From: Macrostomum lignano
Taxonomy: Eukaryota
Length of the DNA stretch: 64,000 nt
Direction: 5' to 3'
Assembly: GCA_002269645.1 (NCBI GenBank)
Contig: NIVC01001504.1
Location: forward strand, 62,001-126,000
Part shown: positions 1-64,000 of the stretch, in pieces
Layout of the letters: every line of letters begins with the position of its first letter
Position numbering within the stretch: the stretch's first letter is position 1
Program-made: the position numbers and the translations under genes
Notes under the pieces: model-generated
Told to the model about the DNA's origin: nothing
The model's input: only the letters and a program-made list of their open reading frames with translations
The model's database searches: none

Positions 1-1477
1 ATGATTTGCTTATTAACATTTATATGAGCAATGTGTACATACTTATAGTTGCTTAATTGGCGAGGTGTAGCCAGCGCAAGAACGGTTGTGATAAATCCAT
101 AAATAAGGAGCAGCATGTAGTAAACGGACATCTTTGTTCTGTATTGCCATGCATTTGGCAACATAGGGATGATAACAAAGAAAAAAGTAATAAAAATGAA
201 AAGACAAGCTCCTAAATACTGCAGAATTATATACATTACTGCACTCGGCAAGTTAAATGAGTCAAGAGACAGATGTTGCTCAAGCTTAAATGTAATACTA
301 GAAAGAAAAAACAGCTCTCATCCAAAAAATAGGTTTTAAAAACTTTAAAAAATGACTGAGTTCACTGATGACTTTCATAGAAAATCAAGAATTTAAATAA
401 TGTAACTAATATGTTTATCAATATAACAAACAATCCATACACTAAAGCTTAAGAATGTGAAGACTGTTAAATTAAGTAAACATAAATTTTTATGGTTAGT
501 AAAGTTTTTAAATAATCAACTGTATTTATTTATTAGAATTTTATTTATTTATTTCTGTACTTTGGCTTAAATTAGTTACAATCTAAATGGCGGTTACATA
601 TGACGGTGTACGTGCATCATTTGGTTACCTGAATTTCTTATATGGAAAGAATGGTTGCAATCAGGGGGGCTGGGGAGCGGGGGGTGGTCGCCCCCCCCCC
701 TAGGCGCGGAGACCCAAAAAATCAAAGGGGGACCAAGCGAATTTTCGCCAAAAACAGAGCCACCCCTCCGCCCCCCCTCCCGGGACTTTACCCTCCAGAA
801 TCCGCCCCCCCTTCAAAAAATTTCTGGTTGCAATTTTCCTAAGAGTATATTAAAAATTAAAAAATAGCAAAGTTGCTACTACCTACTCTTTGATTCGATT
901 CAGTAAAAGGCAGCCAGAAATTTTCAGATGCAATTGCAGAACTAGCGCATTATATGTAGATTTTGCGTTCTTCTGTATCTGTATGAGTTAAATGTAGCTC
1001 TAAATGACTAAATCTAATGTAGCTATACATGTAATTACTGATCTTGACTGCACCATCGGGATACACCGATTTGTCTCTTAATTGCTGCTGTTTTTTAGTC
1101 TTAGTCACACTATGTTCACGTTGTCTATGGGCAGTCGATTGTTTAGTTAGAACACCGAACGGTAAACACTTTAGACGGAAGGAAGACGGGGACTTCCAAT
1201 CATTCTCCATAGCCACAACCACAATTCCCACCCCACTGGTATATTCTGTGCACAAACCCAGCAAGCATGGCAGTGAGCAGCTCTTTAGGAATTTGGGTGG
1301 GTGGGGCCATTTCCCTACTAGATCTCGTCCTCAATTCAAAGCGAGGCGCTCACCACACGCAAACGGAAAAGAAGCTTGTCTGACCCAAACCGGTCTGAAC
1401 CGGATCTGCCTTTCCCTCACCCCTTACTTTCAATCTTGCGCACTTCCATGATTCACGGCTAGGCGTGACTTGGGCAA

Positions 1478-1605
1478 ATTGGCCCGCCCGAACTTGTACG
1501 CACAACCAATGTACAACTGTGTACATTCTTATCGGGCATTTCCCTTCCCCAACGCGCGTTGCCATAAACAACGGTGGAAAATTCTAGAATCGGCCTATAA
1601 ATTGG
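1478..1605 (+). promoter_or_regulatory. putative alpha-tubulin promoter: CCAAT boxes, TATA-like element, RFX half-site/forkhead site
   Basis: ATTGG 1478-1482, CCAAT 1506-1510, GTTGCC-ATAAACAA 1558-1571, TATAAA 1596-1601 and ATTGG 1601-1605, all 130-260 bp upstream of the ATG. Motif matches only. Confidence 0.45.
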
Positions 1606-1737
1606 AGCCAACGCCCAGTGCGAGAGGCTCTGTATCGGCAAGCAGTGTCTCTTATAGACAGCTAACTGCTCTATTTGCAAAGTTTCAACTTTACTTTCTC
1701 TGCGATCTACTTCTACTAAGGCTATTTAGCAGCAAAA

Positions 1738-3397
<1,660 letters not shown>

Positions 3398-3677
3398 GCT
3401 GCTGCTGCTGGCCTGCCCCGATTGCAGAGCTGTGAAGTTTTGATTCCCGAATGAACTCGGAAATTCCAACTGGACAAACCCCAGTAGTGATTGACAGCCG
3501 CGACCCCGTTGGGCCTTTCGGGCTGTTCTGATTGATGACTCATCAGTGACAGAATTCCAGTGAGAATAAATTGATTAGAAAATCGATGGTGTAACATCAG
3601 GAATCGCTCAACACCTTTTTGAATCGATAATTGGCTTTTTGAAATCTCTTCATTATAACAAGTTGAAATTAATGCCC

Positions 3678-3691
3678 GTTGCCATGGATAC
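3678..3691. promoter_or_regulatory. RFX X-box downstream of alpha-tubulin
   Basis: GTTGCCATGGATAC. Its reverse complement GTATCCATGGCAAC fits the ciliary X-box consensus GTHNYYATRRNAAC. Confidence 0.45.
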
Positions 3692-3701
3692 CCGTGGGGA
3701 A

Positions 3702-3790
3702 GGGCAGACCAGCTCAGCGGTAAGCGCCGTCTGACTCTCGGCCCACACGACCCTGGTTCGATTCCGCATTCATTTGGGGCTTGTGCCCGA
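3702..3790 (+). mobile_element. tRNA-derived SINE head
   Basis: GGGCAGACCAGCTCAGCGG (A-box-like) and GGTTCGATTCC (B box, 3755-3765), followed by ATTTGGGGCTTGT. Homologous to the copy at 50057. Confidence 0.6.
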
Positions 3791-4697
3791 GAATTCGGTC
3801 GCGTGATTCACACCCATGATCTAAACCTGAAAATCCTGTACGCTGTACTTGAAAATCATAAAAATGCATGGCACAGCTCGAATATTTGATTTTATGAATC
3901 TATTTTATCATCTCTGTTACACACAGTTACACAGTCAGCTAAGAATGATTAAATAGATTCATAAAACCATTGAGCCGAGCTGTGCCATTTTAATAGTTTT
4001 TAATAGAAGAATAGAATAAAAAATTGACATAGAATTCTTATTTTCTGAACGAAAGGCTTTCTGAACATCAATATAACTATAAGAAAGGCAAGGAATATCA
4101 AAAATGAACACTGGGTCTGCCTCCTATCGAAAGCAATAACAATTTTAATATGAAGAAACTGAAAAGTTCCAATCTCCATTAGTGTATTTTTCGGCGAAAA
4201 GCAGCCTCATTAACATTTTCTAAGAAATTGTAGTTTCCCGTTTTTCAGGGCTGTATTCCAATAGCCAGCTTTTACTTAGCAAGCCAAGCTTTCAGTCAAT
4301 ATTGCAATATTTCATGTGAAAGAAGAGATTCGAGCACAGGAAGTCACTGAATTTCATTTGACTTTGTGTCATGTTTATCTTATCTCAGCGAATACGTAGG
4401 CTAGCAAAATGTAAGTCGCGTGTTTGGCATTGCAAATTAGCTGTTATATGCAGAATCTGCGAAGAAATTCGCCAGTAATGATTACAGCTAGAGGTTACAT
4501 GTACAACTGCGGTCGTTGCAGTGCCTGGTCTTGCCAACCCGATATTGTCCTTGGAAACGTGTGAAAACATGCAGAATTAGCTGATAAGAACTTCAATAAT
4601 TAAGGACGTCATGGACTTTCTATGCAGAGTTGCGGCTTGTCTGACAGCAAATAAGGCAAATAATCGAATTCGCTGACAGACATCTTACAAGTACGGC

Positions 4698-5373
4698 GTG
4701 GCAGAGCGGGAACGGGGAGTGGCAGAGCAGGGATCAGGGATTGGCAGAGCGGGTATCAGGGATTGGCAGAGCGGGGATCAGGGAGTGGCAGAGCGGGGAT
4801 CAGGGAGTGGCAGAGCGGGGATCAGGGAGTGGCAGAGCGGGGATCAGGGAGTGGCAGAGCGGGGATCAGGGAGTGGCAGAGCGGGGATCAGGGAGTGGCA
4901 GAGCGGGGATCAGGGAGTGGCAGAGCGGGGATCAGGGAGTGGCAGAGCGGGGATCAGGGAGTGGCAGAGCGGGGATCAGGGAGTGGCAGAGCGGGGATCA
5001 GGGAGTGGCAGAGCGGGGATCAGGGAGTGGCAGAGCGGGGATCAGGGATTGGCAGAGCGGGGATCAGGGAGTGGCAGAGCGGGGATCAGGGAGTGGCAGA
5101 GCGGGGATCAGGGAGTGGCAGAGCAGGGATCAGGGAGTGGCAGAGCGGGGATCAGGGAGTGGCAGAGCGGGGATCAGGGAGTGGCAGAGCAGGGATCAGG
5201 GAGTGGCAGAGCAGGGATCAGGGAGTGGCAGAGCGTGGATCAGGGAGTGGCAGAGCGGGATCAGGGAGTGGCAGAGCGTGGATCAGGGAGTGGCAGAGCG
5301 GGGATCAGGGAGTGGCAGAGCGTGGATCAGGGAGTGGCAGAGCGGGGATCAGGGAGTGGCAGAGCAGGGATCA
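4698..5373. repeat. 22-bp minisatellite (GGGAGTGGCAGAGCGGGGATCA), about 30 copies
   Basis: Visible tandem periodicity; explains the three overlapping repetitive ORFs. Confidence 0.95.
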
Positions 5374-5949
5374 AATCGGCGAGCGTAACTCGGGTTGAAG
5401 CGTAGCAAAAAAGGCCAGGGAATCCAACGCAGTTCGACCTCATGCGTGTGCGGCACAGTTGCTCGAACTCTGAGAGCCGGGTGGTTTTTTATTTTTACCA
5501 TTACGGAATCTGCATGCAGACCCGAGCTGTTGCCTGGACCTTAAAATAAAAAAATGAATAATAAGAATAAGCTGGTGAAGTACATTTTGCCTACAGTTTT
5601 GTAAATTGTAAATAAATAAATGTTTTTTTCTGGCAAAAGGCACTCTCGTGTACTTTTAATATTGATTAGCAAACTTTGGAATAAATTGAATGTTATTTTT
5701 GTGCCTGCGTTTACGGGAAATTCTAAATAAAAAGAAAAAACTTGAACAATGCTGTTCTGTACAGGAACGGTTTATACTGTAAGCAGCTACTATAAGTAGC
5801 CAGATTAAGGAATATTTTCGGAGACAAAGAAAAACGTATCAATAAAAATTGCGGCAACAAAAGGCGCGCCATGCAGATAAAGAGCGTTTTTACAGGTGTG
5901 TATGAGTCTTGACAAGGATGTAAAAAAGAGGTACTCATGGGATGTTGGC

Positions 5950-6477
5950 CCCTAGACTGTGTGACCCACTTCAGCTCCTGATCTGTGGTGCTGGCCAATC
6001 GACTGTGTGACCAGCCTCAGTTCCTGGTGTGGTGCTGGCCCATCGACTGTGTGACCAGCCTCAGTTCCTGGTGTGGTGTTGGCCCATCGACTGTGTGACC
6101 AGCCTCAGTTCCTGGTGTGGTGTTGGCCCATCGACTGTGTGACCAGCCTCAGTTCCTGGTGTGGTGTTGGCCCATCGACTGTGTGACCAGCCTCAGTTCC
6201 TGGTGTGGTGTTGGCCCATCAGCCTCAGTTTCTGGTGGGGTGTTGGCCCATAGACTGTGTGACCAGCCTCAGTTCCTGATGTGGTGTTGGCCCATAGACT
6301 GTGTGACCAGCCTCAGTTCCTGATGTGGTGTTGGCCCGTAGGCTGTGTGACCAGCCTCAGTTCCTGATGTGGTGTTGGCCCGTAGGCTGTGTGACCAGCC
6401 TCAGTTCCTGATGTGGTGTTGGCCCGTAGGCTGTGTGACCAGCCTCAGTTCCTGATGTGGTGTTGGCCCATAGACTA
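5950..6477. repeat. 44-bp minisatellite (GACTGTGTGACCAGCCTCAGTTCCTGGTGTGGTGTTGGCCCATC), about 12 copies
   Basis: Visible tandem periodicity just downstream of the Rho-like stop codon. Confidence 0.93.
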
Positions 6478-6559
6478 GGGATCGACCCGCCTCAGTTCTT
6501 GATCGACCCCACCCGGTCCCGAGAATCACCCCAAGCGGAGTGCCTCGGAGTGCCGAGAA

Positions 6560-8010
6560 TCACATCAAGCGGCAGGATTGTCGAGGGCCTCGATCGTGCC
6601 CGAGCAGAGCGGCTCGAGTTGCGGCTTCGAACACTTTCTGAACGTCAGCCTTGTCTGACAGAGAGCACTCCATGTAAGAGACCGCGCCTGAAGGTGAATG
6701 TACAGTAATAGCTCAAAAATTTTCCAAGAATGAGAAACGAAGTTGCATAGCCACACAAGGCCAATGAAATCTGCCTTACCGATCTTCTCAGCCATGGCCC
6801 AACCCTGCTCAGCCGTGATCAGCTCCGGCGAGATTCTCGCCAGCTCGTATCTCGTCCGCTCGTCCCGGCGCAGGTCCCTCTTGATGCCCAACAGGATCAG
6901 CGGCACCCTCGGGCAGAAGTGCCGCAGCTCGGGCGCGCACCTCGCGGTCACTCTATCCAGAGCGTCCGGTAAGTCTACAGCAAAGCACAGGAGGACCACG
7001 TCGGTGTCGGGGTAGGAGAGCGGCCTCAGGCGGTCATATTTTTCCATGCCGGCCGTGTCCTACAGCGCCAGGTCCACCTGGTTGGCGGCTCATAGAATTG
7101 GTTGCACTATGCATGTTTCGCAGCTCAGAACTGCCATCCTACGATGGCAGGGCGAACATGACAGCAAGGTTAACTGATGCGGGTCCGACGATGTTTGCCC
7201 GCGGGTGATTTTTCCGAATGACCTGGATGGTTCCTTAAGGGGCGCCAGCTACAGAAGGGGCGCCAGCTACAGAAGGGCGCCAGCTACAGAAGGGGCGCCA
7301 GCTACAGAAGGGGCGCCAGCTACAGAAGGGCGCCAGCTACAGAGGAGGCGCCAGCTACAGAAGGGGCGCCAGCTACAGAGGAGGCGCCAGCTACAGAAGG
7401 GGCGCCAGCTACAGAGGAGGCGCCAGCTACAGAAGGGGCGCCAGCTACAGAGGAGGCGCCAGCTACAGAAGGGGCGCCAGCTACAGAGGAGGCGCCAGCT
7501 ACAGAAGGGGCGCCAGCTACAGAGGAGGCGCCAGCTACAGAAGGGGCGCCAGCTACAGAAGGGGCGCCAGCTACAGAAGGGGCGCCAGCTACAGAAGGGG
7601 CGCCAGCTACAGAAGGGGCGCCAGCTACAGAGGAGGCGCCAGCTACAGAAGGGGCGCCAGCTACAGAGGAGGCGCCAGCTACAGAAGGGGCGCCAGCTAC
7701 AGAGGAGGCGCCAGCTACAGAAAGGGGCGCCAGCTACAGAAGGGCGCCAGCTACAGAAGGGGCGCCAGCTACAGAAGGGGCGCCAGCTACAGAAGGGGCG
7801 CCAGCTACAGAAGGGGCGCCAGCTACAGAGGAGGCGCCAGCTCCAGATGGGACGCCAGCTAAAGAGGGGATGCCAAGTAAAATTCGTGGCTGCCTTATAC
7901 TATTACCAATTCTCACCTGCTTCCCATCGACATGAAATTCGGTGACAAAATGCTCGAACACAGCAGGCACGTAGATGTTGCAGCGCTTGCTGAACACCAC
8001 CAGCAGACAG
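6560..8010 (-). pseudogene. RhoA-like small GTPase, degenerate; exons 8010-7917, 7077-6780, 6687-6560; P-loop exon not found
   Basis: Spliced product [89 protein letters not shown]..CRLM* is colinear with RhoA. In-frame TAG replaces W at 7060-7062. The CaaX end is intact. Confidence 0.85.
7239..7860. repeat. 19-20-bp minisatellite (GGCGCCAGCTACAGAAGGG) in the Rho-like intron
   Basis: Visible tandem periodicity within intron 7078-7916. Confidence 0.93.
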
Positions 8011-8299
8011 CTAATTGACAGCAAATTTTTTCACCTTGTTATAAAGGTTATAAAAACAAAAAAGAAGGAAAATACGCACTCAAAACAATTTCCCCTTTTT
8101 GAAAAGTGGCTCTCTCTTTCCAACAGACATTTTTTCGGCTAATGTGCTTCAATCGAAAGTTTATATTTGAATATCTTTACATTTAAGTTCCTTAGTCTTC
8201 CATCACATGCTTCCAATGGCATTACACAGCGCAGCGACATTCCGTGTGGCCTATTGAACTTTTCACGATGTTTTGATTTGCTTTAATGCGCAGCGGGGT

Positions 8300-10193
8300 G
8301 ACCATCATGTCATTGCCGAAGACTCCAGGAGGGCTCCAGGTGCAAGGAAGCCGCTTGGCGCTGCCGTGGGCGCACAGATGTTCACATAGTTGCCCCTTTG
8401 ACCCTCACCGCTTCAGCCAGCCAGCAGCCGTCGGGCCAATCACCGAGAAGCTAAGCGGCAAGAGCTGCTCCGGTGTTGGCGACGCCGTCGGTCAGAAAAG
8501 CCGGCGGCAGCCGCGTCAGCGGCAAGCAGAGCCGCAGGTCGCGGCCGGTAATGAGGGCGCGGTGCTGTTAGGCCGGCAGCAGGGAGGCGAGAAGGGCGTG
8601 GTCGCCCCGGTTCGCATGCGCAAAGTCGTTGAGTACGGTGTGAGCTCAGGACCGAGCAACTGGAAGGAGCGGCAGGCAGAGTTCCCGGTCCTGCGGCTGC
8701 CCCACGGCGGACTACAAGACTTTGAATAGTGACTCAAACGCCGGGTTCGCTGCCGACCAGGTGTGGAGGCTCATCAGGAGAAGCTACTCGGCGGGCACCG
8801 GCAAGATGAGAATCAGCACCGCCGCGGTCCATTCTGTTGCTGCTGTCCCCTGCTGTTGCGGGCCGCCTGCAACGAAGCCGCTGGCTGTCTTTGAACCATC
8901 AAAGCCACCGACATCTCCGCCGAAGTTGCCGGCAAATCGAGTGGCCGCGCTGTCGACTGACCCTTGCTTCTCGGCCTTCTCGGACAGCGGACTCCGGCAG
9001 CCGATGACGAGTTTGCCAAAGCCGATCGTCTCGATTGAAGCGGACGCGATCGTCAGCCCGCTCCCCTGCCGGCCGTCCGACTGAAGCGAGCGGAGGCGCC
9101 GGGCGCGGAGCTCAGCCACCGGCTGCAGCAGCAGGCGCAGGCAGCTACAGCAGGCGTAGCACAAGTGCCTGCCAGCAGCGGCAACTGCGCCAAGGCCCTG
9201 GCTGATCTGCAGCTTGTCGATGGCGGCGTGGAATGGCGCCGTTGGGCCGAGCCGGCTGGCGACGGCGGGAGATTCGGCGGCGAATCGGCGGGGTGCGATG
9301 ACTCGCGCAGATGCCGTTGGGCGGAGGAGCAGCCGGTGGGAGGCGCAACGTTTCTTCACCGACCCCGGCAGGTCAGTGAGCTGGTGCAGGCCGCAGCTGC
9401 AGAGCTTCACGGCTTCACGGCGCAGTTGCAGCGCAGCGGCTTCAGCAACCTGCGGAAGCTGGGGAGCCGCGGGCAGCTGCAGCGCCAAGCAGCAGTGCAG
9501 CGGCGGCTGCGGCGGACGCTGGTGACAAAGCAGCGACTGCACCGGAGGCCGGTGCTGCGTGGCAAACCAGCTGGCCAGGTTAGCGTCCAGGATGGCGCAG
9601 CCGATGACCGGGCGCTGGCCCTGGCGGCAGCGCGCTTGGCCCTGCCTCGGCAGCCGAGAATGTTCAGCAGCGCAGCTTGGCCACTCAGCTTTTGCCAGGC
9701 AGAGGGCCAGTAAGCAGTCTCGAGGCGCACGGTTCTCGGGTCGGGTCTCGTGGAACGCCGGCAACTCCTCGCTTTCCGGGCCGCCGGCCTGGCTGAGCCG
9801 CAGGCTGGCAGTCGAGGTGGCCGCGGTGCCAGCCCGGTCCGTCAGCGGCAGCTGCAAGCACAAGCTGAAATGCCGCCGGCTCTGCGGCCTCTGCCTGGCC
9901 ACCAGGAGCTCGACGCAGATTTCGATGCCGCGATTGTCTTCGGATTGGCTCAGCCCGCGTCGGCGATGCCGGTGTCTTGGTAACGGCGGGTGCCTCTGGG
10001 CGTCGCCCCGCTGCAAGAGGCAGAGGCTGAGCAGCTGGCGCTCGCGCAGCCGCCGGGAGATGCTCCGTGATCTCCGAGTCACGGACGAGGCAGCTTTCGT
10101 GTGGCTCTGGTGCCGCCTTACTCGGCTGCCTCGGTGCGGGACCTCGCCGCGCCAGCCCGGCATGAGCAGCTGCTCCATGCTGCCCTGCCACAT
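8300..10193 (-). pseudogene. GC-rich coding-like region of unknown family with several in-frame stops
   Basis: 469-aa ORF 10193-8784 rich in CTG/CAG/GCC codons. The same frame continues with protein-like sequence through further TAG/TGA/TAA stops to about 8300. No homolog recognised. Confidence 0.35.
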
Positions 10194-10447
10194 GCTGGCT
10201 TGCAGCGATCAAGTGAGCTTCGATTCGAATCTTGAGCTGAGCAGAATTAAGTCTTCAATTGTAAAGTGCCGTACTAGCTAGTGCACACCAAGATGGTTCT
10301 GAGCCTAAATTTAGCCCCTGGTCTATGGCAGGAACAAATTAAGGAGGCAGTTGGTTTTCTAAAGTGTCTAAAAAATTAGAAGTTGGATGCATATCAACAG
10401 CAACAAACTACAGCAACCCTGGGCAAGCCAATTAAGTTGGGTTGCTG

Positions 10448-11340
10448 TCAAAATGCGCGCGCAAGCACAGATTTGCGCAGAGCAGCGAGTCCGCGGGGGT
10501 CAGAGATTTCAGCGTCTCTTAAAAGCAGGTCGACAAAACGCAGACTTCTCGCCTGACCAAGCCGCCGCGGCCCTTGAAGGATAAGCAGCAGCACGTCTTG
10601 AAGCGGCTCAGGGCAGTACTGCTCTGTCCGGATGACGTGGCCGGCCAGCTGTAGGCGCCGGATGTGCAGCAGCTGGCTGGGTCGGGAGAGCTGGGCCCGT
10701 CGGTATAACTCGTCATTGCTGGTGTTGGTGCTGGCGGTCGGCGAATAGTGGACACCGAAGGCGGCTCTCAGGAGTCCAGCGTGAGCGGCGTCGAGTTGCC
10801 GCTCCTGCGGGCCGGTCAGTGTCCACGTTTCAGCGTTGTAAAGGAGGACGGTTTCAATGACGGCCTGGAACAGCAGCCCTCTCAGCCGATCCGGCAGCGC
10901 GGGGCTCTGCAGGACAGTCCGCACGGTGCGGAATGCACCCCACGCAAGCACCCTGCGCCGTGCCATGTCCTCCGTGATGCTTGGCACCAGACCGCCGAAG
11001 TAGACGAACTCTTTGCAGCGGGGCAGCAACGCCACCTGCCCGTTCGTGCAGCGGCAGTAGATCTCAGTCCGATCGCAGCGGCCGCGCCGCCGTCAGCTGG
11101 TCTAGCAGGCGTTGAGCTCCTTCAGCTGTGCTAGGCAGCAGCGCTAGATCGTCTGCGTACGCTAGGACGGAGTCGCTTCTCGGGGTGCCGCCTGCTTGTT
11201 CTGCGGCAGAGCAAGAATCCTTTGGAGTCGTCAGGGAGGCCAGTGCGCAGTACCCAGTGCAGGACCAGGAAGAACAGAAAAGGAGAGCCAAGATGTCCCC
11301 TTGGAGAACGCCGGAAGACGTGTCGAAGAAGACACACAAA
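10448..11340 (-). mobile_element. 5'-truncated, frameshifted non-LTR retrotransposon (LINE, RTE-like) reverse transcriptase fragment
   Basis: Motifs SSGVLQGD, LAYADDLALL, FVYFGG and FQAVIETVLLYNAETWTLT are spread over different frames. Confidence 0.85.
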
Positions 11341-11408
11341 TACTGCTAGTGGTCCTAGGTGACTAGGGAAGTTTCAACAAAATTGCAAGCCCTTCTATCC
11401 AGGAATAG

Positions 11409-11642
11409 AGGAATAACATGGATTGCTCATCTGAAATAATCAATGGTCAATTTGACTGATTAAAGTAAAAAATAATTCCCAGTAGGATTTGACTCGCTGG
11501 TGAGCTGCTGGGAATCCAAGAATGCATCTCCAAAACAATTCAAATCCTACGGGGGATTATCTAGATATTTTTAACTTTCATCAACCAATAGTTTACTACG
11601 GGTATAAATTTCAAGTTCAGATGAGCAATCCATGTTATTCCT
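11409..11642. mobile_element. small MITE-like element with 27-bp terminal inverted repeats
   Basis: AGGAATAACATGGATTGCTCATCTGAA at 11409 and its exact reverse complement at 11616-11642. TSD not resolved. Confidence 0.7.
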
Positions 11643-11658
11643 TCATCCATGCTTCTAT

Positions 11659-12149
11659 CAAGGACCACTAGAAGAAGAAGGACGGGACACTTCATTTCTT
11701 GGAAAATTTATTAAAGGCTGATTTTCAGGAAAAAATGCACTAGCGAGATAAGAACTTTTCACTTTTTTCACTTTAAAATGGTGATAGCTTTTTATTGGAA
11801 GCAGATACAAAGCTCTTCTTTTGATATAACTTACAAAAATGCTGCTTCAACGGATGTTATAAAGATTTTTTCACAATTAATTGATCTTCATATTATTTTA
11901 GTTACTAGGCCTAGCTATATCATGCAGCAGTTATAGTTTAAAGCTAACTAGTGACTAACTTGAATTTTACAATATCTTTTTAATCGAATGCATCTATTTA
12001 TTAGCAATAGAATGCATCTATTTTCCATTTTAAAGTGAAAAAAAGTGAAAAGTTCCTATCTCGCTATAGTGCATTTTTCCGTGAAAATCAGCCTTTAATA
12101 AATTTTCCAAGAAACGAAGTGTCCGTCCTTCTTCTTCTAGTGGTCCTTG
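11659..12149. mobile_element. non-autonomous hAT-type MITE with about 125-bp inverted arms and an 8-bp TSD
   Basis: Ends CAAGGACCACTAGAAGAAG...CTTCTTCTAGTGGTCCTTG, flanked by GCTTCTAT at 11651-11658 and 12150-12157. Confidence 0.88.
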
Positions 12150-13282
12150 GCTTCTATCTGGTGCATTAGTCCTAGGTGGTGTGGAGTGTGTTTAGACAAG
12201 ATAGTTTATGGTAAAACCAATACGACGTCTAAAGTAAAGCACGTACGATGTCCATGGTAAAGCCAAGGACCACTAGCAGTATATCAGGACGGTAAACTCT
12301 CAAAGATCGTGTGATTTTTTGGAGGCCGATTTCCGGCAAAAATACGCATCACAAAACCAATGATTGCATTTGATTTAGTTTGTAAAGATTACCTTTTTTA
12401 ATCAAGCATGCTTAAAATGTTACTCTGCTGCATTTTATATAGAAATAAATAGTTCTAGCCTATAGAGGCCCAGTAAAAATAGTCAGGGCCTATTTTTGTT
12501 TTGTGACTTAAGCTAGGTCTGGCTTAAAAACTGATATAAATTTCTAAAGACAATGCTCAACAACAATATAAAAAATTATATTGGTAACCATTGACTATAG
12601 TGGCAACAACCGGTGTAAAGTGTAAACAAATCTTATTGTTAATTCAGCTTCACTGCCTGACGCCCCAAAGTCTCTACACAGGAAGTTAAAGTTGCATGAT
12701 TGAGATCGAGCGGCTGCGAAAAAAAGCCAAACTCAGAGAACTCAGCAAAACTGATTTTTTGTTTTTGTCCGAACAGCTGAAACACAAGAAGAGTCATCTC
12801 AGAGCCGGAAGAAAAAGCAAAAATGTTACAGTTTTCGGCACGGAGTTCCGTCAGTCAGTAGCTAGTTTATTTACTAAGGCGGCAAGCGCGAGATTACAAA
12901 AAAGTGAATTTCGAAGTTCACTGAGGTCGGACTGGGAAAGAGTTTGGGGAGGCAGAAAAAAAGCAAAAAAGGAACGGATGAGAGCAGCGCATGGATACGG
13001 TACATTATAGTAGTATAGTATAATATTATTACATACTGTAGGGCTGACAACACCGATTTGCACTAGGAATAGATCTGGCTAGACTGCGCCACTCGCCACA
13101 GCTTTCACGACCGACTCACTCACAGCCCAGCTTAACAGACAGCTGCTGCGATTCACGACCTATTCACAATTCACCCGTGACAGACACCATGGCATGACAG
13201 GCACCAAAGTTCACAGAACACCCATTCACAGATCCTGCAGTTACCGACCATCCATTCACATAATATCTGTTTACCAATCCTA

Positions 13283-14050
13283 CATTCACAGAGTACCCAT
13301 TCACAGATTCTGTAATCACAGAGTACCCATTCACAGATTCTGTAATCACAGAGTACCCATTCACAGATTCTTTAATCACTGAGTACCCATTCACAGATTC
13401 TGTAATCACAGAGTAGCCATTCACAGATTCTGTAATCACAGAGCACCCATTCACAGATTCTGTAATCACAGAGTAGCCATTCACAGATTCTGTAATCACA
13501 GAGTACCCATTCACAGATTCTTTAATCACTGAGTACCCATTCACAGATTCTGTAATCACAGAGTAGCCATTCACAGATTCTGTAATCACAGAGCACCCAT
13601 TCACAGATTCTGTAATCACAGAGTAGCCATTCACAGATTCTGTAATCACAGAGTAGCCATTCACAGATTCTGTAATCACAGAGTAGCCATTCACAGATTC
13701 TGTAATCACAGAGTAGCCATTCACAGATTCTTTAATCACTGAGTACCCATTCACAGATTCTGTAATCACAGAGTAGCCATTCACAGATTCTTTAATCACT
13801 GAGTACCCATTCACAGATTCTGTATTCACAGAGCACCCATTCACAGATTCTGTAATCACAGAGTACCCATTCACAGATTCTGTATTCACAGAGTACCCAT
13901 TCACAGATTCTGTAATCACAGAGCACCCATTCACAGATTCTGTATTCACTGAGTAGCCATTCACAGATTCTGTAATCACAGAGCAACCATTCACAGATTC
14001 TGATTCACTGAGTACCTATTCACAGATTCTGATTCACAGAGTACTCATTC
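13283..14050. repeat. 30-bp minisatellite (CATTCACAGATTCTGTAATCACAGAGTACC), about 25 copies
   Basis: Visible tandem periodicity starting about 40 bp past the FAM102-like stop. Confidence 0.95.
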
Positions 14051-14086
14051 ACAAACAGCTCCCAAGGAGAAGCGGATTGTCCCAGG

Positions 14087-17000
14087 TCAGCTGTCTGCCA
14101 GCTCTGCCCCAACCAGGATGCCCTCCCGCTCGAGCACCTCCTTCACAATCTGGAAGTTGTCGGTCCGCGTGTTGGCGATGCGGCTGCTGAGCTCCCTGGC
14201 GGGCGTCAGCGCGGCCTGTCAGCAGAATAATGGACAAAATGCGCTGGTCATACTACTGACAGTAAAATGATGAGTATTAGGTGGATACGGATAAGCCGTG
14301 TGAAAACTAAATATACAAACTAAATTCATTCATAATGGTAGTCCATTAGCTACCCTCCCCTGTCCATTAGCTATCCTCCCATGTCTATTAGCTACCCTCC
14401 CACCTCCCCTGTCCATTAGCTACCCTCTCCTGTTCATTAGCTATCCTCCCCTGTCCATTAGCTACCCTCCCCTGTCCATTAGCTATCCTCCCCTGTCCAT
14501 TAGCTATCCTCCCCTGTACATTAGCTATCCTCCCCTGTCCATTAGCTACCCTCCCCTGTCCATTAGCTACCCTCCCCTGTCCATTAGCTATCCTCCCCTG
14601 TCCATTAGCTACCCTCCCCTGTCCATTAGCTACCCTCCCCTGTCCATTAGCTATTCTCCCCTGTCCATTAGCTATTCTCCCCTGTCCATTAGCTATCCTC
14701 CCCTGTCCATTAGCTATCCTCCCCTGTCCATTAGCTATCCTCCCCTGTCCATTAGCTATCCTCCCCTGTCCATTAGCTATCCTCCCCTGTCCATTAGCTA
14801 CCCTCTCCTGTCCATTAGCTACCCTCTTTTGTCCATTAGCTACCCCCCCTCCCCTGTCCATTAGCTACCCTCTTTTGTCCATTAGCTACCCCCCCTCCCC
14901 TGTCCATTAGCTACCCTCCCCTGCCATTATCCAAGCCCACCAGGCTACTAACAGTAGTCTGTCCTGAAAACCGCCCGCAGCCAAGACTTACGCGCCTCCG
15001 CTCCAGGCTGGACGACAAGGCGAGGTCAAACGAGGGCACGCTGGAAGACTGGCTGGAGTTGGAGGTGCTGAAATTGCGAATTGGTGGGGAGGGGGGCGCA
15101 AAGGTCAGGCGTTTATTGAAATTGGAAAGCTTGAGAGACACCTGGCGGACTTAGCAACGACGCCAATCGTCCCAGGCCCGACTGGAAACGCGGGCCAGCA
15201 GCACTGAAGAATAAAGCAATGCTTGCGCTGGCGAGGGCCTCTTTAATTACATTTTAGTGCGCTGTTCACTCACTCACTCTTCACACCTATTCACCCACAT
15301 GCTTTTAGTGGCATTGGCTGCTATTCAATAGCACACAATCCCACCTGTATTCACACCCACCTCTGCATTCACACACCCACCTCTGCATTCACACCCACCT
15401 CTGCATTAAGAACCACATATCTGCATTCACACACCCACCTCTGCATTCACACCCACCTCTGCATTCACAACCACATATCTGCATTCACACCCACCTCTGC
15501 ATTCACACACCCACCTCTGCATTCACACCCACCTCTGCATTCACACCCACCTCTGCATGCACAACCACATATCTGCATTCACACCCACATATTTGCATTC
15601 ACACCCACCTCTGCATTCACAACCACATATCTGCATTCAGACACCCACCTCTGCATTCACACCCACCTCTGCATTCACACCCACATATTTGCATTCACAT
15701 CCACCTCTGCATTCACAACCACATATCTGCATTCACACCCACATATCTGCATTCAAACCCACTTTGCGTTCACATTCACATATCTGCATTCACACCCACA
15801 CATCCGCATTCACATCCACACATCTGCATTCACACCCACACATCTGCATTCACATCCACACATCTGCATTCACACCCACACATCTGCATTCACACCCACA
15901 TATCTGCATTCACACCCACATATCTGCATTCACACCAAACCATATAAATCATATTATCAGAAAAGCCAGAATTGTACTTTAAAGCCTGCAGTCGGTAAAC
16001 ATTGCTAAATAAAATAACTGACGAGTCGCATTACACCTAATGCGTGTGCAATAAACGGCTCTGCATGGAATGCTTTAGTAAAGAAAAGTACGCAGAAAGG
16101 TGAAAGCCCACCTGCGCTACCTCACTCTGGCATTGCACGCGCTGGCAGAGCCTCGCCCCCCACTACAAAACACACAGCTTAGCGGCCACCCTCACTCCCC
16201 TGTTTGCCAAGTCAGGCCGGGGCTTCCTCACGCGGGGACCGCCTTCCTATTATTTTCATATTTTTCCTGTCGGTTCCCGCTGGCTTGCGGCCAGATCGAT
16301 CTAGCGGGAGAGGGGGCAGTCAGCCATGCGGAGGCGCCATTGATCTCAGGGCAGCGCGTGGAACCGGTCGGGAAAGTCAATGGGAAACTGGCTGGGGGTT
16401 TCCAGTCAGAAGGGTGACACAGGGAACTTTAATCTTGTGACAGCCAGTGAAAGCAGCGGGGCTATGCCTGCACTGGGGAACTGAGTTTTGGCTGGCTGCT
16501 CAGCCTGAGGATCTGGGAGGCTGGCTGCTCAGCCCGAGGATCTGGGAGGCTGGCTGCTCAGCCTGAGGATCTGGGAGGCTGGCTGCTCAGCCTGAGAATC
16601 TGGGAGGCTGGCTGCTCAGCCTGAGGATATGGGAGGCTGGCTGCTCAGCCTGAGAATCTGGGAGGCTGGCTGCTCAGCCTGAGGATCTGGGAGGCTGGCT
16701 GCTCAGCCTGAGGATCTGGGAGGCTGGCTGCTCAGCCTGAGGATCTGGGAGGCTGGCTGCTCAGTCTGAGGATCTGGGAGGCTGGCTGCTCAGCCTGAGG
16801 ATCTGGGAGGCTGGCTGCTCAGCCTGAGGATCTGGGAGGCTGGCTGCTCAGCCTGAGGATCTGGGAGGCTGGCTGCTCAGCCTGAGGATCTGGGAGGCTG
16901 GCTGCTCAGCCTGAGAATCTGGGAGGCTGGCTGCTCAGCCTGAGGATCTGGGAGGCTGGCTGCTCAGCCTGAGGATCTGGGAGGCTGTCTGCTCAGCCTG

Positions 17001-19611
17001 AGGATCTGGGAGGCTGGCTGCTCAGCCTGAGGATCTGGGAGGCTGGCTGCTCAGCCTGAGGATCTGGGAGGCTGCTCAGCCTGAGGATCTGGGAGACTGG
17101 CTGCTCAGCCTGAGGATCTGGGAGACTGGCTGCTCAGCCTGAGGATCTGGGAGACTGGCTGCTCAGCCTGAGGATCTGGGAGACTGGCTGCTCAGCCTGA
17201 GGATCTGGGAGGCTGGCTGCTCAGCCTGAGGATCTGGGAGGCTGGCTGCTCAGCCTGAGGATCTGGGAGGCTGCTCAGCCTGAGGATCTGGGAGACTGGC
17301 TGCTCAGCCTGAGGATCTGGGAGACTGGCTGCTCAGCCTGAGGATCTGGGAGACTGGCTTTTTCGCTTGAGGATCTGGGAGACTGGCTTTTTCGCTTGAG
17401 GATCTGGAAGGCTGTCTGCTCAGCCTGAGGATCTGGGAGGCTGGCTGCTCAGTCTGAGGATCTGGGAGGCTGGCTGCTCAGCCTGAGGATCTGGGAGGCT
17501 GGCTGCTCAGCCTGAGGATCTGGGAGGCTGCTCAGCCTGAGGATCTGGGAGACTGGCTGCTCAGCCTGAGGATCTGGGAGACTGGCTGCTCAGCCTGAGG
17601 ATCTGGGAGACTGGCTGCTCAGCCTGAGGATCTGGGAGACTGGCTGCTCAGCCTGAGGATCTGGGAGGCTGGCTGCTCAGCCTGAGGATCTGGGAGGCTG
17701 GCTGCTCAGCCTGAGGATCTGGGAGGCTGCTCAGCCTGAGGATCTGGGAGACTGGCTGCTCAGCCTGAGGATCTGGGAGACTGGCTGCTCAGCCTGAGGA
17801 TCTGGGAGACTGGCTTTTTCGCTTGAGGATCTGGGAGACTGGCTTTTTCGCTTGAGGATCTGGAAGGCTGTCTGCTCAGCCTGAGGATCTGGGAGGCTGG
17901 CTGCTCAGCTTAAGGATCTGGGAAAGTGACACAAAAACAGCTAGGCAGCATCAGTTGAGCTCACATCACGGCCTCCTGCTCCAGACTGTTGGTTCTGCTG
18001 TGGGTACGCACCGAGCAGGCGGAGAAATTCGATGCGTTCCGTCTGTGGCCGAGGCCGCCGCCGCCCAGGGTGCCGAGGGCCGCCGAGGAGGTGGAGGCGG
18101 ACGTGAGGACGGGCGCCGCGCTGTCTGGCGTGGAGGCCGCAACGGCCGAGGCGACCGAGCCGTCTGCAGCCGTGGACGTGGCGGAGGGCAGCAGGGGCTG
18201 CAGGCTGAGGCGGAGGGTGCTGTTGTCCAGCCGCTGGCCCTGGCTGTAGGGGCTGAGGATGCACTTGTGCTCGGTGTCGCCCACCCAGGCCAGGTCCGTC
18301 AGGTCGATCACAGCGTAGCCGATCTTCGTGTACGAGCGGCCGCCTCGCTCCTCGCGCCGCACGGAGACGCGCAGGTGGACGGCCGGCGCGGCGGCGGGGG
18401 CGACAGGCGGTTGCAGGCCCAGCCGGCAGACAAACTCCATGGGGGGCTGGTTGGACCAGGACACCTTGTTGTCCCGGATCTCCCTGCGGGTGGGCCGGAG
18501 GTGACCAGCGGAATGGGACTGCGTGTGACCAGGGAGATGGGACTGCGTGTGACTAGGGAGATGGGACTGCGTGTGACTAGGGAGATGGGACTGCGTGTGA
18601 CCAGGGAGATGGGACTGTTAGTGACTAGGGAGATGGGACTGTGAGTGACCAGGGAGATGGGACTGCGTGTGACCAGGGAGATGGGACTGTGAGTGACCAG
18701 GGAGATGGGACTGCGTGTGACCAGGGAGATGGGACTGCGTGTGACCAGGGAGATGGGACTGCGTGTGACCAGGGAGATGGGACTGCGTGTGACTAGGGAG
18801 ATGGGACTGCGTGTTGCAATGGGGTGGGAGTCACTGTGTGGTACCAGATATATTATCCAGGAGGATACAAACCAGACTAACTGGACCAAAAAGAGCTACA
18901 AAAAAGGAAAATCTCAGCCTATAAAGAGTTGCAGACATTTAAGGCAAAAATATGAAATGCACTCTTGACTCGAGCTGGCTGCCCGAACGGGCGCTCACAT
19001 TGCGTGGGCGCCATCGGTAGAGCTTCAGACTGACTTTCTGTTTATTTCAATTCAGTCTGCTGCATCCCAGCAGCCCATTGTGAGCGGGGCGCAGCTAAAT
19101 TTAGCCAAGGGCTCTCAAGAGTTGAACGGGTGCGCAGCTCACCTGTGCTCGGAGTGCTGGCAGAACCGGCCGCCCCGAAGCAGGCGCACCTTAGCAAATA
19201 AAATGCCATGGCTCAGCGTGACGCCTTCCAGCTCAAGGAGGCGCAGGCGGACTCGCACCTGGTGGTATTAAAAATAAATCAATTTGTGAGTTTCAGAAAC
19301 TATAAGCGTGAATCCCAAGAGCTAAATGTGTGAATCTTAAGAGTTCTCTTTAAAACTGTGTGCGTTTTAGGCTAAACAGCGCACAGGCACTGACAGTCGA
19401 AACAGCGCACAGACACTGATATTTGAATGGCCATCAGAAACAAACAGAAAACAATCTGCACCTTTGCTGGACGGCAGCGGCTGCTGGGAGGCGGCGCGCC
19501 AGTGGCAGCAATGGAGTTGGCACCAACGGAGGCCACGTCTGGCTCAAGCTGCTGCTGTGGGCTGAGCTGCTGCTGCTGCTGCTGCTCAGGGGGCCGCACG
19601 CAGTTGAACAT
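14087..19611 (-). CDS. FAM102A: FAM102/EEIG1-family NT-C2 domain protein, about 329 aa; exons 19611-19462, 19258-19143, 18483-17965, 15067-14992, 14215-14087
   Basis: Phase-consistent GT-AG junctions. ILFAKVRLLRGG, VHLRVSVRREERGGRSYTKIGYAVIDL, RLDNSTLRL and C-terminal RIANTRTDNFQIVKEV match family motifs. The first exon is the least certain. Confidence 0.85.
14341..14922. repeat. 21-bp minisatellite (GTCCATTAGCTATCCTCCCCT) in FAM102 intron 4
   Basis: Visible tandem periodicity. Confidence 0.95.
15345..15937. repeat. 18-20-bp minisatellite (TCTGCATTCACACCCACC) in FAM102 intron 3
   Basis: Visible tandem periodicity with variants. Confidence 0.92.
16490..17922. repeat. 29-bp minisatellite (ATCTGGGAGGCTGGCTGCTCAGCCTGAGG), nearly 50 copies, FAM102 intron 3
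   Basis: Visible tandem periodicity. Confidence 0.96.
18500..18815. repeat. 24-bp minisatellite (GTGACCAGGGAGATGGGACTGCGT) in FAM102 intron 2
   Basis: Visible tandem periodicity ending about 20 bp from the acceptor. Confidence 0.95.
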
Positions 19612-20859
19612 CTTGGTGTGTCACATGGGCTCAGAGCCAAGCATAGCATGCAATACAAATTCGATGTGTTCTGGTGCTTCAGAAACTAACAATGCAAACT
19701 TGTTAAATTGAAAATAAGCAAAGCTATGTTAATAATAATGAAAATGCCTATGGCCCTCAAAATATGGGAGTAGTATTCTATGTACTACTTGTAAAATGTT
19801 ATAGGCTGTTTGAAACATTGTAACCCTCAGAATTTACACTTGCCATGTGATTGCTTCAACCAAAAATGCAACCTAGTTATGTTCTTTTTGCAACTTGCTT
19901 TGTTTTTTAAATTTACCTATACCACTTTTTATTGTCTTTCTTTTTTGTTTTTCATTTTTAACTTTGTTATTTACCCTTCTTTGGTGTCATAATTTATGCT
20001 AGCTAGATTGGCTAGACTAGCTAGCTATTATGCATATATATATGCCCTTTGGTAGCACTAGAGCTACTAATCTTAGTTAAATAAGTAATTAAAAATAAGA
20101 TTTTTTCAAAAAAATTGTAAAGTAAATCAAGAATTAAGAAATTAATTATTTATATAAATTTCTAAATATCAATATAAATAAGCTTTTTCTTATTGAATAT
20201 TAACTATAAAAAATTATTAAATCATACATAATATAGTATCTTTATTATACAAAAAACTTTAGCATTCTTTCTTGTACATATTTCTTATTATAAAGGCGAA
20301 AAATTAGAAATAAATTTAACCTTATTCAATAAATTTTTTTTCATCAAAACATAATGTTAGATAAAATGCAAAGATGGATATAAAGATGGGAAATATCTAG
20401 CTAGTAAAAGTGCATATATATAAACTATCTAGTACCTTCTATATGAGGAAGGGCTTTTTATAATACAGTATGAATGCTTTAAAACCTACTCGTGTCATAT
20501 TTATTTCTTAGAAAGACCATTGTTTGAATTCCCACAAAATGCTAATTTTTTTGTTTTAATGTTGTGAACACAATTAATATTGTACGAAACCAATTTTGTT
20601 TTAAATACATAGGCAAAACTGTATAAATAGGAGCTCAGAATGGGCCAAGAGGATAACTCCTTCGTCCTGCATGCTCAGGCAAGACAGTGACAATTAGTTC
20701 ACTCGATAAATATTCTAAAGCATTCTTATTCGACTTCACTCATTGCGATAGCATAAGACCCCAAATTGGGAGTATTACTAAAAGGACCGCTAGAAAGTGA
20801 GAATTGCCTCTATTTTTTTATTAGAGGCAGGGGGGTTGTGTGCACCCTGGCGCAATTTA

Positions 20860-21150
20860 AGCAACATTGGCACACAACCGGCGAGAGGCATTACTGCCCA
20901 TTCCGCCGACTCCCCTGAGCAGGCATACAAGCGCGCGGATACATTACGCAGGCACACACTCACACAGGAGTGTACAGCGGCCCTAACTTTAATAATTGTT
21001 AGGCATGTACACTTCACTGCGCCTTGGGGGGTTGGCTCTCAAGGCCGTTAATTGCACAAGCGAGCCAAGCCAAGATTCCAATCCAGCCCCAAATTAATGT
21101 GGCTGCACTTGGAATCGAGCCTGGGTCGCGGCACACCAGAGCAGCTGCGC
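20860..21150 (-). mobile_element. tRNA-derived SINE copy
   Basis: GGCTCGATTCC B-box variant on the minus strand (21121-21111). The body core GTGTACAGCGGCCCT..CATGTACAC..CCTTGGGG is shared with copies at 24810 and 57770. Confidence 0.6.
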
Positions 21151-21408
21151 TACTGCTGGGCTACGGCCCCCTTGAGAATCGCCTCAGGGCAGTAATTGTA
21201 AATTTGCCTCAGGGCAGGAGAACCACCTCATATCGAGAGAAAGTCGCCTCAGGGCAGGGAAAACGCATAAAGCTGTGACCCTCTGATCCCGGGAACACCA
21301 GGACTGAGAGACTAAGAAGTAGACAGTGCCAATAGACCGCTTAGGCCAAAAATAGAGAAGTAGACGCTACCAATAGAAGTAGATAAGTAGACGCTACCAA
21401 TAATAGTA

Positions 21409-21826
21409 TAGTATTTGTCATGCTATCTCAGCCTAGAGACATCCAAACTCAGCCAGCCCATCTCAACAGTGCGATTTTTTACGTAAGCCAGTCAAGTTTT
21501 ACCATAGACATGCTTCTTAAGGCCATGCTATCTCAGCCTGGGACATGCAATCTCAGCCACTTTTCAGATTCTTACTGACTTTTCTTGCTGCGTTCATTCA
21601 TTGCTGTTTGTTGCCATTTCATGTCACGTTACAGAAATGATAGCATTGAGATCTGTTTGCAATTGAAATCTATATTGGCTGAGATTGCATGTCCCAGGCT
21701 GAGATAGCATGGCCTTAAGAAGCATGTCTATGGTAAAACTCGACTAGCTCGAGCCAAAAAACGCATTGCGGAATGGGGCTGGCTGAGTTTGGATGTCCCT
21801 AGGCTGAGATAGCATGACAAAAGCTA
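21409..21826. mobile_element. MITE/foldback element with about 150-bp inverted arms, TA-flanked
   Basis: TTTGTCATGCTATCTCAGCCTAG..TGCAATCTCAGCCA is mirrored by TGGCTGAGATTGCA..CTAGGCTGAGATAGCATGACAAA, with TATA at both outer ends. Confidence 0.8.
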
Positions 21827-24804
21827 TACATTTATGCAAAAGTAGGAAATAGAAGATTAACACTAGCACAACTTAGTGGCAGCAAGTAAGATCAATAAGA
21901 GAATAAATAAGAGCCCTGAGACAACTTGGTGGCAATTAGTGGGATAGTTGAAAGACAGAAGTAAGCCCTACGTCAACTTTGGTGTCAGCGGTTAAGATTT
22001 ATATAGAGAGAACAATAACCATTGTCACAACTTTAGTACCAGCGGTGGGATAAGTGACTAGACAAGGGCTAACGATTAGGAAGACAGAGCCAACAGGCCT
22101 GTCACATATATATAAACTATCTAGTACCTTCAACTCTTGCATTGCATCACAGTGAAATATATATAGAAAATAAACATTATAAAATGACAAAATGTTAATA
22201 TTAAACAAAATGCATATTTGCCTATATAATCTATATTTTATTGATTATTAATATTGTATTTAGTGGTGGATCAATGGATCCTGAGTTTTGCCCTCGGCTC
22301 TTCCCATGGCCAAGGGGTCGCCGCGGGCCAGAAGCTCCCAGCATCAGGATTTTAAAAACGGGGGGACAGATTGGCCCAACCTTTAATAAGTATATTGAAA
22401 TTATTTTGGTGGTTCTAGTATTTCTGCTTTGTTGGCGGCGTCACAAAAATTAAACTACCTTTTTTCTTCTTATATGCAAGTCCAGACTCTAGCCACGGAA
22501 AAATAGGGGTGGCCCCCCTAGTATAGTAGTGTCGAATTCTTTGTAAATGCTATAAAATTCTGAAAGTGAAATGGTGAGATAAAAACAACGAAAATGCCAG
22601 CTTTGTAAACCAAAGCTACAGGCAAATACAAATACTGATTACAATTTAAAAAGACAACACATAAATTTGAGATTCAGTGATTCATTGAAAATATCATTTC
22701 GTGATAGTAAGAAAAATGAACTAATAATTATTTTCAATTAAACATGACAAAAAAATTTGTGAAACGTAAATACATAATTTACAGCAAAGATTTTTAAAAA
22801 ATCTTATTTGCAGCTTAAATCTCTCTAAATCACTTTGTTATAGCCTATACCAGTTTTACGAAAATTTGTTACGGAAATTTGCTTTTTAGCAAGATTTATC
22901 TTCTTTGTTGCTACCACAGCTTTCGAATACGATCAATTTGCAAAGAACTGAAGGAAACAAGTGCATTCTTACAAAATTTTTCTGAATGTTCCAAAAAATA
23001 TAGTAGTCTTTACGATCGCACATAAGCCCATTTCTATCGAAAAAGATGGAATTGAAGGCATTTATCATTACTCCTATATCCTTAGAGTATACTGGCTAAT
23101 AAATAACTTCGTAAAAGACTCTTCAAAAAGCATCGGTGATCGAATTAAGGCTCGCGCTTTATTTCCTCTTCAGTAGCTTATATTTATATTAGCTGCTTAA
23201 TTTGCTTCGTAATGAAAATGTTGACAAGCGGTGGGAATCAATATCCAGGGACTCTGTAGCAATTCGAGATACGCTAATACTCGAACTCGAACTTTTGACA
23301 TAAAAGTTAATAATGCTATTCGGTATTCGTCTGCGCCGTTCACATAAAATTAATTGCGTTTTATTCGATCACTCAACATTAGTTAAACTGTAATTTTTTT
23401 ACAGTTGTGCTGCGCTTCCTAATCATAAAAGAATGACGCTCCATTTTAGGTTAGTGAACAATGCATGAAATTAAGTTTCCATTTCCCCCCAGTTGCAGTT
23501 TAAAAGTACAGACGTGAAAATTCGTGGCAACAAAATCAAACAATGTTTCGGCCAGTGAGCTAAGATATAGACAGGAAAGTCTTTAAAAAGTAAATGATAT
23601 ATTTTCGCACATAATCTAGAGAGACAAACTGAAAACAAGAAGCTGAGACGCAAACAAGAATGCACTAACAGGCGCTTTCCTGTAGAGCAAACAGGTAGAA
23701 GCGATAACGAATGTTAAAAGACTGGAGGAGTAAACGCGCAGGAAAGGTTTGCATTTCAGCCACTAGTCTTGTGGAGCAGTCGGGCAAAAAAAACAAAAAA
23801 AGCAACCGGCGCAGTTGACACGGGCGGCTCGGGGCGCGAGCTCCGGCAGGTAAGGCCACGCTGATCAGTAAAGTAGCAAACAGGGCTGACAAAAAAAGCA
23901 TTGGGATCAATTAAGCATTAATAATAAAAAAGCCTCGCAGCCAAGATTTGCTGGGATATCACAGCCAGATTGTCGGGGACTAATAATAAGGGGGGCATTG
24001 GCCAACAGTGAGTTTGTGAATTTGTGAACATAAAAGTCGTAGAGTAAACATTGCTCAGGCCAATAGCTACATGATTAGGAATAACTATATAAAGTATATT
24101 ATAATACTATACACTATGAACAACACTTGTGCAGCAAAGTGCGGGCGTGCGGAACCGCAACCTGTGACGCAATCAACAAAGTGCAGCTCTGTCGCAGTCT
24201 GTGCAAGCGGCGAGGCCTGCAAATAGGATGCAAACTCTATGGCAAAAAGGTGAAATCGGCGCGGGCCAATGCAAATAATTACAGGTTGGATCAAAGATTA
24301 GAGCCATCAACAAGATGGACCGCGCAGTATTGAATGAATGAACAGGCATAAGTCTATCTAGCTTGAATAAATTTAGCTTGAATAAACTTGCAGATAAATT
24401 TGCTCAATCATGCTCGACCAGTTCAACTAAATGTTCGACTCTACACAATCAGACCGGCGAGCACCCTGTCGAGTACTAAGCATAGTCAGGAAATTCCCAG
24501 TCTCCATCTGCATCATCATAAAAAATCGAGATCGAATAGTCCCTGCAATATGCGCATCAGCTACTGAATTAATAGTGTGCATGACCTGCACAGCGGAGAG
24601 AAGAGAGCGGACAAGCGACACGGGAAACTATCCCCCAAAAATGATTGATTTTATTCAGGACAATTTGAAAACTCGGGACCGGAAACCAATGAGTTGCCCT
24701 TGGATTTCTAATAGACCTCTAGAATGCCTCAAGAGATTGCCGCGTGGGCACCCTGGCGGCGGCTTCGGCCCAAAGCCAGCGGCGAGGCAATTCTGACCAG
24801 CTCG

Positions 24805-24915
24805 CTGGCTCCTGAGCACTAACAAGCGCGCCAACACTCGCTCACACAGAGTGTACAGCGGCCCTGGCTTCCTAATCGTCAGGCATGTACACTCCTGTAT
24901 GCCTTGGGGGCTGGC
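24805..24915 (-). mobile_element. partial SINE body
   Basis: CTCCTGAGCA..CACACAGAGTGTACAGCGGCCCTG..GCATGTACAC..CCTTGGGGG is homologous to 20920-21035. Confidence 0.6.
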
Positions 24916-25159
24916 CCTCCGCTCTGTTCTTCACTCTGCATCTTGCTGTCACCTGTAATCCTTGGGATGATCGGTAATCAATTCAGTAATCAGTGGCCGA
25001 ATCGCTGGGTTTGGCGATGGCTCGAAAAAATTTCGTCACAACAATGAAAAAGTTAGGTAGAAGCAGAAAAACAAATAAAAATGAACATGGCTCTCGGGGA
25101 TGCAGGAGGCGAGTCGGAGCCGCAGCTGATCGGGCTTCGGACTCTGGCAAGCGTGGCCC

Positions 25160-28100
25160 TCACGGCTGCTGGCTGTACTTGGCGTGCATCCGCTGGGCCA
25201 CCTCGTACACGTAGGAGATGTCAGGCCTGGCGTCCGGGCTGGGCTGGATCATGGCACTGACCAGGTCGCGCAGCTGCGGGCGGCGGCGATGGGGAATTAG
25301 AGGCCAGTAAGCTACTGTCAGTAGTACATGTATACGTAACAGACTGGTGGCGTAAAACAGGAATGCATAAACTCTTGCAGATATTTGAGAAAGCCGTGAC
25401 TTTTTACGCAATTTTTGACAAACTTTTTAACCTCAAGAACAGAATAAAAAATCCAGCTCATGGCTTCAGCTCTCCTTCTCACTCTCCTCACTCTCCAGAG
25501 AGTAGGAAGGAGAGGGAATAGAAGATAAGAGATGAGAGAAGAGAGGAGAGGCGAGAGATGGGATGAGAGAAAAGATAGAAGAGTAAAGAGGGGAGAGAGA
25601 TCAGAGAGGAGAGAGGGCAGAGGAGAGAGGAGAGCGGAGAGAAAAAGAGGGGAGAGTGGAGAGGGGAGAGGGAAGAGAGGGGAGAGAAAGGAGAGAGAGG
25701 AGAGAGTAGAGGGGCGAGGGGAGAGGGAAGAGAGAGGAGAGAGTAGAGGGGAGAGAAGAGAAAGGGGGGAGAAGGGAGAAGAGAGGAGAGGGGAGAGGAG
25801 AGAGAGGGGAGAGAAGGGAGAGGAGAGGAGAGAGGAGAGAGGAGAGAGGAGAGAGGAGAGAGGAGAGAGGGGAGAGGGGAGAGGGGCGAGAGAGGAGAGG
25901 GGAGAGGAGAGAGGGGGGAGAGAAGGGAGAGGAGAGGAGAGAGGAGAGAGGAGAGAGGAGAGAGGAGAGAGGAGAGAGGCGAGATGGGAGAGGAAAAAGG
26001 GGAGAAGAGAGAGGGGAGAGGGGAGGAGTGCTTAAAAGAGATATGAACCATGAGCGGACGGGCTCGCTATTGTGAAGTTTCAAAGGACCCGATGGCCGGA
26101 TAGAGAGGCTTTGCGGGTCGGAGTTTGCCGACCCCAGGGTTAGCCCAATTAAACAGGTATGTTGATAATAAAATTAGATTTCAAAATGAGGCGATTTTTA
26201 AAGTACTACTGAAAATCAGAAATATAAAAACAGCTTATTAAACTTGATAACAAGTTTACCTCGCTCGAATAGATGTCCGCAGGCAGGGGCGGATAGTCGC
26301 ACTGCTCAATCTTCTTGCACAGCGAGTACAGGTTCATCTTGTCTCCATAGAAGGGGCTCTGCAGGGCGGCCATCTCGTACAGCAGGCAGCCCAGGGACCA
26401 CAGGTCCGACTTGAAGTTGTAGCCGTTCTCGTGGATGCGCTCGGGGCTCATGTAGTAGGGCGTGCCGACTGGGGGGGGGCGGCGGGCTGCTATGAGTGAT
26501 CTAACAGTCCAGACTCCTGACCCAACAGTCCCGACTCCTGACCCAACAGTCCCAACTCCTGAAACAAGAGTCCAGACTCCTGAAATAACAGTCCCGACTC
26601 CTGACATAACAGTCCCGACTCCTGACCCAACAGTCCAGACTCCTGAAACAAGAGTCCAGACTTTTGACATAACAGTCCCGACTCCTGACCCAACAGTCCC
26701 GACTCCTGACCCAACAGTCCCGACTCCTGACCCAACAGTCCCGACTCCTGACCCAACAGTCCCGACTCCTGACCCAACAGTCCCAACTCCTGACCCAACA
26801 GTCCCGACTCCTGACCCAACAGAGCAGCAACCACTCACCAAGCGAGTGGGCATTGGTGGTCTTGGAGCTGAAGAAGCGACCAAGGCCTAGGTCTCCCAGC
26901 TTAACCTGGCCGCTGGCCGTGATGAACACGTTAGCCGGCTTGATGTCTGCGGGTATCAAAGCCGATGCATACTACTCATTAGTGATATGGACGCCAATTT
27001 CTAAATGCTTTTAGAGATCTTTGGTGCAATCAATGCAGAACCGGATCCTGAATTTCGCTCCGGTTCAAATCAATAACCAGCTTTAACAAAGGCGAAGCGA
27101 TGGAAATGAGTTCACAGTCTTTGACTCTTGGCTCTTTCAGGGGCCACTATTGAGAGAAAAGTCATGCTGAGACTGCCTGCTCCCCACACCCTCAAGTGAG
27201 AAGGCAATGCCCTCAAGCCATGGCAATAGCAGCCCACCTCTGTGCATAATCCGCTTGGAGTGCATGTGGTCCAGGCCGCTGCAGATCTGCACAAAGTACT
27301 TCCAGATGGTCTTCTCCGGGATGAGGCGCTGCTGCTTCTTGAAGTGCTGCAAGGCGGGTTGCAACGGGGCGGCGAGGGGATATGAGAGCGGGGCGGCCAT
27401 TGTGCTGTGCGTGAGGATAGGGAAGAGGAAAAGTGGCACTAAGAATTCATTAAGGCACGGAGTGCTAAACCTACACATCTGGAGACTGAGCAGCTTGAAG
27501 AAGTAGTGAGAGCGGAGGGGGTTTCCACTCCAGATATTTCTATCTAGAAGTCTGTGAGATAGTGAAATCAGAGTTTCCACTCCTGATGCTTCTATCCAGG
27601 AGTCCGTGAGGCAGTAGTGAAAGCGGAGGGGATTTCTACTCCAGATGTTTATACCCAGGAGTCCGTGAGGCAGTAGTGAAAGCGGAGGGGATTTCTACTC
27701 CAGATGTTTATACCCAGGAGTCCGTGAGGCAGTAGTGAAAGTGGAGGGGTTTTCACTCCAGATGTTTATACCCAGGAGTCCGTGAGGCAGTAGTGAAAGT
27801 GAAGGGGTTTTCACTCCAGATGTTTATACCCAGGAGTCCGTGAGGCAGTAGTGAAAGTGAAGGGGTTTTCACTCCAGATGTTTATACCCAGGAGTCCGTG
27901 AGGCAGTAGTGAAAGCGGAGGGGATTTCTACTCCAGATGTTTATACCCAGGAGTCCGTGAGGCAGTAGTGAAAGTGGAGGGGTTTTCACTCCAGATGTTT
28001 ATACCCAGGAGTCCGTGAGGCAGTAGTGAAAGTGAAGGGGTTTTCACTCCAGATGTATATATCCAGGAGTCCGTGAGGCAGTAGTGAAAGTGAAGGGGTT

Positions 28101-30870
28101 TTCACTCCAGATTTTTATACCCAGGAGTCCGTGAGGCAGTAGTGAAAGTGAAGGGGTTTTCACTCCAGATGTTTATACCCAAGAGTCCGTGAGGCAGTAG
28201 TGAAAGTGAAGGGGTTTCCACTCCAGAAGTTTATACCCAAGAGTCCGTGAGGCATCAGCAGCTCACCTTGATCATGCGGGACAGGTCCCCGGCGTCGGCC
28301 AGCTCCAGCACAATGTTCAGCTCATTGTTCTCAATAAATGAGGCCAGGTAGCGAATGACGTTCGGGTGGTCCAGTTGCTGCGGTGTGCCGGGCGAGCATA
28401 AATTATTCATGAGCAAAACCGGTGGGTCAATAATTCATCTGAGGACTTTTCTTCACACAGCGCCTGCATAACCCCCTATCCCATGCCACCTGAGCCTGAG
28501 GCTTGGGGGATTAAAAGGCCGGGGCTTCGGCCCTCCATTTGTACCCACCTTGAGCAAGTCGATCTCCTTGATGCAGTCCTGCCGCGCCTTGGCGTCCATC
28601 ATCTCGAAGATCTGCGGGTTGTGGCGGGCGGGCGAGCTCTGCGTTTTGCCTGTTTGATCTCTGCTGGGCCGTGCTCAAATCTCTCTCTTGAGTTGAGAAA
28701 GTTGAGCACTTTGTAAAGTCAATCAAGAATTAGGCAAAAAATCAGCCGAGTTGTGAGTTGCAATCAGGCAAAAGTGCAAATATGTTAGTTTGCCAGGCGC
28801 TTGGCAAATTAAGACTATTTGACGGCCTGCATGGGATTCTGAAAGCTGCCTTTAGGCCGATGTGGGAAGTGAGGGTCAAGCCGGAGCTAGAGATCAGATC
28901 CCAATATGGGAAGTGAGGGTCAAGCCGGAGCTAGAGATCAGATCCCAATATGGGAAGTGAGGGTCAAGCCGGAGCTAGAGATCAGATCCCAATATGGGAA
29001 GTGAGGGTCAAGCCGGAGCTAGAGATCAGATCCCAATATGGGAAATGAGGGTCAAGCCGGAGCTAGAGATCAGATCCCAATATGGGAAGTGAGGGTCAAG
29101 CCGGAGCTAGAGATCAGATCCCAATATGGGAAGTGAGGGTCAAGCTGGAGCTAGAGATCAGATCCCAATATGGGAAGTGAGGGTCAAGCCGGAGCTAGAG
29201 ATCAGATCCCAATATGGGAAGTGAGGGTCAAGCCGGAGCTAGAGATCAGATCCCAATATGGGAAGTGAGGGTCAAGCCGGAGCTAGAGATCAGATCCCAA
29301 TATGGGAAGTGAGGGTCAAGCCGGAGCTAGAGATCAGATCCCAATATGGGAAGTGAGGGTCAAGCCGGAGCTAGAGATCAGATCCCAATATGGGAAGTGA
29401 GGGTCAAGCCGGAGCTAGAGATCAGATCCCAATATGGGAAGTGAGGGTCAAGCCGGAGCTAGAGATCAGATCCCAATATGGGAAGTGAGGGTCAAGCCGG
29501 AGCTAGAGATCAGATCCCAATATGGGAAGTGAGGGTCAAGCCGGAGCTAGAGATCAGATCCCAATATGGGAAGTGAGGGTCAAGCCGGAGCTAGAGATCA
29601 GATCCCAATATGGGAAGTGAGGGTCAAGCCGGAGCTAGAGATCAGATCCCAATATGGGAAGTGAGGGTCAAGCCGGAGCTAAGAGATCAGATCCCAATAT
29701 GGGAAGTGAGGGTCAAGCCGGAGCTAGAGATCAGATCCCAATATGGGAAGTGAGGGTCAAGCTGGAGCTAGAGATCAGATCCCAATATGGGAAGTGAGGG
29801 TCAAGCCGGAGCTAGAGATCAGATCCCAATATGGGAAGTGAGGGTCAAGCCGGAGCTAAGAGATCAGATCCCAATATGGGAAGTGAGGGTCAAGCCGGAG
29901 CTAGAGATCAGATCCCAATATGGGAAGTGAGGGTCAAGCCAGAGCTAGAGATCAGATCCCAATATGGGAAGTGAGGGTCAAGCCGGAGCTAGAGATCAGA
30001 TCCCAATATGGGAAGTGAGGGTCAAGCCGGAGCTAAGAGATCAGATCCCAATATGGGAAGTGAGGGTCAAGCTGGAGAGAACAATCCAGGAATCCCAGTG
30101 CAGAATCCAGCGCAAGGGGCAGCCGAGGCCCTACCTGGACCTTCTTAAGTGCCACCACGCATTCGTCCTCGCGGCAGATGGCGCGCCAAACCTCGCTGAA
30201 CTGGCCCTTGCCAATTTTTTTATCAATTTTGAACTTGGCCAGGGAACCGTACTTATTTTCTGGGTCGTGATTCGGCACCACAAAGTCAGCGTCCATGGCT
30301 GCTGCAAGACGCGCATTGTTTGAATTTAAATTAGCAGTTTTGATTGAGTGGCGCTCAGGTTACTAATATTAAATCAGCTGATCAGCAGATCGATAATTAG
30401 CCTTGCCAAAATTTGTTATTGCAGTTATTGATCGATTTGTTAGATCGAATTTGATTAGAAAGCTGTATGGCTAAGAAATGATTAGAGAGCAGCGCCGAGT
30501 TAGCAAGTTCGAAGCGGCACACTGCATAGCAACAGGCACAATTGCCTTAGCAACGAATCGAGGCTACATTAGCTACCTGAACTTTCTTGAGCGCCACAAC
30601 CCTGCCATCAACAATGCAGTGAGCTTTGTACACAACTGAGAACTGGCCCTTCCCTATGCGCTTCTCAATCTGCAGGTTGGCCAGCGCGGAGTAGGGGTTC
30701 TCTTGGGGCAGCTGCACTGGATAGCTGAAGTCTGCATCATAGGCGGCAGCTGCCGCCGGCACATGAGGAGCAGCAAGTGCAGTATAGTACAGAGTGCCCT
30801 GCTGTGGCTGCTGCTGCTGTTGAAGAAAAGCCTCGCCAATGTTGTAGCGATAGTCCTGCTGACCATCCAT
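25160..30870 (-). CDS. NEK7: NEK6/7 serine/threonine kinase; first exon A 30870-30577 or B 30296-30135, then 28611-28549, 28377-28267, 27346-27238, 26946-26839, 26468-26260, 25273-25160 (about 335 or 291 aa)
   Basis: [14 protein letters not shown]|[21 protein letters not shown]|[36 protein letters not shown] and DLWSLGC are all present. All junctions are GT-AG and in phase. NEK6 versus NEK7 orthology is not resolvable. Confidence 0.95.
25500..26030. repeat. purine-rich (GGAGA)n-type simple repeat in the last NEK intron
   Basis: Nearly pure G/A tract on the + strand. Confidence 0.93.
26503..26820. repeat. 21-bp minisatellite (CTCCTGACCCAACAGTCCCGA) in a NEK intron
   Basis: Visible tandem periodicity filling most of intron 26469-26838. 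Confidence 0.95.
27570..28252. repeat. 59-bp minisatellite in a NEK intron, about 11 copies
   Basis: GAGTCCGTGAGG recurs at 27600, 27659, 27718 and onward. Confidence 0.95.
28863..30075. repeat. 44-bp minisatellite (ATATGGGAAGTGAGGGTCAAGCCGGAGCTAGAGATCAGATCCCA), about 27 copies, first NEK intron
   Basis: Highly homogeneous tandem periodicity. Confidence 0.96.
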
Positions 30871-30919
30871 TGTATGCTCTGTGTGCAGCCTACAGACTGT
30901 CAGTTGTCTAGCAAATCAG

Positions 30920-30933
30920 GTTGGCATGGCAAC
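30920..30933. promoter_or_regulatory. RFX X-box-like site upstream of NEK exon A
   Basis: GTTGGCATGGCAAC, one mismatch from the palindrome GTTGCCATGGCAAC, about 50 bp upstream of the ATG. Confidence 0.45.
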
Positions 30934-31835
30934 CAATGTTACAGTGATGACCCCAGATTTCATTACTGACTTAATTATGATCTTTTTGAAGAAAAGTAGA
31001 AAAAGTAGAAGAAAAGCATTATATGTTAACAAAAGCTCCTATAATAAAGCATTCCTACTAAAAATTAATGTTTAAAACCTATAGAATTTTGCTACTAAAT
31101 CTCAAGAATTACCAGCTTATAAGTCTTAATAAACATTAGCCTATTGCTTTGCTAAAAAATTGTCACTAAACATTTGCTAAAAAAACTAAGAGCATGCTAA
31201 TTTTTCTAGATACCTGCATATTTACAAAATATCACTTATTTTAACAAAATTGTTTGACTTTATATAAAGTAATAGTTTCTATTAGACCATCTTAGAAGGA
31301 ACATGTTTCTTAAATCTTGATTTTTCCTTAACATTTCTAATTAGCTTCAATTTTATTTTATCACTTTATTGACAATTAATAAGTCAATAGAAATATATTA
31401 TTTTTTATTATTCAAGCAATATAGCTTAATTATAGTTGTTAAAAAATAAGAGTAAAATTAACATAAAATAAACTAAAAATCTGATTTCTTTAACAGTAAC
31501 AAAGATTTTCTTTGATTAATTAATATTCTATAGATCACATTATACTTATCTAAATAAATACATTAGGGTAGGAATTATTTTTGTAATGAGAACAATAACT
31601 TTGACTTAAGATAGCTTTGAGCAAAAATTAAAATTAAATTAAAATTATTCTAAAAGTATTATATTTCTTGTTAAAGGTTGCAAATACTTTTAAAACAGAA
31701 ATAAAACATTAGAAAGCAATCAAAATATGGTCACAGTCACATAACTATAACTATTTATTAGTTGAAAATTGATTGGATTACTTTATTATTGAACTTTAAA
31801 ATGAAGGTTAAAAAACAATGTTAAGAAATATGGTT

Positions 31836-31940
31836 ATCTTCAAGTTTCGTTCGTTTAATTCCAACACCCACCCCCCCACCACCCTTGAATAGAGGGCGAA
31901 AATAATTCCGGAAATAATTAAACGAACGAAACTTGAAGAT
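31836..31940. repeat. 25-bp perfect inverted repeat with a 55-bp spacer (possible tiny MITE)
   Basis: ATCTTCAAGTTTCGTTCGTTTAATT at 31836-31860 and AATTAAACGAACGAAACTTGAAGAT at 31916-31940. Confidence 0.75.
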
Positions 31941-33314
31941 TGCCAGAAATATCTTTATGTTTTTTAGGCCTAGCCTTACGCTAAAAGGCTTAGTCTAAGA
32001 TAGGCCTAGCAAAGCCTGTCTACAACAGCAATAATGCTTACTAAGCTTATAATTGTAGGGTAGGCAAGCTGCTGCTGGCAACAGTGGCAAGGGGCAAGGG
32101 CCAAGGCTTTTAGTTTGGGCAAGGGCAGGAGCATGGTACAAGCTAATTAATACATGTACAGTATCCTTATAGCACGTTAATTTTTAACATTACATTTATA
32201 ACATTAATTTTGCTCGTCTATTAACGTTATATACACAAAATTACTAAATATTTAATGATGTAGGTATGGTTAAACTGGTAATAAAAACGGCATTCTTAAG
32301 CAATCTAAATTTTTCTGCTCTAGCTTTTCTTCGAACTGTCCTGTGGCAATGGTGTAAGAAAGGGCCTGCAATTTTAGACAAGAAATTTAGATTTAGCTTG
32401 CTAATAAAAAATTTTTTCTGCTTTTTAGAAAGCGACGTCTAGTGAATTAGATTTAATACTACGTTTGTTTAAATTTTCGCTTCTTTGCTTTACGGAGTAG
32501 GCTACAGATCGATAGATGTGTTGTTGCTTTTCAGTTGGGGACCATTGTATTGTTATATACAGTGGTCCTTGCTCACTTGCTCAGTGTTATATACAGTGGT
32601 CCTTGCTCAGTCACTTGCTCAGTGTTATGTACAGTAGGTCCTTGTGACTGAGCACTTAGAAAGGCATTGCAAGAATTTGTCAACTATGTAAAACGGATTA
32701 GAGATATAGATGCATTATGTGGGTAGCATTTTTCCATTCAAAATTTATTACACGTCCAAGCTTAGTGAGTTGTTCATGGGGTTGGGGACCATGCACAGCT
32801 CATTGATAATTTTCTTGTCTCTTCACTTGTGATGTCTGTGTTGTGGTGGCCGGGCCTAGCTGATTGCCCTAGAATCTGGTGGTAAAGTACATGTACAAGC
32901 CCAATATGCAGATAGCCCTTAATGTTACATGTGTACGAGATATGTACATGTAAATATGATGCGCTAACTATTTTCGATCCGCACACAATTCCATTTTTGA
33001 GCTGCATAGTTACAACTGTATACATTTTCTGAAATCAATAGTCTCCTATAAGTGTCCTTCAACGTCAATTTTTCGCTTATAGTCAATCGTGTTGCAGGTC
33101 CTGTCCCACTGGGAATTTAAATGTTCTATCAAGGACCAATAGCAGTATATAATTATGGTTAATAGTATGAAGCAAGAACTGTTTCTTTGATAAGTGCAGG
33201 CCGTTTAATTACTACATCGATAAAACACTGCCTCTTTGGGAGGCTAAACTACAATTTGGATTTTTTTAGTTCAGAGCAGCTTGACTGTCTCATTTCGGTG
33301 TGCGATTATAGGCA

Positions 33315-48457
<15,143 letters not shown>

Positions 48458-48751
48458 CGCGCACCGCCAGCGAGCTGCCCGAATGCCTCACCTTCTGCAC
48501 GCCCCGCCTGCTTTAAGCGAGTCCCCCAGCCTCCTCCCCATCTCCGCTTCCTGGCCTCCGCGTCACTGGCCGCTACTCCAGAGAGCCAATGCGCGGCTGG
48601 GGCCACTGCTAGTCCAGCTTCGCTGCAAAATTCAGCCTTCAGCTGGGAGCGTCTTGCGTTATGCCTCCATCTGCATGCTTGCGACATCTTTCTGATATCC
48701 GATGCTGATGTCCGACAACACTGGCTGATGTATGATGTGCCGCATTCCTGT

Positions 48752-49755
48752 GTGGCATGGAAGCTGTGTCAAATGACACCGGTCCTCCTCCTGTGGCATG
48801 GAAGCTGTGCCAAATGACACCGGTCCTCCTGTGTGGCATGGAAGCTGTGCCAAATGACACCGGTCCTCCTGTGTGACATGGAAGCTGTGTCAAATGACAC
48901 CGGTCCTCCTGTGGCATGGAAGCTGTGTCAAATGACACCGGTCCTCCTGTGGCATGGAAGCTGTGTCAAATGACACCGGTCCTCCTGTGGCATGGAAGCT
49001 GTGTCAAATGACACCGGTCCTCCTGTGGCATGGAAGCTGTGCCAAATGACACCGGTCCTCCTGTGGCATGGAAGCTGTGTCAAATGACACCGGTCCTCCT
49101 GTGGCATGGAAGCTGTGTCAAATGACACCGGTCCTCCTGTGGCATGGAAGCTGTGTCAAATGACACCGGTCCTCCTGTGGCATGGAAGCTGTGTCAAATG
49201 ACACCGGTCCTCCTGTGGCATGGAAGCTGTGCCAAATGACACCGGTCCTCCTGTGGCATGGAAGCTGTGTCAAATGACACCGGTCCTCCTGTGGCATGGA
49301 AGCTGTGTCAAATGACACCGGTCCTCCTGTGGCATGGAAGCTGTGTCAAATGACACCGGTCCTCCTGTGGCATGGAAGCTGTGCCAAATGACACCGGTCC
49401 TCCTGTGGCATGGAAGCTGTGCCAAATGACACCGGTCCTCCTGTGGCATGGAAGCTGTGCCAAATGACACCGGTCCTCCTGTGGCATGGAAGCTGTGCCA
49501 AATGACACCGGTCCTCCTGTGGCATGGAAGCTGTGTCAAATGACACCGGTCCTCCTGTGGCATGGAAGCTGTGCCAAATGACACCGGTCCTCCTGTGGCA
49601 TGGAAGCTGTGCCAAATGACACCGGTCCTCCTGTGGCATGGAAGCTGTGCCAAATGACACCGGTCCTCCTGTGGCATGGAAGCTGTGCCAAATGACACCG
49701 GTCCTCCTGTGGCATGAAAGCTGTGCCAAATGACACCGGTCCTCCTGTGTGGCAT
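48752..49755. repeat. 38-bp minisatellite (GGCATGGAAGCTGTGTCAAATGACACCGGTCCTCCTGT), about 26 copies, upstream of the receptor ATG
   Basis: Visible tandem periodicity. Confidence 0.96.
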
Positions 49756-50056
49756 GGATCTCGTCCTAAAAGTTCGCTGTGGCAAAACCCATTTGATGCA
49801 GTGCATTCGACAAAAAAGATCCGTTTGTGAAACCCTGAGAAAACTGTTTATTTTATGTGCAACTTCAGATGAATGTTCTGCCTATGAGAATTCCCAGTTC
49901 AATTTCCCAGCTACAAGTTGAAATTCTTCTTTGATTTCTTTGATGCACCTCTGGCACGCAAAGTAGACCATAACACAAAATCCACTTTTACTGTCTGCCC
50001 TCTTTCTGGGCTTCCGCTTCCTGAAGCCGGTCGCCAACTCGATAAAAATCCGGGCT

Positions 50057-50160
50057 GGGGCAGAGCAGCTCAGCGGCAGACATGTCTAACTCTCGCTCCG
50101 CAGATCCCTGGTTCGATTCCGTGCGCAAACACATTTATTAGGGGCTTGTTCACTAGCAAT
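50057..50160 (+). mobile_element. tRNA-derived SINE head
   Basis: GGGGCAGAGCAGCTCAGCGG, B box GGTTCGATTCC at 50110-50120 and ATTAGGGGCTTGT; homologous to the copy at 3702. Confidence 0.6.
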
Positions 50161-50177
50161 TGGTCTGGTGGACTGTC

Positions 50178-50458
50178 GTGCTGGCGCCCCCGGTGCTGGC
50201 GCCCCCGGTGCTGGCGCCCCTGGTGCTGGCGCCCCTGGTGCTGGCGCCCCTGGTTCTGGCGCCCCTGGTTCTGGCGCCCCTGGTGCTGGCGCCCCTTGTG
50301 CTGGCGCCCCTTGTGCTGGCGCCCCTGGTGCTGGCGCCCCTGGTTCTGGCGCCCCTGGTTCTGGCGCCCCTGGTGCTGGCGCCCCTGGTGCTGGCGCCCC
50401 TGGTTCTGGCGCCCCTGGTGCTGGCGCCCCTGGTGCTGGCGCCCCTGGTGCTGGCGCC
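50178..50458. repeat. 15-bp minisatellite (GGTGCTGGCGCCCCT), about 19 copies
   Basis: Visible tandem periodicity immediately after the SINE head. Confidence 0.95.
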
Positions 50459-50792
50459 ACTCATGCACAGAAATCGGTCAGATACTCGAATTCGTGCGTA
50501 ACTTTCAAACAAAGCTGATTTTGTCTCCGAAGTAACTACTAGAAGTAGCGCGTGCGCAAAAATATCTGTTATTCGTAAAATTTGACATTGTAAAAGCTTC
50601 CACGCAAAAATTCTGAGACTCTTGGTCCAGTTTAAAGAGCTCCCAGACTGAGGCCTGGTACCAAACTCAATTTTATTGTCGGCCGTAAGCATATCAACCG
50701 AGGCAGGATTAAGGGGACTCATTTATGATCACGGGAATCATTATTTTGAACGTAAAAAAACTGTTTTACAACAAAAACCAAGGGCGCTGTGT

Positions 50793-50854
<62 letters not shown>

Positions 50855-50859
50855 ACAGG
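50793..50859. repeat. (GCAG)n microsatellite
   Basis: Directly visible. Confidence 0.92.
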
Positions 50860-51481
50860 CACCCCTCGATCGCTTGCTTTTAGTGCATATTGAAAACGAA
50901 AAATTCTGCTTCGTCTGCTCAATTGAAATTCGCAGATCGTGAAAAAATGGAATATAAAAAAAGAGCGCCAATGTTTAACACTGAAGCCGGTATATTTTTA
51001 CATAGAATTTGTTTTAAAAGGAAGCACAAACACCAAAGAAATTTCCCATTCCGTTAAAGCCTATCGATAATTCTGGAAGCAAATGATTCTGAGAGTTTTC
51101 TGAACAGGTAAAGCAGAACTCTGTAAAAATCAAGGTTTAGATTTTCTATTTCTATTCTAGATTCATCCATGCCGATCACGTGAAAAAAATTAAGCTCAAA
51201 ACGCACCTAGCAGTTCGAAGATGATCAAGCAAAGACAGAGAACATCCAATATCCTTCTCAAGCCAGCATTTGACACACGCGGAAATGCTTTCGATGGATT
51301 TCGAGCTGTCCATACTAATCTGATACCGACACCTGAGCGGTCTACTCTACTCGGGCGCTACCGCAGGAAATGAGGTGGGGATGCAAAATCTAGAAGAGAT
51401 CTGTAAAGGGCAGGTGAGAATAAAGACAGTCACAGGTTTTGAAATGGATGCGATGCGTCGGTCTGGGTTCGCGGCTCGAGC

Positions 51482-52873
51482 TCAGGGCGGCTCGGCGGCG
51501 CCGCCGCTTTCCGGCGTCTCCTCGAAGTCGCGCTCCTTGCTGGCCGCGTAGTCGATGAGCTCGGCGAGCTGGCGGCTGGTCTGCAGGCCGTACCAGAAGA
51601 TTGTCCAGTTCTGGTCGGCCTTCCAGCTGCCCTGGGACACGGTGTTGTACCAGGCGATGGCCGCCCTGTTGGTGACATTCGAGCGCCAGAACAGCTGCGG
51701 GTAGTCCTTGACGATCTGGTTCCACAGCATCACGGAGATGCCCGTGCCCTGGGCGATTTCGCTCACCGCAATCTTGTCCAGGTAGGGGACGCTCACGTTC
51801 GGCAGGCGCAGGATCACCGCGGCTGCGTTGTAGTTCTCGCTGACGTACACCGACTCCACATGGCCCTGCACTCTCTCGAAGTAGTTGCTGCGCAGCTTCT
51901 TCTGGAAGGACTCGTTGATCAGCGTCACCATGCTGGGCTTCTTCACGCTGTCCAGCGAGCTGTAGCGGAAGATCTTCTCAATCTGCCTGATCATCGTTCC
52001 AGATCCGTGGTGGGTGAACAGCTCCTCGATCACCGTGTCGGCACTGGTGAGGATCACGGAGCTCTCGCAGGACAGGTGCTTGATAAGCTCAGTGGATCGC
52101 AACACCTTCGCCTGGTCCTCGCTGCTCAGGTGGCTATTCGAGCTGACCAACTCGTCCAAGTCTGTCGGCAGGTAGACGTCGCTAATTACTTTCCCATTGA
52201 CGTCTTTCAGGCCGGCTTTCTGGCTCAGCAACATCACTTTGAGTGGCCTGAGTGTTGAGCACAAGTGCACCATGGTCTTCTGGGCGCTGGTGTCTGTGGG
52301 GCCGAGCATCGGGCAGCAGACGATGGGCAACGTGGAGTGGCTGCTGGACAGCAGCTCGGCGGGGTTGTGCTCGTTGCCAAGGATCAGTCTTGACGGCACG
52401 CCGCGCTTGTACAGCAGGGATTGCAGAAGCTGCACATTCTGGAAGTCGCGGTCGTTGGCCAGCTGGCACACCAGCACGGATGTCAGGTTGTTCTCGAACA
52501 AGAAGGTGGTGGACCACGTCAGCTTGCGCACACTGCTGGCGTCGCTCAGAACCTCTGGCGAGACCTGCATGACTGAGAAGGCTCGGCGCGGCGACTTCGC
52601 CGAGAAGATTTTGAAGTACTTAAACCACAGCCGGGCCTCCTTCGGCTTCCTGGTGATGTTTTCCACGAACTTGCGCAGCCCCATCGCCCGGGTGATCTCC
52701 TCCTGCGGCTTCGGCTCGGTCGTCATCGGGTCCTGCAGCCTCACCTGGCGGAACTGCGGCTGGCTGGACAGGGAGGGGTGGCCGCCGTGCACAAAGCCAG
52801 ACGCGGCAACGGTTCGCTGCACCAGCAGCGGCAGCCGCCTGCAGAGCCGCAGCGAGCAGGACGGGCAGGACAT
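51482..52873 (-). CDS. NAGS: N-acetylglutamate synthase, mitochondrial type (AAK plus NAT domains), intronless, 463 aa
   Basis: Arg-rich N-terminal transit-like peptide; EARLWF; IEELFTHHGSGTMIR; NAT domain PYLDKIAV..QGTG..LW..LFWRSNVTN..WY..GSW..WTIFWYG. Confidence 0.88.
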   Translation of the reverse strand: MSCPSCSLRLCRRLPLLVQRTVAASGFVHGGHPSLSSQPQFRQVRLQDPMTTEPKPQEEITRAMGLRKFVENITRKPKEARLWFKYFKIFSAKSPRRAFSVMQVSPEVLSDASSVRKLTWSTTFLFENNLTSVLVCQLANDRDFQNVQLLQSLLYKRGVPSRLILGNEHNPAELLSSSHSTLPIVCCPMLGPTDTSAQKTMVHLCSTLRPLKVMLLSQKAGLKDVNGKVISDVYLPTDLDELVSSNSHLSSEDQAKVLRSTELIKHLSCESSVILTSADTVIEELFTHHGSGTMIRQIEKIFRYSSLDSVKKPSMVTLINESFQKKLRSNYFERVQGHVESVYVSENYNAAAVILRLPNVSVPYLDKIAVSEIAQGTGISVMLWNQIVKDYPQLFWRSNVTNRAAIAWYNTVSQGSWKADQNWTIFWYGLQTSRQLAELIDYAASKERDFEETPESGGAAEPP

Positions 52874-55336
52874 GCTTGACTGTCGGAGGACTCGGCGAAC
52901 GCTCGCATGAGAACGAAGTCTGCTGGGCTCTGCTGTCCCGTACCGCTAGCCCCGGCTTATTACCGCTTGGAGCGGAGGAGTTCGCTGGAGGGGCGGCAGT
53001 CGGACAAAAACGGGTTTGAGTGGCTGCCGGAGCGGCTCTCGCACGAGGCGCTCGCGTGATCGCCAACGTGCCAATTGGGCGGCCGCGAGCGCTGGGGCCG
53101 GAGGTGTGTGCGGGCTGGCTGTGGCCGCAGCCCCCTGATTTATTGATCTCGTCAGGGCAGCGCGCAGCGCCTCTCTGTCCGCCGCGCCAGTCGGCTCCCT
53201 TGGCTCAACGTGCAGTCGCTCCTCCCTCCCCTGCCCGATCCCGTATCGATCGGCTGCATGCGAAGCACGATAGAGAGCGCATTTTTCCTGCTAATGAAAC
53301 GGAAGCGGAGTTGCAGGCGCAACTGGGGGGGGGGGCACTCGTTCGTGTCGGACAAAAAAACTTTAGCAGTACGAGCTGCAGTGCGGCTCACTGCAGGGCT
53401 TGGAGTGCTTTTGCTCTCGTCTCAAAATAGCTCTTGCTGGTAACAGAAAATGATAAATTGAAAAATACAAGCTCAAAACATTCAGCAGGTTAAGGTCATC
53501 TTCACTCAGCCGAGCTCAAATGAACTCGTGCCCCCCCACCCCCCCCCAAGACGCAGCCCCAATGAGAAGTCCTGGCTACGCTGATGGTCAGATATCACAA
53601 CCAGTCATCATCATGCCATCATGGACGGTTCTGTTTTTCAAGCTCATCCACATTTTTCCTTGAAAATGCTTTCGTACAACAATTGAAGACTTTTTACTTA
53701 ACACTACGTAACTTTTGATGCATAAGGAGTTCTTTACACGTGAAGCCTAAATCATCTTAGCAGACAATTGCACCAATGACATGAAATGATAGTACTTGGT
53801 CAAACTATGTATGCATAGAGGCAGTTCTGGGAATAGAACCCACAGCTGAGACAGCTTTTGAAGACTCTCAAGGCCAGTGCACGGTTTGCTGCAATGTCAG
53901 ACCCACTCTTGTTTTGCTATTTGCTACCCCTGCACAGAAAGCTCATTTGCAAAGCCTTGCGACTGGGGTGACAGCTGAACAGCTGAACCAGAATCGGTAG
54001 GAATTTGTCAGAAAACCAGACTATATAGAGTTATGCAAGATAATCGACTGCGAGAGAATAGCTTGAGAGCTTAACGCATTTACTGTTACGGACGGAAGGG
54101 CGGGGCAGGCATGCATAGGTGCATGCAGACAGACGGACAGGCTACCGACGTTCCGCCAAGTAGGCAACAAACCGCACAGTTAACTTCAGTAGGCTTGTTT
54201 AGCAGCGCAAAATTTATAAATGGCGCATCAATGCGCAAGGCTAAACCACAGATACTAAAATAACTATAGTATCCAGTTATTCTATAGTACGAGCGTATCT
54301 GTGGGCTAAACAAATCCAATGCCGAATTGAGGAGTTAGCTTAAGATAGTCCCGCAAAATCTTACTGTTTTCGTCAATATACGCTTGTATAATGTTACATG
54401 TACATGTAAACAGCTGTAGAGAGGTACTTTTAGCAACCTAACAACCTTCCATGTACAACTTAATAAAATGCATTAACAAGAGCCTTAGGAAATTAACAAT
54501 AGCGACTGTACAAGGTCAAAACCGATATGTAGTTTATCAAAAAATTCTTTTCTTTCTTTCTTTGCTGCCTCCCCAACGAGGGCGCAGATTTCTAGTCGTG
54601 TCTAATGACCTAAAATGGCTTGAAATTTTGAGCTATGTTCGAAAAAATATTTTAAAGCTCTTTTTGAAAAACATTAAGGGTGATTGGACTCTGTCGGTAT
54701 GGATGCGATTTATACGTAAAATCGAGTAGAAGAAGCGAAAGATAAAATTCTCAAATTGTCGATTTAAATCACCAACAGAACATGTGATGAAAACACTGCA
54801 AGCGACAATTAACATTCACAGTACTGTATTTATCTGAAATGCGCAAGCTTTACTATGTGTACAAGCTATAGAACATGTAATAATAATTTGCTATCGTTGT
54901 AATAATTAAACAATGATCTAATAGTAACATTGCTGGTAGCCAAGACAAAGCAGATTACATAAGCAGATACAGGAAGTGGGTTAGGCGATTAACAATAATA
55001 GGCGAACTCACAATTTGCCTGTATATTTTTCCATGTACACAGCTAATTGGCCGAAATATCTGATAAATTAAATGGAAAATATTCTAAAGAAGCCGAAAAA
55101 GTATATAACTTAAGATAAGCATTATCGTTTGCAACATTTATTTGGTCTTTGCTGTTATAATAGAAAAACATTTTTAAGTTTATTTGTATAAACAATCAGG
55201 TTTTAACTTCTTTATTTCGAGACGTTTTATTTCCGTTGGTGTGTGTTAATGTTATATATTAAAAGAAGAAGCTCATTGTACTTTAAGCTAACTGACTGGT
55301 TGCCTCCGTTGCAGGCAGCATTTTTGCTTTATAAAA

Positions 55337-58300
55337 ATGGCCGGAAAAGCTATCAAGCAGCTATCAAGTGGAGGAAGCGGTCAAAGCCTGAGCGACCGAA
55401 TGACTTCTGCAAAGCATATAATATCTGGGTCTGGTCTCGGCCGAGCAGTTTGTAAAGCTACTACTGAGGAGATTATTGCTCCAAAGAAAAAACATCTAGG
55501 CTGTAAGTTCATTCATCATGAAATAATGTATGATGCCCTAATTCATATATTTTCAAACTATTTCTAAAGTAATTTTTCTTAATAAGCAAAGAGTTAATTT
55601 CTTAATTTCTAAATTATCTTTTTAATTTAGATAAATAATTTAGATAATACGATAATAGGATAGTTAGACAATTTAGAAAGGAAGTATTTTAGAATCAAAA
55701 TTGAAATAAAACTGATTGTATTATTTAGTATAGGCCTATGGCTATGGTATATATTTGTCATTATTTTGTTTTATTTTGTTTATTTTCTATAATTTTTTGT
55801 TGTAGTAGTAATAAAATATATACAAATAATAATATATTTTATAGCTAAAAATTTAAATTTAAATTTGATTTTTAAGATTAATAGCCTAATGAGGGAGACA
55901 AAGAATTGGCCTATAGGCCCTATTTAATAAAAATCTCATTAGTTCCTCTTTATAATTTTAGGTCTTTCTAAAATTAGAGGGCCATTACCATTCTACCCTT
56001 GGGTTACTCTTTTAATGAGTCTAATTATTATAAAAGAAACAATTTGATCATAGTCAATACAATATTTTAACTAATTCAATAGTATATTACTGTATGTGTA
56101 TAATTATAATTACTATATTGTCGTAGGGATTACTTCTGTCCTCTAACTGACTTACTAATTGCTACCAAAGTTGTCCTACGGGTTATGCCTGTCTGCTAAC
56201 TAAAGTTATCCTGATTGCACTTCTGTTTTCACTTCTTAATTGTTTCTTAGAATTTCATCTAAATATTTCTAGGTAGCGTTCTTAGTAGCATTTCTGGTAG
56301 CATTCTGGTAGCTTTCTGGTAGCTTATGGTAGCTTTCTGGTAGCGTTCTGGTAGCTTCTTATGTATGGCCTGAGCAGTCTAGTACTGGTACATGAACTTA
56401 TCAGATTGTCCTAGTCGGGCGTTCACTAGGATTAGAGGGTCACAGCACAACTCTCTGAATTTCCTTTGTATATCTCCCAATCCCTTCTCTTAGCAATTTT
56501 CTGAGCACTTTTACTCCCTCTTTCCTTAAAATAACTAACTCAATAAGATTTCAAAGTTTTATCTGAGAATATAGAATGAGCCAATGTTATAGCGTACGAA
56601 TATTTCGAGAGCAAGAAAAGGTTACTTTTATTTAGGCAAAATTCACTTCTATATATAGGATTTGGGAAGACTAAGTTATAACAAAAAATATTTACCATTT
56701 ATAATTTGCTATTTAAAACAAAGTAGAATAGTGTTTCTTAGTTTTTCGCACTAATTCAGTTTTACTGTAGCTTAAGCAATTTTCGTGTGTATAAAAAGGA
56801 TCAGCAAAGTTACAACGATCTATTAAGGTACAATTATAGAACAAACATTCTACTATAGGCACTAGCAAATGAATTATTAAGGTGTTATAGAGATATACTA
56901 TAGGCACTGGTACAATATTAATATGTACATTAATATGTATGTCATGTATATTAATGTTGTAAATTGTAATTAGTGAAAATAGTTATTTGAAATTAATTAT
57001 TATCAAGATTGTAAAAAACTATGTTACAAATAATAAAAGAATTAATTTTATATTTTTGTTTCATCATTTAATAACTTTTTCACTTTTAGTATTATTCAAT
57101 ATATTGGTTGAAACATTTTCATTTTAAAAATAATACAGCAAGTATTAAATAGTCTATAGCAAACAATTTTATTCATAGGAAAAAAACTTGTTAGTGTTTT
57201 TAATATCTCAAAAGGTAGCAGTGCTAGTTTTTTAAATAAAAATCTACCCTATATGGTAATTAGGATTAAGCATACAATTAATGAGCACTTACTAGCTTTT
57301 CATTTATTAGATAATTGGTCATGCACAATTAGCATTAAGTTGTGGAAGTGCACCAACAGTCATGTTAAACCTAAAATTTGGCGCAGACCTAATTGAGTGC
57401 ACCAACCAAAGCAATGTCAGCATCCCAGAGCTGGCCAATGCCCTGCTGGAGCGGCTGTCCAGCTCCAACTGGGTGGTGGTATTCAAGGCCCTGGTCAGCA
57501 TCCACAGCGTCATGAACTATGGCAACGAGCGGTTCACGCAGTACCTCGCCTCCAACAACTGCAATCTGTCGCTGCGCAACTTCTACGACAAGTCCTCTGT
57601 GCAGGGCGCCGACATGTCGCGTTTTATCTGCCGTTACAGCGCCTATGTACAGGAGAAGGCTTTCGCCTACCGCAGCCTGGCCTACGACCTGTGCAAGGTG
57701 AGGCCGCGATATGACCTTCACCTGAGGTTGGGAAGAAAGGGCAGGAGATATGAGATTCCATTGACCCCTGAGCACGCGCACCGATACGTACGCAGGCACA
57801 CACACAGCGTGTACAGCGGCCCTGACTTTGTCATTGTCAGTCAGTGCACACACTGCTCCTTGGGGTCGGCCCCGGCCTGACCGACTGTCCCATTGTCAGT
57901 CAGTGCACACACTGCTCCTTGGGGTCGCCCCCGGCCTGACCGACTGCCCCATTGTCAGTCAGTGCACACACTGCTCCTTGGGGTCGCCCCCGGCCTGACC
58001 GACTGCCCCATTGTCAGTCAGTGCACACACTGCTCCTTGGGGTCGGCCCCAGCCTGACCGACTGCCCCATTGTCAGTCAGTGCACACACTGCTCCTTGGG
58101 GTCGGCCCCAGCCTGACCGACTGCCCCATTGTCAGTCAGTGCACACACTGCTCCTTGGGGTCGCCCCCGGCCTGACCGACTGTCCCATTGTCAGTCAGTG
58201 CACACACTGCTCCTTGGGGTCGGCCCCGGCCTGACCGACTGTCCCATTGTCAGTCAGTGCACACACTCTGCCCCTGGTAGAGGCAGCGCAAACGAGCCAG

Positions 58301-61300
58301 CCCTCGTTGGCGCAAATGGCACAAGCCCTCGGGCCAATTTTCGTCGGCCGCTCACGGAATCGAACCCGGGTTCTTTGGCGCGAGAGCTGGGCGGGTGAAG
58401 CTTGTAATTTATTTCTTTTCAGGTGAAACGCGGCTCCGACGACGGCGCCTTGCGTACGCAGAGCGTCGAGAAGCTGCTGCGCTCCCTGCCGGTGCTCATC
58501 GCCCAGTTTGACGCCCTGCTGGGCTTCGACGCCACGCCCAGCGAGCTGAGCAACCCCATAATAAACGCGGCCTTCCTCATGCTCTACAAGGACGCCAGCC
58601 GTCTCTTTGTGGTCTTCAACGACGGCGTCATCAACCTGCTGAGCACTTTCTTCGAGTCCATGAACCGCAAGCAGTGCCGGGAGGGCCTGGAGCTCTACAA
58701 GAAATTTCTCGTCCGCAGCGAGCGCCTCGCCGAGTTCAGCCGCGTGGCCGAGTCCGCCGGGGTGGACAGGGCGGACGTGGCCAACCTGGAGCGGCACCCG
58801 ACCTCCTTCCTGGAGGCCATGGAGTCGCACCTCGCCCAGCTGGAGGGCCGCCGCATCTCCCGCTCCAACTCCAGCAACAGCATCGGCTCCGCCGCCTCGC
58901 CCGCTCCTCCGACAGCCGCTGCCGTCTCCGCCTCGGCCGCGGCTTCCGCTGCCCCAGTATCGTCCGCCAGCATGAGCGAAGCCCAGCGCCAGGCCCTTCT
59001 GATGGAGGAGCAGCGGCAGCTGGACCTACTCAAAGCCGAGCGGCAGCGAAAGCTCGCCAGCAGCAGCAGCGGTGGCAGCGGCAGTCAGGGCGCCACAAAG
59101 CAGCCTCAGCAGCAGCCGCCGCCGCAGCAGAAGAGCAACGACGAAGACAACCTGCTGAACCTGATGGATTCGACTCGTACGTGCTATTTGCGGGTGTCCG
59201 GACCCAAACAGATCCATCCTACATTTTTAAAATTTGCATTTCCTTTCAAACTTCTATTTCAAAGCATAAAGATGCAAATGTGAGTTTGCTACTCACTGTG
59301 GACTGACCATGACCTTAGTGACCTGATTTGACCTCACTGACCTGACCTCAGTAACCCTGACCTCACTGGCCTGACCTCAGTAACCTGACCTCACTGGCCT
59401 GACCTCAGTAACCTGACCTCACTGGCCTGACCTCAGTAACCCTGACCTCACTGGCCTGACCTCAGTAACCTGACCTCACTGGCCTGACCTCAGTGACCTG
59501 CCCTCAATGACCTGACCTCAATGACTTGACCTCAGCAACCTGACCTTAATATGAGCTAACCTGACCTCTGTGACCTGACCTCAGCAACCTGACCTCAATA
59601 TGAGCTAACCTGACCTCTGTGACCTGACCTCAGTAATTTGAACTTAATAACCTGACCTCAGTTACCTGACCTCAGTGACCTGACCTGACCTCAGTGACCT
59701 GACCTCAGTGACCTGACCTCAGTGACCTGACCTCAGTAACCTGACCTCAGTAACCTGACCTGACCCCTGTCCATATTTCAGCGGCTATCTCCTCGACGGT
59801 ATTTTCGCCGTTCCCCCCGGCACAGCAGCAGCAGCAGCAGCAGCAGCAGCCGGCATTTGGTGAGTCGCTCTCAGCCTCTCGCTACAACACCATCATTGCT
59901 AAGCATTGATAATCCACAACTTCTTTGCGCATCTGGTTTGAAAAAAATCCCCTTCCGTTCCTTTCAGCTCCATTCTCCACGGCCAGCTTTTCCGCGTTTC
60001 CGCCAACAACGGGTGAGTGCTCAAAGACAGCTCAAGAACTGGAAATGTCATGCCTGATGTCTTGAACTCCATCACTATTGCAGCATTCCCGGCAGCGGCT
60101 TACTCAACAGCTCCCGCCGCATTCTCTGCAGCGCCTCCTCCCGCATCCGCAGCATCCGGTGAGTCACCTGGGGCAGCTCAGGCGGGCATTGCGTAACACA
60201 GAATTGATGATGCTACCTGTTTCATAGCCTGCCAGCCAGCATACCAGAAGCAGAAATAGCCGGAATTACTGCTGCAAATTGGCTAGTGAAATTTCAGGCT
60301 GCTGCGGTAAACACAGCGGCCTGACCAGGGTGCTGGAGGCTGTAAAAGCATGAAAATTTATGATCCGGTCCGCATGGCGGCAGGTGAGATTGTAATCAGC
60401 AAAATATTTCTCACGCGCTGGCGGCGCTGCGCAGCTGGGCGCCCGCCGCAACGCTTTTCCTAATCTGCTGGGTAAAGCCGCGATTAATTCGGGCTGCAAT
60501 CTTCAACACCCTATTGTTAGTAGCAGCCTTAGCTTTTTAGATTTTTTAGCAAAATCGATAATTAGAAACCGTTTCGGGCTATTTGAAGGTTTCAAATCTG
60601 TTAACACCTGATCTGTGCCGTAATGCTGTTGCTGGGAAATCTTTCAATTTTCTCCACATCCTCAGTTTTCACCCCAAAGTCCCACATTTCACCTCCATCC
60701 CCATTGTTATCCCAGATCATCAATTTTCAACTTAGACCCAAAATATTAACCTCGCATCATAAAAGCTCATCCCAGATCCAAAACTTGCATCCCCAGATCC
60801 CAAACTTGCATCCCAGATCCAAAACTTGCATCCCAGATCCCAAACTTGCATCCCCAGATCCCAAACTTGCATCCCAGATCCAAAACTTGCATCCCAGATC
60901 CCAAACTTGCATCCCCAGATCCCAAACTTGCATCCCAGATCCAAAACTTGCATCCCAGATCCCAAACTTGCATCCCCAGATCCCAAACTTGCATCCCCAG
61001 ATCCCAAACTTGCATCCCAGATCCCAAACTTGCATCATAGATCCCAAACTTTCATCCCAGATCCAAAACTTGCATCCCGCAGATCCAAACTTGCACCCCA
61101 GATCCCAAACTTGCTCCCCGCAGATCCAAACTTGCATCCCAAATCCCAAACTTGCACCCCAGATCCCAAACTTGCACCCCAGATCCCAAACTTGCATCCC
61201 AGATCTCAAACTTGCACCCCAGATCCCAAACTTGCATCCCCAGATCCCAAACTTGCATCCCCAGATCCCAAACTTGCAACCCAGATCCCAAACTTGCATC

Positions 61301-63718
61301 CCCAGATCTCAAACTTGCATCCCCAGATCTCAAACTTGCATCCCCAGATCGCAAACTTGCACCCCAGATCGCAAACTTGCATCCCAGATCTCAAACTTGC
61401 ATCTCCAGATCGCAAACTTGCATCCCAGATCGCAAACTTGCACCCCAGATCGCAAACTTGCATCCCCAGATCTCAAGCTTGCATCCCAGATCGCAAACTT
61501 GCACCCCAGATCGCAAACTTGCATCCCCAGATCTCAAACTTGCATCCCAGATCGCAAACTTGCACCCCAGATCGCAAACTTGCATCCCGCATTCCAATCC
61601 CACATCTCAGTGTTTGACCCGTTCGGCGGTGTCCTGGAGCCGACCCGGCCGGGCCAGCAGGCGCAGCAGCGGTCGGCGGCGGGTGCCCCGGCCGGTCAGG
61701 CGGCTCCGGTTGGCCACTCCGGCCTCACGGGCGACCTGGACTCGAGCCTGGCCGCGTTGGCCGGCCGCCTGGATATGCGCGGTCCGCAGTCCGGACAGTC
61801 CATGGGCGCCGGCCGTCAAGGCGTCAACTGGGCGCAGGCGGGCGGCGCCAATTCGGCGCGCACAGTCGGCGGCGGCGGCCCCGCAGCTCCGGTGCCGATC
61901 GCGCCAGGTCCGACTGTCAACTGGGGCGGCGGCGCCATGGCGCTGACCAGCCAGCCGGCGAGGTTCGCCATGCCGGTGAGCCTGGGGTCAGATGTAGCCA
62001 TTGCTTGAACTGGTCCTCTGCTGGTCAGACTTGGTCAAGTCTTGTGCAGCTTTCAGCTAGCATTAATCAGGGTTTAGTCAAGTTCAAGGGTCAGTTTAGG
62101 CTACTTTATGTCAGTTTTAGTTAAGTTTAGGCAAGATTTTTAACCAAGATTTAGTCAGATTTAGTTTAATTTAGATTTAGAAGAACTACCACTCTATATC
62201 AAGATTATTCTATTTTAAGATCAGGTGTATTCCAGTTGACCAGTTTAGGTCAGGTGTATTCCAGTTTAGGTCAGGTGTATTCCAGTTTAGGTCAGGTGTA
62301 TTCCAGTTTAGGTCAGGTGTATTCCAGTTTAGGCCAGGTGTATTCCAGTTTAGGTCAGGTGTATTCCAGTTTAGGTCAGGTGTATTCCAGTTTAGGTCAG
62401 GTGTATTCCAATTGACCAGTTTAGGTCAGGTGTATTCCAGTGTCGGTCAGGTGTATTCCAGTTTAGGTCAGGTGTATTCCAGTTTAGGTCAGGTGTATTC
62501 CAATTGACCAGTTTAGGTCAGGTGTATTCCAGTTTAGGTCAGGTGTATTCCAGTTTAGGTCAGGTGTATTCCAGTTTAGGTCAGGTGTATTCCAGTTTAG
62601 GTCAGGTGTATTCCAATTGACCAGTTTAGGTCAGGTGTATTCCAGTTGACCAGTTTAGGTCAGGTGTCCCAGTTTGGGTCAGGTCAAGTCTTATTTTTGA
62701 ACAGCTTCTATAGAATAATTTGGTGCTTTGATCAGAGTGCTCAGATAATTTGCCAGACTTAGCTTTGTTAGTCTTGAATGGAAGATCACTGGAAGGTCAC
62801 CAGCTTAAATTGCTCCGTCGCTGTCACCTGCAAGCAGCAGTTTGGCTCGGCTTATGCGCCTGGCTATGGCCCAGGCTATGGCCCAGGCTATGGCCCAGGC
62901 TATGGCCCAGGCTATGGCCCAGGCTATGGCCCCTATGGCCCAGGACAGCAGCAGTGGCTTGGCCATCCCGCTGGCCCCCAATACCAGCCAGGGCAGCCAA
63001 CCAGTGGCCAGGTAAAACCAGCTTTGATTATATCTGAGAATCGTTTGAGCTAAACTGATGAGGCGGCAGCTGGCTGCTCACGCGCCATGACCAGAAGCTA
63101 ACAGCGTTGACTTGCTCTTGTTAAAGTACTTTTATAATCATGAAACATAGTTGCTTGCATTCTGATTTTTATAGTTTAACTGCATCAATGCGCTGGAATA
63201 CGTTGAGATAAGGCAGAGTGGCAAGGGGGTCGCCCCCCCCAAGTAGACTGGCGCCTCCTTGACAGCTGATTTGCTCCCAATTTTAGCAGTTTGCCTACAA
63301 GCTGCTGGCGAAGCCTAAGATAGCGCTCCCGAGTTGGCGCCAAAAAATCCTGGCTGCGCCCCTGAGATAAGATAAGATCACATTATTAGGAAGCACTTTT
63401 AAAGGCGATAAGGATTGATATTCAATAGCAGATACGAATTATCGGGAGCCATCAGTTATCGGTGCTAATTAAGCTAATTGGCTGGGTGCGCACCCCCCCC
63501 CCCCGCAATCAGTGCCTTTGGGACAGGGGTCGAAGTTTATCGACGTTTGTGTTAACTGTTTGTTTGCTTTGGCTTTAATTATTTTTGCGATAAGTTTTCT
63601 CATAAAAAATTTCCAAACCAAGCGTCTATTATGAGTAGAAATGCGAACATTTTAACGACTATAAAAATTTCAGCAGAACGGCAGCAGCGGCTCCAGCGAC
63701 CCGTTCGGCGCGCTCTGA
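55337..63718 (+). CDS. PICALM: AP180/PICALM clathrin assembly protein (ANTH domain), about 671 aa; exons 55337-55502, 57387-57697, 58423-59176, 59782-59859, 59968-60012, 60084-60158, 61611-61975, 62835-63011, 63674-63718
   Basis: [66 protein letters not shown] motifs and the C-terminal DPFGAL* are present. Junctions are in phase; the exon 8 acceptor is ambiguous by +/-3 nt. Confidence 0.93.
57760..58395 (-). mobile_element. tRNA-derived SINE copy with an internal tandem expansion, PICALM intron 2
   Basis: B box GGTTCGATTCC on the minus strand at 58366-58356; body core GTGTACAGCGGCCCTG at about 57810 is shared with the 20860 and 24805 copies. Confidence 0.65.
57835..58268. repeat. 59-bp minisatellite, about 7 copies, derived from the SINE body
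   Basis: TGTCAGTCAGTGCACACACTGCTCCTTGGGG recurs at 57835, 57894 and onward. Confidence 0.93.
59320..59765. repeat. short-unit (ACCTGACCTCAGT-type) satellite at the 3' end of PICALM intron 3
   Basis: Visible periodicity up to about 17 bp before the acceptor. Confidence 0.9.
60770..61590. repeat. 20-21-bp minisatellite (CCAGATCCCAAACTTGCATCC) in PICALM intron 6
   Basis: Visible periodicity ending about 20 bp before the acceptor. Confidence 0.95.
62220..62690. repeat. 21-bp minisatellite (CAGGTGTATTCCAGTTTAGGT) in PICALM intron 7
   Basis: Visible periodicity with occasional 8-bp insertions. Confidence 0.95.
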
Positions 63719-64000
63719 CGGCTTCGACTCCTCCGGCTTGACAAATCGCTGCAAATAAATGACAGATGGATGATGAACAGCCTGACTATTCCCACACTGC
63801 GACAGCATTGCACTTGCTTATTGTAGATGCCCTAGAATCTTACAAATATCTGAAATGCGCTCTCGCGTTTCTGTTGTGCGCGTCATCAATCTGCTTTCCG
63901 CTTAACCATCTACCAGCTTCCCCTGATCCGCCATCAGCTGCCCCATCAGCCCCCTACGCCTCGCTGAGTTTTATTGCGGCCCGCTGAGGCTCCTCATTCG

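Follow-up and report, generated by a model that had tools for sequence, protein, structure and literature searches.

Two homologous first coding exons in a NEK6/7-type kinase gene of Macrostomum lignano

The locus and its gene model

The window analysed here, a stretch of 64,000 nt identical in sequence to GenBank contig NIVC01001504.1 (Macrostomum lignano), contains a NEK6/7 kinase gene on the minus strand (Table 1). It holds only one kinase body, composed of six exons running from 28611 to 25160, upstream of which lie two homologous first coding exons, referred to here as A and B. All junctions in the gene model are of the GT-AG type with matching phases, and the two first exons give an isoform A of 335 aa and an isoform B of 291 aa. 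Both match the NEK7 chains in the PDB over NEK7 residues 24-297 (E ~1e-157), and the matches in the databases are named either 'NEK6-subfamily protein kinase' or Nek7. The minimal architecture of NEK6 and NEK7 is found in full: a kinase domain, a short N-terminal extension (NTE) and no C-terminal regulatory domain, with the stop codon lying six residues past the end of the NEK7 alignment. Lys63, the HRDIKPAN catalytic loop, the DLG motif, Tyr97 and the NTE residues Tyr28 and Leu31 are all present in these alignments.

Table 1. Positions of the NEK6/7 gene features in the window, and of the first exon pairs in three other species; a slash marks a splice site.
Feature	Position	Strand	Basis or remark
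5' leader directly upstream of exon A ATG	30871..30903	-	contiguous in NCBI models P0002 and P0124
Exon A, upstream first coding exon, 98 aa, 294 nt	30577..30870	-	translation; NCBI models P0002 and P0124
A-B intron, 280 nt, AT-rich	30297..30576	-	neutral rate between locus copies
TTGCAG acceptor-type motif, ends 5 nt before B ATG	30302..30307	-	kept in 3/3 locus copies
Exon B, downstream first coding exon, 54 aa, 162 nt, own ATG	30135..30296	-	translation
Intron between B and exon 2, 1523 nt	28612..30134	-	mostly tandem repeat
Shared exon 2 (start of helix αC), acceptor cag/ATCTTC	28549..28611	-	accepts either first exon, phase 0
Shared exon 3 (...SRMIK), autoinhibitory Tyr equivalent to NEK7 Tyr97	28267..28377	-	NEK7 alignment
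Shared exon 4 (HFKKQQ...IMHR)	27238..27346	-	gene model
Shared exon 5 (DLGLGRFF...AHSL): catalytic loop, DLG motif, activation loop	26839..26946	-	gene model
Shared exon 6 (...ADIYSSE)	26260..26468	-	gene model
Shared last coding exon (...KYSQQP), TGA stop	25160..25273	-	gene model
Lingula pair	L006 10001-10180 (A-type), 10808-10978 (B-type)		genome locus
Lamellibrachia pair	L008 9180-9497 (A-type), 10001-10153 (B-type)		genome locus
Tubulanus pair	L009 10001-10186 (A-type), 10317-10484 (B-type)		genome locus

A transcript-based model reaches at least 33 nt upstream of the exon A ATG: the partial proteins P0002 and P0124 begin inside the 5' leader, and the gene start at position 10001 of L003, the locus copy equivalent to the window, corresponds to window position 30903. 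Residues 1-55 of exon A form a tail of low complexity, rich in Gln and Ala and with predicted disorder, followed by the NTE, strands β1-β3 with the Gly-rich loop, and the catalytic Lys (K95 of isoform A, equivalent to NEK7 K63), and the exon ends in the phase 0 donor CAG/GTAGCT. In exon B a short tail precedes the same strands, Gly-rich loop and catalytic Lys (K51 of isoform B), and the donor, again in phase 0, is CAG/GTAGGG. The intron that follows B is dominated by a 44 nt tandem repeat (27.5 copies, 28863-30077), and is 1523, 2360 and 855 nt long in the three locus copies described below.

The features by which an earlier note on this sequence had related the two exons were borne out on translation. 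Each exon has its own ATG, both contain a DADF motif (residues 44-47 of A and 2-5 of B), both end in IGKGQFS...VVALKKVQ directly before a phase 0 GT, a recount of the last 39 residues gives exactly 24 identities, and exon 2 begins at 28611 directly after an AG. Across the whole homologous stretch 32/53 residues and 90/159 nucleotides are identical, and the reciprocal tblastn matches (E = 3e-14 to 6e-15) are far above chance; synonymous sites between the two are saturated. The note had also held that splicing A to the AG sites just before B would be out of frame, which is so for both sites, 5 and 2 nt before the ATG: the frame is offset by 2, resulting in a premature stop at around codon 157-158, inside exon 2. 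Given that A and B each begin with an ATG of their own and that A-to-B splicing shifts the frame, the two appear to be exclusive of one another. As both are first coding exons, of unequal length and each with its own ATG, rather than equal-sized internal exons, the pair is better classed as alternative first exons that arose by tandem duplication.

The same exon pair in other phyla

Both exons were also sought in other species, and the pair is present in three further spiralian phyla, with an A-type exon upstream, a B-type exon downstream and one exon 2 in Lingula (brachiopod), Lamellibrachia (annelid) and Tubulanus (nemertean). Both first exons are intact in all three species, having their own ATGs and CAG/gt phase 0 donors. 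The A-type exon is the generic metazoan form, with QFSVVY, a conserved Asn33 and a long tail; the B-type has a short [DE]-[FL]-x-V-P...DP-x-N-x-Y tail, and its Asn33 is usually replaced. The annotations of Lamellibrachia and Tubulanus each lack one of the two isoforms, the A-type exon being the unannotated one in Lamellibrachia and the B-type exon in Tubulanus. A B-like first exon alone was found within 10 kb in Mytilus (mollusc) and Watersipora (bryozoan), hence the pair is not universal in the Spiralia. Cephalopod entries that cluster with Lingula isoform X2 were set aside, being of a single N-lobe type with isoforms that differ at the C-terminus.

The RefSeq models of Lingula Nek7 have the two exons in alternative isoforms. 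The A-type exon is that of isoform X1 (XP_013412663.1), and the B isoform predicted from the genome is exactly XP_013412664.1/XP_013412665.1 (isoform X2). As in M. lignano, an A-type and a B-type exon, each with its own ATG and ending in ...ALKKVQ before a phase 0 gt, share exon 2, and the tail motif and core of the Lingula B-type exon are of the same type as those of M. lignano exon B. The two species differ in that both isoforms are annotated in Lingula and only A in M. lignano, in the spacing between A and B (627 nt against 280 nt), and in the A exon itself, which encodes 60 aa with a short tail in Lingula but 98 aa in M. lignano. Lingula is not known to have spliced-leader (SL) trans-splicing, and a literature search found no paper describing its Nek7 exon pair.

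As the same pair occurs in the same order in four phyla, the duplication is old, and probably predates the divergence of the flatworm, brachiopod, annelid and nemertean phyla. Comparisons of B with B between phyla give 28-31/42 identical residues, against 21-26/42 for A with B in the same species. The exon tree, in which the deep nodes are weakly supported, does not unite the four A-type exons as a clade; what these have in common are mostly ancestral states, which makes them only putative orthologues of one another. This topology is one of the points that would suit an origin of the pairs through independent, lineage-specific tandem duplications, as would the tails of the Macrostomum exons, which are both DADF...P...EN.Y (8/15), and the recurrence of tandem exon duplication in the family, seen in a C-lobe exon of Acanthaster and a decayed copy of exon 3 in Mytilus. 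However, the order is constant in the four phyla, the derived type lying downstream of the generic one in each; E37D, V47E and a short tail bearing a shared motif are found in every B exon, and Y49W in those of Macrostomum and Lingula; and groupings of A with B within a species receive bootstrap values of only 0-8%. Separate origins are hence unlikely, and the common Macrostomum tail could point to partial gene conversion, or to a history of greater complexity.

Selection, transcript records and the use of exon B

Three near-identical copies of the locus (the window, equivalent to L003, together with L002 and L005) all retain both A and B. Divergence among the window, L002 and L003 alone is too low to be informative, and the addition of L005 gave a usable test. 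Among the three copies, all eight substitutions in exon A are synonymous (8/8; P = 7e-6), as are all three in exon B (3/3; P = 0.008). Both exons are free of indels, whilst the introns show 3-7% divergence and many indels. A much older comparison is provided by a paralogue, L001, with a B-type first exon only (B'), the body exons of which differ from those of the locus with dN 0.051 and dS 1.34; the last coding exon is the best discriminator between the two (67% identity), the paralogue reading LRELVVTMIS… where the locus has a different sequence. Between exon B and B', dN is 0.13 and dS is saturated. A neutral relic of the paralogue's age would have decayed, hence exon B appears to be constrained, and these substitution patterns indicate that both exons are under purifying selection, long-term as well as recent. 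The neutral decay of the second exon that the earlier note had raised as evidence against its own reading is not seen: the ATG, frame, donor and catalytic residues of exon B are all intact.

Exon A is joined to exon 2 in the transcript-based NCBI models P0002 and P0124, and the NCBI annotation of the three locus copies has the A form only, with no B-to-exon 2 product of the M. lignano locus on record. Neither the exact 335 aa isoform A nor the exact 291 aa isoform B was found in a collection of 15 billion proteins, and a protein search with exon B joined to exon 2 returned short fragments only. The best-looking match to this junction (P0229/L004) was dropped, as it belongs to a GC-rich gene, with introns at other positions, of an unrelated eukaryote. 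Searchable literature and supplements contain no mention of the gene IDs Mlig033112, Mlig032735, Mlig024690 or Mlig032178.

The presence of A-to-exon 2 models alone in all three locus copies would be expected if exon B were an unused relic, the paralogues having divided the work such that this locus is A-only and L001 is B-only. The paralogue could supply a B-type kinase, a very permissive search of the 10 kb upstream of B' returned noise only and no trace of an A-type exon, and loss leaving one exon per paralogue is documented in the FYN family (PMC9741552); a recent loss of B use is thus conceivable. It is nevertheless difficult to reconcile with an exon that remains intact with dN of only 0.13 from a paralogue whose dS is 1.34, the recent changes in which are entirely synonymous between introns carrying indels. 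In addition, the acceptor motif before B is kept even where the intron around it has diverged, and in three further phyla a single gene retains the two exons. We therefore consider it very unlikely that B is a relic.

Exon B might alternatively act mainly as a poison exon, with splicing of A to TTGCAG causing a frameshift and nonsense-mediated decay, and thereby lowering kinase output. A good acceptor-type motif does lie 5 nt before the B ATG, and the A-B-exon 2 product terminates in exon 2. However, such a role does not need conservation of the encoded protein, yet the amino acids and start codon of B are kept in both the paralogue and the other phyla, and the Lingula annotation treats the counterpart there as a first coding exon. 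As the main function of exon B this is highly improbable, but it could be an added regulatory layer.

Scarcely credible is the arrangement in which one mRNA carries A followed by B and encodes a kinase with the β1-β3 unit duplicated (A0A1I8GQY4, A0A1I8ICQ9): P0001 and P0123 do encode A, VANVAS[LI]PA, B and then the body, and a GT-AG intron for that junction exists (donor ATTC/GTTGCT at +22, acceptor TTGCAG/), but this donor, the only one to restore the frame, is weak against the GT[G/A]AG consensus of the species (PMC8629364), the natural donor of A gives a frameshift, the transcript-based NCBI models skip B, the Lingula RefSeq models have the two exons as alternatives, and two Gly-rich loops and two catalytic lysines before a single αC would be expected to misfit the kinase fold. 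The chained models look like the product of a gene finder preserving an open frame, and these UniProt/WormBase entries are probably wrong.

The purifying selection, the frameshift in A+B splicing, the pairs in other spiralians and the Lingula X1 and X2 isoforms together support the earlier note's proposal of mutually exclusive first exons that serve one kinase body and yield two N-lobe variants, from which we infer that exon B is used in M. lignano. Hence the locus is probably a single NEK6/7-type gene of M. lignano, whose first coding exons, two homologues in tandem, are alternatives.

Under this mutually exclusive arrangement, a transcript initiated at either A or B would be spliced from the phase 0 donor of that exon to the common exon 2 at 28611, and the resulting isoforms would be identical from helix αC to the C-terminus, differing in the NTE and β1-β3. 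As each first exon has its own start codon, the choice between them is probably made at transcript initiation or by trans-splicing. The start of a B transcript might be provided by an internal promoter, which would have to sit in the 280 nt A-B intron, or by SL trans-splicing at TTGCAG. The M. lignano SL is 35 nt long, and no SL sequence was found in the 64 kb window. At the candidate SL/30301 junction before exon B, …TTGCATG would be joined to CAGCCATGGAC. The sequence preceding the B ATG, tcTTGCAG/CAGCC, matches [T/C]TNCAG, a motif enriched at SL trans-splice acceptors in M. lignano (PMC8629364), which is short and not specific. Tentatively, and with rather less than even confidence, the pair may be seen as the outcome of a single duplication more than 500 million years old, retained in several spiralian phyla as the counterpart, at the level of exons, of the vertebrate NEK6 and NEK7 genes, and forming a conserved switch of the NTE and of the back-face surface for dimerisation and autoinhibition that does not touch the catalytic site, with B selected in flatworms by SL trans-splicing rather than a promoter.

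Differences between the isoforms and comparison with known kinases

The earlier note had interpreted the two exons as exchanging a portion of the ATP pocket. On the aligned residues that description is overstated: although the Gly-rich loop and Lys63 are encoded in the exon, A and B agree at I40, G41, G43, V48, A61 and K63, as they do at Y28 and L31. As the ATP-contacting residues are unchanged, nucleotide binding is probably the same in both isoforms. The consistent differences between A and B are in the NTE, including Asn33, at residue 37, at the tip of the Gly-rich loop (residue 47) and in the β2-β3 loop. Position 33 is Asn in exon A of M. lignano and Lys in exon B; across species Asn33 is kept in 4/4 A exons and replaced in 4/5 B exons. 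It was rejected as an absolute discriminator of the two types, as the Tubulanus B exon and the B-like exons of the mollusc and the bryozoan keep Asn.

AlphaFold2 models, built from 32-row alignments, had pLDDT values of 75.9 for isoform B and 53.5 for isoform A. Given that the kinase body is identical, this gap was attributed to an artefact of the modelling. For the docking of the NTE the models are too weak, and they were used only for the β1-β3 strands and the disordered tail of A.

The mitotic kinases NEK6 and NEK7 are not redundant, their catalytic domains are almost the same, and the difference between them is usually credited to their N-termini; NEK7 is in addition the licensing partner of the NLRP3 inflammasome. 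In the vertebrate proteins the residues lining the ATP site are identical, and divergence between the near-identical catalytic domains clusters in the NTE and on the N-lobe's back face: NEK7 has Asn33 and a docked NTE, and NEK6 has Asp33, with RKT replacing GVP (PMC2807034). The surface that varies between A and B is thus the one that distinguishes vertebrate NEK6 from NEK7, and the A-type exons keep Asn33 as NEK7 does, whereas most B-type exons replace it. In human NEK7 the N-lobe's back face gives stability to the domain and mediates back-to-back dimerisation, by which autoinhibition is relieved (PMC2807034, PMC4632185). As the changes between A and B fall on this regulatory face, the isoforms probably differ, by analogy with the human protein, in stability, activation or choice of partner, and this single gene can probably give rise to two kinases distinguished by a regulatory surface.

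The two N-termini of the vertebrates arose through whole-gene duplication, whereas those of M. lignano arose through exon duplication within one gene. The exon tree places human NEK6 as well as human NEK7 on its A side, and the B-type exon is not orthologous to NEK6; the functional parallel with the vertebrate pair is accordingly one of analogy. An exon-level split of the N-terminus in several invertebrate phyla would provide independent evolutionary evidence for the importance of the N-lobe back face and NTE. M. lignano is amenable to RNAi and transgenesis, and isoform-specific knock-down in this species could separate the two functions without compensation from a paralogue.

Tandem-duplicated alternative exons are a known kind, to which the NEK6/7 pair adds. 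A precedent is FYN, a tyrosine kinase rather than a NEK. Its exons 7A and 7B (FynB/FynT) are mutually exclusive, tandem-duplicated exons, the isoforms of which differ in regulation, and after gene duplication the paralogues of the FYN family each kept one exon (PMC9741552), a pattern resembling that of the B-only paralogue of M. lignano. However, the FYN exons are internal, of equal size and chosen by splicing, whereas those of the NEK6/7 gene are first coding exons of unequal size with their own start codons.

The paired first exons of the NEK6/7 gene

One NEK6/7-type protein kinase gene lies on the minus strand of the window (30903-25160), the sequence of which is byte-identical to a section of NIVC01001504.1 (locus L003). 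A tblastn probe of the window matched one kinase body, but matched the N-terminal exon twice. The earlier note had read these as duplicated, mutually exclusive first coding exons, A and B; the finding is real, and the interpretation essentially right. Each has its own ATG and a DADF motif, and ends ...IGKGQFS...VVALKKVQ at a phase 0 GT, as described. Every junction of the gene model is GT-AG with consistent phases, and splicing A or B to the common body gives predicted products of 335 aa and 291 aa respectively. Isoform A is 100% identical to NCBI protein PAA93825.1 (P0002), encoded by another copy of the locus.

Exons and intronic repeats of the NEK6/7 gene in the window, and first exons of NEK7 loci in other phyla
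Feature	Locus	Position	Strand	Basis or annotation
Exon A	L003 (window)	30870-30577	minus	splice-site reading
Exon B	L003 (window)	30296-30135	minus	splice-site reading
Common exon	L003 (window)	28611-28549	minus	splice-site reading
Common exon	L003 (window)	28377-28267	minus	splice-site reading
Common exon	L003 (window)	27346-27238	minus	splice-site reading
Common exon	L003 (window)	26946-26839	minus	splice-site reading
Common exon	L003 (window)	26468-26260	minus	splice-site reading
Common exon with TGA stop	L003 (window)	25273-25160	minus	splice-site reading
Intronic tandem array	L003 (window)	28863-30077		
Intronic tandem array	L003 (window)	27502-28254		
Intronic tandem array	L003 (window)	26503-26822		
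Intronic tandem array	L003 (window)	25528-26028		
A-type exon	L006, Lingula anatina (brachiopod)	10001-10180		
B-type exon	L006	10808-10978		
Exon 2	L006	from 12863		
A-type exon	L008, Lamellibrachia satsuma (annelid)	9180-9497		unannotated
B-type exon	L008	10001-10153		annotated
Exon 2	L008	from 13111		
Upstream exon	L009, Tubulanus polymorphus (nemertean)	10001-10186		annotated
B-type exon	L009	10317-10484		unannotated
Exon 2	L009	from 12055		

The previously reported identity of 24 of the 39 terminal residues is exact; across the full homologous stretch, A and B are identical at 32/53 residues and 90/159 nucleotides (E ~1e-14, reciprocal tblastn). The same codon is used at just 13 of the 32 identical residues, and by the Nei-Gojobori method dN is 0.43 and dS undefined, synonymous sites being saturated. 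Hence the duplication is old.

Splicing A to either of the two AGs directly before the ATG of B is out of frame and meets a stop within exon 2, as anticipated. Two UniProt entries, A0A1I8GQY4 (P0001) and A0A1I8ICQ9 (P0123), have A and B in series (window 30870-25160). Their junction peptide, VANVASIPAMDADF, can be reproduced exactly from the genomic sequence, using a TTGCAG acceptor and a weak donor (ATTC/GTTGCT) 22 nt into the intron. The product would have a duplicated β1-β3, with both the Gly-rich loop and the catalytic lysine present twice before one αC helix. We read these models as a gene finder keeping the frame open, and they are probably misannotations. Among other models, P0126 (A0A1I8I340) lacks exon 3, and P0009 and P0128 retain intron sequence.

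Four introns of the gene contain long tandem arrays; in the order of the table, these have a 44-nt unit in 27.5 copies, a 58-nt unit in 13, a 21-nt unit in 15 and, lastly, a GA-rich tract. In 2-kb windows, the base composition of the whole window is strongly mosaic, G+C peaking at 55-65% in coding stretches against 33-40% in other stretches; the kinase body has a GC3 of 0.89. On the plus strand, the translation of positions ~3089-3244 resembles part of an alpha-tubulin gene.

Maintenance and probable use of exon B in M. lignano

M. lignano is a hidden polyploid, hence several near-identical copies of a locus are expected. The assembly has three of this one, the window (L003), L002 and L005, all of which retain both exons with identical protein sequences. 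The substitutions between them, eight in A and three in B, are all synonymous, an outcome with a chance probability of 7e-6 for A and 0.008 for B, taking ~20-23% as the synonymous share of changes arising at random. Both exons are free of indels, whilst there are many in the introns, which differ by 3-7%. Intronic array copy number varies strongly among the copies, the intron between B and exon 2 being 1523, 2360 and 855 nt long in the three.

An older paralogue, L001 (NIVC01002209.1, 9986-12850; proteins P0009, P0121 and P0122), has a B-type exon, B', as its sole first exon. Its kinase body differs from that of the window locus with a dN of 0.051 and a dS of 1.34; between B and B', dN is 0.13 and dS is saturated. 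In an unused exon of this age, the frame, the start codon or the donor would by now be defective, but all three are intact in B; hence neutral decay, which would have counted against the proposal, is excluded. The gene downstream of L001 is homologous to that downstream of NEK6/7 in the window (17964-19255, minus strand), indicating that the paralogues derive from a segmental or whole-genome duplication. The introns of L001 are much shorter than those at the window locus.

The NCBI annotation of all three copies includes only proteins joining A to exon 2 (P0002 and P0124), the partial CDSs of which reach into the 5' leader, which fits a transcript-derived annotation. The exact sequence of isoform B was absent from a collection of 15 billion proteins. 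A 35-nt spliced leader is found on 21-30% of M. lignano genes, depending on the estimate, and the trans-splice acceptors are enriched for a [T/C]TNCAG motif (PMC8629364). Exon B is preceded by a match to this short motif, tcTTGCAG/CAGCC ATG, kept in all three copies, even in L005 despite divergence of the intron immediately before it; such a motif is absent before exon A and before B'. Isoform B might therefore begin in either of two ways, by trans-splicing at 30301 or at a promoter lying within the 280-nt intron between A and B.

Upstream of exon A, L002 has a reverse transcriptase (RVT_1) gene ~7 kb away (714-2657, minus strand), whereas none was called in L003 or L005. Over the 1.5 kb upstream of A, L002 differs from the other copy in the comparison at 246 alignment columns, gaps included, suggesting indels particular to one copy or a transposon insertion.

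The exon pair in other phyla

With the exon peptides as queries, a scan of NEK7 loci from other animals revealed the pair in three further phyla. All eight exons of the four species have their own ATG and end ...ALKKVQ, CAG/gt. In all four, the upstream exon has a longer tail and QFS[VT]VY, whilst the downstream exon is short (51-57 aa), with a common core sequence and the tail motif [DE]-[FL]-x-V-P...DP-x-N-x-Y, partial in Lamellibrachia. Both unannotated exons are intact alternative first coding exons of NEK7, and their predicted isoforms were not in the protein collection. The Lingula B isoform predicted from the genome exactly matches RefSeq XP_013412664.1/XP_013412665.1, 'Nek7 isoform X2', and isoform X1 (XP_013412663.1) uses the A-type exon; hence, in another phylum, existing models already treat the orthologous pair as alternative first exons. 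A single first exon was found in Priapulus and Saccoglossus (A-like), and in Mytilus and Watersipora (B-like, within the 10 kb examined).

When NEK7 positions 25-66 are compared, the B and B' exons of Macrostomum have 28-32 of 42 residues in common with the B exons of Lingula and Lamellibrachia and the B-like exon of Mytilus, against just 24-26 for Macrostomum A and 21 for Lingula A. A neighbour-joining tree, the deep nodes of which are weak, as expected from 43 residues, places the five B exons with Mytilus, Octopus and Watersipora on one side, and the four A exons with the non-spiralian animals on the other; Lottia has B-like residues, yet falls on the A side. Pairing of A with B within species received 0-8% bootstrap support, and the states common to A exons are mostly ancestral. 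The favoured history is that a single duplication preceded the divergence of the four phyla, and that some lineages, like the M. lignano paralogue, later lost A. The true history may be more complex: in Macrostomum, the tails that carry DADF are suspiciously similar between A and B (8/15).

The closest known kinase case is FYN, with its tandem-duplicated, mutually exclusive exons 7A and 7B; the FYN paralogues each retained one exon (PMC9741552), a pattern matched by the B-only L001. Unlike those of FYN, each NEK6/7 exon is a first coding exon and carries a start codon. We found no description of alternative N-lobe exons in NEK6/7 in the literature, although Lingula RefSeq models already include them. 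The finding is of moderate interest, which gains from the depth of its conservation and from the NEK6/NEK7 parallel.

Further tandem exon duplications occur in NEK7 genes. The model of the starfish Acanthaster planci Nek7-like isoform X2 (P0004) has two consecutive homologous C-lobe segments, the second with MAALDSPFYSEGLDLWTLCEKIDKCEYPPLPS; these may also be mutually exclusive exons that the model reads one after the other. In Mytilus californianus, a decayed exon 3 copy containing a stop codon adjoins the real exon 3 (L007, 23997-24074).

Probable consequences of the exon swap for the kinase

Both isoforms align with solved human NEK7 structures (E ~1e-157), NEK7 residue n corresponding to n+32 in isoform A and n-12 in isoform B. 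The exon spans the N-terminal extension (NTE, 20-33), β1-β3, the Gly-rich loop (41-48) and Lys63, ending at Gln66. It does encode part of the ATP pocket, as had been proposed, but the residues lining the pocket are not swapped: I40, G41, G43, V48, A61 and K63 are the same in A and B, as are the NTE docking residues Y28 and L31. The changes from A to B that are consistent across phyla are E37 to D, V47 to E (at the tip of the Gly-rich loop, which faces outwards) and those in the β2-β3 loop. All 4 A exons have Asn33, whereas 4/5 B exons have another residue there.

In human NEK7, the NTE wraps round Asn33, and the mutations N33D, Y28A/L31A and Δ30 cost the kinase stability and activity; at position 33 of NEK6 there is Asp, and in β3 it has RKT where NEK7 has GVP, the ATP-lining residues of the two being identical (PMC2807034). 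The activating back-to-back dimer of NEK7 involves NTE residues 24-29 and β2-β3 loop residues 55-58 (PMC4632185). Hence what the swap changes is the tail and the back face of the N-lobe, a regulatory surface, rather than the ATP contacts. As an analogy, the vertebrate NEK6/NEK7 pair fits well; the relation is not one of orthology, both human proteins lying on the A side of the tree.

With shallow alignments, the AlphaFold2 model of isoform B reached a pLDDT of 75.9 and that of isoform A 53.5, a gap that is technical, as the kinase body is identical in both. The models were usable solely for the prediction of three β-strands in each exon and of disorder in the first 55 residues of A.
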